Shown here: one piece after another, positions 1 to 64,000 of the stretch
Layout of the letters: each line of letters begins with the position of its first letter
Position numbering within the stretch: the first letter of the stretch is position 1
Assembly (NCBI GenBank): GCA_964035545.1
Contig: OZ037767.1
Location: 8,690,581 to 8,754,580, forward strand
Length of the DNA stretch: 64,000 nt
Reading direction: 5' to 3'
Origin: Bugula neritina
Lineage: Eukaryota; Animalia; Bryozoa
Translations under genes and position numbers: made by a program
The notes under the pieces: model-generated
The model's input: the letters and a program-made list of their open reading frames with translations, nothing else
Databases searched by the model: none
What the model was told of the DNA's origin: nothing

Positions 1-57
1 AACTCACCAGCTGTCACTTTGAGTATAATTTACTACGGGTACGTTCACAACGTAAAG
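1..57 (+). CDS. Candidate 3' end of the upstream ZFP36 exon 1 (runs off the window edge)
   Basis: Open frame NSPAVTLSIIYYGYVHNVK ends AAG|gtattt at 57/58, phase 0, and joins the 525 exon in frame. ZFP36-family genes typically have a short first coding exon. The start codon is not visible, so this could be 5'UTR. Confidence 0.4.
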
Positions 58-524
58 GTATTTCTGAACTCGACAGTCGAGTTGTGGTTGTACTTATAAC
101 TTTCAGCTGGTGTTGATCTAAATTTATTAACCAACAACTTGAATAAACGAAAATTAAAAGTTGAATACTAAATTAAAGGCTAAAGTTATTAGTATTTGCT
201 AATCAGTAAATATAAACTTTGACTGTAGGAGTGACCCGTCTAAATTTTAATCATAATAATTCAATATTTAAAAATATTCTCAGTTGTGTGCAAAGCACTG
301 GTTCTCCTAGTTCATTTTTCTCCTGGATAAATTACATGTCTACCAAATAAAACATTAATAAATGTTTGTCAATTATCCTGTTTGTAGTTCAGTAGTTCAA
401 CCAGACTTAGCAAATTAGTTTATACCCACCTCTTTTCCTAAATTTCAAAAAAATATTCGCTAGCTATTACTCTGATAGCTTTATAACCTGCTTGTAAATC
501 TCAACGGTTAAATTTTATTTTCAG

Positions 525-1406
525 CAAAGAAGAATGAGTAATCCTGTAGCATACAGAAACCAGGGCCACCTGCCTTGCCACAATGCCTCCCGGAGGTACA
601 GCATGCAGTGGGATGAAACATCCTATTTTTCCAAATACAACGAAAAGCTAGCAGCTTCTTGGTACCCTAGTCCGTACAAGTCACCCCTCAAAAATGTTCT
701 TTCTGCTCCAAGTTCCCACTCGTTCAGCAAGCATGGCTGTCCTATGCAACAACCACCACCACCACATGCAATGCCAGGACCGCACAGCTATGCTCAACAA
801 AATAGTCCTAGAAGTTATGGCTCGCCAGAAATAGCTCAACCCATGGATGCAGCTGTTGAACGATCTCGATACAAAACAGAGCTATGCCGGTCATATGAAG
901 AGACTGGACAATGCAAGTATAATGCTAAATGCCAGTTTGCTCATGGCGAGGAAGAACTACGTCCTGTAAAACGTCACCCCAAGTATAAAACCGAGAAGTG
1001 CAAACCCTTTCACGCCACAGCCATCTGTAACTACGGTGCAAAGTGCACTTTTATCCATGATGAGAGGGAGCTGTGCGAGTCATCACCCCAGTCTGCTGCC
1101 TCGACACCGGTCAAGCAATCATCATCAATGAAACTGCCCATCACAGCTCCTCTAACCATCACCTCGTCAGGGGAATCACCTGATAGTTCCATCACCAGTG
1201 GCTCACCTTCACAAAATACACCAGTTTTGAGCGAAGACAACTTTGTCGCAAGGCTTTCGCCAACTCCAAGTTTTGGCAGCGATGCTGCTAGTCATGCCAG
1301 CACCTACTCGCCCCCTCCTTCTCCTAAATGCGAACTGCACTTCAATGCCAGCTCTCCTTTAGATATGGGACTCGACGTAACTCTCTTTAGTAAACTTTGT
1401 TTGTAA
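525..1406 (+). CDS. ZFP36: ZFP36/TIS11 (tristetraprolin-family) tandem CCCH zinc-finger mRNA-decay factor, main coding exon
   Basis: Two CX8CX5CX3H fingers with the RYKTELC and KYKTEKC lead-ins and an 18-aa linker, which is diagnostic of the family. N-terminal RRYS motif and Ser/Pro-rich C-terminus. A strong acceptor (ttttattttcag, ends 524) opens in frame (CAA AGA AGA ATG). First ATG in the exon is 534; stop TAA 1404-1406. Confidence 0.93.
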
Positions 1407-1762
1407 GTCTGTTCAGTATTGTACAGTTACTCCTTGACCGCAATAATTGGCATAAATTGTCAAATCTGCTCAATTTTTTTTAAACTATTAGCAATCCACC
1501 ATTTCACAAATGTGTAATAGCAAGCCATATTCCACAGAATATATTTTTGTAATTTCTCAATATATTATATACTCTTGAAAAAATCTGGGCGCATGCACCA
1601 TTTCTGTTAACATTATCCTTTCATAACTGGTTCCCTACTGTCAGTCCCATGGCTTCAGTTACACAACTACTCTGGAGCAGAAGTTAGTTGCTCCAGCTAT
1701 CTTAAGTTATTGTCCCTACTATTCTACACTCCATACATTCATTATTATAGTACATTTTACTT

Positions 1763-1988
1763 TTATTTATTTCAGTATTTTTGCTGCATTTTGACAATTT
1801 TGCTTATCTGCAATAAAACATTGCATGGTACAGTCGTAGTGTTTTTGTTAGTTTTTGTACTTGCCAAAGAAAAGTCAACTTTGATGGAATTTTTCATTGT
1901 AAATACTTGTTCATAGATTGAACAGCTGTTATACTTTTTATTTATTATATAATTATTTACTGATTTCTTACCATATAGTGTAAATAAA
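1763..1988 (+). promoter_or_regulatory. ZFP36 3'UTR AU-rich elements and poly(A) signals
   Basis: TTATTTATT nonamers at 1763-1771 and 1938-1946, ATTTA at 1955-1959, AATAAA at about 1812 and at 1983-1988. Confidence 0.7.
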
Positions 1989-4900
1989 ACAATTACTTCT
2001 CTGGAAACTGGTATATTGATCTTATTAGAAGTCTAGTGAACAATATTATGTCAAACACAGAGGCTGGTCTTTCACAACTTCATTTTATTTTGATGGTTGA
2101 TGTCCCTTGTTTGAAAAGACTGCCTGAGAATACTGTAAAGTAAGCAGCATACGAGTTAAGTAGATTACTTGCTGTAGCAATACTGAGCATAACTACAGTC
2201 TATGCACTGGTTCAACTCATAAGCCTACTCAACTTGACCTTGGTTGGCTTGTGCTGATCCCTACCCCATAGAATCTGTATCTCATTTAATTGTCTTAGCT
2301 AAATAGTCATTTGGATGACTCTTCAAAAAGTAGATACTAGACTATCTTAAAACTATTATGGCTTTCATATGTGGATTGTTTCCAGAGCTTACTTCTACTG
2401 TAGTCTATAGAAGCAATATAAATCAAACCACCAATTCAGATAAGAACCAGTTATTTTGTACCATCATGTGTTATAAATTTCCTTCAGAAATCTTTCACAA
2501 TATAAAGACTTAGCACATCATATGTTGGGCTCGGAGATACGTCGCTGACACGGTGTGTCATATCTTCAATCATGCACTGATTGTAGTTCGGCTTCCCGGG
2601 TCATGGTGATGGAGAAACACCAAGAGTGGTGGAAAGTTTGGTTGAGGGTCTCCCAATAGACGATTTGCAAATCCTGTGTGTTTTGTTTCTGCACTGACTC
2701 CGGCCAGCAATGACGTAATCTCCTGTCTCACAGACGTAGGCTTAATTTCAATATTTTGGTAACCGACTATGCACTTGGGATAGCTGTGTTATTACAAAGT
2801 AACAGCAATATATTATTATCATTCTGTCGGGTCATTTACTATGCTATAAGGAATGTTGCCTGTGTATATTTACTCTACTTCCAGAGATGTTATTGTAAGG
2901 AGTTGTAACTGATGGATTACTCACCCTTTTCTACCAGTAGACATTGGCACTGAGCAGCAGTGCTGGGCCAGTTAAGCAATGTTTACTATTCTACAACCAG
3001 TTAACTGCGTGCTTGCAACTACTCTAGTTTCTACAATCAGTTTTACCACCAAATCAACAACAACTACACCTATACTTAGATGCTCAGCTGTAGTCCCAAG
3101 GAATTCATAGAACTTGAACTGAAAGTTTGCACAAGACTAATACACAGATATATGCCAGTTTATACGAATACAATATATAACCTTGAATCTGTTGGGGTTG
3201 TAAAATGTTCATGTGTCAGATACTCAATGTATTATACAATTGGTGCTCTTAGGAAACTGAAAACCAACACATAAACTTGGTGTTGGTAACATCTTGTTTA
3301 TATTTCGTATCTTATCTATGGTGTAGAGATAACATATTATATTGACAATAGATAGTAGCATATTTGAATCTATAGCTCCCGCCTAAAATATTGTTTACTC
3401 CCAATATTTGGCATTAGCTATTCACGTGGAGATTGACAACAAGCAGTTTAAAACAATAAGCTAAAGCAGTATAATAGGCTTATAAAACACTGTGGAATTT
3501 TACCATATTATATTAATCATGAAATATTCCTGCTTGAAAAGTGTTATTCTGAATTAATGTGAACTGTTTTTCACAATTTTATATGAGTGGAATTTGTTGT
3601 TGTGCTATGCATATGATCAACATTTAAATTATGGTGTGGTCAAAATGATAGCAAGTGACTAACCTACCCCAACTTGCTCTGCTCGCAGACAAAGGCAATT
3701 GGAATAATTAAATTCTACCACCAATCATATATCATCTCCAAATGACAGTTCTGTATTATGCTAATTGAAACTTTACAAAGACATCTAGTTGATGTGTGGT
3801 AACCTTCGGTACAAACCAGAGTACTTTTAACCGCATCCTACTATCACTTCATAACAACATATCTACTTATTTTAGTACAGAGACGGGTATAAAACTTTGT
3901 GAAATGTTTTTAATAAAAAGAAAATTAACTTGAATACTTGAAATGCTAGGGAGTATGCAATTGGTTAAAATTACTGTTACAATACTTTCGTATGACTCTT
4001 AAGTAATATGCCTTTAATGCAAGTTGGTCAGCAATAACCCTGCACACTAATCTCACTATACTAGCTCAAGTTTTAAGTAGAGAGAGAGTTTATGTTGGGA
4101 GCTGGTTGTGTAGACCTACTAAAATGTGTGTAAACTTTGGAATAAGAGTATATTTGCTGTAATAATAGTAAGAAGCTGCTAGATTTACATAAACAGAGCT
4201 TTGCCGCAATGACCTTTGAGGTTTCAGTGGTTTCCCACTAGTCCTGCCTCAAGGCCTACACTTGCTTCATGTTTTTCACAACTAGGTGTCACACAGAATG
4301 AAAAGCACCAAAAGTGATAAAGTTTTATGTTGATTTTGAGGTTAAAACCACTATCATCCCATTCATCAACTCGGTGGGTATGAATTCTAATAGTAAAGCC
4401 TCAGCCTTGAGTCAACGTACACTGTACAGTATAACGACAAAGGTTTAGTTTGCATCAACATCAGTTTGATGTGTTGTACTTTATACATTGAAATTAAGTT
4501 CTAGCAAGTATTGGTTGAGTGAAGACATCGTATCAACATATTTTCATGCACTGCTAGAGTTATATAATAATCACAGTTTCATTTATGTGTATTATCACTT
4601 GGAGTCATCAGACACCTGAACAACAATTTCTAAGAAATCCATGTGGCATTCGTGTTACAATTTAATGGCCTGGTGATTAACGTTACAACACTCTTTAAGC
4701 AATCAGCATTGCATCCCATAGCATATCCCTGCAGTAAACTACTGCATTATCTATTGTCATGCCAGCATTCTCCAGGTTCTCAAAAGATATTACACCAGGC
4801 ATCAAGTACTGTCATGTTATTTCAGCTATGCTACCATCAGTAGTTAGTTGCCTGGTAAATCAACTGGAAGGCTTTAGCATCATCTTGCCAAATGGTCTCA

Positions 4901-6597
4901 CAGCTTCCGAATAGTTTTTAGATGACCCTCTGCCCATCCTCCATCACTGCTATTATGGCAGCTGATGTCAGGTGCTGGTAGCCTTTCCTAACCGTCATGT
5001 TCCATTCATGCAGCTAAAAATACAACAATTAGTTGTCTAACTGCAGGTTATGAGCTCAATGTGATGAAACCTCCAGTCCTTTACATGCAAGTTGAAGCCG
5101 TGGGTGTAAAGATATACCTGTAGTTCCTACAATTATGTAAATTCCAGCAAGGTTTTAACTGCTATTACATCAATTTTAGATTTTTGTAAAGGAATGATGC
5201 AATATACTTTCTGTGCTCACATCTGCTACTGGGTGGAGATGAAACTGTAGCTATAGAAACTGAAGCCAGTAGGCAAGCAGTAAAGTCAAACACAAATATT
5301 ATTGGGTAGTGAGTTTTTCTCCTCTGACAACGGCTGGTAAACATATCTTGCGCAATAGATTTTCACAAATTTGGGTTCAAATTGGAACATCCATCTAATG
5401 TGGCCCTTAGAGCTATTTGCGTGTGAGTTAATATACAAGTTGATTTTATAGACTTTTGGTATATAAAAATTGTTCCTATTTTCTCAAAATAATTTGCCGA
5501 GTACAAAAATGCTAAAATTTTATTTTGAATAAGGACTCCAGTGGCATATTGAATATCAGCATTTAAACATGTTTTTGCTTGCCTGCTTGTTAGTTTATAC
5601 GACCAACAAGTACAGTAAAACATGGCTAGGTGCTGTTCAAATATTGCTCAAAGTATTCAAGTGAAGGTTTAAAACATTTTGCGTTTAATTCCTACTATTT
5701 ACATACATTTATATTCAAAACTAGAAAAGTTTACACAGTAGCTTGCCAAACAGACATGGCGAAATTTCTATTTCATCTTGTTTATATTTAAATGAGTTAA
5801 AAGTTGATGAATTGCAGGTGAAGGTTTGTTATACATCTATTATTTTGATGTGATTATTAGAGAATGCAGTGGATTAGTCAAAACAATACACATAGCAGCA
5901 CATGTGCTCTGCTAGTTCGCACACAGATCCCACAGATCTGTTACAGTGGACTTTAAATACCATCTTGGTTTAGTTGCTGTGTTCTCTGCTTGGTAATCTT
6001 TAGATGTTGTAATAACAGATGTCTTTCGGAACTCCCAGTTGCTAATTTCTTTTGGTCAAGTGGTTTTCTGGAATTTAAATGTATGGCAATTTTCGCCTTC
6101 TGCTATATATAGCCAGTCTATTGGCTGTCAATCAGATAGCAGAGAGTGTTGCTGTAATATTATATTAAATTGAAAGACTATTTCTATAGATTGAAGATGA
6201 CTGGCTGTGGTAAGAATGAGTCACCTGTAAGAATGCAGTGTTCAAGACGCACTATGGTGCTTATTATTTTCACAACATTCTTGTCGTTATGATTATTATC
6301 TTCTAAGGCAGAATATTACAGGCTACAGCATAAATAATAAATAGGAATAGAAGTTGATAAAGACTTCCGACAGCCAAACGTAACATTAGTCATCACTGGT
6401 GTCCTATATTATTTAATATTCTAGAAATTTCAAATGACCTATTTATTAGAGGAATAGATGAAGGGCTTTATTTTAAGAGCAAGTAGAATTTCATTTACAC
6501 CAGATTATGATGTATATAAACTGTAGGTATGTCCGTAGCCTACTTACTGCCTTTAGCCTTAATAGCCTTCCTTACCTTTTGTATTATAAGAGCAAGA

Positions 6598-6695
6598 ATG
6601 TATATGCAGATGTGGGCCATATGTGTAGATGTATATGTGCAGATGTGTATGTGTAGATGTGTATGTGTAGATGTATATGTGCAGATGTGTAGACA
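6598..6695. repeat. Short ~14-bp imperfect tandem repeat (ATGTGTAGATGTAT-like)
   Basis: Reiterated atgtg(c/t)agatgt(a/g)t units are directly visible. Confidence 0.75.
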
Positions 6696-7386
6696 TGCAC
6701 ATTTAGTTAGTGCAGCATTGGTATTGTACTCAGCACAAATAAATAGTTAGTTGTGTATTATATGCTACATTATGTGTATCTATGCAATAACATTCTATTA
6801 TCAATAGTCTTAGCTACACCATGTATTATAGTGATGAGTAATAATATAACTATGAGTGAAACCATTCTCTATAGTCAAACTATAAACTCTATAATCTTGA
6901 GTGTACAGACAGTGTCCTATCTAGAAAGTTACAGTTGGTGAAGCTTTGACCAATTCCTTTTGATAACCTTTTAGGGGGATGTGATGTCACTTGTTTTATA
7001 GTCTCCGAGTGGATGAGAAAATGTGAGATTCTCTTAGTGGAAGTCAAGTAAATGTCTTTTCTTCCAGAGTTCCTACAATATTTATCACTTATTATGTTAT
7101 ATCTTTTTTATAATTACTCTAAGTTCATATCTGAGGTGATAAAATACTATTAATGGGCAAATATAAAGTGTTATTTTACGATATCTTCGTTCTTGAAAGC
7201 ACTATTAATTATTATATGAAATTATATTTCCTTTCCGTTACATTTGTTGCAGCTATTTTTAGCTACAAATGAGTCAATCTGGTTCATAAAAAGAAGTTCT
7301 ACATAGACATGATTTTGGAATTGTTAGAATGCTGTGAGTGGTTCATGAAATCAGTGTGGTAGACACTTTATTAACTATTACTGAGT

Positions 7387-7925
7387 AGTAGACACCTCAC
7401 CGACCCTGGTAGACACCTCACTGACTCTAGTAGACACCTCACTGACTCTGGTAGACACCTCACTGACTCTGGTAGACACTTCACTGACTCTGGTAGACAC
7501 CTTATTGATTCTGGTAGACACCTTACTGATTCTGATAGACACCTCACTGACTCTGGTAGACACCTTACTGACCCTGGTAGACACCTTACTGACTCTGGTA
7601 GACACCTAACTGGTTCTGATAGACACCTCACTGACTCTGGTAGACACCTTATTGATTCTGGTAGACACCTTACTGATTCTGATAGACACCTCACTGACTC
7701 TGGTAGACACCTTACTGATTCTGATAGACACCTCACTGACTCTGTTAGACACCTCACTGATTCTGGTAGACACCTTACTGATTCTGATAGACACCTCACT
7801 GACTCTGGTAGACACCTTACTGACTATGGTAGACACCTTACTGACTCTGGTAGACACATTACTGATTCTGGTAGATACCTCACTGACTTTGATAGAGACT
7901 TCATTAATTCTGTTAGACACTCTAT
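7387..7925. repeat. 21-bp minisatellite, about 25-26 units (consensus GGTAGACACCTCACTGACTCT)
   Basis: Continuous 21-bp period with point variants; it explains four artefactual ORFs on both strands. Confidence 0.97.
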
Positions 7926-8175
7926 AACTGACTTGCTATATCTTAGTACAACCTAGCAGAGGCAAGTCTTTGTATGTGTTGGAACGTTGTAATAACTGTT
8001 CATGTTTTTTATGATGTACTTTTTTCCTATATATTCCCATTATAATAATATTTTACTGTGATAGCTCATGTGTCGACTTTTTAGGTTATTGTAAATTCAA
8101 GGTATCTTTTTTTCAAAGTCAATTCATTCATACATTCTCTTTCAAAAATAAAGTATAGCAACTCAACAGCACAAG

Positions 8176-8308
8176 CAGAGCTGACACCTTGCTGACTTCC
8201 TGTGTTGTAGTGCAAGCTAAGGAGGCTGACATGTCAGACAGAGCTGACACCTTGCTGACTTCCTGTGTCGTAGTGTAAGCTACTGAGGCTGACATGTCAG
8301 ACAGAGCC
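8176..8308. repeat. ~63-bp tandem duplication (two copies plus a partial third)
   Basis: cagagctgacaccttgctgacttcctgtgt...gaggctgacatgtcaga occurs twice head-to-tail. Confidence 0.9.
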
Positions 8309-11300
8309 TTACGTCTTTAATTTGTGAAATCTTTACCTGCTGCAGGCTGTCATTCAAACTGTACATTTAACAATATAATTATTTAGAAAAGCATGTCACA
8401 AGCTAAGAGTGCTGGTCACAGCTCAGCTGTAGCCCAGCTGTACCCACCTAGCCACCGGTAAGCCCAGCTTTCTTGTATATACAGCTTTGGTAGCTATAGG
8501 CAGCAAGATAGTTCAACTACACCTTTGTTATAGTAAAAATACGATGGCCTCCAAACCATACCAGTGTGAGTCCCGTAAACAAATAAATTAGATGATTCTA
8601 CAGCAGTGCTTTAGTTGAAAGGTCTTCAAACTTACTTTGTACTCTTTATAAGTAAGGAATACTTGGGTCTCTCAAACATATATCTGCTTTCTACTCTCCC
8701 CCATATTTCTAGCGTTTTAGGTTTGCACAAGCCTACCATGGTAATGTAGAGTGTTTTATGTGTAGCCAATGTGCTACAGTTGTAACGCTTAAAAGGAAGT
8801 AAATATGAAGGTAATGCACCATTGGATATTTTTTTGTTTATCTTTGGCAACCACCAGTATCTTAGCTGCTCGTCTGCCAGATCAATGGCTCTTTTGAACT
8901 TACATACTCACCTCATACAAACCTTTGCACTTACCTTTGAAACAAACTTTTGTAGTCACTTTTGCCTCGTCTTCTGCCTTTTCTTGATGCTGGATTGCCA
9001 GTTTTAGTTTTGATATTTAAGGCATAAAATTAGAATAAAACAACCTAATAGTGCAAAAAATAATTGAAAATTTGGTCAGACAAATTTTAGGCTCAACAAA
9101 GATTGTTTACATACTACTGAAGTACCTGTAATAAGCAGCACACTAAAATGTTGTTCTGTTTCTACATAAATATGATTATATTATATGTAAGTAAATAAAG
9201 CTGTGTGGAAATGGTTGTATTTAGCAATTTTATTATCAACTTAATTTCGTATCTGATTTCAGATATATATTTTTGCAGTTAACCAAATATATTATAGAGT
9301 GGATTTTTCCATTTATATTAAAACAAAACAAACACTGCTGGACCCACTTGAGATGAGTTTTCAACATCTCTATTGATGTTTTGTAGTACGGAGCTCATGT
9401 GGATATATGCAAGTGTCAACATGAGTAATCTGAAACTGGAGGCTTGTTAATTTTGGGAGAAAGAACAGCAGAACTTACTAAATATAGAAAAACACTGGAG
9501 AGGTTTTTACAATCTTTTCACTCATCCAAACTTGTTTACCCATATAAAAGCCACACTATGGCTTTATGGGCATAGCACTGGACCACAACCTTCCACACAC
9601 CTTTTTATCCTACTTGTGCATACAACTGTGGTTAAACAAAATGATAGCCAATGCAGCAAAAACATGATTGATGCTCACTTTAATTTCATGCTTACTTAGA
9701 TGGACTGAGTTTGAAGGCTATATGTGGACATGTGTATACAAGATGTTATTGAGTTAAGGTAAATTAAACTTGTTTTTATCACATAGAGGCACTCAAATAA
9801 AACCACTATCTTATTAAGACTTACCACCAGTCTGAAAACGTAAAATATCTCTGTTCTACAACTCATTCTATCTATCCTATAAATGTTGCAAAAAAAGGTT
9901 ACAGGAACTGTACCTCAGGAAAGCCTGTGTTCTAGATTAGAAATGTAGCAACAGAAGTTATGTTCTCGATAGAATTATAACCCAAACCAAAATTTCTTCA
10001 AAACTTCGAAGAACTAGGGCTATTGAAACTTCAGGCATCTATCTAATGTACAACTTTGAGGGCTAGAGTAGTTCTTCTCTCCAATATACACAAAGCATTC
10101 AGTTGCAAATGTTTGGTAATAAACTACAGCTAAATAGTTTATCAAAAATATACCTGCCACATAAATTTAGTTCATTTCCATTGAGAATTGTTTGAAAAAC
10201 AAAATAATATGGCTTAGTATAAAGTTAGTATATCAAACTGGCCTTTATAATTACTGTAAGCAAGGTTTTCAATTGTCTATGTTTGGGAGACAATGCAGTG
10301 CTTATGTTAAGCATGTTCTGGTTCTCACTTGAGAATATAAATACAGTGAGTCATGCAATACAACAAAACACTGGCCAGTTTGCTGCATGTCAACAGGAAA
10401 AACATTCTTTGTTGGATAATGAGGAGGCAATATTTAAAACTGGTGGCAAAACCGTTGAATGTAATTCAAAACAAGTTGAGAGCTTGTTATCTTCAAAGCC
10501 CCAGCCCATCTTCAAGAAGGCATTTAAGACACTTGTGCAACGTACTTTAGGTATAAAGAAGGGACCCAACAGTTGGGATTAGATAAGATCAAGCACCATT
10601 TGTCAAACACTCAGCAAACATGTTCATTCTCCAATGTAAATTACTATGTTATGTAAATTTTAATGGAAATGCAGTCATAGTAGATGTGACAGGGTAGTGA
10701 GAAGATGTGAGTATACACACTGAAGAATAGATACTTGAGCAGTGGCCGTGAATAATTACATACTATTTCCACAGTTGTGACCAACTGACAGGTAAATTGG
10801 TCAATATATTATGCCTTAGTCCGAGGCCTTGGGCACTGGGGGGGGGGGGGGGGAAGGGTGTGAATCCTTTGATCCAAAACATTGTACATGTCCCTTAGTC
10901 TAAATGAAAAATTACTGTTTCCAACTCATGGCCCATTTCTCATCTGCTGAAGTGGTAACCAAATCTGAAGGCATTAGATTTCCCATCTACTTTGTTACAA
11001 CTTTGAATGGTAAATAAATAAATCTCTCTGTTACATCAAACATAATGTCAATATGTGTAATTTTCCCAAAAAAACTGTATTTAGGGTTGTTTCACAATAC
11101 TAACACATTACTAACACATGAATTGCCAAAACCAAAAACCATTCAAGTAGCTTTCCCCACCCTCCCTCTTTCCAAATCCCTCATTTCTACTTCTTCATGT
11201 GTATTCCAAAACTTAATAGATTCAATACTGCATGCTAGAACTATTAGTAATAGTAACAGCTTACGCAACTTCTCCTGGAGTTCTTTCCAGATGGTGGTTT

Positions 11301-11903
11301 TGTACAAATTGTATTCTTCTATAGCTTCCCTCCTCTGTATTAGTATATCAAAGCTTAGCTAGCAGGATGTAATTACCAAAAAACAGTTGGGCAATTCAAT
11401 CAATTTAATCAATTCCCATATTTGGTACTGTTTTGCATAAAAAAATCTGGGAACACAAAAAATCTCATCCTATAGTGATGTAATGGTTACCGTATAATCA
11501 TTTATATTGCTTGTGCAATGGTCATACCTAATTGTTAATGTTACAACACCTGCATTTCAAGTTTGCTAAAGCTTGAGTTGAAAAGACAGCATATTCACTG
11601 TGTTGTCAACATTTGTTGTTTATACAAGTGTGTTTTGATGTTTTCTGCAAAATAGTTTAGTAATAGATTATGATTCACTCAATGCCTGAGTTGATATTTA
11701 TACAATGCTACTAAACACCTTTGTTTATAAGTTAACACATCTAAATTATATATAAAGTTATAATCTGAGAAATTATAGTCTGAGAGGGGAGTCTGGAAGT
11801 TTACTGCAGTGTATATAATGTATGATAATATTATATGTATGAGAAGTATCAGCATTAAGCTGTTATGTAGAGACAACTAAAGAAATGCCTTCTACCAGGT
11901 ACG

Positions 11904-12064
11904 TAGGTGTAGTATTGAAGAAATTGAGATAACCTGTGTTCTAAATGAAAAATGTAGCAAAAGAAGTTATGTTCTCACGAGAATTTCAATCTGCGCCCCA
12001 AACTAAAGTTTATAAAGAAGTTTGAAGAACTTATGCTGTCTCAATCTTTCCACTACTGCTCCTA
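11904..12064. mobile_element. ~160-bp MITE-like element, family 1 (termini TAGGTG...CCTA)
   Basis: Imperfect terminal inverted repeats. A homologous full copy lies in opposite orientation at 36671-36832, with partial copies near 9920-10040 and 12400-12468. Confidence 0.7.
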
Positions 12065-13090
12065 AATGCTTCTACCTGAAACAGTACGGTCTTCTCTCTA
12101 ACAGGCCAAGCAACTGTCACCAGAAACCATAATAATAGCACATGTGTATAGCCAGCCGATCAAATACCACTTCACAGCTTTCAACATTCTGGCCAGCAGC
12201 CAGGGCAGAGTTTGGTAAAAAGATTCTGGCACCTGAAAGAGAGAAGTTGATTAAAACACCAGCTCGAAGACCTTCCAACAATATTAATGGCAGATGCAAC
12301 CTGTTTGCGTGGGAAGAGGTTTTTCATGATTTATGTACATTTAGGAGCAGTAGTGAAGAAATTGAGAGAGCCTATGCTCTTTAATTTTATTAAATAGCAG
12401 ATAGCTTCTAATGCTACATTTCTAATCTAGAGCACAGGCTGCTCTCAATTTCTCCATCACTGCACCTATACCTCCATATGTATGCCTTCTACTCCTTCCT
12501 TCTATATACACATTTACTGCTTTGTTTTGGGACAATCTCATATATAAGACATATAGTTATTTGAAGAGAACCTGACATACATATTCTAATCTTTATATTA
12601 CTATATTCTAACACCTTTACTTTTTCTCTGTCATGTCATCTTCATACAACAATTCAAAATGAGCATCGTTGATATAAAAACAGACATAATGGAAATAGTA
12701 TTAATAAAGTTGTTTCATCCAACAACTTTAGTTCTTTGTTATGTATGTTGAGTTATAATGAAAGAATGAAGTTACGTGGAAGAAGATTTAGAAGAAAGCA
12801 AAAGAGGAAGTGGGGTAGAAACTGTTTTGTCCTGATGTAAGATTGAGAAAAATAATAAATAATTTTCACAGCAAATAATCTACTCATAGGGTGGTGCTGA
12901 AGTACATATATCTCAAGTTTTTCAACGCACAATGGGGAATGTTTTATGAACTTTTAGTTATAATTTTCATAAGCTAGTATACAATTGAATAGTTTATACA
13001 TTTTAATGAAATGTAAATATTTTGTATATTAATTACAGCTTATCAACTGAATTAGCTTAAATTAGGATGTCAAATCTTTCTTACATGTAG

Positions 13091-13174
13091 AATAGCAATG
13101 AGGTGTATATTAAATAGCAATGAGGTGTAGATTGAGTAGCAATGAGGTGTAGATTGAATAGCAATGCGTTGTAG
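13091..13174. repeat. 22-bp tandem repeat, about 4 copies (AATAGCAATGAGGTGTAGATTG)
   Basis: Directly visible. Confidence 0.85.
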
Positions 13175-14871
13175 AGCTAAAACTTCTAATACTGGTCATG
13201 ACATTTCGCTGCCAATATGCTGCCAGTGATTAATTCTCTAATAAATCTATAAATTCTGTGAATTGCTGCAAAATAGATCCCTTGTAATTTTATGGTTAGA
13301 TAACATCTCTACCAAGAATGCTATGACAATGAAGTAACTGGGTATGGTTTGAACATTATGTGGCAGGTCACTCAGAATATACACCTTCAAGGTTTATTGC
13401 CTTTTTATTACAACTCTGTGTTTTCCATTACAGTTCTCTTTTTTCTCTCCAACTGTGGTTTATCACTTGTTTTATAGCTGTGTATGTTATTTCCTTTGCC
13501 TTGAAAATAAATAAAAGTTAACCTAAATAATGAAGTGGAATTTTCCTCAGCAAATGTTTAAATGGTTTTAACATATAACCTGCTCCTTTTGGTGGTTTAA
13601 TAGTGATCTGAAAGCACTTTGTGGCCATACCTTATACTGGCAATAATGGCTTTGGTAAATATAAATTTCTCTTGCCAGTTTTAAAACTGCATAATTTTTG
13701 TTCATCAACAAGTTTTAATTAAATTAAATTCTGAACTGCCTAAATCAAATAAAAGATGGTTTTCTGTGATTTTCAAATTTCAAGTCATTGTCAGCATATT
13801 ATTTAACATATAGCACTGTCACCTTAGTGAGAAATTTATTTTTTTGTAATGTTGAGTAGGATTTCTTTATGTAAGGTGACAGAAATAGATGTGCTGCAGA
13901 ATGCAATACTTGCTATAGTCATCTATGGAGCATCTCTCAACTTTATTCATTTACCACATTTAATAACATTCTGTTTAGAGCAAGGAAGGGAAACTACTTC
14001 TATGTACTGATAATTTTCTGCTTCTAATGAATAAGTTATATGTAATGACATGCATAAATATTATGTATATAATTATAATGATATTATTTAGATGATCATC
14101 ATAAACTACTGGTGTCATTAAGTTAGTCTAAGTTTAAACACTAGTGAACGCATATAATTAATTTTACAGCTAATCAACATAAACATTCATATTATTTATG
14201 ATATTATACACATCACTCATTACTACATTAGACTAAGTTGAAGGAGTATGAAAGTAAGTTAAACACAAAACAGAACAAAACAAGAATAAAAATTGGCTGA
14301 AAAGCACCCCTTGATGTGGCTGTAACAAAGCCTGAGGATTTTTTGCCTGCACAGTTCATCTCAAAACATGATATTATCGAGAGCATTTTGATGAGCAATG
14401 TGTTGAGAATCATTATATCAATTAGATTGCAACATTACTTTCTCTTTGTGTTGTAAGTTTAATAGTTCAACAAACCCTTGAGTAAAGCTGAATACTATAG
14501 TGGGTATTCACTCATAGCTGCACAAACATAGAGCCAACTTTCCTGCGACTGATTCACCTCTGTACAGCTTATGTTCAGTCATATTTTGGCATTTCAGTGC
14601 ATCTCCCTTCAAGTATCTGAATAGGAACATTATCTAGCGGCTCTCAAGTCTTTAATGACTATTATTAGGCCTATTAATTGACAATTAGTAAGTGCAAGCT
14701 GCTTTTTCAACTTTACACATCAATATGCTGATGTTTTTATAGTGGTTAGGAGCATACCCACATGAAAATGTCACAACATCAAATGCCCAAGTTCAACATT
14801 GCTATTATACTGTATTTACACATTTGATTTTTCATGTTGTTTTGGTTAGAGATGATACACAGCTTTTGGGG

Positions 14872-14910
14872 CAGCAACAGCAACAACAGCAACAGCAACA
14901 GCAGCAGCAA
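14872..14910 (+). repeat. Mixed CAG/CAA triplet tract (13 Gln codons), possibly within a coding exon
   Basis: CAA and CAG alternate in one frame, just downstream of an AG acceptor at 14848-14849. Confidence 0.6.
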
Positions 14911-17900
14911 GGAGAAGAGTGGCCGGTGAGAAGAGGATTTTCCAGCTATGGTTTAGATCCGAGTAGTGGTAAAACTCCAAGTTATAGGTTTGAGAAACTG
15001 AGTTCGAATCGAAACCAAATTAGGATCTAAAATTTATGACTACACTCCATGTCTGTCAAATTTCTTACTTATTAGATTTTTAATTGAATCTTTGAGTTAA
15101 AAATATGATTAAAGTGCACTTTAAGTACCTAATGAAATACCCTGTACATTTTACAACATTATGCCAATGTGTTTGTAACTTACACTGCATGAACTGATTG
15201 GTTGAGATTTTGTACTCGGCAGTATTGTACTTTAGAGTTTCAGTGTATCTTGGTAGCCTGTTGGAGCTATTTTAGTAATTATCCCCCTACAGTACAGTTT
15301 TCAGTACAGTGCAAAGCAACTCAACACAATATAAGATAAAATACAACATAACTCAGCACACCACAACACAGCATAACACAATACAACATTACACAATACG
15401 ACAGAATACAATAGAATACAATACCACACAGTGTTTAGTCTAAAACAGTGGCACCTGCCTATAGCGCAGTACACCTACAGTATACCTAAAGCACACACAT
15501 ACAGAGATGCAAAACCTTTATTGAGCTCCAGTGTCTCACCTAGTTATTTGAGTTAGATGTTGAATATAAACACCATGCTTGGCGTAATGGGCAGACGACT
15601 CTGCTGCTATAAATATCCTCAGAACCAGGACTTGATCAGAATATTGATTTCTAGGTTTCATTTTTAAATAGGGTTTTCGTTTTTCTTCAACTTTTATGTA
15701 AATTTCAAAACTGTATCAGATGTCGATACAAAAACAGATGACTTTTTTGATGACTGCTTTTGTATGTTTGGGAAGGAGTTTATAATTAGTTAACTGCTAA
15801 CCCCAGTTGGCGGTGCATTCCCCCATCTTGTACTTCTATACACTCCTGCCACACATTATAGACTAGCTTCTGTTTGTTTTCCATCTCTTTCCTGTTGTTT
15901 CTGGACAACAGCTATCCATTCATCACAAAGATTTCATCATTTCATGTTCAGATGATTACGGCAGTTACTCTTTAAATGCATATTATTCTGTTGGCATACA
16001 CAGCTGTGTGTTATAGACCATATATGTTATTATTCTAGCAAGTCTAGAGTCATAATATATGGCAGTTTTTCTTTAAAATATAATACTTTTCTTATTGTAT
16101 TACCATTATATTTCTTTGTTTAGTTAGTAATATCTCAAATACAACAAAAGAATGCTTTGTTACTCTTCAGTTGTACTAAATTTGTTGTTTTTCTAGAATT
16201 ATCCATGACTTTTGTTTAGATCAGAGTACTGTCAATGAGATATTTGACATGAACTACAGATAAAACCAAACCTTATTATAATATTAATAGAGCAGAACAA
16301 AAGCAACACATGGTTTTGCTACATTATAATCTAATTATTCATTCATGTTATTAAAGGTTCTGCCCAACAAACTATTATCTCAGCCAAGTTACTCATCACG
16401 TAAACAAAAGATCTTTTTGTTGATCTGTCTACACAAAAGGACAAAAAAAATTTCCTAGCAGCAGTTTTACTTTTATATTTTGGTGATTTTGGCAATTGAA
16501 ACTGCTGGTTGCAATGAGATTCACTCAGGTAGATGAGATTTCTTATTGGAGTCTTGTAGCTCTGATATTAGTAGAAAATAAACTTTTTGTGGTTGCATGT
16601 TTAACCCACAGATATGAATAAGTTTTATGAAGTGTGGGAACCAAACTTTCATCATCTTAACTAATTTTTGACTTAGTGGCTTAATTTGAAGCTTGTGTTG
16701 TATTTCAGAGATAGGAAGGTGGTTTGAAAGGTTGGGTTAGAATTTTAGCTTCTAGCGGTAGCTAATTAAACTTACGCTAAATTATCCAGACTTATATAAA
16801 CTAACCAGACTTACTCCAGACTTACTATAAACTATCGAGAAATGACTCAATGAATCATCAGAAAATCTCATCATTAGAAATACCTCATTTATCTAAAATC
16901 GTAATAAAAGAAGAAATTTAAAATGCTAAAGATAAACACATTGATTAATTTGCATAGCCATTTGTGATTTTCAAGCGATTTCTGGTTTGTGATTCGTGCT
17001 GGAAGTAGCTTGAAATCTATATTAAGATCATAATTGTGATATAGCACTATAGAGTACCTTTCATCCCTAACATCATAGCTACTTGGAGGTTACCGTATTC
17101 ATAAAACTAGACTATTTTAATGTAAGTTGACAGTAATTACAGCAAATTATCAGTAAATTAATAGACTGTGGTCTTTAACATAGCTGACAACTCGCTATGT
17201 TAATAGCAATGAATATTTCTTTGCATAATAATAACTGGTACTAATACTATTATATGGTGCTAATAGTTGCATAAGGAGTACAATAAAATAAGAAAACATG
17301 TTATGATAAACAATATCAGCAAATCTCTTAGTTCAGCTTCTGGTTCAAGCTTATCCTTCATTACAATGCAAAGAGTGCAATAATTATTTGTGCATACTTT
17401 TGAGAATTGAATTCAACTTCGTTAGAAATTTAATTTGGTTATTAAGACAAATCTATTTTTAGCGATTGTGTTACATAAAACAGCTCAACAATGGTTCCTG
17501 CCAACAGTACATATTTACCATCAGCAACAGTATAGGGGCTCTATGATAATTTTGTTTATAAACTTGATGAATAAACAATAACACTGCTAAATTAATTTAA
17601 CTGATTACACTGTTTGGTGGTTGGCCTGCTGTGAAGGTGAACCAAACATGTGTTAATATTACTCTGGCAGTAGAAGCTGACATGTAAACTAGAGATGTTT
17701 TGATCTGATGGCCATAATATAGACAGCTAAGCTGAAAGTGTCATACTACTCAAATTAGGCTATTCAGCAGTTCTTCTCACGGATGCTGTCTCAACATTAC
17801 ATAACGGCAGCACTTTAATGAACAACAGCCTATTTTATTACATGAAAAATTTAATTTGTGAGGTTGTGTGGTATAGCCATAGCACATAATGATTATATAG

Positions 17901-20900
17901 TAGAAGTTTCATTTCAAGTCTATGGATTTGATTAAAGTAGTTAACCTGTAACTGCTGCACGTAAAGCTATAACTATGATGACTCTATGATGTACTAGTAG
18001 ACAGCCACCTACCACATGGAGAGTGTCGATTTCTCAGATTCTTGCCTCAAATACTTCATACAACCAGCGAGTGTTCTACAATACAGTGTCTCTGTTCCGA
18101 TACATCTTATCTCATTTACGAGATATCACTTTATCAATCAGTGTTTTCCAAATCAGATTTGTGATAATAAGTCACCTTGAATCGCTAATTACAACTAGAT
18201 TTTGTCAGTCAAGGATATCCAGCCTTTTCAAAGCGAGGGGACTGAAAGGGAATATTATGCATGGTGCTGAGGGCCACATTGTAAAATTTAGCTTGAGCTG
18301 AGGGCCACAACATCCGGATTTTTCAAATTACTTTATTCCAAATTTCTATGAATTAATACACAGTCAAGTATCCCAACTGCAGGCTGCCTGTTTTTATAGC
18401 ATGTATATAGTTAGGGCATTAAAAGGGTGGTTTTTCCTGTTGTAATTTATACAAGTGTGTAAAATAACTTTATTTGTTATGCTTTAGAGGGCGACATAAA
18501 TGTGTGACAGCCCCATTCTAAGCATGCAGATACTCTTCCTGACATTCACCTATAGCAAGGACTTATAATTACATACTTCAACTGTTGGCTAGCTGCTTTC
18601 TACTAAAACAGCAGAGTGGTTCTGGTTATGACATTCTAGTGTAATCTTATAGTGCCTTCTAATCTCCAATCAAATCAACACCTCCAAATTTTGTTCAAAG
18701 TGAATTCTGATTGTCTATTTAAACTACAAAGTTAATAGCATATTTTATGGTCATTAAGCCTCAAACACAAAACTTATGGCTTATAATATAGGCAAGAAAA
18801 ATATTATTACACAGTAGACTATATATAAACTATAAAACACTATAAATGTGACTATTAAATTGATGAATAGTTGATAATATATTGAAAAATCCACTGGTAG
18901 CTTATGGGGCATCATTTATTTAGGTTGAAAAGAAGATTTGGTACTAAAGGATTCTGTAGGTTATTGGTTATTCAAATACAGATTTGTTGGCATAAAAAGA
19001 GCACAAAAAACACATCTGCACTACACACTAAGATCAGGAGACTGGGTTTGCGTGATGTTATCTAACGAATACATCTGGTTTAGAGAAAACCCATCAGATA
19101 TACTGGCAGTTGAAGTTGGAGCCCAAACAGTACCTTATGTCAGTGTCAGAGTTGTGTCTCCTTGAACCATGTAGCTTCTTTCTCAGCCTTCTGTCTACAA
19201 TCTACATGGATATAGTATTACTCTATATAATTATACACTGTGCTTGCTAATTCTTCAGTATCAGCAAAATATTCACCAAAATATAAATCCTGAGCACAGC
19301 AAGTAGTTTAAATGTTCAGTCAGTTACTGTGTTACACTTTTCAAGCTTATTTTGTGTAAAAATCAATTTATTTTAATTTATATTATTTTATAGTTATGAA
19401 TTTGTTCCTAGAATAACCAACAATCAGCCATGATCTAAACCAAATAAGAGATTCAAAGTTCAACACTTATCAAGATGAGTTGTCGAGGAACTCGAATGAT
19501 CCACTTATTAAAAGAAGACTAGTTATGCTGAAGGCTAGAGTAACACTATATAATAATGCAACGCAATGTAGAGCGAAAATCTGATATGATCAACTTATAA
19601 GTATACAATGTTGTGCAAATCATGGAAACTATTTACAGTAAATGGATCAGTTAGTTTTTTAACTGCATTAGTTCTGGAAGCATAAGATAAGTAACTAATC
19701 TATAAGTTGCAATAAAATATAACAATAATTCATTTTTATGTTTATCCCATAATAAAAGTAATGTGTTTAGAAAGATTGTGCAATCCAACTCGCCTCACGG
19801 TGCTTACAAAAAAGACAACTCCAAAGTGAAAAATAAATTATTGAAAATTAATTTAATTGGCTCACATTATATAATTGTTTACCAGCACAATTGCCTATTA
19901 TTGTGATATGACCACACTTGTTATAATTAGTTTATAGAATATGGGGAGATGGTTAATCATTAATATGGGCTCATATCTGTACTGAGTGATTACTATCGGA
20001 ACCTGCATGACAAATATGGTCACCTTTAAGTATAATCATAGTAGTTCCAGCGATTCTCCTCATTCCATAATTTTAAAAATTAAAGTTAAAATATTTTTGA
20101 AGTGATCAGTCTAAAACCAATGTAGGAAAGTTAGAAAGTGTCAAGATAAACCCTTCAGTTGAACTGTGTCAGTAAAAATGACCTACTAGGTAGTGAGGAA
20201 GTACGATGACTTTATGTACTACTTTATTACACAAAGGAAATTTCTAAACATTATTTCATAAACTTCCTACTTGATTTGTGAGCTCTAAGCCATATATAAC
20301 CTGTGAATAACACAATCAAGACATAGTCACAACATTATCGAAATCACAACACTGCACAATCACAGCCCTGTCATTATCATTATTCTGTCACAATCATAGC
20401 ACTGTCTCCTTCACAACCTGGTCACAATCAAACTCACAATCACAGTACAGTTACAATCACAGGGGTAACCTAAGGAATATATTTTTAATAGCTTTAAGTT
20501 TAGAGGTTGCAATGTTAATATCAAATATTGCATTATAATATTGTTACAGCATATTATAAAGGGAAACATGATAGCTGTCTGTGTGATTGGAAATGCTTTA
20601 TTAGATTATCTAAGCACAAGTAATAGTGAAACCGTGAGCCTTCCACCTTTATTTCATGCAGTCTGAGCTATTAACATGTCCTTCAGGTTCATTTAAAATT
20701 GACAATCTACATATACATTGCCAGGGGAGTAGAGCTATGAAAATTGATGAATTGATTATATCACTTTCAGAGATTCACTCTATTCATAGCATGCCTCATG
20801 TATTTAGTGTCAGCATAAATTAGGTCCCAGGCATGGTAATTGAAGACTGACTACCTCCCCTGCATTAGCTATAGCCATTGCTACATGCATAATGATTTAC

Positions 20901-23900
20901 CTAAAAGATGTTTCTACTAAAGTTGATGTTGGAATGTATTACCACAATGTATGGACTATGCTGATTTTTCTTCAAATGAGATGGATATTATGCAGCTAAA
21001 GAAAAGAAACTCTGGGTCGATATCTTACAGGAGCAGTTTTAGACATTCCCTTGCTTTTAATGCAACATGTCTTTTAGTTGATCGGTCAACCAATCAATGA
21101 AATATAAAAGATTTAGAAACCAGTTAGGTTTAGCAGTCAGAAACTGCTAGAAGCAGCACGTACCAAGTTGGGTGTGATTGAGTGCAGTATTTGTATACAC
21201 CTCCAACCTCAAACTTGAGACTCCATGACCACTTCACCCAGTCATTATCCTTAACTCTGTGCTCCTTAAAGCTAGTACTTTAGAAGTAAGCCATTCCATG
21301 CGACTACCTGGAGGCTAAGATAGCCTCAGAGTTTAGACAACTACAAATAGAAAGTGGTTGACAATAAAATCACAGATCTCACATAGCAATGCCATATATA
21401 ATATTTGAGTTATTAGGCTGTACTAAATCTATCATATTAACACATTACCTCCATTTACCTAAGGTAGTGCAATAACACATTACTTTCATTCTGTCATTAC
21501 TGCAGTTAGTTATCAGTGTTGACAGTAAATTATATTTTTATGGTTTTTCACTACAAGATATGCAAATGTAATAAAATTTGGTAGATGAATATTGAGTCAT
21601 GATTTATTAAATATTGATGTATTTGCGAATGCCTCTATCTACTGTTAATCTACTCTCCATACTCCAGGTTTAATTACCTGCCCTCAATTCTGGCACCAGA
21701 TCAAACTCACTTCTTTGTCAACCTATCAACCAGCATACAAACTAGAAGAAATGAATAAACAGTAACTGCAGCTGTTGTATGACAGTCTGACAATCATGAT
21801 GGTATGATGATATTATTTGTAAACTTGGCAGTTTGGGTGTTGCTTTATGATTTGGAGTGCTAGCAAGTCATCAGGCTTTGAGAGAGTTAGCCAGACTCAG
21901 GAAACTGAGTATAATATCAATGGTAGTCAGCATTTAGCCTAGGTTCTGTTTGTAGGATTCTAAGTGTGCGGCTGTTGCTACTCCACCCTTACCAGAAACA
22001 GTTCAGTCTACAAATTAACTAAAAACTAAAAATAACACGTTGAGGTATTTTACTATGAAATATGTTAATCTAGTTGCATTGGCACAGGTTTACGGTGTGA
22101 TCTTATTTACTCTCTTATCTAAATATTTTTCAACTTCTCTAGTTAGTAGACAATAATAATGATTCAAACAGAGTATTTCTAGAAGTTATCTTATCTAGGC
22201 ATCACCAGCTGGTGTTTTCCCACAACAGCAACTCTTAAATGAGTATTGTTAATACACTTCAAGTATAAATCAACCTGAATGTACAAAATAGCACAAAGTC
22301 AAAACAACAACCAGTGTGGAGATTATTTGAGGTTGAATTCTGAATGTACTTTTAATCATTAATTTGGCCAAAATGTCAATACACTTAAGGACAGATTGCT
22401 AGTTTCCAAGGCTTTGTATGAACAAGTGCATGTATATGACTGCAAACGCTGGTTTTATTTTCTAGAAAATTCCATATACATCTGATTTACAAACCAAAAT
22501 ATGATTCCTAAAAGCAATAAATTGTAATCCAGTCTTCTGAGCCTCTCTCTCACTCACCGAGTCTCCGCTTGTTTATATAACTATGAAACATGTTAGTATT
22601 ATTTTATCATTTTTAAGTGTGCGCCATTAAAAGGCTGAGTTGACAATTGAATATTGTAATTCAAGTCTTGTAGTTGTTTGCCCTTGAATCAAACTTTGAC
22701 CTGCTGTCTGTTGCAGAGATATAAATTTTGCTCAGTTTGGATTTTTTGTCGTTTTGGTGCAACATTTGGGTTTGGCAAGTGATTTCATTGTCGAACAATT
22801 TCTCATGGTACAAAGTTCCACTATTTATAACAAGTTTTAGAAAAACTGCTATTCTACACCTGCACTTAAGCTTTCAGTCTACCATAAGCATACCTTTCAA
22901 ACATACTAAGTAAAATAGAAAAAAATGTAACATGTAATTGATTATCAACCGCAAAATACATTTTTATTAAATGTCATACCCTCAGCCTACAGGCAACAAT
23001 AGTAACCAACATTTACTTATAATAACCGAGTATAGAGGTAAGTGAGACAGTTTTCTAAAAATATACTCTTTGCTAGCTTTAAGCAGGTGCCTGAACTCTA
23101 GATAATTGTTCTTCATATTTATGTACATACTAATATGTTGACAAAGGTGACAGACTATTAATATATCATGAAAACATATAATAAATAGCTTAAGCAGAGT
23201 GATTTTTTGTTGGATATCTCATAAATGAGTGCAGAGAACAGCTTCTATCCCCTCTACATGGTTAGTTTGGTGCAGAATTGTTATAAAGTGCCATTTGCCA
23301 GGAATTGATAGATCACCCTTCAGCCACTGCCAAGCTATTAATAAATTAAAGACCATTTATAAATCTTAGCATAATATTTAATATACTGTTTATAAGCTCA
23401 AACATTATGCCTTACTGCCTTACTAAATTATATTCAATTGTATTCTATTTAGTAGGTAACTTTACATAAATACTGAATAATAAATTGGCAGTTATTAAAT
23501 GCTTTTATTGCAGGTAGAGAGAGACACATAGGCAGGTAGAATACTTGCGTGTGGCCTAGGACTAGGTGCAGCTGGTACATATTAAGTATGTATAAATAAC
23601 TGGAAGTGTTGTTGGATTACAAAGTGTAGATTTATTAATTTCAACTGTGAGTAAAGACTGTGGATGTTAATAATCTCTCTATCAATAGACAACCAACGAC
23701 ACACAAAGTTATGTATACCAGGTTGTTGGTTTAGCTATAAAATATGTTGTTATATATAAGCTATTGTATAACATTTCTTATAGCTAGCTTACATCAGCAT
23801 ACATGTGAAAACATGGGAAATACTACAATGACTATGAGATGGTGTATTTTGTGAATATAAGGAGATGCCAAGTGCCTGCTAACAAAGTCTTGTCATGACT

Positions 23901-24525
23901 GTTAGCATAAATTCACACATTTCACCTGCATTGTCAAAACAGATGGATAAGCATTGATTTTTTTAAAATAAGAAAGGAAGTGCTAATCACCCGCAGCTTT
24001 TAGATTAACTTTATATCTCGGCTAAGTTTTAGTTATATTTAAAAGTTGACAAAGAAATGTTTTTTAATGCTAATTTTAATTTGTTTCTTTGAGAGACATG
24101 ACAAATAAGGCAAATATTTCCTGATTCTAAGGGTACTATAAGATATGGTTAAAAAGCTAAAGTACTTGGCTACAGTTAATGAAATCTAAATTTCAAAAGT
24201 ATTTATAAAAAATAATCAGTACTGTCAATTTAAAGCAATAATTTATACATTAAATTTTTCAGCTACAAAAAGAATAGCGCCTTTTGATTGTCCAAGTATG
24301 AAATCTCAGGTAGACAACTCCAAAATGCAAGACTAGTGAATGAAAAATGACTTGCAATATTTGATAGATTAAAGTATTTTTATTTTAAGTATGTAATCTT
24401 ATAGATTCAGATTTGGGCATACAAATTTAGATTCTGCATTGGGTTGCTTTTGTTGCACACAATGTGTATAACAGTGTTTATAACTTGTTACATTGAAAAT
24501 TATTAACCTTGTGAACAAACACAAA

Positions 24526-24878
<353 letters not shown>

Positions 24879-27800
24879 CGTACGAAATAATACCAAATTG
24901 TCTGCAGAATCGCAAATTCCTCCCTTTGGTAAAAGTGTGGGGTTTGGGGGGGGGGTACGGCTAGAAGACTGCTGTATTCGGATGGGAAGACAAATTAATG
25001 TTGAAGCAGTTCTAAGGCTTAAGTAAGAGAGGTAATCCATATATTGTATTCCATGTTATTTAACAGACATTGCCATCATATGGACAATGCTGTTTTAAGT
25101 TTTAGTGAGATATTACTTTGATCATCAAATTTAAAATCGTGCAAGCAGCAAATAAGAGTTAATTCAAGGAGCCTCTGCCATATCTGCAAGTAGAAGACAT
25201 ACAAGCATATAGCTACATCCGCTATCACTCCCATAGTTTGTACAGATAACAAAGAGTCAGGTGTCTCCCTTTCCTTGTGTTTATTTGATCTCTTCATTTC
25301 CCCATCATTGAGGACTAGGCATTCTCTAGCTGTATATATTGTGGACTTCATTGGCTGGCTGTCAAGTTTATGAGATGAGAAAGGCAGGTTGGTTGCCACG
25401 CAAAGTCTACCTGGTACTTTACAATGTCACCTTGCAACATCAAGCAGTTATTGATGGCTACTACAGAGTTGAGAGGCAAAAACTTGGCTGCTAAAATATT
25501 TTCTATTTGTTAATATATCACATCATTAAACACGCATTTCCTGGAAGCTGTAATGGCCAGGCAAGACTTATAACTTTCAAATCGTATTCTGTGAAGTCGA
25601 TGCAATAAAATGGCGAATTATTATAGGCATTAGATAATAGATGTGCATGCATAGGGGTAATAAAGGAGGTGGAGTAATTACATAATTACAGTTGTGCATA
25701 CATTTTCACATATATGAAAAATAACTAGCAATTTTTAGTTGTAAATGGGTTAGATGGAAATAAACTAAAAGGCAATAGAGGAAATGAAATACTGCATTCG
25801 CAACATTGAATCAACATTGAATCAACATTGAAGTCAACTACGTCATAATAATAGTCTAAAGCTTCTATTTATATTTTGAGATTTAATACTTGATTACATA
25901 TCTCCCCCATCTAAATAGCTACCTTGTATATAGACTCTTAGTTCGCCAGTTCAGCTTTTTCTAGTAAAATAGTGCCAAAGGTTAATTTATGTCTGCTTTT
26001 ATGTACAGCATTTCCTAAAACTTTATACATGTGTTGATAACTTACAAGTTACTAGCTAAATAAATGGCATCTGCAAAATTTTTATTGTTTCATCAGCATA
26101 TGCAATCACCCAGAACAGTGGTAGGTGGTCAAGAATGTGTACAAAGCAATATATCTTCAGTTATGAAATATTCTTTTACACTTCATGCTGGTGGCACACC
26201 AACCCTGACATTTTCATTCAAACTCATTGATTTTCTTTAGAATAGTCTGATGTTTGACTCCAAACACATGGTGCATAATTAGCATGCGGTGAAACAGCTT
26301 GCTTGAATTTGCCGCCTTGCCATCCTAGTGGGAATACAAACCGTATTCATAATTAATTTTCACAACTCTGAACAATGAATAGATAAATGTGTGATCTCAG
26401 GTATGGGGAGACAACTGAAATTAAAGCGCATGTTTGTTTACTTGTTTACTGCCATAAACATCTGCCCTTTTGGCATGCTTGACTAAATAGCCTTAAATCT
26501 ATCAAATTACAATCCCAACACAATAAAACCTCTGTAAGCACACGTAATAGAATCAGATCCACTTGATAGTTGTTTCACAGTTTGGGCTATTGCAGTTACA
26601 AGCAATAATTGGGCTGTTGCATCATTATATTATTTGTGTTATTTCCATCTGGCATTCCTTTGTTGTGGTGATAGCAAGTCATCATCAATCTAAAGTCATG
26701 TTATTAATTGGTAAACTTTAAAGTGCCTACATCTGGAGAATGAATGAACCCTCTTAATAACATGTTAATAATATCTTTTAATTACTCATTACCCTATATA
26801 TATAACTCAACAGTTGAACATAAAGCAACATAGTTGATACGCAGTCCCAACCAACTCTTATGCAAAATACTAGCTTAAGCAATTATAACCGTAAATATGT
26901 ATTGCTTTTGAGGTTCCCATTGCAATATAAACTGTGCAACGTCGTCGGACAGTTTTATGACAATGCTGAAATTTATTGAAGCTTTTAGAATATTGCTGCA
27001 TCATCCCAACTTAGCACGAACTTGTAATTAAATGAGGAACATTACAATCCCAGGGTTGCCATCAACTGAGATGGTAGTGATTGCTTGGCCACTTGCCAAT
27101 TTTGTTTGACCAAAACCTAAGTAGAGCCACGCAGTACCACGATATTGTGCTGTTTACAACATGCAACCTGGTACCTTCGAAGTATAATTGGTCTAATAAC
27201 TACTTAGATGCAATGTAAATGACACTATTGTTGGTGTGAAAGAAGAGAAAAGTGTGTGTACACTTGAAATTATTTGTGTTTGCTTTGATGAAATCTTTCT
27301 GAATACCGATTGTTATAAATGGCGCCATAACATGCAGAAAAGTTATTACAGTTTAAATTAATAATTGCTAATGTGTTAACTAGGTATTTGCTGATCCAAG
27401 GCTCCTGTTAGAATGTGTGTGATTGCTGAACAGCTTATATCTACACAAAGTAGCTAGACAACGGGATGAAGCCAAATAAAGCAAGGAACCAAGTAAAAGC
27501 ACAGCCACTGCTTTCTTGACTTTTTCAAATTGCTGTGAAATTTGTTTTGGCTGCTGGTAGGCATTACGCAATCCAACCTTCATACTGGTTATAATGCTCT
27601 TCTGCATTACATGATGCTTATTCATATAATATGATTTGCAGCCTGCTGTCTTGCCATGCTCTTTGCAATTCAACGTGCACATTATAAGAATAATAAGAGT
27701 TATCTTTCCACAAAAGCATTTTCACGAATGCAACCAGATATTGTAGAAGGAAAGAAAGTAAAATCTCCAAAAAATTTCAAATTGAAGAAGTTGCATTTTT

Positions 27801-30485
27801 TCATTCTCCTATAATTTAATTAGTGTATGAATTTGAAACACCTTTCCCTAGGGACATACATGGCATTTCTGTAGATGGTAGATGAATTAACATAGTTTCT
27901 TATTTCAAATGCTACAAAATGTAAGCATCTATGAACATAAATTCGTGCAAGCTTTTAAATTAATTATATATATTATTTTCATGCCTGTAGACAGTATTGC
28001 GGGACTTATCAGTCTCACCTCTGATTAAACAATCAGTACAAGATTCATATCTCTTTTGCAATACATAAACTATAATACCACTAGTGTCTAAAAGTTAAAT
28101 TCTGCCTAGTTTTAAAATTTAAATGATTAACACAAGCATATGGTCTGTGCATTGTTTGATAATACCATCTGGTCCTGTTTGATTGAAGGAATTATTGTAA
28201 AATGGGAGTTATTGGTGTTGAAAGTAAATCATGAAGAGTATACAACTCCTAAATAGGTGCTGCACTGCTCTATTATTTAGAATTTAGATTATAATATAGA
28301 AAAGATTTTTATGAAGCTATAAAGAATCAACAAATACCTATAAAACTTGCGGTTAGAACTACAAATTATGTGATATTGCATGTACTATATTTCTAATATG
28401 CTCTCCATCAAAAGTACGTCTCTGTATTTGGTTATTTTACCCTGTCAAAAACCAAGTAAAAACAGACAAGGTATGAAATTGTTTATCAAAAGGCAGAAAA
28501 AACTATAATCATACTGTAAAACACAATATATAACTTTTACATAAATTATTGATAGTAGCCTAACTGAGAGTTGCATTCTCTGCTTATTTAATGCTGAGAT
28601 AAGCAACTCCGAGTGTAGGAGTAAAACTAGCTGTGTTACAGATATTGCTATTTAACATAAAAATGGTGTATTTGGTTTAATTTCTTGTCAATTTTCATCA
28701 CTTTAGCAAGTTTTTGAAAATTATGTTTGCCGACTGTCCTCTAGTAACGGAAGAGATTTGATACATGGCTACAATTCTTTTGTCAGCCACCTGCACTTCT
28801 TGCCAACCTCTGACAACTTATATGTCATGTCCACAGTTGTATAAGAAAGAAAATAGAGTGTTTCCTCTGTACTTTATAAGGCTATGAGTCTAAATACCTC
28901 ATTCCACCTAGTAGAATACCAGATTCAATTCAGGGACTCAATAAATTTGACCATAAGCCATGCAAAATAGGAGTCCAAGCCCTTCTCATGACCTATAGAA
29001 TTTTGTGAGATAGATATTAGGTAGATTGTACAGAACAATTGTATAAGTGTTATAGACTATTTGATGGAAATGTGTGAGGATATTCTTCAAGAGGATGTGA
29101 CAGATGCATTAGTCACCCATTTAAAGCAAATGGACTCAGAATTCAAAATTTTGTATGTAATATACAACATGTGTTTGTGATTTTTGATCTAGCCTTGCTG
29201 TTTAAGTATAGATTGTGGTTGTCTTATCTACTAGGACTAGTTTTTAAAGTATGACAACTGCAGTATATGCTTTGGCTTTTAATTTTATAATATATACTCA
29301 TTCAAATATATATTTTAATGGTGATAATTTATTTCATTATATCTTTTGCAAATAAAAGGCTGCAAAACCAAATGAAGTTTTGTTATCTATATAGGTTGCC
29401 CATGTAGAAGAATATAAAGCTTATGATAGTGTCTTTCTTTGTGTTACTAAAATTACTTGATTAAAATAAAAAGCAACTAAATCAATTTTAAATATTATAT
29501 AGCTAATAATATCCTATCACATCAGTATAATATTACAATATAATTTAATATTGCGAACTGCATCAAAATTTAATGTGTGAAGTTTCAGATATAAAATTTA
29601 TTGAACTATTTTTTCAATTGTCATAAACAATTCAATTTGTGAAATGTTTTACTAGCGAGAAAATATTTTTGTGTGGTTTCCATGGTAAAATAGTGCAACT
29701 AAAAATTAAGAAAAAACAACTCTGGAATTAAGTGCTTTATTTCAAATATAAATTTGAAAACTGTAGGTCCCTGGAAAAAGCTTTATGGTGATGTTGGCAA
29801 ATACTCATGAAACGATATCAAAACAAATTTATTGAGGATTAATATATAGTGGATGGACATGCTTTCCTTTTAACTACCAGCTAGTATAAGGAAACATAAT
29901 GACATGTATAATGGTAGACTTGTATGTGATATATAGTGGCACAAATATTATTCATCTCATAATTACCAAAATATAATATGTGTAACCTGTATGAAGGAAG
30001 GTTCATAGGAACTGCTTATTAAGATAGAATAAGCAGTTTATTTTTTAAATTATTATTCACAGATTACCTGTCAAAAATACCCCCAACAGGCTACAGCAAT
30101 GGCTACTATTTCCAAGGGAAGACAATTCCCTTCACCAACAGTAGGATATTATAATAGTGCTAGGCGTCTAATACAAGATTTTGATTTTATCTCAGTATAC
30201 ATCATATAGTATTATAGGGGTAGTTGGGAACGGTCATCCAGTCTCGCTTATGTCAAGGCAAGGCTGTATGGTAGCCATTAACTTGGAATATAATTATATA
30301 TTATAATATATACTCTATACATTGTAGACTTGTATCATAATCCTTAGGAGACAAAGCCTTGCTGTTAATTGTAGTAATATAGCTTTTGCTTTACTCATCA
30401 ATTACATGCATATAGCAATTTTCATAACTGTATGAAATTTTCAAAATAAATTCTAATAAGTTCTAAACTATTTTAAAGCATTTTA

Positions 30486-30648
30486 GGTAAAAATGGCACA
30501 GGTAATAATGGCACAAGTAACAATTAATGGCACAAATGAAAAAAAAGGAAACATGGCACACACTGATATTAAGCTTTCTCAAATTAAAACCCTCAACCCC
30601 AAACACTAATATTGAAAATGTGCAATTGTTACCTGTGCCATTTTTACC
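30486..30648. mobile_element. MITE-like element with 20-bp perfect inverted repeats and internal ATGGCACA sub-repeats
   Basis: GGTAAAAATGGCACAGGTAA at 30486 and its reverse complement TTACCTGTGCCATTTTTACC at 30629-30648; ATGGCACA occurs four times on the left side. Confidence 0.6.
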
Positions 30649-31587
30649 AGACACCATTTTAAAGATGGCTGATACCTCAGTATCACTATTGAGCAGTTAA
30701 GGATATAGAGATTTCACTCTGGTTGAATTTGTATACTAAATGTGTCGGTGTGTTGCATGGAGATGCTTTACTGCTCTTTATTAATAATCTAACAGACCGT
30801 GAAACCTAGACAAAATATGTTTGATAAAATTATACTAACACAGAAACAAAATACAAAAAAAAAAAAATAAATGTAGGGGGTGTAAAATAATTATGATGGA
30901 ATACAAAAGTTATTAAACTTGTTTTACATTAAAAGCCTTTTTATTCCTTTCTTTAATTATTAATCATTTTATTTATAACCATGTTACATAACCACCAAAA
31001 TTGGTGTACCAGATTAATAGATGTGTTCCTGCAACAATCACTCTATTTGATGCCTTGTGAGTGTCATCAATGTCATGCTCATCAAACATTTTTAAGTCAT
31101 TAAAAATTAAATATTTAAAAAAGTTTTTTTCAAAGCGCATATTTATATTTCTCTTTCTATACTATTTATTAAAACAGGCGAAAGTAAAATTAACCATCAA
31201 ATATGATTAATTATTAATTCTGCAAAAAACTACCTGCAGCTATAACCTGCAAATACTAAGCAACTACCTACAAGTGCTTGACACGAAAATATAGTGTTGA
31301 AGGTGTTTTGCTAAACTTGTTTTTGTCAAATAATAGTCAGGTTAGCACTACATATGTTATTTCAGATAAAATATATGGTGCAAAAGTATTAATCAACTAC
31401 CTTTCTAGACTTTAATTATCACCTTAGTATATATGTTTCATCAATTATCTGGCTAGTCACTGTACCTCTCTGCTGAGAATAAAGAAGAGTTGAAGCTTCT
31501 CCATAACAAAATGTTTTATTAGATGGTTGAATGTTTTAATAAGTTATACTTGTATATTGATTATCAGATAGCTTTAGTTAATAATAG

Positions 31588-31770
31588 AGAAGGGGAGGGG
31601 ATAATAAGAGGAGGAAATTAGTGGTTAGTGGAGACAAAAGTAAGGAGAGTAAAAAAAGTGGCAAGAAAAAGAGGGTAAGAGATAGGAGGGGTTAGGGGGG
31701 CATAGGGGCAGGTAGTGGCAAGGGAGTAAGGGGTAAGGAGTAAGGTAAGACAAGAGAAGAAAATTAGAAA
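31588..31770. repeat. Purine-rich (G/A) low-complexity tract
   Basis: About 180 bp of almost only G and A on the + strand. Confidence 0.7.
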
Positions 31771-33439
31771 ATTATACAGGTAATTGGATTGGCCAGGTTG
31801 ATAAGTTAAATTAATTTCTGATGCAATTATTAAAGTTTAGCCTAAATAAAAGTGAAAAAAATATTATATTTTAGCAGACCAATTTGCTTTGCTTGAGCTG
31901 CTTGTAAAATTTCTAAAGCACATTGTTAAATGTTCTATTAATTAATTATTATTAATTTTTTTAGTTGTGTAATTGCTGTAATTATTATGTTTCATTTATA
32001 CAGGTTGGCACACACGTAATGCTAAATATTAAGTATACATTAATAACTCTAGTGTTATTTTAAACTTGTTGTTAATTTTACTTAATTCTCATAAAATTTT
32101 GTTTAAGCAAAAATATTTTTGATGTTGAAAAAATATTTGCAATTACATAAAATCAAGAGCTAAAACAACAATACAGGAATAAGTGCATGGCTGGTGCTTA
32201 AAATAGTTTTGAATTTCATCAGAAATTGTGATAATGGAACAACTTATGTAACAAATGACACTTTGCTAAACATATATATTATAATGGTACGTGCATAATT
32301 AATTAAAATACACAAACTGCAGCTGTGAAGTACGATGCATGAGAGGTGCGTGAGAGGTCAAACGTGATAGATGCATTCATTACCGGTGGATAAGCTAGAA
32401 TTTAATATTGATTATGGTGCCGGATGTGGAGATTAGTAGAACTAGTTATTCATACAACCAGCTAGTAACTCATCCGGTTTCTTGTGGTATCAGACAGAAA
32501 AGCACAATTTAGCCATTTATTACATAATATGTTTCAATACAAACTACATTATTTAGTCTGAGATATTTAATCAGTATTTATTATAAACCAATATTTTAGC
32601 TCCAGTTACCGTCTACCAACAGCTGGTATAAAGCTGTTAAAATTGTCCAGACACGCCAATACTTGATGTAAATTACAAGTAGGCTGCTTGTGGCGTGAAG
32701 AAACCTTAATTATGAATTTTGCTATCTCAAATGTTTTTCAATAGAAAATCGTAGTTGCTATATTAATAAGAAGTAATATAGAACAAATAAGTGTGTAGTG
32801 GTTATTAAGTCAATGTGATACAGCTTTATATATTCTACACTGTGTAGCTTTCCATGCTATCCTCCTGTTACTCTGAGTTTGAATAGAGTTGTAGAAAGCC
32901 TAGACTACACACAAGCTAATTTCCTAACATAAATCCTTTTCCAAATCTCCAAGAACTGGATTTCAACCAAGAGAACTTTTTTCACCTTTCCTGCAGCTAA
33001 GCATCTTTTCAAGTGTGGTTAGCACATTGGCTAAAATAATTTTTGTTTTTTTGCACCATAAATAGCTTCTTTTAGTGCCTCCTCACTCCAAGCATTTAGA
33101 ATATTTTTGGAAGAATATTTTGTCGTCGGAAATACATTGCATGAGTATGAATATATCAAGTACACATTCTACAGCAACTAGCTTTAATGGTTGTCTTATC
33201 AACATTTAAGGATTTTAATACTTCAACATTGTTTGAAAGAATTAAGAGGTGGTATTATTTTTTGCCCAAAAAATGAATAACAATGGAAATTCAGTTGACT
33301 GGGTGATATGGACCGTGGACCATATCACCCATTAAGTGGCTGTCCGCATCACCCAAAAATCATGGCACCAAAATATTGAATTTGAACAAAAAGAGAGTGA
33401 ACAAGTATCATACTCGACTTGGATATTTATACATATCAT

Positions 33440-34170
33440 TCAAAACAGATTATACAATCTGCTAAATAAAATATATGTATTTATGCGAAGCAAGGAGCAT
33501 GAGCATCCTGAGTTTGCAGACTAGCATTGGGTCTCAGATTTGGCATTTCTGGCCAATATCAGTGAGCTCGTACCAAAAGTGAATTTGCAGTTGCAGGGCA
33601 AGCAGCAGGACATATCTTCACTTTGGAAGCACGCTACTACTTTTAAAACCAAACTCAAGCTGTGAGAGCAACAAGTACGAGAAAAGAACTATACCCACTT
33701 CAAAATACTGTTAGCTTGGGAGCATGAGGTGAACTCTGAGCAGTATGCAAACATCATATATGATCTCTCAACTGAGGTTACTAAAAAATTTCTCCAGTTT
33801 AAAAAGACTGAGCAAGAAATACGAATCTTTGCTAATCCATTCTCTATTGAGCCTAAAACTGCTCCAATTAACTTACAAATGGAGCTCATTGACTTGCATA
33901 GCAACCAGCGTCTAAAGCAGCAACCCTTGTAATTTTCTTCCATCTTCCACTTATTCAGCTCTATATAAACATGCTCTCACGATGGTTAGTCTCTTTGGCT
34001 CTACTTATTTATGTGAGAAATTTTTCAGTCAATTGAAATACACCAACAATAAATCACTCACTGATCAGCACTTAGTCCAGCAACTAAGGATTGCATATTT
34101 AAATACAAAACCAAATATTAACAGAATTGCTCATAGCAAACAGTGCCAAGTGTCTTACTGGTGGTTGTAA
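33440..34170 (+). mobile_element. Decayed hAT-superfamily transposase C-terminal half (Buster/Charlie/SPIN, GTF2IRD2-like)
   Basis: Across stops and a frameshift it reads WVSDLAFLANIS...NLQLQGK...FKTKLKL...FANPF...LQMELIDL...SLFGSTYLCEKFFSQLKY...SLTDQHL...LRIA, which matches the hAT dimerisation-region signature. Confidence 0.9.
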
Positions 34171-34257
34171 AATTTAACTATATTGGTATGAGTACAGATT
34201 CTTATAACACATCTTGTTTAAATTTGCATGTGCAATCATGAATATATACTTTGTATG

Positions 34258-34421
<164 letters not shown>

Positions 34422-34565
34422 GTATAGTTGTTAGGTGCTAAAAATATCAAAATCATAGCTATTTGTGATAAGTGAGTTTTTAGAGCCGGAAATTGACGAT
34501 TTTGAAAAATTACCAAAAAAATGACTTAAAAACGTAATGCAACAGAAAGTTTTTCTCAACACTTA

Positions 34566-35249
34566 CCCCCTGTTCACACATTGCCGTATCGTGAACCGTA
34601 ACAGCACAAACAAAATGGCGCCGCTGCTACTTTTTGTCAACGGGTGTTCACACATCACCGTAAAAGTACAACACATGACAATGAGCTGTGACCAATCATA
34701 ATGAGGTTAATTCTTGTCCGCGGTGATTTGATCGCCTTTGAATATTATTCACAAATTTGTCGCAACATTCTTCTGAAAAGATATGATAAAAATGGTATTG
34801 ACTCGATAAAATCAATTTAAGGAAAAAGTATTTCTTTTAAATATATGAGCCTTCAAAATAATTGTGCAAACCAATTTAAATAACGAATATTTAGGCCGTT
34901 CAAATCATTTTTAAGTTTTTGGTTTGCGTGCTTTTGTGATTAGGGAAAGCTAGATTTTTAAGCTGAGTTTAATTCAAACAGGCCTGATAAAAGATTTTTT
35001 AAACCTTTAAAACGTTTGAATTAGTTAAATTAAATCAAAAATAAGCGATTAAAATAAACTAGCGAAAACGTTCTTTAAACTTTAGTACCGGGTCAACTCT
35101 ACCCAATGGGAGCCCGCCGTGATTTTTTGAATCAAGCACTGCTTGATCAACGCCGCAGCGTATACCGGGTACGATTCAGTCCGGATGTGAACAAAGATGG
35201 CGAATATTTGCTGTTGCGGCGTACGATACGGCAATTTGTGAACAGGGGG
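34566..35249. mobile_element. PIF/Harbinger-type non-autonomous DNA transposon (MITE), 684 bp
   Basis: TIRs CCCCCTGTTCACA(C/A)ATTGCCGTATCGT at both ends; TTA target-site duplication at 34563-34565 and 35250-35252; no coding capacity. Confidence 0.85.
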
Positions 35250-36670
35250 TTAACGTAAAATGTCAGCCATCTTTAATGTATCCGGGCTGAAGTTTACAAA
35301 GTTCGCTATTAGGTAATATATAAGACATTTCATCGAAAAATTTTATCCAATGACCAGACACAAAAGTTTTTCTGTGCAATAGAAACCCGCAACTAGTTTG
35401 AATCAAGCAGTGCTTGATTACGTGCAGCACCGTACAGGAAGCTGAGACAGTTTTAAAAATGGCTGACATTTGCGGTTATGGCCTACGATATGGTAAAGTA
35501 TGCCTAAGGGGATAGACGGATTTCAACATAAAGGAAAATGGTAGCCATTTTCGAAAACATCAGAACTAAGAAGATAGGGAGTTCAACACAAACATCATTA
35601 GGTAATAAGTTTCTGCTGTAGGGGAATTCTATGACAATAGTTTAGATTTTAGAGTGTCTTTTGCCTAGAGTTGTCTTATCTAATTTTATATTTTTTTCCA
35701 TAGTAGTTTTACGATTATGTAAATCAATCCTGGCCAAAAGTTGGATCATATTAGGATGTCCAACAAATTGATGGTATGCTCCACTTTTGAACGTGACCAA
35801 TAACTATAAGAAGTTCCAGAAAAGGCTTTGTTCCTGTATATAGAGAGGTGAGCTCACGGAGTAGATCAGTCTACCACTAAAGCTCTCTGGATACAGATCT
35901 ACGCATACTATTTTGATACTACAATAAAGATTTCTTTTCTCAAGATCTACCTTGTTTTTTTTCTATATTAGAGTTAGGCTCCCCACTTAATTTCATTCCA
36001 CCAACCAAACTACTACACTGCATTCACAGCTAACTCAATGGGTTTCCTAAACATTGGGCCCGCATGCAAAAAGCCCACTTGGTGTTACCCCATGTATACT
36101 GATATTCTACTAATAAATCTTTAGTGTCCCCATAATTTCCAGTGACAAGGATTGATTTCTTTGCAGCTGCAGTCAGAGATAGTGACAGAAATAAAATTCC
36201 TGGTAATTAAATCATAAAGATTCGACAGGGATTTTAGAGCACATAAAATTTTGTAGAAGTTATTCACTACTATTGCAATTAAAACTGAATGATGAATTAA
36301 TGATAAAGCAAAGAAGTTTGCAAAGAATTTTTTTTTAAAGATGTGAATCGTACACACTACAACAGGCAATAACTGAGTTATTCATGTTCACCCAGCAGAC
36401 GCCTTAGAGGGCACTGTAACAATTATTTTCAAAAAACTCATGCTCACGGCTATTGATAATAATAGTTACACAAATATAGTAACATATAGTTTACAAATTA
36501 TATTATGCATAAGTAAAACCTAAAAAGTAACACTAATTTTCTATTTTAAGGAAAATATTTTTTTATAAAACGGGAACTAATATAAAAAACTGTCAAAATT
36601 AGCAATAACCAATCTCGATCTAACCTAGGTTCTATCTTTACCACGACTTTTTCCAGGGCCTTCAATTGTT

Positions 36671-36832
36671 TAGGTGCAATAGTAGAGAAATTAACATAGC
36701 CCAAGTTCTTTAAATTTCTTTATAGAGTTTGGTTTGGGATGGGGGTTGAAATTATCAAGAGAACATAACTTCTTATGCTACATTTCTAATTTACGACAAA
36801 GACTTCTCTCAAATTCTCTATTACTGCGCCTA
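36671..36832. mobile_element. ~160-bp MITE-like element, family 1 (second full copy)
   Basis: TAGGTGCAATAGTAGAGAAATT...AATTCTCTATTACTGCGCCTA termini; reverse-complement homolog of 11904-12064. Confidence 0.72.
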
Positions 36833-36999
36833 CCTCATCAATCCAACACAAAGAGTACTGTTCAAAAACTCTGAAAGTGTTTTTACTAAACCATCCCCTT
36901 CTGAGATGGAATTTCGTCCGTTCTGTAGTTGGGTTAGTAGCTTCTGCTAATGTAAGAAATTCTGGTAGTTATTGAGTGGTTTGAATAACTCCTAACTAG

Positions 37000-38160
37000 T
37001 ATGGTTATGTTTCAACTTGAATTGTACCTGATCCAGGTTTGCTTCTTTGGCTTGGTCTAAAACCTAAATCAGTGGGTGTGTGATTCTTCACCCTGAGCCT
37101 CTAACTCTTCTATAACAGATCTTCCTCATTTTCATGGCTTACATCATTTTGGAAGTAGGTGGTTAATCCATCAGTCTGTGGCTCTACATCAGGTCTAATA
37201 TCTATTGGTTCTGCATCTGGCAAGGCCTGTGGAAATTTCATGGCAGCATGTTCTTCTGGCCATCGAGGTAGCATCTTTATATTGTCTTCTTTATCTGCTA
37301 TCTAACTATCAGTCATCATGTCTTGAGATGGTTAAGTAGGTGAGATCTCTCCGACACTTGGTGGTTTCGAATTAGCTAACAAAGGTGGGGTGACTGCAAG
37401 TGCTTTACTTTTCTGTCTTGATTTAGTTGACTCCACATATGTCTTGATGCCATGTGTTTGCCATCTTTTGCTATAAGGTATGTCTGAATTGGTAACTCTT
37501 TAGTGATGATGTTAGGGCCCACATATTTGGGCCGGAGCTTGGCACCTTGCATCTGTTCTTGGTAGTATGATTTTAACCCTCCTTGTGTAGACTGTCTTCT
37601 CCATCAGTTAAGGCATCTCTATCAGCTGTTGTCTCAACCGCTCATGGACTTGTTGTAACCTCTGTCTGAGTTCTTCTACAAACTCTTTTACTGGCAACTC
37701 CTGTGGGTCCTCTTGTTGGAACAAAAGATCTGCAGGAAATTTCACCTCCTATAAGCATAAGAAAATTTGGGTTTATGCCTGTGATTCAGTGTAATGTAGT
37801 TCGAATAGTCTGCAGGATTTGCGGAACCGACAAATCCTACTCATTGTGTAGAGATTCGGCCAGATGAGCAAGCAGGGATTTTCTAAGTTCTGTTCAGAGG
37901 TATTTCTAATATCATTGGTTGCCCTGAAAAGCCTTCTTTGCCAGTTTTTTCTTAGTCTTATCACCCAAGAAGAGCCCCACCATTGTCCATAAATATGACT
38001 TTACTACATCTTCTCCAATCAATCTCCCTTCTACTTTGTATAGAGCTGCCGGCCATTCAGAGTTGAACTCACAAAGTCAACAAAGCTCTACACTGTGTTT
38101 ATCCACTTCAGCTGGCTGTTAGGGTCACATCATTGCCAACCAGTCATGGGAATCCTCATC
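37000..38160 (-). mobile_element. Decayed Ty3/Gypsy LTR-retrotransposon integrase region
   Basis: The minus strand, with stops and frameshifts, reads DLSVPQILQTIRTT...TGINPNFLML...EVKFPADLLF...EFVEELRQRLQQVHERLRQQ...KLRPKYVGP. This fits an integrase C-terminal part with a GPY/F-like motif (core about 37430-37900). Outer limits are approximate and no LTRs were recognised. Confidence 0.8.
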
Positions 38161-41100
38161 TTCTTGCTTGTACTCCTCCTGTAAAATGCAAAGTTGATTC
38201 CTTATCGATATTTAGCAATATTTTAGTATGGCTTAAGCATGATTACATTGTATTGTATAAACTTATGACATATTCCTCAGATTTACTATGTATGATATCA
38301 GTTTAGATAATAATAGTTATAAGAAATGTTATCATTATAATATTATTATTGTACTTATAGTAGACAAATTTATTACAGCCAAGAAGTTTTTACTAGAAGT
38401 GATAACACTGTTGACACCTGAATACTATGATGACTAATAGAACTACCTACTGTAATACTATTGGTAACTATTTATAGTATTAACGATTGTGATACTGTTA
38501 ATCACTATTTAGTATTAACTATTGTAATACTGATAGTGACTAATAACTAAGTACAGTGTACACATTAGCATGTGGAATTTAACTGATGTTATTCTATAAA
38601 CAGGAAATTGTGAAAAAGATTCCTGCAATGCAGACACACTCACATTGCAGGACAAAAAAAATTTAAAAAACAGACACATCTCTGTTTTGCCTCTAAATAT
38701 CCAAAACTTCTTCAAAAGAGAAGTGCCAAACATTATTGTTTAAATATTAATATCGCACAAAAACATGACAGAATAAAGTGCAAAGTTTATATATATATAC
38801 CTCTTGCCATTCCTGGTTTGCTAAATATCATATAACTCTTTACGGTTCTACTATTTAAACAAGGTTTTCTGGTCCAACCTGCTTTTCCTAATGCTTTACA
38901 ACCATTGAGCCATAACCCCCTTATAGTTTCAGTTCATTGTTTGCAACTACTGACCATAAGTCAGATGCTCTTGAATTTAACCTTGCTAAACAACAACGAA
39001 ATAGCTAACAACATAATAGGTTCCAGCTGCGCTATTGTTGTAATAGCTAAAATTATGCTATATTCTGTCTGCTAAAGAACAATCAGTGACCATCTGCTAC
39101 TTATGGTGGCTTTATTCAGGTAAACTGCTTTTCAAAAGAGTTTATAGAAACTTAATAATTCACACATCAACTGGAAAAACTGATATAATTTATAACTTAT
39201 TCTTCAAAACAGCCACAATAACGATAAACAATACTCATATATGCTGATAAGACAATTCTCGTAATACAAGTTGTATTATGCTAGCAGGCTGAGTAGCATA
39301 GCTGATGGTAAACAAGAAGTTGACAAATAATGGCATTGACAGATAAAGCATCATATTCATTATTTCGCATTTACAAAACAGAATAAATAACATTTTCAGA
39401 ATTTCTCAAGAGGAAGAAATTTGCAAATCTGTGCATTCCAAAAATTTACACAGTTTTTGTTGATTAGATTTATTATATGATAAGTTATTTTATGTAAGAG
39501 TCATCCAATTGCTGATTCAGTATTCCTATTGATGTAACAGTATCGTTTGGTAAATTATACTGTTACATAGCATTACTTGACGTGTACATGTACGATGCTT
39601 GTGTCACTCCGTATATATTAGTCATCAAAAAGCCATTTTTGATGTTTTACATTTCTTATTAGATTTTAACTATAAATGTTAAGAGTACAAGTGTGAGATA
39701 AACTGCTTGTCTCTCGCAGCTAAACTTTGCCCTTCCACAATAGGTTGAAGGGTAGCTGTCAATAATGTCAGAATGATGCATACATCAGTGTGGGCTGAAA
39801 GGCTAATAATATAACAGACTTTGCATAAGAGGAATGTCTATAATGGTACTCATGTGATTGTGAACTATAAACTTGGCAGAGTGTTTTAAGCCAATAAAAT
39901 ATCTGTATTTTTAATTCAAATTATAGCCACCGGAAACTGAATTAGTCACAAAATATTCAGTTAATTTCTACACCATTTTTTGAGTCAACACTATAACATG
40001 TATTATAATGTATTATTCTGTAATATATGTCACAGTCTATATTATAATATTATATGCATTATAATATAGCACACATGGCTGTAACATACTAAAATTTATT
40101 TTCTAAGGTATCATACATTACGTATATAGCATATACTAGTTCATACTTTAATAAGACATCAGTGTTGTAATACAAAATAACATGAAATACTATAATATAA
40201 TACAATATATTATAATGGAATATAATATAGCACAATTTATTATAATATGTTACATTTACATCATATAACGGAATATGAAATATGAAGAACCAATCATATA
40301 TAAAGACATAATAAATCTCACTGTGCTCAACATCGTTACTGTTTGTATGTACACCTCTTTACATATCAATGCATTTGGGAATGTTTATTGCGTTTATTGC
40401 GTATTTTTTATTTGTCCATTTGCTAAATGTCTATTTTTGAGCTTTCTATATCGTTGATTTGTTCGTTTTCCAAATAAGTGTTTTCCAATTGACATTTTCT
40501 AATAGTCGCGGATTCTATGATCCATGATTTTAACAAAAAACTACTAATTGAGTATATAAAAACTGTAGTAACATATTGGGAGTATAGTAAGTTACAGTAA
40601 TGTAGTATACATGCCCACTATAGATAGTAAATTACAGCATATATTAACCGATGGTAAATTATATAGTAATGGTGGTTGAACTAATATAAAAAGCAAAAAA
40701 ATCAAGCCCTATGCCACTTTGAATGATTCTGCCCATAGTTTCAATTGTTATCTTGTAGAATTTAAAAAAGCTAAAAATAGTTTCATAAAACATTGTTTAT
40801 AAATGTAGAAAGTATGTAAGAGAGTTTGCTAAAAATAATAGTAACACAATCTGACAACTTTATCTCAACTAAAAGTTGTACAAACAAATTATAATATGAA
40901 ATCACCAGCCAGAATTACATAACTACAATCAGTCTACAGTATATGACAGTATCAATCACAAGTGCTGTTTTAGTAATCAAAGAGGAGCCAACACGAAGTA
41001 GTTGTTTTTACTATCAGAGCTGTATTTTGTCTCAACGCATCATTCCAGCTGACATGCCAAAAAGGAAAATGAAAACTCAAACTAAAAAGCTCTATTAGTG

Positions 41101-41458
41101 TTTGCCTCAATAATCTTAGGCTAATAGTTTACCAAGTACTAATTACTACATTTTTTAAACCCTAAAATAAATGCCTTTGTGATAGCCATAAAATATCTTC
41201 ATATTCTGCTATTCATTCTAACAGAAAATGTAGCAAAAAGTAATTGTTGTGGAGTTGTTTTCCCATACTTGGAAACTTAATAAAGCAGCAAATTGTAGCA
41301 AAGTTATTCAGACAGTTGGATAAATAATTATTATGATCCAATAAAAGACAATCATCACGTATACATATTACTACTAGTTTCAGGTGGTTTACCAAATCAG
41401 TTGATGTCATATTTGCTGTAGGGAAGTGTGAATAATTACGTAAGAGAAATGCATTATG

Positions 41459-41504
41459 ATTGGCTGATTGTATTGCACGTCTACAAGTTAAATGGGTATA
41501 AAAG
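41459..41504 (+). promoter_or_regulatory. Core promoter of the Kunitz gene (inverted CCAAT plus TATA box)
   Basis: ATTGG at about 41459 and TATAAAAG at 41497-41504, which begins 92 nt upstream of the signal-peptide ATG. Confidence 0.6.
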
Positions 41505-41588
41505 AGTTACTTTTCCACAATAAAATCACAACAGCATAAAATAGTTAATTACTGAGCTAATCTGTAATACAAATCATCATAATACAAG

Positions 41589-42525
41589 ATGGGCTACACC
41601 TTTATCATTTCTCTCTCCATCCTGGTGGCTTTCATGGGTTTGACTTCAGCATCCGGTAAGTAGTAATGAACAGAGAAAAAATTTCTGTTCCAAGGTTGCA
41701 GGGTTTGTATAGAATATAAATAGTATGAAAATAGAGCTCGTACTGTGTTTTTATAGATAGTATATAGATGCTAAATATATGTATACCTTGTTTGTATTGT
41801 ATTGTATTTGTATTTAACTGTACTAAAAGAGCTTTTGGTATAAAATATTTCAGCGGCAGCTTTATAACAAGTTGTAATTTTACTTGAGTAGTTGTAGATT
41901 AAAGAGTCATAAATATTAATTCTAATTCAGCTACAAGGTGCATGGTCACTCAAACGTCTGCTATATATTTCATTAGGCCTTTGTATATTCGATATTTATA
42001 TTGCTTAAACTTTACTATGCGATTTACAAGCAAAGCTGTGTGAAATATTAAAAAAATTTTAAGTTTTAAATCCTAAAACTAAATTTGGTCACATTGATAA
42101 TAAAATTTTATGGGATTAGTTTTCGAAACACATACATACTTATATATTGTTTATTTACTGTACCCTTTTGTACTGTGGATATATGTTGTATCAATTAAAA
42201 TTCTATTTAACAAGTTTATAATTGAACTCATTGTGTTTCAGACAGAGATTGTATGCTGCCCCCTCACCCTGGTACCAATGAACGATCTCCTACCATACAG
42301 TTCTATTATAACTCAACCTTACGTCAATGCTTGTCCTTTTTCTATTACGGGGGAGGAGGCAACAAGAATAGGTTTTGGTAAGTAGTGCCGCAGGGCTTTA
42401 TTCAATGAACAACTGCAGTTGAAACTTCGCAGAAACTTTACTAAATGTTTTAAATAACTCTTCTAGCTTCTTTATAACAGAATGCTCTCCCACATGTGCA
42501 TGAAGTAATGTCATTGTTCAGCTAT

Positions 42526-42584
<59 letters not shown>

Positions 42585-44457
42585 AATAGCAGAATAAGAA
42601 CATTACTTCATGCACATGTGATTTAATTATCTTGATTAAACAAAATTATCTGAAAGTGAAACTAAAAAATAGGTAATTTTAGACTTGAGAATTTCAAAAG
42701 ACTTGCAGGACAATTATTAAAAGTTTAAAGTATAGAATTGGAAAGAAGCTAGATATTTTAAAACTCATTTTGTGTTAAAGAATCCAAGTGATGGAGTTAG
42801 TAAGCTTTTGCTGAAGTAAAAGTTGCATTTATCATAATTATTTGAAGGTCTCAAAATCGGTGCCTCAATGAGTGCGAATCTACTACAAATCTGTGTGCAT
42901 TGGAAAAGAATGAAGGAACCGGTATTTATAGCCACGATAGATACTTCTTCAACACCAGAACTAAACTGTGCGAAAAGTTCCAATACCGGGGCTTTAACGG
43001 AAACGCCAACAAGTTCCTGTAAGTGCTTCAGTACTCATGTAAAACTGGCTAGCGACATCAGTACAAAATAATATTTCAAATACGCAATACAGCTTCTCTT
43101 GTTCTTACACATATAGCAAAATTTGAAATATTTTCGTACTTAAAATCAATGCGTCCAAATGAACAGGTTGATTCTTTTACATAAACTTGTGAAAACCAAT
43201 GTAAATAATCTAATCCAGTTTTTTGAAGTTGATTTTTAAAAAATAATTAATATATAGTAGTTCATAATTGCATTTTAAATTTGCATAAAATGGAGTACTT
43301 TAAATAAAAATAAAAAGTCTTATCAAAATGTTCCTAAGAAACAAATACTTTTCTCGACGCCTTAAAATTAAATTATAACCTTTTTGAACAAGCACTGAGG
43401 ATCCAGTGATTTTATTTAACTGACTACGTTTTTATAGCTTTACTAAAACTTACCTTTAGTGCTTGGTGGTTTGATTGTCACTGCATAAAACTGAATTCTC
43501 TGAGAAGACAACTCTAGATAAAGAGGCTAGTCCGTAATTGTGACCCAGGCAGTCAGAAAAGCACTTTGTGACAAAATTCACATTTTTAGTTAAAGCTTGA
43601 TTCTTATTTGCCTCTTTATACTGATTGATTTGCAGTTTAAATTTTCGAAATCGGACCACTATTGTAATAGTGGTCCGATTTCAAAAATTCAAACTGCAAA
43701 TCAATCAGTATAAAGAGGCAAATAAGAATCAAGCTTTAACTAAAAATGTGAATTTTGTCACAAAGTGCTTTTCTGACTGCCTGGGTCACAATTATCATGC
43801 TGTACAATATTGAAAAATGTAATACTGTAAAGTGTAATTACTCAAGCTGGAAGTTGGTAATAATACCTTGAACAGTCAGAGTTGTCTACCTAATGATTGC
43901 TACTCAACTAGAGTTGTATTCCTTTTAATCTTTGCTTAAAGAGAGTTGTCTTCTTTGTGATATCTACTCAGCTAGAGTTGTCTCCTCTGTAATCACTAAC
44001 AAATCTACTGCAGTCACCGCTTGTTGCTTCATGCTATCTCATCTTGTTTTTGTACAGAACTCTTCCCAAATGTATCTCAAGATGTCAGAACATTGTATAC
44101 CAATCCTGCCACGTCCATCAAAAGGACCCTGGACCTTGCATAAGTCACATTACAAGATATTATTATAATACAGAGACAGGGCTCTGCGAGGAGTTTGTTT
44201 ATGGTGGATGCCACGGAAACGAGAATAGGTTTGAGTAAGTGACAGGTGTCATCCCTTATTTTAAATTGTCATCACAGGCTAGTGGGAAATCAAAAGTTAA
44301 GCACATTATTTGCTGCAATAGTTGGTTACTATGGATTGTACCATCTGTACAAATAGAGTAGAATCATTGATAGTTGGTTTGATGAGTAGAGATTGAGATG
44401 TACTCTATGCGTTTGTATTGTAGGACTCTCCGTGAATGTCAGGTAACATGCGAGTAG
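41589..44457 (+). CDS. Secreted three-domain Kunitz/BPTI-type protein, 194 aa, 5 exons
   Basis: Exons 41589-41655, 42242-42377, 42848-43018, 44058-44234 and 44424-44457. All introns are GT-AG, phases 1,2,2,2, total 585 nt. Protein: MGYTFIISLSILVAFMGLTSASDRDCMLPPHPGTNERSPTIQFYYNSTLRQCLSFFYYGGGGNKNRFWSQNRCLNECESTTNLCALEKNEGTGIYSHDRYFFNTRTKLCEKFQYRGFNGNANKFLTLPKCISRCQNIVYQSCHVHQKDPGPCISHITRYYYNTETGLCEEFVYGGCHGNENRFETLRECQVTCE. It has a hydrophobic signal peptide and three FxYxGxxGNxNxF signatures; AATAAA at about 44873 and 44895. Confidence 0.93.
42491..42620. repeat. 130-bp palindrome: 38-bp inverted arms around a (TA)n core
   Basis: CACATGTGCATGAAGTAATGT...GCTATTGA (TA)n TCAATAGC...ACATTACTTCATGCACATGTG, in Kunitz intron 2. 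Confidence 0.9.
43535..43794. mobile_element. 260-bp near-perfect foldback palindrome (probable foldback MITE with TA ends)
   Basis: 129-bp arms with 2 mismatches and a 2-nt loop at 43664-43665, in Kunitz intron 3. It produces the two mirror-image ORFs 43456(-) and 43625(+). Confidence 0.85.
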
Positions 44458-45158
44458 CTAGCAGTGTCCACTCTCTCTAGCTGCCTCTCTCCAGCTGCCT
44501 CTTTTCAGCTGCCTCTCTCTAGCTGCTACTGATGTTGCTGCTAATGATGGTGCACTGTTGCCACTGGCTACAATCCCAAATCTCTGGTGTCTTTAATTAC
44601 TATATTTATGTAGATTTAGATCAACTAGAACATTCATACTCACATTTTATGTTGACAACGATACATACTTGTTTCTTAAAAACAAATTTGTATATTGAAT
44701 ATTGTAAAATATAATTATATTATAATATATAGTCCAAAATCATATACTTATATATGCCACTGGTGGAGACGTGTATAGCTTCTGTTGTAATTTGTACATT
44801 GTTTTTCTATGGTTTTATTAAATTATTTTGTAATGAATTTGTTCCATTTATATATTATGCAGAATAATGTGAAATAAACTAGAATCATAATCAAAATAAA
44901 ATGTGATACATTTAGATTCATTACTACATGCTCTAAAATAGCATATACAAGTATCATCACAACATCCTGTTACTCAAAACATTGAAGACCCTTCAATATC
45001 TTAATTAAAATATATAAACTATTATGGATGAATATATTAGATAATTCTTACTAACCAGCAATTAGCTGTTTCTTAATAACTACAGCTCTACTAAAGCACT
45101 AAAAATACCGGCCCATTTTGAAAATATATGGAAGAAACTATATTGCAGCAGAGGTACT

Positions 45159-45646
45159 GGTTTCATCCCAGATAGACGCTTCCCACTTATAGATGCTTCC
45201 CAGTTGGACATAATTTTTTGTTTTGGCTCTGGATATAATATAGTAATATACCTATATATACATATATAACTATTGTATTGATTGCTAAACATGAAATAAT
45301 AGTTGATATAAATTATCTGGAACAATATTCCAACTTTCACAAATTTGTGTCGGCTAACAAACAGTAATAAATTAATAATACACATTATCATTAATAAATA
45401 CTTCTTACTGAAATATTATTTTTTCAAACAACAAGAAGTAGTATAGAAAATGCAAAATTAATAAGTTAATGCAGATCAAAGGAATTTACGTACTAAATAG
45501 CAAAAAATTGATCCAAATTTATTTGAATATACATATATTTCAATAATATTCCTATAAATTGGGAGTATATAATATACATAATTACATTGTACTAAAATAA
45601 ATAACTAAAAGCATCTAACTGGGAGGCGTCTATCTAGGATGGCACC
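45159..45646. mobile_element. Old MITE-like element with ~28-bp imperfect inverted ends; diverged copy at about 48089-48548
   Basis: GGTTTCATCCCAGATAGACGCTTCCCA versus the reverse complement of CTGGGAGGCGTCTATCTAGGATGGCACC. The interior aligns with 48130-48500. No clear TSD. Confidence 0.5.
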
Positions 45647-46314
45647 AACCTTTACAGCCCTTTATTGTCAGATTGCTTATATATATTACGGCAGAAAAAC
45701 ACATTTAGATTGAAGAAATGACCAGAGTTATATCCCAGATTGCTCACTTTCCTCTATAATGCATTAGAGTATTGTAGGAATATTAATTATAAAAGAGAAC
45801 ATGAGTGCATTAGCATAGCAAGAACGTTATTCTAAAAGTTAAGCTGATGAGACAATGCTTTTATTTTTAAACAGCATTACATGAAAGTAAAATTTTCTTT
45901 AAATCAAAAGAGACTAAAAGTTTAAATAGTTTAGATCAAGGAAAAGTTCAACTGTACTAATTTGAGCTCCGTTTTAAAATATAGTGGATCTGCTGTGAAT
46001 CTGCTTTGATCTCAGCTCAAAGTTCCCAATTGTTGTTTCCTCTCCCTATTATTTCTACCCAGAATAGTTAACTTTTGTGTTGTCAAAGCCTAATAAAATA
46101 GCTAAAGGATTAGCAGGAAAATTGGCCAGCAATTAAGATAATTATGGGGTCTCTACAGGTGTATAAGTGACAAGAGTCCAGGGGTTGGGGGCAGTAGTGG
46201 ATTGTCACTCCTAGCACTAAGTCTTTAACAAAAAATACCTACGTTATTTATTACCAGTGTTGGAGATCTAATAAGCAGAGGTACATATCTACAGAAGTTT
46301 GAATAATATCACTA

Positions 46315-47493
46315 ATGATGTCGCAAAGACCTAGAGTAAGTATACAATTGTAATACTATATGCATACAAAGTAAAATGAACTGTTATAAGTAAAATAAGC
46401 TGTTATTTAAGAGAAATGAGTCAATATAATATACCCTAACATTATATGTTGCCATTGATCTTAATATGGCATAATTTTTACTTAATTTATGCATTTTAAA
46501 ACTAAAATCTAGAAGAATCTTGTTCTGATGTAGAAATAAATTGTTAAAATAGTCTGCCAAATTATTTACTTTAATACTAAATTAAACTATCACCAGAGAT
46601 AAAATCTTTCAATTTTAAAATTTATTAAATTTTCTTTCATTAAAATAGTTTGAAATTTATTTGTAATTATAAATTATCAGTATCTCTTGTAAATCAACTA
46701 TTTTGTTCTTTCATTTGCAGATAGGAAAAATCGTGATTCCTGTCACAGCTGAAGATATAGAAGAAGGAAAGAAACGTACTCAGAACCAGGTAAATATAAT
46801 CAATATTATATTATATTATTGTTAATATATTATGTTATGTTATATGCTGTATTACTGTTTATTATATATTCTATGCATGCTTGTAAAGGATAGAAACAAA
46901 TGCTTAAAAATATAATATATTTTCAAAATGGGATGTTGCATAATTGTTTACTATTGCTGGGATAGTGGCTCAGTTTTATCATTGGAATGTTTATTAAAAA
47001 TAAACATAATGGTTTAAATAATTTTGTATAATTAGTTTAGTGAAAATAGCAACTCTATATTATATCACTAAGAAGCCAAATTTACTTTTAACTGCAATTA
47101 AACAGTTTCAAATGTGACTTAACAGCAAGTGAAGGAGTCTTCAGCTACTATACTACCTGGCGTGTTGTAATTCCTTAACGAAAGAAATTAATTTGTTTCG
47201 AATTTGAATTGTTCATAAATTACTGACCATACATTCTGTAGAAGTTAAAAAGCTGACAAAACTAAAACCTTCAGCCTGCAATTCTATCTATTAATACACT
47301 GTCAACAAATTAATTTTTATTTTAGGGGCCATCAGATGCTTTGCGCTACCAGGCAAAAACTCAGCAAGGATGTCAAGGTCATATGGTGAAGCCCAGCCCT
47401 TCTTACTGGTTTCCTGAAGGCCGTAAAAGATGTCATGAAGAATGGAATCGTCAGTTTGCAGAAAAGAAGAGAAAAACTGATAGCTCTCAATAG
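46315..47493 (+). CDS. Uncharacterised small basic protein, paralog A (85 aa, 3 coding exons)
   Basis: Exons 46315-46335, 46721-46789 and 47326-47493, all phase 0 with strong GT-AG sites; AATAAA at about 47525. Protein: MMSQRPRIGKIVIPVTAEDIEEGKKRTQNQGPSDALRYQAKTQQGCQGHMVKPSPSYWFPEGRKRCHEEWNRQFAEKKRKTDSSQ. Exon boundaries and frame are conserved in paralog B. Confidence 0.75.
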
Positions 47494-49205
47494 GATAGTG
47501 TGGACATGCATCTCATCTCTAAGCAATAAAATAAGCTTATAATTAGTACCTTATAACTTTTATTTAATGTTTATAATATTATAACATAATATACCTTTTA
47601 ATTAAATTATTGAAACTTTCTCACTTATTTTACAGTTATTTTTAGCTTTCTCTCAATTTAGTAATTTTCTTTGCTGAAAATAAATAAAAATTTGTATGTC
47701 AATTTTAGACTTGAACGTAGCTGCTAAATTTTTTTACGTAAAAATATTCCTAGAGGTAAAGTTTGCACTTGCATTTTCCATCTTTGTATTAAACCTTACA
47801 TTTGTACCAATAAAGCATGAATAAACAACGCTTATAAGCTGCTCGATTTGAAGCTAGTTAGGTAAATAATGACAATGATTTTGGCTTTCAACATTTCACT
47901 TTCAACATTTAACCTTTAATTTTCTGGCTTTATGTCGAACAATTCACAATTGATTAGCTAATTTTACACTTAGATGTTAGGGTTGGATTATTATGATAGA
48001 AAATCCCAGGCACCATATTGGGGGTTCACCTAGTGCAGTGGTTTGGGAGGAGAGTGACCAGAGTTGGGTGTTTGTGTATGAAATACCTGGGTTTCATACC
48101 AGTGAGATCTACGCTAATTTTTATTTTGGTACCATTGTATTATATAGTAATATACCTATACATACCTATATAAATGTTGTATTGATTGCTAAATAGCTAA
48201 TTATATGTTAATGGCAAATATAAGTTATCTGAAATAATATATCAATTTTCGAAAACTTGCGTGGGACAAAAAATAAAGCAATACATTAATAATAGACGTT
48301 ATCTTTATTAGCAAAATATCTTTTCAAGCAACAGGAAGTATAAAAAATGCAAAATTAATGAGGTAATGCAGATTAAAGGAATTTTTTGAAATAACAAGTA
48401 CTAAATAACAAGCAATGGACCCAAATCTATTTAAATACCAATATATTTCAATAATGTTCAAATAAATTACACATACCATATATATTGTACCAAAATAAAT
48501 AAGTTTAGTCTAATGACTGACTGGAAATCCTCCATCTGTGGTGGCACAGCTAAGACAAATTCTATGAGCCACTGGCTAAACCAAATACCGCCATGAGAAA
48601 TGACTCGCTGGTTATTGAAAAGCATCCTCACTTAAGGTTTGTTAGGTATGCCTGAAATATCACAATTTTAAGCATGCATTGGCTTAGTATTTAAAACTCA
48701 ATTAAAAATTATACTCTTAATGAGTATTGAAATAGTTAATTGATGTGTGCTGCTAAGAACTAGGCTAATGTTTTTATCTCTCACATGCATATCATGAAAA
48801 AAGAATTTCCATAAATTGAAGATACAAAACTCAGAGCTTAAAATAGTTTAGAACTCTGTACTAATTTGAACTCTGCTTTAAAATATTGCTTACACTCTTT
48901 GATCTCACCTCAAAGTTCCCAATTGTTGTTTCCTTTCCCTATTATTTCTACCCAAAATAGTTAACTCTTGTGTTGTCAAAACTTATTAAAATAGCTAAAG
49001 GATTAGCTGAAAATTGACCAGCAATTAAGATAATTATGGGGTCTCCACATGTGTATAAGTGGCAAGAGTCCAAGGGGTTGGGGGCAGTAGTGGATTGTCA
49101 CTCCTAGCAATCAGTCTGGCACTAGGAAATATCTACACTACTTGTTACCAGCATTCCATGTCTAGTACACAGGAGTACATATCTACAGAATTTTAAACAT
49201 CATTA

Positions 49206-51014
49206 ATGATGGCACAAAGACCAAGAGTAAGTATACAACTGTAATACTATGCTTACAAAGTAATACAAACTGTTTTCTAAGGCAAATGAGTTGATAATAT
49301 ACATCAACATTATGTGTTGCTTCAAGCCATTGATCTTAGTATGGCAGAGTTTTTACTTAATTTATGCATTTTAAAATTAAAATCTAGAATAATCTAGTTT
49401 TGATGTAAAAATAAATTATTAAAATTTTCCTACAAACAATTGACTTTACTACTAAATGAAATGATCTTAAGAAATAAAATCTTTTAATTTTAAAATTTTA
49501 TTAAGTTTTCTTTCATAAAAATAGTTTGAAATGTATTTATAACTAAAAAGTATTGGTATGTCTTGTAAATCAACTATTTTATTCCTTCATTTGCAGGTAG
49601 GAAAAATCGTGATTCCTGTCACAGCTGAGGATATAGAAGAAGGGGAAAGACGTACTCAGAACCAGGTGAATATGATAAATATTATATTATATTATTGTTA
49701 ATATATTATGTTATGTTATATATATGCTATTACTATTTATTGTATATTCTATACATTGTGAAGGATGGAAACAAATGCTGAAAATATATATTATCAACAT
49801 TAAATTTAAAAGCTAAACATCTTCATAATCATAATATTCCATTTTGTAAAATAAACTGTTCAGTTCAACTTGCACCAAACTGAATTCTCTATTAAACACA
49901 ATATACTGCAATTACATGTTGTAAATTAATTTTTATTTTAGAAGCCATCAGGTGTTTTGTGCTACCAGGCTAAAACTCGACAAGGATGTCAAGGTCATAT
50001 CGTGCAGCTCAATCCCAGTTCCTGGCTTTTTAGAGTAAGTACAACTGTAATAATATTATGCATACAAAGTAAATTAAACTGCTTTTGAATGAGTCAATAA
50101 TAAATAATGAAGTAATTTATTTTCAAGCCATTTTACTTGTAATTTTATAGCAGACTATTTTTACATGGTGAAGTATTTCAAAAAATGAATAAATTTTTTT
50201 GTTAATGAAAAGAATTATTGAAAAATCTTCTGAGCTTTTGACTTTAACACTGAAAGTAGAGCAGAGTGAAGCTAGCACCAAAGATATAATTGATTAAAAT
50301 AGTTTTTTTATAACTATAGAGTATAAACTACCCAAAGTATGCCTTATCAAACAATTGTGTTATATACATCCATTTGCAGACAATTATAGTACATCTCTCA
50401 GCTGAAGACCTGGATATAGAAGGAAGAAGGCGAACCTACAGCCTGGTAAATATAAATAGCATATTACTATTATATTAAATATCACATTACCATTTATTAT
50501 AAATGAAAGATATAGGGGCAATTGCTTAGAAAATACGAAACTAAATATATGTAATGACTAGGTATATTAATAGCATTAAATTTGATGTCTACAAATTTCT
50601 GTTATTAGAAAAGCTTGTATTTTTAGTCAAATGTTGAAATTTTATTCAGGAGGAGCGGCTGAGTTAATTGTAAAGTAGACTGAGAATAATATTTTTCAAG
50701 GAGCAATAGTAGAATACCAAACTAGCTGCTTATCCGATGTCATATAATTGTTTACTATTACTGCAGTAGAGGTGCGGTCTAACCGTTGAGAAGTTTACTA
50801 AACATAATTTCTTACAAGTTTTATTACAATAAATTCATTTTTATTTTAGAGGCCATCTGATATTTTACGCTACCAGGCTGCAACTCAGCAAGGATGTCAA
50901 GGTCATATGGTGCTGCCCAGCCCTTCTTACTGGTTCCCTGAAGGCCGCAAAAGATGTCACGAAGAATGGAACCGTCAGCTCCCAGAAAAGAAGAGAAAAA
51001 CTGATAGCTCTTAA
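49206..51014 (+). CDS. Uncharacterised small protein, paralog B (137 aa, 5 coding exons, internal two-exon repeat)
   Basis: Exons 49206-49226, 49597-49665, 49942-50034, 50380-50445 and 50850-51014, all phase 0; AATAAA at about 51049. Protein: MMAQRPRVGKIVIPVTAEDIEEGERRTQNQKPSGVLCYQAKTRQGCQGHIVQLNPSSWLFRTIIVHLSAEDLDIEGRRRTYSLRPSDILRYQAATQQGCQGHMVLPSPSYWFPEGRKRCHEEWNRQLPEKKRKTDSS. Confidence 0.75.
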
Positions 51015-51865
51015 TAGGATAGTGTGGACATGCGTCTCATCTCTAAGCAATAAAATAAGCTTATAATTAGTGCTTTATAACTTGCATTTATTGTTTATAA
51101 TAATATAAAACATAAATATTTTTTAATTTAAATTTAGTAATAATTTTTCACTCTTTTATGCATCTATTTTTAGCTGTGCTTAAAGTTTAGCAATTCTCTT
51201 TGCTAAAAATATATGAATATATAAAGCCAACTCAGCACCACCTTCCTGTCAATTTTAGACTTAAACATATAGCAGCTAAGTTGTAACCAGCTTGCTTTGT
51301 TAGCAACTTAAGGTGCTGATAAACAGTTGAAATACATATATAAAAGTGTAAGGTGAATGCTTTCGTAATATCTTTATTGCTGGCCAACAATGGTTTAGAT
51401 TTGTTGCTCATTTAACTGCCAGCACTTTTTGTCACCTGACAGCCACAACCACTATATACAGTTTAACTTCAAATTCCCTCACTGGCCTTTACAAAAGACA
51501 ACCATATTTATCAAAATTGAGAGTTTTAAGGGTCCTGATTAATCTTTAACAACTTGAGACTTTTCTGTGCACGCGAACTTGTAGAACAATTAAGAGTTGT
51601 CTTCTCCTAGTTTTTGCCTAAATCAGTTAAATATCTTTAAGGAGTTATTAAACTTAATGATTTTAAATATTGTAAATAATTTTACAAAAAAGTAATGCTA
51701 AGCATGAGCAGGTTAATCTGGACTCTAGAGGATAATTTATATTTGTAAAATTGAGCTCTACCAACAAGTTTAAATTGAACTGTATATTATATAAGCATTA
51801 TTGCTTTTAAAACAATGCTGTTGGTTAAGATGCATAATCTTTATACTACTTTAATGATGATTTTT

Positions 51866-52200
51866 TGAGTTAATTGTAAAGTAGACTGAAAATACTGTTA
51901 TTCAAGCAGCAATATTAGAATGCCAGACTATAATAGTTGCTTATCCGATGTCATATAATTGTTTATTATTACTGCAGTGGTAGTGCAGTCTAACTGTTGA
52001 GAAGTTTACTAAACATAATTTCTTGCAACTTTTATTACATAAATTTATTTTTATTTTAGAGGCCATAATTTTGTATTCATTGTTTATAATATTATGACAC
52101 ATAATACCTATATCTTTTATTTAAATTTGATAATTTTTTATCACTTCTTTTAAGGTTATTTTTAGCAGTCTCTGATTTGCTTGTCAATTTTAGACTTCGA
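51866..52200 (+). pseudogene. Remnant third copy of the small-protein locus with the terminal exon deleted
   Basis: Aligns to the end of paralog-B intron 4 (from about 50660), keeps the acceptor and 7 exon bases (ttttag|AGGCCAT), then jumps to sequence resembling the region downstream of the poly(A) site. Confidence 0.65.
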
Positions 52201-53326
52201 AGTAGCTGCTAAATTTATATGTAAAAATCAATCATAAAAATATTCCAAGAAAACATATATATTGTTATCTATTATTATTACTCATTATCATTGTTTATTT
52301 GTTTTACAGTTGTTGGAAGTTGTCTTCCTTCAATTTGGTTAGCTGCAAATAAACATACACGAGCCTTATCAATCATTTTTTAGCATTTTTGAAGCCTTTC
52401 ATGGAGAATTGTCAAAATTCATAAAATATATATACACCTTCAGTCTGAGTATACGCTGCAACACAAATTATTAAATCATTATGTACTTAAAACACAATGT
52501 ATTTAATTATAATAAAAAGAATTTAGGCACTACCTACCATGTTTGCATGGCTTAGTTTATTACTTCTTAGTTCAAGCTATTCTCAGCATTGTAATCACTG
52601 TACTGGCCGTGTTCTATCAGTACTATATTCTCAAATGTGACCATAGTCATTATTTTTTGCAAAAGATCTGTAATCTTTTTAAATTTTATACTGCAAACAT
52701 TAAGCTTAATTTGAACAATTGCATACATTAATTTTACCTACTATAATTAGCTTAATGCTTTGGTTTCTATCAACAAAGAATTTCTTTATTAGTATTGATA
52801 TTTAATAAAAGGTTCTCTATTACTAAGCGCTTAGTGTTGGCTTCCAAGAAAACTGCGTTATCTAAAACGAAACTGCGCTATTTAAACTGATCTGAGTTAT
52901 TTAATGGTTATTTTGACTGCGTGTACGTTATTTTCTTGAACTTTAATGTTGGAGTTATCAAGTCTCATATGCGAAATGATCATGGATTATTTCACTATTT
53001 TAAATGACTTAAAATTATATGAAAGTTTTGTCTTTTATTGTGATGTTTGGTTTTCAATTAAACTAAGAAGTTCATTTATTTTCCAAAATGCATTCTTTAC
53101 TGAAAGCTATACCACTGCCATAGCTGTACATATAATAAATCTATGTGAACTCTTTAAAAGATAACTCCACACTACAATAATTTTATTTATTTGAAGTTAG
53201 ACCAACCTAAACTTTGTTAAATTATTACTGTTGCACTATTAATTCATGCAACTGCTTAACAGAAAGCGATTTCAAACTATTTGTTGTTTCACAAGCTTGA
53301 CTAAAAAACCATTTAGCATAAGTTTA

Positions 53327-53600
53327 AACTTTCAGTATTTTGGTAACTTGAAACTCATTTTCACTACTCTAAATCAATAAATTGCGTTTAAATAATGCAT
53401 GCAATAACAAAACATTACATAATGTATTATGCTGGAAAATATTAAATAAGTCTTCCAACAGAGCCCATTCTCAAAATATATTCCGCAACTATGCACAATA
53501 TTATATTAAGCTGTTGACTGTATAATGAAAACTTTATTTAGTGGTGGTGTTAAAAATAAAAAACAATCCAAAATAGTGTTTACCAGATAAAGTTTTTTAT
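53327..53600 (+). repeat. ~270-bp dispersed direct repeat, copy 1
   Basis: Aligns with 58547-58800 (agtattttggtaacttg...gcaactatgcacaatat...tttatttagtggtg). Confidence 0.85.
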
Positions 53601-54590
53601 TTTTGTACGGCTTGACTGATAAAGCTTGCAGTTTGAAAATTGTTGATAGGCACAGTGTACTATTTCTTATAATGATACTACCACTTTAGTAGATAAAGCG
53701 CAACTTCTTAATAGGTATTTTAATGACAAAAATATTATTATGCAAAATTAGACACGCTTAAATATCGAATAACTACTTGATTGTCTTTGAACCAGTTGAT
53801 AGAATTTCTACTTGAATAAATTTAAAAGTTTAGGAGTGTCAATAAAAATATACATAATATAAAATCATATAATATATACTTGCTTGAATTATATTGCTAA
53901 ATCAATGCATTTAAAATTACTATCGACTGCTGGTTTCTCTTGAATGAAGGATTGTATAATTTCTTGGATGAAAAGTCTAGTAACTCAGTTTTTATTTGCG
54001 CTGTTTCACTCAGTTATCAAATGTTTCTAATTCATAGCTAAAAATTCAGACAGAGTTGAAAGGTCGCATGATATTTATTAGAGGCATCAGCTTAATTTGA
54101 ACAAACTCAAATGTGTTAGTAGTATAGACTGCACAAATTAATTGATGACATTGATAAGTTAAACAGCTATAAAGGTGTTATATGTAATGTAAACAACAAG
54201 CATGAATTCAGTAATTTATTTATAAGTTACAGTCCAGCTTCTCAACAATCAGCAAAACAGCAAACAAAATGTTAACCGTACTACATGTATATAGGACAAG
54301 CACAATCTTTTATACACTAAATGATTATATGATACGAATTTAGGCAAAACTTCATAATCAATCAATAAAATATTGATCTATACTGTTAATCATTAAAAAT
54401 TAACAACGTTAAATAACATTTAGCAATAGTCCTACGACAGCTTTTATTGACAAAACTAGTTGAACTATAGCATTTTGTTGCCTTTACTATAAAAGCAGAA
54501 CTTAATATTTACAAATATATTCATCACAAAAGTAAACTACACAAAAAAGAAATTTAAATTTTGTTTTGCATTATTAAGTAGCAAATTCAA

Positions 54591-55514
54591 TCAGGCCGGT
54601 GTAACAGGTGCTACTTGTGAAAGGCTGCCTCTACACTTGAACAGCTTCCTTATATGTACTCTGTATCCAGGAGTCATGCAGATGTATATCACAATGTTCA
54701 GGGTACCATAACATGCATTATAGATCAAAGCTCCCCATGTCAAAGCGCGAGTTACCCTTTTTAAAGTCTTTACATTATAACCAGGCGTAGAGATCAAGGT
54801 GGGAATGTAAGAGAAATAAAAGAGAGCACAAATCAGCATAACATACGTGGCAGACCTTTTGATGCTTTCATCATCATGTCCAGGAACATTTCTTTCAGCC
54901 ATTCGTTTTAATTCTACTCTCACTTTGTACAAACAGATTGAACAGATTAGGAAAGTGGCCAAAATTATCAGACCATATGTTATCAAAGTTGCAGCATCAA
55001 CTTGAATGGGTAAAGCACCAAATTCGCTGTAGCAGTACAAGTAACCTTTTGTAAAGATTGTTGGAGCTATTGTCCCATAGCTGGTAACCCAGATTATAAT
55101 GACCGAAACTCCAAAATTGTCCAATATTTTGCTAGAGGTAGACTGCAATGGTCGGCAAATAGACACGTACCTTTCATAGCTGCTCAAAGCAAGCACAGCT
55201 AATCGAGCAATTGAAGAACCTGCTATTAATATTATTGCAGCAATTTGGTACTGCTGAGCTTGCTGGCTTGTCAGACTCAAAATGGGTGTAGCAATTTCAC
55301 AGCTGACTGCGAGTATTTGAGATACATTTACTGCTACGTCAGTAACGCCAATGTTTATTATGCTCCAGTAGTGTTTGGTTTTCTTTGAATCTTCTATTGC
55401 ACTTAGAACGATGAGATTTACAATGTTGCTCATTACACTGACAGAGCTTAATAGCAGATGTACAGCAGATAACTCTGGTGCTTTGCAGGGTTTTGTAACA
55501 CCTTCGCACAGCAT
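54591..55514 (-). CDS. Divergent rhodopsin-like (class A) GPCR, 7TM region in one exon, possibly chemosensory or orphan
   Basis: Seven hydrophobic segments, TM1 N, TM2 D, SYERYVSICRPL (E/DRY), TM4 W, TM6 FSYIP and TM7 LNIVIY. First in-frame ATG is at 55514; the ORF track start at 55529 is a GTG. The frame stays open to 55577 and a cag acceptor at 55561-55559 suggests a possible upstream exon. Confidence 0.88.
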   Translation of the reverse strand: MLCEGVTKPCKAPELSAVHLLLSSVSVMSNIVNLIVLSAIEDSKKTKHYWSIINIGVTDVAVNVSQILAVSCEIATPILSLTSQQAQQYQIAAIILIAGSSIARLAVLALSSYERYVSICRPLQSTSSKILDNFGVSVIIIWVTSYGTIAPTIFTKGYLYCYSEFGALPIQVDAATLITYGLIILATFLICSICLYKVRVELKRMAERNVPGHDDESIKRSATYVMLICALFYFSYIPTLISTPGYNVKTLKRVTRALTWGALIYNACYGTLNIVIYICMTPGYRVHIRKLFKCRGSLSQVAPVTPA

Positions 55515-57556
55515 GTCGCTAATTTTCACGTCTCCATCATCAGAGTGACAGAAGCAAACTGCTTGCAGATCGACAAATTATTTTATTGATTAAAATAATT
55601 TACAATGGATTATTAAAATCCGTTAGTCTACATTGTGTTACAGAGCCATATTCTTGTTTCAATCAAATTAATGGCAGATTAAAATTCTGTAAACAAAAAG
55701 TTTTTTGTTTCAATATATAGTCTGCAGTTTTGCCACTTTGAACCAAATTTGTTTTGCAATAAAATGATACAAGCTTATAAGTTCTTCAAACAATTAAATA
55801 CATGTTTTTGTAATAATTTTTCTTGTTCAGCATAAAACTCAAAACAGTCAATTTTTTACTTGTGTCAAATTTATCTTGATAAGGTTGATTGTCAACTAAG
55901 CCTTGAAATATTATTTAGTAAATTTTAAAAACTTTCAGTAGGCCTATTTATAATTTTGTCATTTGAAAAATGTTGGTCAGTTTTTATATTACATAGCTTA
56001 TAAGTTAATATGTTATTTAAAAATTATTTTTAACCAGTTAACACTTTATTAAAGAGAGAAAAGTTCTCTAAGTCATTTGTAGTTGCACAGAAAATATGGT
56101 TTCACAGAAACAAAGTTTCATAATAGGCTGCTCAACTGTATTATGAATAACACAATAGCACAATAACAGTGCTATAGATTAATGACACTGTACTCAATCA
56201 AATTCAAATATCCTCATCATATAAGCGATATCTCTATGAGGACATATTTAATTTTCAGTTTACAAATCATACACAATTTTAACTTGTATAAATGCATTAT
56301 ATATTAATGAGAAAAAATATCAATATTTTATAATAGGAATTTTCTTTGTTTTAATAAAATAATCATATACTTGTACGTTGGACTGACATATACTTAAAAA
56401 TTGATTGACTTGTTTAAGTAGAAAACTTACGTTATTCATTAAAAACCACTGAGTTTAAGCGACTAAACAGAATGCACATGTGAATGCCTTTATTACATTT
56501 TTTCTGGTCAATGCTAAAATATGCATGTGCAAAGTGAATTTTTACCTTGTAATCAGTTCATTTAACTAGCCTAAATAGAGAGGTTATTTTGCTCATCTGC
56601 TCTATGCGATTTAAGTCTTAGTTGTTAGAGATTAAATTTTATGAATACATATTATATATAAGCTGATTCATATAAAAAGGACAATTTGTATATTTCTCGT
56701 TCTAATTAAGTTGACGTGGGCGCAAATGCATAATTATTATAAATTGAAGAATTGCGTGATATTTCAACAGTTTAAACTTTAAGAGATGCCATTACTTTGA
56801 CAATTATGTGCAGCATTCAACGTTAAAGATGGTACCAATGGTGTAAGCATATAAAAATAACATTATATAGTGCCACATCTTCACAACTCATTTAGAATTT
56901 AATAGAGTAACTGCAACTGATAACTTGCAGTCTATAGCTATAAAATATTAAAGACGGCAAAATTTTGTTATTTATTTAGACTTGGGAGAGAAGCAGCGCC
57001 TGCTTTTATAAAGCAACATGGCTGAAAGTGACAACTACTAATTGAATTGTCAAGGTTGGTACAGTGATGGAGAAATTGAGAAAAGCAGTTTATAGACGCA
57101 GGGTATTAAAACTTTTCTGCTACTGCATCAAATGGGAAGTGTAGTTCAGCCTCCAGTTTTTCCTGATTTAATTTCTCAGAATTGGAGCTATTAGTAATCT
57201 TTTGATAATCGCACTTCAGCCTATCTATATTATAAATTTCAAGGCTCGAAAACATGGCTATTGTCATTATCTCCAATATTTTTAAACTTTTAGGCTGTTT
57301 ATTTAATAATAAACACTAAGCTTCATGCATTTCAATAATTTCATAAATAATCTTTTTAGCTCCTAGTCTAACATACGGTAATACATTAGTTGTTATCAAC
57401 AAAGGTTATAGCTCTGTGAAGAAAACTAGAAAAAACCTAATGTTGATAACAAAAATGTCTTTATTGGTATTGCTATTCAATTAAAATCACTCTCTATATC
57501 ACTGCATTTCCATTATTTGCAGAATAGATTTTTCTTTTGGTGTTTGAAAACAGTTA

Positions 57557-57900
57557 GCCTAGGGCCACACGGTGCGTATTTTCGCATGCGAAAATTGAAA
57601 TCACAAGTAGCAAAGGTGTCCACTGTAGCGTCAGTGATGCGTGATAAATAAAGCTTTCATTTTTAAATCGCACTCGCTTTCAATAAAACCCAATTTACTG
57701 GAATGTAGCACTAAAATAAAGAAATTGGGCTCGCTTGATAACTACCAGCCAATTAGGTGACGACGACAGAGACGATTTGCACTTGCGGTGAAAATGCAGA
57801 GCGACAAGTGCGAATGTTTTCTCAACGCGCACAGTGGACACCTTTGCTACTTGTGATTTCAATTTTCGCCTGCGAAAATACGCACCGTGTGGCCCTAGGC
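57557..57900. mobile_element. PIF/Harbinger-type MITE, 344 bp, young
   Basis: ~70-bp TIRs (GCCTAGGGCCACACGGTGCGTATTTTCGC...) with a single mismatch; TTA TSD at 57554-57556 and 57901-57903. Confidence 0.9.
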
Positions 57901-58546
57901 TTACACTGAATGAAACCACAACCAGAAGTTCATGCAATGTGTGGGTTATTGAGATGAGAGCATAGGTTACTAAGGTGCGACTGTGTGTAATCTACTTATT
58001 CAACGCAACAGTCTGAGTATGGTACAATCCAATATTTATTGCATGATGAGGAATTATAAACCAAGTGTCAAAACTATATATATAAGATGAAAAACGTTAC
58101 ATGGGTAATGAAAGAGTACAATAATAACATATACTGAACTAAGCTGGCTCCACTGCTAAACAATGTGGGGTTGGCGCAAGGTTGTCCTTTTATATGTGCG
58201 CAGCCTCCGTGCTGACGTAGAGTAACTTATACAGTCAGGTGATCAGCAACCAATCAAATTGTAGGGGCGTAATGAAGAGTATAAAATGAAAATCCTTACA
58301 CCGCAACCACAAATTAATCCATTAGCATAATGCGAAGTCATGGAAACACAGCGTATTACCAAGTTTGGAGATGCACGACTTTCAAGAAAGCTATGTTATA
58401 TAAAAAAGTGTGTTATTTAAACTAATTTTATCCAATGGTTATTTTAGCACTACATGCAAATTACTGTCTTTATCTTCCGTATAGAAGTTATACCAACTCT
58501 CATATGGAAAATGATCATGGTTTATTTCAATTTAAAAAAAGTCTCA

Positions 58547-58800
58547 ACTTTTAGTATTTTGGTAACTTGGAAATCATTTTCACTACCCTAAATCAATAAA
58601 TTGTAATTAAAAAATGTATGCAATAACAAAACAAATAATGTTATGTCCTGTCCGTGCCAATTTTTAAAATATTAAAGTATATCCAGCAACTATGCACAAT
58701 ATCTTATTAAGCTGTTAACTGTCTAATTAAATTTTATTTAGTGGTGATGTTGTGAATAAAAACCAATCCGAAATAATGTTTATCACGTGAAGTTTCTTTT
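58547..58800 (+). repeat. ~270-bp dispersed direct repeat, copy 2
   Basis: Aligns with 53327-53600. Confidence 0.85.
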
Positions 58801-59467
58801 TTATTTATATTTTCCATAAACATGGGAGCACCCTCACAGACAAAATACAATATTTATCTGCATGTCATATAAACTGTAAATAAACCTGCCAGAATTATAA
58901 CGAATACAGTATTTCATTTATATAACAATATGCAACTGGTTGCAGTGTCACTGTGTGATAATTGAGACTTGAAAGAATATAATTATGGTCCTAAAAATCT
59001 CAATACCAAGTTGTTTAAACAGAATTCACTAATGATAAAACTTGCTGCATGGTCACTGATTGTACTGTATGGCAGAATTTTTAAAAGATTTAGGATTCCT
59101 ATGAGTAGGGGTAAGTTTAAGCCCTACTCGATTAACCTCAGTAGCTTACTCAAGGAAATACTTAAGAGTAACTTTCAAAAGATATGAGATGTCTTGCAGG
59201 TAACATTTCCGCCTTTGAATGAAATAGTTGGAATACCGGAAATAGGTTAAGGTGAAAGACCAAACTATAGACTCATTTGCTTTCAGTCAAAGAGACAATT
59301 ACAAAAGTTTGAACCTGCAAAATTATTTCACAGCGGTTATTATACTGCTTTCGGCAATATTGCTTATATATCTAACTATTTCAGTGATAGTCCAGGAGTT
59401 TTAGTTGGATGAGAAGTAAACATACAGTAAATTAAAACTTTCACAGTCCTCTGTCAGTTGCTGGTCT

Positions 59468-62400
59468 TTATACATTTGGCAGTGTTTTGTTCAGCTGTGC
59501 GTACAATTCTCCATAAGCTGATCTCTGATCTTGGAGTTGCTGTTCCAGCTTGCCAATGTGAGATGCCATTTCTACAGCCTATACAAAAGGAATACAAATT
59601 GTTTATTTTGGAACCTTGGGTTTTTCACCTTCGGTAGGATTTAGTTCTGTGCCACAGTTGGAGCGTGAAATGAGCATTTAGTTGGCCTACATTATTATAC
59701 TGGTGTGGTGGATGGAAGTACACAGCTTGCCGCTTAGAATGCTAAAGTCAGAGAAGAAGGGGGGGGTTCAAATCTATTGTAGATAGACATGTATCAGAGG
59801 CTAGTTCTAACCAATGAATCATTAATTAGTAAATAGTGCTTACATTCTCATCATTCATCGAACTCTATTACATTTTAAAATTTTTGAAGCACTTCCTTTG
59901 GTATTTGTACATATATTTAAACACAATAAGATATTTTTATTTCATAATTTGATAATTATATGTTACAATGGTCATTCTGTAATTTATGAAGCAACTTAGC
60001 ATCTTAATGTTTGTTGACCTTACCTTTGCTTCCCATGATGCATTTGCTTTTTCTGCTTCTGAGAGCTGCTCATCCAATGCCCTGTTTTGTTCAATAGCAT
60101 CTGCCAGCTGTTCACCTGTAGCTCCGGTTGTATTCACCTATTGGGGTAAAAAGAAGTCTTGCTTTAACAAAAGGTATATTTAAAGGAAATTTGCTACTAA
60201 GTTTTACAACCTGTATGAAAGGTTGTATGTAACAGTACAATCTATTTCTAATACTTGTTAGCAAATTGGTACCTAAATATCATTTTGAAAAATCTAAATC
60301 AGCATTCAATATGGTTGATTTAGTTGTACAGTACATTCACTGCTGAGATTTATTCAGATATATAGGAGAGAACAACTCTTGTATGTATTATTGACCTGGT
60401 ATCGTAACTCCTGATTGGTTTGTTGAACCTCTCTCAGTTGGTCAGACAACAGCTTGTAGTTTTCTTGGTAAACAAACACCTCGTTCTCGAGTTGTGAGAT
60501 TCTAGCCTCTTTCTTGGCAAGAACACTTTGAGATTCACTCAGATCTCTCAGGCTATCTTCAAGATGTCTGCAGTAGAAGTATTATATAACTAATAATGCT
60601 AATTCTAAGTTCTATAATCATCAGTTAGTAAAATAATTATAATAGATGCATTATGTGGTGCTTGCCCTTAGATGTTGCTTACTAGTAATAGTTGTTAGAG
60701 TTTTGTTGTCCTAAACAATTTTTCAATCTATGGAGAAATTATTCCATATTATAGTCCAGATCTTCAAAATATAGCAAGTTAAAATTCTTATTTATAACTA
60801 CTTTCAAATTATCCCCCCTGCTCCAATGTATTTTGAAAATCTGCACTTTCTTTCTGCTGTTTTATATTAGAAAAGGCTGAGACTTTGCTATAGATACACT
60901 TATTCAAGTAATCAAATAATAATTCGAGCAATATTTGCACATAATTTTAGAGTTGCCTTCTCTAATTAAATCTGCATCTCAAACTTTTAGTCTCAAATGC
61001 AAAATAGCACACAGTATGTATAAAGAATATTTTAATAGGCTGTAGCAGATTATTAAAGTAAACCCTTATTCAAACACAACAACATAGACCATAGGTATTA
61101 GAGTTCTACCTGTTTTTCTGTTGAAGCAGACTATCGCTATGTGACACTTGTGGTGGAGGTTGTTGAGAGGGCGGAGTTAGAATAGATCTAGGAGAGTGAT
61201 GTCTTGTGTGTCTATGGTGTTGCATCTGCTTATTCTCAATTACTATCTGGTTGTAGCTGCTGGTAACTTCTACTATCTACACACACACACCATAATTTTG
61301 TCTAGTAACTTATTATTCTATACACCAATCTAACTAAATTAACTTATATGTACTAGTATCTATAAGTCATAACTATAGCACTAAGAAAACTGCTAGTTAT
61401 TAGTACTTTAACACTTATATACATTAATGCTCTTATGGGCATTTAATTGTATTCCTAATTTTAATATAAGCTACTATATTTCAATATTTTCAAAAGGTCT
61501 AACAAAAACTGCAATTTTTAAATATATGACTGTTGTAAAAAAAATTCTATTCATGGTAAGTGCATAACATATTATATTCTACAGAAGCAATAATGACATC
61601 ATCACTTTTCATATAATTATTATAATACTACGAATGACTTTTTTTCATAATATATTATAAAAATGACTACTTATAAAATATTTTAATATACTTGTAGTAC
61701 TTTGTTATAGTATCAAGAGTTATGCCACAATACATGTTGGAGTGCCTATCTGTTTGCTGCTGATGAAACATTCTATTACCATGGCAGAATTGATCTTTTT
61801 TCATAACAAATAAAGGCACTTCTATTTCATAATTTAGAGTTATGTTCTCCCACACCTTACTATGCTATAATGCTGATCTTACCCTGTCTTCTGCCTCTTT
61901 AAGTTGTTGTGCCAAATGCATGCCGTCCGACTTATACATTTCAACGTCATGCTCCAGTTTCTCGTTATCCATTTGAAGACGAGAGACCGTACGCTGCAAT
62001 TCTGAGCTTTCTGTCTCCATCTGCGATGCTCTCTCTCTTTCTGCTGCCAGCTGCTGTTTGTACATTTCTTCGGCAGCATCCATACTGTTGAGACGATGGT
62101 TCAGGCTTCTGATCTGAAAAACAACTTTATTTCTTGCAATTTATAATCTGTAGGTTTGATGTTGAGTATAAACTTATACGAATCAGGTTCAAATTCATGT
62201 TTCTACACCAACTACTGACGTGTAGAGGATTTGTAGAAACTATTTATAAACTTTTATTAAAAATATCTCAACTTTTTGTTTATGCATACATTAATTATCT
62301 GATGATATTTTTAACTTGCTACTTATGAAGATGACATTCAAGCCAAAGGTCAATTAATTTAATTTTGGAGTTTTCTTACCTCATTTATCAGTTGGTCTCG

Positions 62401-63165
62401 GTTTGCTTCAGATTCCAATAACTTGTTATGAGTATCTTTTAGCTGCTCATCGAGTGTAAAAACTTGATCACTGAGATTAGCTGCTTGCCTGTAATTTTAT
62501 ATATAATATAATATATGTAAAGGCCGTATATGATATAAAAGAATATTTTGTATTACACTTCAAAGTCATAATCTTTAGGAACTTGCTGCATTTGCAAAAA
62601 AAAAAACATAAAGACATAAGTAAAATATGAAATGTTTGAGAGTACTTTCAAACATTTCCTAAAAGTATAAAAGCTGATTGAAAGATGCTCAAAGTTCCTT
62701 GTTGTCGTGTTGGATTAAAGTGAGCTTAACAATTAATGGCAGCATAGCTGAAAAGTTTAATTATTAGATAATTTGAAGCAGCGAAATAAATTTTTAAGGA
62801 GTCATTGACTATAGAAGAGCCATTCTAAAATAATGTCACTCATTTACAGGCAATCCTATAGATGCTTAGCTTATTCACCGGCAGACCTCATATAGGGTAT
62901 GAATAATTTATTATAGTGTGTATAATAACACCTATTTGTATACCAAGAGTATATTACTAACTGATTAAAGAATTATTACTATAGTGTAGACTAAAATCTC
63001 TACAACGTATATAATGGGTGGAATTCTACCTCTGTAAAGAGTTACGTTCTCCTTCTACTTCCTGAAGTTTATCTGTTGTGGATTTAAGATCCTTAGAAAC
63101 CTCATCAGCTCTCTCATGGGCTGCATCTACTTCTGCCCTCATCTTTAACATTTTTCCTCTCACAC
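59468..63165 (-). CDS. Divergent tropomyosin-like coiled-coil protein, 7 exons visible (about 346 aa), 5' exon not found in the window
   Basis: Minus-strand exons 63165-63030, 62488-62380, 62113-61883, 61276-61110, 60567-60396, 60137-60024 and 59578-59468 (TAA). All are GT-AG and phase-compatible with no internal stops. The sequence is heptad-rich. The N-part VRGKMLKMRAEVDAAHERADE...EVEGERNSLQRQ and the C-terminus IGKLEQQLQDQRSAYGELYAQLNKTLPNV resemble tropomyosin termini. The gene model is confident; the family call is less so. Confidence 0.8.
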
Positions 63166-63607
63166 CTTAAACACATGGCAGCACTTAGTGTTTGTTTACT
63201 ATTATAGATAAACTAATAATTACTGTATATGGCAGCAATTACTATGCTATCACTACCTTGTGTATTCATTTACTGAATATGCTGCCAATGTTAGAGTTCA
63301 ACCTCTTCACTGTAAACAATAAGTTTTTTCAGTCACTCTGCACGTCGGGAAAGGAGAAGATCAAATAGAAGGCTAAACTCGTTTTAATATATTAAGTTAC
63401 AAAAATAAAGAAGACAAAATTAACTGATTTATACCAGCAGGCAGTGATTTCAATATAGGTAACAATATTCAATATCTTGGTTACTTTCAAATAGCCTGCG
63501 ATAATAAAAGAACCTTTTTAATTTAGAGCTACGAATCTGCAGGTTTGAATAACCAACAGCTGTTTAAGCTGTTTATTATTGAGCACTGTTGTAGAACCTG
63601 ACTCCCT

Positions 63608-63800
63608 AAAGCTGCATGTACACAGGCTGATTTTTCATTAAAATTGCCGATACACTGTTGGCGATTTTTTAGGATTTTTAAATTTATCGGCCGATTTTGC
63701 TTTTAGCCGATTTTTGAAGCGATTTCCAGAATTGAACATGTTCAATTTTTCGCCGATTTTCTGTTGAACCAGCCAATCAAAAGCTGGCAGAAAATCATGA
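63608..63800. mobile_element. Probable end of a DNA-transposon/MITE with CCGATTTT sub-repeats
   Basis: CpG-rich patch in an AT-rich context, reiterated (c/g)cgatttt and the palindrome AATTGAACATGTTCAATT. The partner TIR is not seen. Confidence 0.4.
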
Positions 63801-64000
63801 CAGCAAGCGATATTAACACCATTGTTGAAATACAACCAGGAAGTAATTAATACGTTGCTATCTCTACGATACATCATATATGAAATACAATTAATTAAAA
63901 TAACTATCAATAGCAGTAGTAGTAATAACAATGCATTGGTTGTCGTGTGACTTTGAGGAAGTTAATTTCACTTTCATATAAATCCCTAAATATTTTTTAA

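What the first reader, a model, noticed from the sequence alone, without database searches (positions are those of the whole stretch)
46315..51014. Hidden tandem family of orphan small-exon proteins with a GCQGH motif and a bipartite-NLS-like tail
Seen: two genes invisible to the ORF track, built from 21-168 nt phase-0 exons with strong splice sites, conserved MMxQRPR starts and AATAAA after the stop. Between the last exons of A and B I count 7 synonymous codon differences (tca/tct, ttg/tta, gca/gct, ttt/ttc, cgt/cgc, cat/cac, aat/aac) against 6 amino-acid-changing ones, with no indels, while the introns carry many indels. This points to constraint on this reading frame. Known: KR-x(10-12)-KKRK is the nucleoplasmin-type bipartite NLS, and both proteins end RKR-CHEEWNRQxxE-KKRK with no signal peptide. 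Inference: a lineage-specific nuclear microprotein family; the invariant YQAxTxQGCQGH plus RCH could form a Cys/His metal site. I recognise no family, so this is the best candidate for an undescribed system in the window.
Basis: partly seen in the sequence, partly recalled or inferred. Interest (0 to 1): 0.8.

Follow-up and report, generated by a model that had tools for sequence, protein, structure and literature searches.

The report
Orphan small-protein gene pair, Bugula
Two neighbouring, previously unnoticed small genes in the moss animal Bugula neritina look like real protein-coding genes with no relatives in any database searched, which makes them ordinary lineage-specific "orphan" genes whose proposed nuclear role is still only a guess.

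Summary
At 46315-47493 (gene A, 3 exons, 85 codons) and 49206-51014 (gene B, 5 exons, 137 codons) there are two tandem paralogues. All their exons are phase 0 with GT..AG borders. A sibling-species contig (L004/L008, JGI sample 3300003318) carries an A-type copy (probably A's orthologue) with the same three exons and splice sites.

Coding constraint is supported:
- dN/dS is 0.22-0.34.
- Differences by codon position run 3rd > 1st > 2nd.
- There are no frame-breaking indels, where about 9-10 gap openings are expected at the intron rate.
- Exon GC is 39-49% against 20-27% in the introns.

The genome is Bugula neritina (tzBugNeri2.1). No relative turned up in Pfam, the PDB, the ESM Atlas, metagenome scans, or a profile search of 1.84 billion protein representatives. 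The own genome holds only this locus.

New points:
- Gene B is an in-frame fusion of two older tandem units.
- A fourth unit survives as a relic at 51866-52228.
- The "invariant YQAxT" is not invariant in the sibling species; only QGCQGH and the C-terminal 35 residues are.

The bipartite-NLS pattern is present and conserved, but nuclear import and the Cys/His metal site are untested. I found no transcript evidence.

Verdict: a real orphan gene pair of modest interest.

The parts
45234..47745 (+). Tandem unit 1 (gene A with about 1.1 kb of upstream and about 250 nt of downstream flank)
   Evidence: Collinear blastn matches to 48138-49794 and 50827-51282; repeat families D1-D17
46100..46225 (+). 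Most conserved non-coding block of the unit, with TATAAG at 46162, 153 nt before the ATG: putative core promoter and start of the 5' UTR of gene A
   Evidence: 77-93% three-way identity (A, B, L004) in 30-nt windows, as high as the exons; TATAAG kept in A, B, L004 and L008; block found only at this locus in the genome. Promoter function is inferred.
46315..46335 (+). Gene A exon 1, MMSQRPR, donor GTAAGT; in-frame TGA 15 nt upstream
46721..46789 (+). Gene A exon 2, IGKIVIPVTAEDIEEGKKRTQNQ
   Evidence: orthologous exon in L004 605-673 with 4 synonymous and 2 nonsynonymous differences
47326..47493 (+). Gene A exon 3 (55 codons plus TAG): QGCQGH core, PSPSYWFPEG, RKR-x11-KKRK tail
47525..47530 (+). 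AATAAA 32 nt after the stop of A
   Evidence: not kept in L004/L008
48138..51282 (+). Tandem units 2 and 3, fused (gene B)
49206..49226 (+). Gene B exon 1, MMAQRPR
49597..49665 (+). Gene B exon 2, VGKIVIPVTAEDIEEGERRTQNQ
49942..50034 (+). Gene B exon 3: the first 29 codons of an exon-3 copy, then 2 codons and a donor taken from an exon-1/intron-1 boundary; evolving almost neutrally (omega 0.6-1.0)
50031..50081 (+). Fusion joint: matches the end of exon 1 plus the start of intron 1 of gene A (46332-46383, 87%)
50380..50445 (+). Gene B exon 4, a diverged exon-2 copy (TIIVHLSAEDLDIEGRRRTYSL, 45% identical to exon 2)
50850..51014 (+). Gene B exon 5 (54 codons plus TAA), 91% identical in protein to A exon 3
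51049..51054 (+). AATAAA 35 nt after the stop of B
51866..52228 (+). Relic of a further unit: tail of intron 2 and acceptor, the first 7 nt of exon 3 (AGGCCAT at 52060), then a jump to the 3' flank; the coding part is deleted
   Evidence: (D5, D12, D16, D17)

Best explanation
The locus holds a small, lineage-restricted family of spliced protein-coding genes in the bryozoan Bugula neritina. Gene A (3 exons, 85 codons) and gene B (5 exons, 137 codons) descend from a tandem array of at least four units of about 2.9 kb. A deletion running from mid exon 3 of one unit to the end of exon 1 of the next fused two units in frame to give B. A further unit has lost its coding part.

Shown:
- the gene models;
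- the same three exons and splice sites in an A-type copy (probably A's orthologue) in a sibling species;
- purifying selection on the frame;
- absence of relatives elsewhere.

Inferred:
- Each unit has its own TATA-type promoter.
- The products are soluble, basic proteins: by my residue count 17 K/R against 10 D/E in A, with no signal peptide or membrane segment visible by eye.
- The conserved C-terminal RKR-x11-KKRK acts as a classical bipartite signal for importin-alpha, so the proteins work in the nucleus.
- Because all exons are phase 0, B can also give an A-like product by skipping its two fast-evolving middle exons.

What the proteins do in the nucleus is unknown.
For: Gene models and canonical splice sites.

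Sibling-species contigs L004 and L008 (two alleles, JGI sample 3300003318, labelled with the B. neritina mitochondrial accession AY690838) keep the ATG, both introns, the GT..AG sites and the open frame.

Constraint on the frame:
- dN/dS is 0.22 (A-B), 0.33 (A-L004) and 0.34 (B-L004). Fisher p values are 3e-4, 0.02 and 0.01.
- Differences by codon position are 9/4/13, 7/3/12 and 10/3/14.
- A neutral simulation with the local non-coding substitution spectrum expects 18.6 replaced codons for A-B, against 10 observed (0 of 20000 draws). For A-L004 it expects 16.1, against 12 observed (P=0.028).
- There is no frame-breaking indel in about 255 coding nt, where 9-10 gap openings are expected at the non-coding rate (P about 1e-4).
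- The stop-triplet frequency in the introns is 8.4%, so 85 codons stay open by chance with P about 6e-4.
- Exon GC is 39-49% against 20-27% in the introns.

Not a repeat or transposon: only this locus matches in the 216-Mb genome, by protein, by profile and by promoter DNA.

Fusion and relic.

NLS pattern: present in A, B, L004 and L008 (KKRK becomes KRRK in one allele, still basic). The strict pattern appears in 0.75% of shuffles of the exon-3 residues.

Organism.
Against: - No transcript, spliced read or peptide evidence could be obtained. The word search (range 30-96 aa) returned no 85-aa spliced product. No protein of the 2020 B. neritina annotation, which is in the collection, matched in the exhaustive profile search.
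- Divergence is low: 9-10% in the exons against 12-13% in non-coding DNA. The tests therefore rest on 22-27 differences per pair, and the three pairs are not independent.
- Gene conversion between A and B could inflate their similarity. The 3' flank of B is also 85% identical to A.
- The upstream block and the 3' half of intron 1 are conserved as well as the exons.
- In A-L004, exon 3 alone has omega 0.51, with replacements piled in its first 12 codons.
- The NLS is a pattern match in a basic peptide. The looser textbook rule is met by 7% of shuffles.
- AlphaFold2 puts the tail in a helix at low confidence (pLDDT 56).
Confidence: 0.6

Rival explanations
1. The open frames are young and have no function as proteins. 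The locus is a recently duplicated stretch, perhaps transcribed as a non-coding RNA. Its frames are still open because too little time has passed, and gene conversion keeps the copies alike.
For: Exons are only slightly more conserved than introns. The best-conserved block is non-coding. B's internal exons evolve at omega 0.6-1.0. One unit is already dead. No transcript or annotated protein was found.
Against: Replacements are about half the neutral expectation in two comparisons, one of them between species. Codon position 3 changes most. Indels are absent from the exons but frequent in the introns. Exon GC is twice the intron GC. Splice sites are kept in four sequences. No Rfam family matches.
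Confidence: 0.22
2. The proteins are precursors of secreted, amidated peptides. The Gly-tribasic motifs (EEG-KKR and PEG-RKR, and IEG-RRR in B exon 4) would be convertase cleavage and amidation sites, and B would be a two-copy precursor.
For: Gly followed by two or three basic residues occurs twice in A and up to three times in B. It is kept in the sibling species as EEG-KRR/KTR and PEG-RKR. Reading these as processing motifs rests on general knowledge of prohormone processing.
Against: There is no signal peptide. The N-terminus MMSQRPR-IGKIVIPVTAEDIEE has at most a 10-residue weakly hydrophobic stretch interrupted by Lys, followed by an acidic run. An in-frame stop lies 15 nt upstream of the ATG with no acceptor between, so no upstream signal exon can be joined in frame. 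The motif is EEG-ERR in B exon 2. No signal-peptide predictor was available, so this was judged by eye.
Confidence: 0.05
3. The exons belong to a known family or to a mobile element that the searches missed, or to a larger gene with more exons outside the unit.
For: Short exons searched one at a time have little power. The joined proteins were not searched.
Against: There are no Pfam, PDB-profile, Atlas or metagenome matches. The exhaustive profile search found only the sibling-species copy plus two spurious repeat proteins that match on a repeated EEWN-like word. The family is single-locus in the genome. Stops lie directly upstream of the ATG and at the end of the last exon in all copies.
Confidence: 0.04

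Closest known systems
Taxonomically restricted (orphan) genes for small proteins in animals
   Same: No detectable relatives outside a species complex, a short product, few short exons, local tandem duplication with birth-and-death turnover, and absence from at least one automatic annotation.
   Different: This pair already shows measurable purifying selection, canonical conserved introns and a conserved TATA-type upstream block, so it is not a borderline proto-gene. Its origin (de novo or diverged beyond recognition) is unknown.
Nucleoplasmin-type classical bipartite nuclear localisation signal (two basic clusters 10-12 residues apart, bound by importin-alpha)
   Same: RKR, then an 11-residue linker (CHEEWNRQxxE), then KKRK, at the C-terminus. 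It is conserved in both paralogues and in both sibling-species alleles.
   Different: Only the pattern is shared; there is no homology to nucleoplasmin. Binding and localisation are untested. The region is predicted helical at low confidence, whereas NLS peptides bind importin in an extended form.
Neuropeptide or prohormone precursors with Gly-dibasic amidation and cleavage sites
   Same: Repeated Gly-(K/R)(K/R)(K/R) motifs and a modular, duplicable exon structure.
   Different: No signal peptide is visible, and one motif copy is not conserved (GERR in B exon 2).
Small Cys/His zinc-binding motifs (zinc knuckles and the like)
   Same: Four possible ligands, C-x2-H ... C-H (C16, H19, C36, H37 of the last exon), are invariant in all four full-length copies.
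   Different: The spacing fits no Pfam zinc-finger model. There are only two Cys. The structure prediction is unconfident. The truncated copy in B keeps only the first pair.

Membership tests
Any Pfam-A family | Score above the family's gathering threshold | tested here: not met
   No family at E up to 1 for any of the five exon peptides searched (A exons 2-3, B exons 3-5), searched exon by exon
Any protein family with a sequenced relative | Significant sequence or profile match outside the B. neritina complex | tested here: not met
   The word search found only P0001. The profile search of 1.84 billion representatives found only P0001 plus two spurious repeat proteins. The PDB profile search had a best E of 0.07. 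Atlas scores were 0.84, below the lead level. Metagenome scans were blank or chance matches. Limit: only the last-exon peptide (55 aa) has enough length to search, and the joined protein was not searched.
Transposable-element protein | Dispersed multiple copies in the genome | tested here: not met
   Three matches, all inside this locus, by protein, by profile and by upstream DNA
Classical bipartite NLS | Two basic residues, a 10-12 residue linker, then a cluster with at least 3 of 5 basic residues | tested here: met
   RKR-x11-KKRK in A, B, L004 and L008. The strict pattern occurs in 0.75% and the loose rule in 7% of shuffles.
Classical bipartite NLS | Importin-alpha binding and nuclear accumulation that depend on both clusters | not testable with these tools
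   Needs a localisation or binding experiment
Zinc-binding Cys/His motif | Four conserved ligands in a spacing and fold that can hold a metal ion | tested here: inconclusive
   C16, H19, C36 and H37 are invariant in the four full-length copies. There is no Pfam match. The AlphaFold2 model has pLDDT 56 and shows two helices.
Secreted peptide precursor | N-terminal signal peptide | tested here: inconclusive
   By eye there is none: the hydrophobic stretch is 10 residues or fewer, holds a Lys, and is followed by acidic residues. No dedicated predictor was available.
Expressed protein-coding gene | Spliced transcript across the predicted junctions | not testable with these tools
   No RNA data are at hand. 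No spliced product was seen in the protein collections, which is weak negative evidence.

The most novel reading that the evidence does not exclude
A family of nuclear microproteins born within the Bugula lineage. It would have a new Cys/His-containing motif (QGCQGH ... RCH) that binds a metal or a nuclear partner. It would also be caught in the act of growing a two-module protein by in-frame fusion of tandem gene copies.
Probability: 0.15. Interest if true: 0.45.

Novelty: new member of a known kind. Interest (0 to 1): 0.27.

Why it matters
If expression is confirmed, the pair adds two small genes that prokaryote-style ORF calling and at least the 2020 B. neritina annotation missed. It also gives a tidy example of birth-and-death evolution in an orphan family: duplication, an in-frame fusion that keeps splice phase, relaxed selection on the internal modules, and a dead relic, all within 7 kb. 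That would interest people who study orphan genes and microproteins, and those who annotate bryozoan genomes. It does not open a long-standing question, and no function is in sight.

Tried and rejected
- Pfam on each exon peptide: nothing.
- Word search with the last exon: only the sibling-species ORF P0001.
- ESM Atlas by features: best 0.84, unrelated phage and bacterial clusters, below the lead level.
- Metagenome scan with the exon-3 alignment: 354 pattern matches, none confirmed.
- Exact 20-nt exon-3 pattern in metagenome contigs: three chance hits, one in an adenylate-kinase-like gene and two in unrelated contigs.
- Exhaustive profile search: P0003 and P0004 are repeat proteins that match by summed repeats containing an EEWN-like word, not relatives.
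- PDB profile search: nothing below E 0.07.
- Rfam on 44500-52500 at E up to 0.1: nothing.
- tRNA scan of 43000-53000: nothing.
- AlphaFold2 on the last-exon alignment: pLDDT 56, so no fold search was run on it.
- Idea that 47975-48120 is a SINE: rejected, because it is single-copy in the genome.
- Positive control for the collections: the neighbouring TIS11-like ORF finds B. neritina proteins from NCBI, Logan and JGI. So the collections do hold this species, yet they hold no model of genes A or B.
- In one search the exon strings were indexed together inside the script only to draw random mutation positions.
- Complex prediction with importin-alpha was not attempted: no usable reference was available, and it would have needed a spliced model.
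- The window is not human.
Full report
**What is there.** The window is AT-rich animal DNA (29-38% GC in 2-kb windows).

- Gene A: 46315-46335 (MMSQRPR), 46721-46789 (23 codons), and 47326-47493 (55 codons plus TAG).
- Gene B: 49206-49226, 49597-49665, 49942-50034, 50380-50445, and 50850-51014 (54 codons plus TAA).

All internal exon lengths are multiples of three. Every intron starts with GT (GTAAGT, GTAAAT or GTGAAT) and ends with TTGCAG or TTTTAG behind a T-rich tract. An in-frame stop lies 15 nt (A) or 12 nt (B) upstream of the ATG pair. No AG lies between that stop and the ATG, so the frame cannot be extended upstream.

**Organism.**
- The assembly has 216,009,554 bases in 321 records. 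This matches the published Bugula neritina assembly tzBugNeri2.1, GCA_964035545.1: 216.00 Mb and 320 scaffolds, to which I add the mitochondrial record to reach 321 (PMC11480708).
- The TIS11-like ORF at 534-1403 clusters at 90% identity or more with KAF6031569.1 of Bugula neritina.
- The next named relative is from the bryozoan Watersipora subatra, at 43%.
- The window is not human.

**Tandem structure.** Direct-repeat and blastn comparisons show a unit of about 2.9 kb. A's unit (45234-47745) is collinear with 48138-49794: upstream region, exon 1, intron 1, exon 2 and the start of intron 2.

Next comes a copy of the intron-2 tail and the first 70 nt of exon 3 (49923-50011). Directly after it, 50031-50081 matches the end of exon 1 plus the start of intron 1 (46332-46383, 87%).

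So B is two former units joined by a deletion from mid exon 3 of one unit to the last bases of exon 1 of the next. The joint happens to keep the frame and supplies the donor GTAAGT.

The second half of B (its intron 3, exon 4 and most of intron 4) is much more diverged from A: there is no nucleotide match except a 72% stretch. From 50827 onward, identity is again 85-90% through exon 5 and 200 nt of 3' flank. This points to an older split, later gene conversion of the 3' part, or both.

A further remnant lies at 51866-52228. It keeps the intron-2 tail, the acceptor and the first 7 nt of exon 3, then jumps to the 3' flank. It is a dead unit.

Protein, profile and upstream-DNA searches of the whole genome find nothing outside this locus. 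This is not a dispersed repeat.

**A copy in a sibling species.** The word search with A's last exon returned one cluster (P0001, with member P0002), from two contigs of about 1.1 kb of JGI sample 3300003318. The contig names carry AY690838, the accession of the B. neritina mitochondrial genome (PMC2678162).

L004 and L008 differ by 2.3% in non-coding positions. They are most simply two alleles.

Both carry the whole of an A-type gene: the conserved upstream block with TATAAG, ATG, GTAAGT, TTGCAG, exon 2, GTAAGA, TTTTAG, exon 3 and a stop.

Non-coding divergence from A is 12.3%, about the same as A from B (12.9%). So the duplication is about as old as the split between these Bugula lineages. 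B. neritina is a known sibling-species complex (references in PMC11480708 and PMC7576161).

The copy resembles A more than B: it ends in SSQ and has F44.

**Is the frame constrained?** Counts were made exon by exon and summed.

| Pair | Synonymous differences / sites | Nonsynonymous differences / sites | dN/dS | Fisher p | Differences by codon position (1/2/3) |
|---|---|---|---|---|---|
| A-B | 13 / 51 | 13 / 201 | 0.22 | 3e-4 | 9/4/13 |
| A-L004 | 9 / 50 | 13 / 202 | 0.33 | 0.02 | 7/3/12 |
| B-L004 | 11 / 52 | 16 / 201 | 0.34 | 0.01 | 10/3/14 |

(Nei-Gojobori counts.)

Nei-Gojobori ignores transition bias, so I also simulated neutral change with the substitution spectrum measured in the local non-coding alignments.
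- A-B: 18.6 replaced codons expected, 10 observed; 0 of 20000 draws reached the observed value.
- A-L004: 16.1 expected, 12 observed (P=0.028). Requiring also that no stop is created gives P=0.011.

Non-coding alignments carry 27-36 gap openings in 770-900 aligned bases. At that rate 9-10 gap openings are expected in the coding 255 nt. None that breaks the frame is seen (P about 1e-4). One caveat applies: AT-rich, low-complexity introns are more indel-prone than exons.

Stop triplets make up 8.4% of intron triplets, so 85 open codons have a chance probability of about 6e-4. Exons have 39-49% GC against 20-27% in the introns.

Taken together, this is good evidence that the frame is read, though several limits apply:
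- Each test rests on fewer than 30 differences.
- The pairs share branches.
- Plain sequence identity hardly separates exons (86-97%) from introns (78-89%).
- A 125-nt upstream block (46100-46225) and the 3' half of intron 1 are conserved as well as the exons.

B's inner exons behave differently. Exon 3 has omega 0.6-1.0. Exon 4 is only 45% identical in protein to exon 2. All exons are phase 0, so skipping the two inner exons would give an A-like protein. I infer that they are either dispensable or on their way out.

**What is conserved in the protein.** The alignment of the four exon-3 peptides shows QGCQGH as invariant. Residues 21-55 (V-x-P-S-P-S-Y-W-F-P-E-G-R-K-R-C-H-E-E-W-N-R-Q-x-x-E-K-K-R-K-T-D-S-S) are nearly invariant among the full-length copies.

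Most A-L004 replacements fall in the first 12 codons of exon 3.

One sibling allele has KRRK in place of KKRK, and KTR in place of KRR in exon 2.

**Relatives.** None were found:
- Pfam: no match for any of the five exon peptides searched, at E up to 1.
- ESM Atlas: best score 0.84, from unrelated clusters.
- JGI metagenome scans: blank, or chance matches.
- PDB profile: nothing below E 0.07.
- Exhaustive HMMER search of 1.84 billion representatives: only P0001 and two repeat proteins that score by summing repeats containing an EEWN-like word.
- Rfam: nothing.

The collections do contain B. neritina proteins, including the 2020 annotation. The genes are therefore unannotated there. Whether Ensembl's RNA-based annotation has them could not be checked.

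The joined spliced proteins were not searched, folded or looked up. This limits sensitivity, since only the 55-residue last exon is long enough to search.

**How it most likely works.** Shown: two intact, constrained, spliced frames, each behind a conserved TATAAG-containing block (46162 and 49054).

Inferred: small basic soluble proteins. By eye I see no signal peptide. The only hydrophobic stretch is IGKIVIPVTA, followed by an acidic run.

The C-terminus fits the classical bipartite NLS rule: RKR, an 11-residue linker, then KKRK. The fit is kept in all copies. The strict pattern arises in 0.75% of shuffles of the same residues and the loose rule in 7%. Nuclear import is thus the best single guess, but I put it at no more than about 40-50% even given a real protein.

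AlphaFold2 on the last-exon alignment gives two helices (residues 4-18 and 30-53) at pLDDT 56. That is too weak for a fold search, and it says nothing firm about a Cys/His metal site.

The Gly-tribasic motifs (EEG-KKR, PEG-RKR) recall amidated-peptide precursors. Without a signal peptide I rate that reading at about 5%.

**Verdict.** The coding reading is supported. The orphan status is supported as far as these databases reach. The nuclear and metal-binding ideas remain untested. Unannotated lineage-restricted small genes are common in invertebrate genomes, so the finding is real but of modest interest.

Noticed in passing
window 43535-43794: A near-perfect palindrome: two 129-nt arms, 98% complementary, 2 nt apart. 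It looks like a foldback or MITE-like element, just upstream of the Kunitz exon.
   Followed up: partly
window about 44080-44450, + strand: The upstream neighbour has an exon encoding a Kunitz/BPTI-like motif (FVYGGCHGNENRFE) followed by a short last exon ending TLRECQVTCE-stop. I read this by eye only and ran no family scan.
   Followed up: no
window 534-1403, + strand: An intact 290-aa TIS11/ZFP36-type tandem CCCH zinc-finger ORF (Pfam zf-CCCH, E 6e-19). It is in the same 90%-identity cluster as KAF6031569.1 of Bugula neritina; the cluster representative (from a Logan run) is 96% identical to it. I used it as the species marker.
   Followed up: yes
window 54594-55529, - strand: An intronless 312-aa rhodopsin-type GPCR ORF with only a weak 7tm_1 match (E 6e-8), probably from a lineage-specific receptor expansion.
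   Followed up: no
window 7371-7799 and 24400-25040: A minisatellite that reads SVRCLPE repeats in one frame, and a (GT)n microsatellite of about 600 nt. Both produce the long spurious ORFs in the ORF list.
   Followed up: no
L004 and L008 (JGI sample 3300003318): Two contigs of about 1.1 kb from a Bugula-labelled metagenome carry two alleles (2.3% apart) of the gene-A-type copy. Such host contigs in symbiont metagenomes are a usable source of sibling-species sequence for other B. neritina loci.
   Followed up: yes
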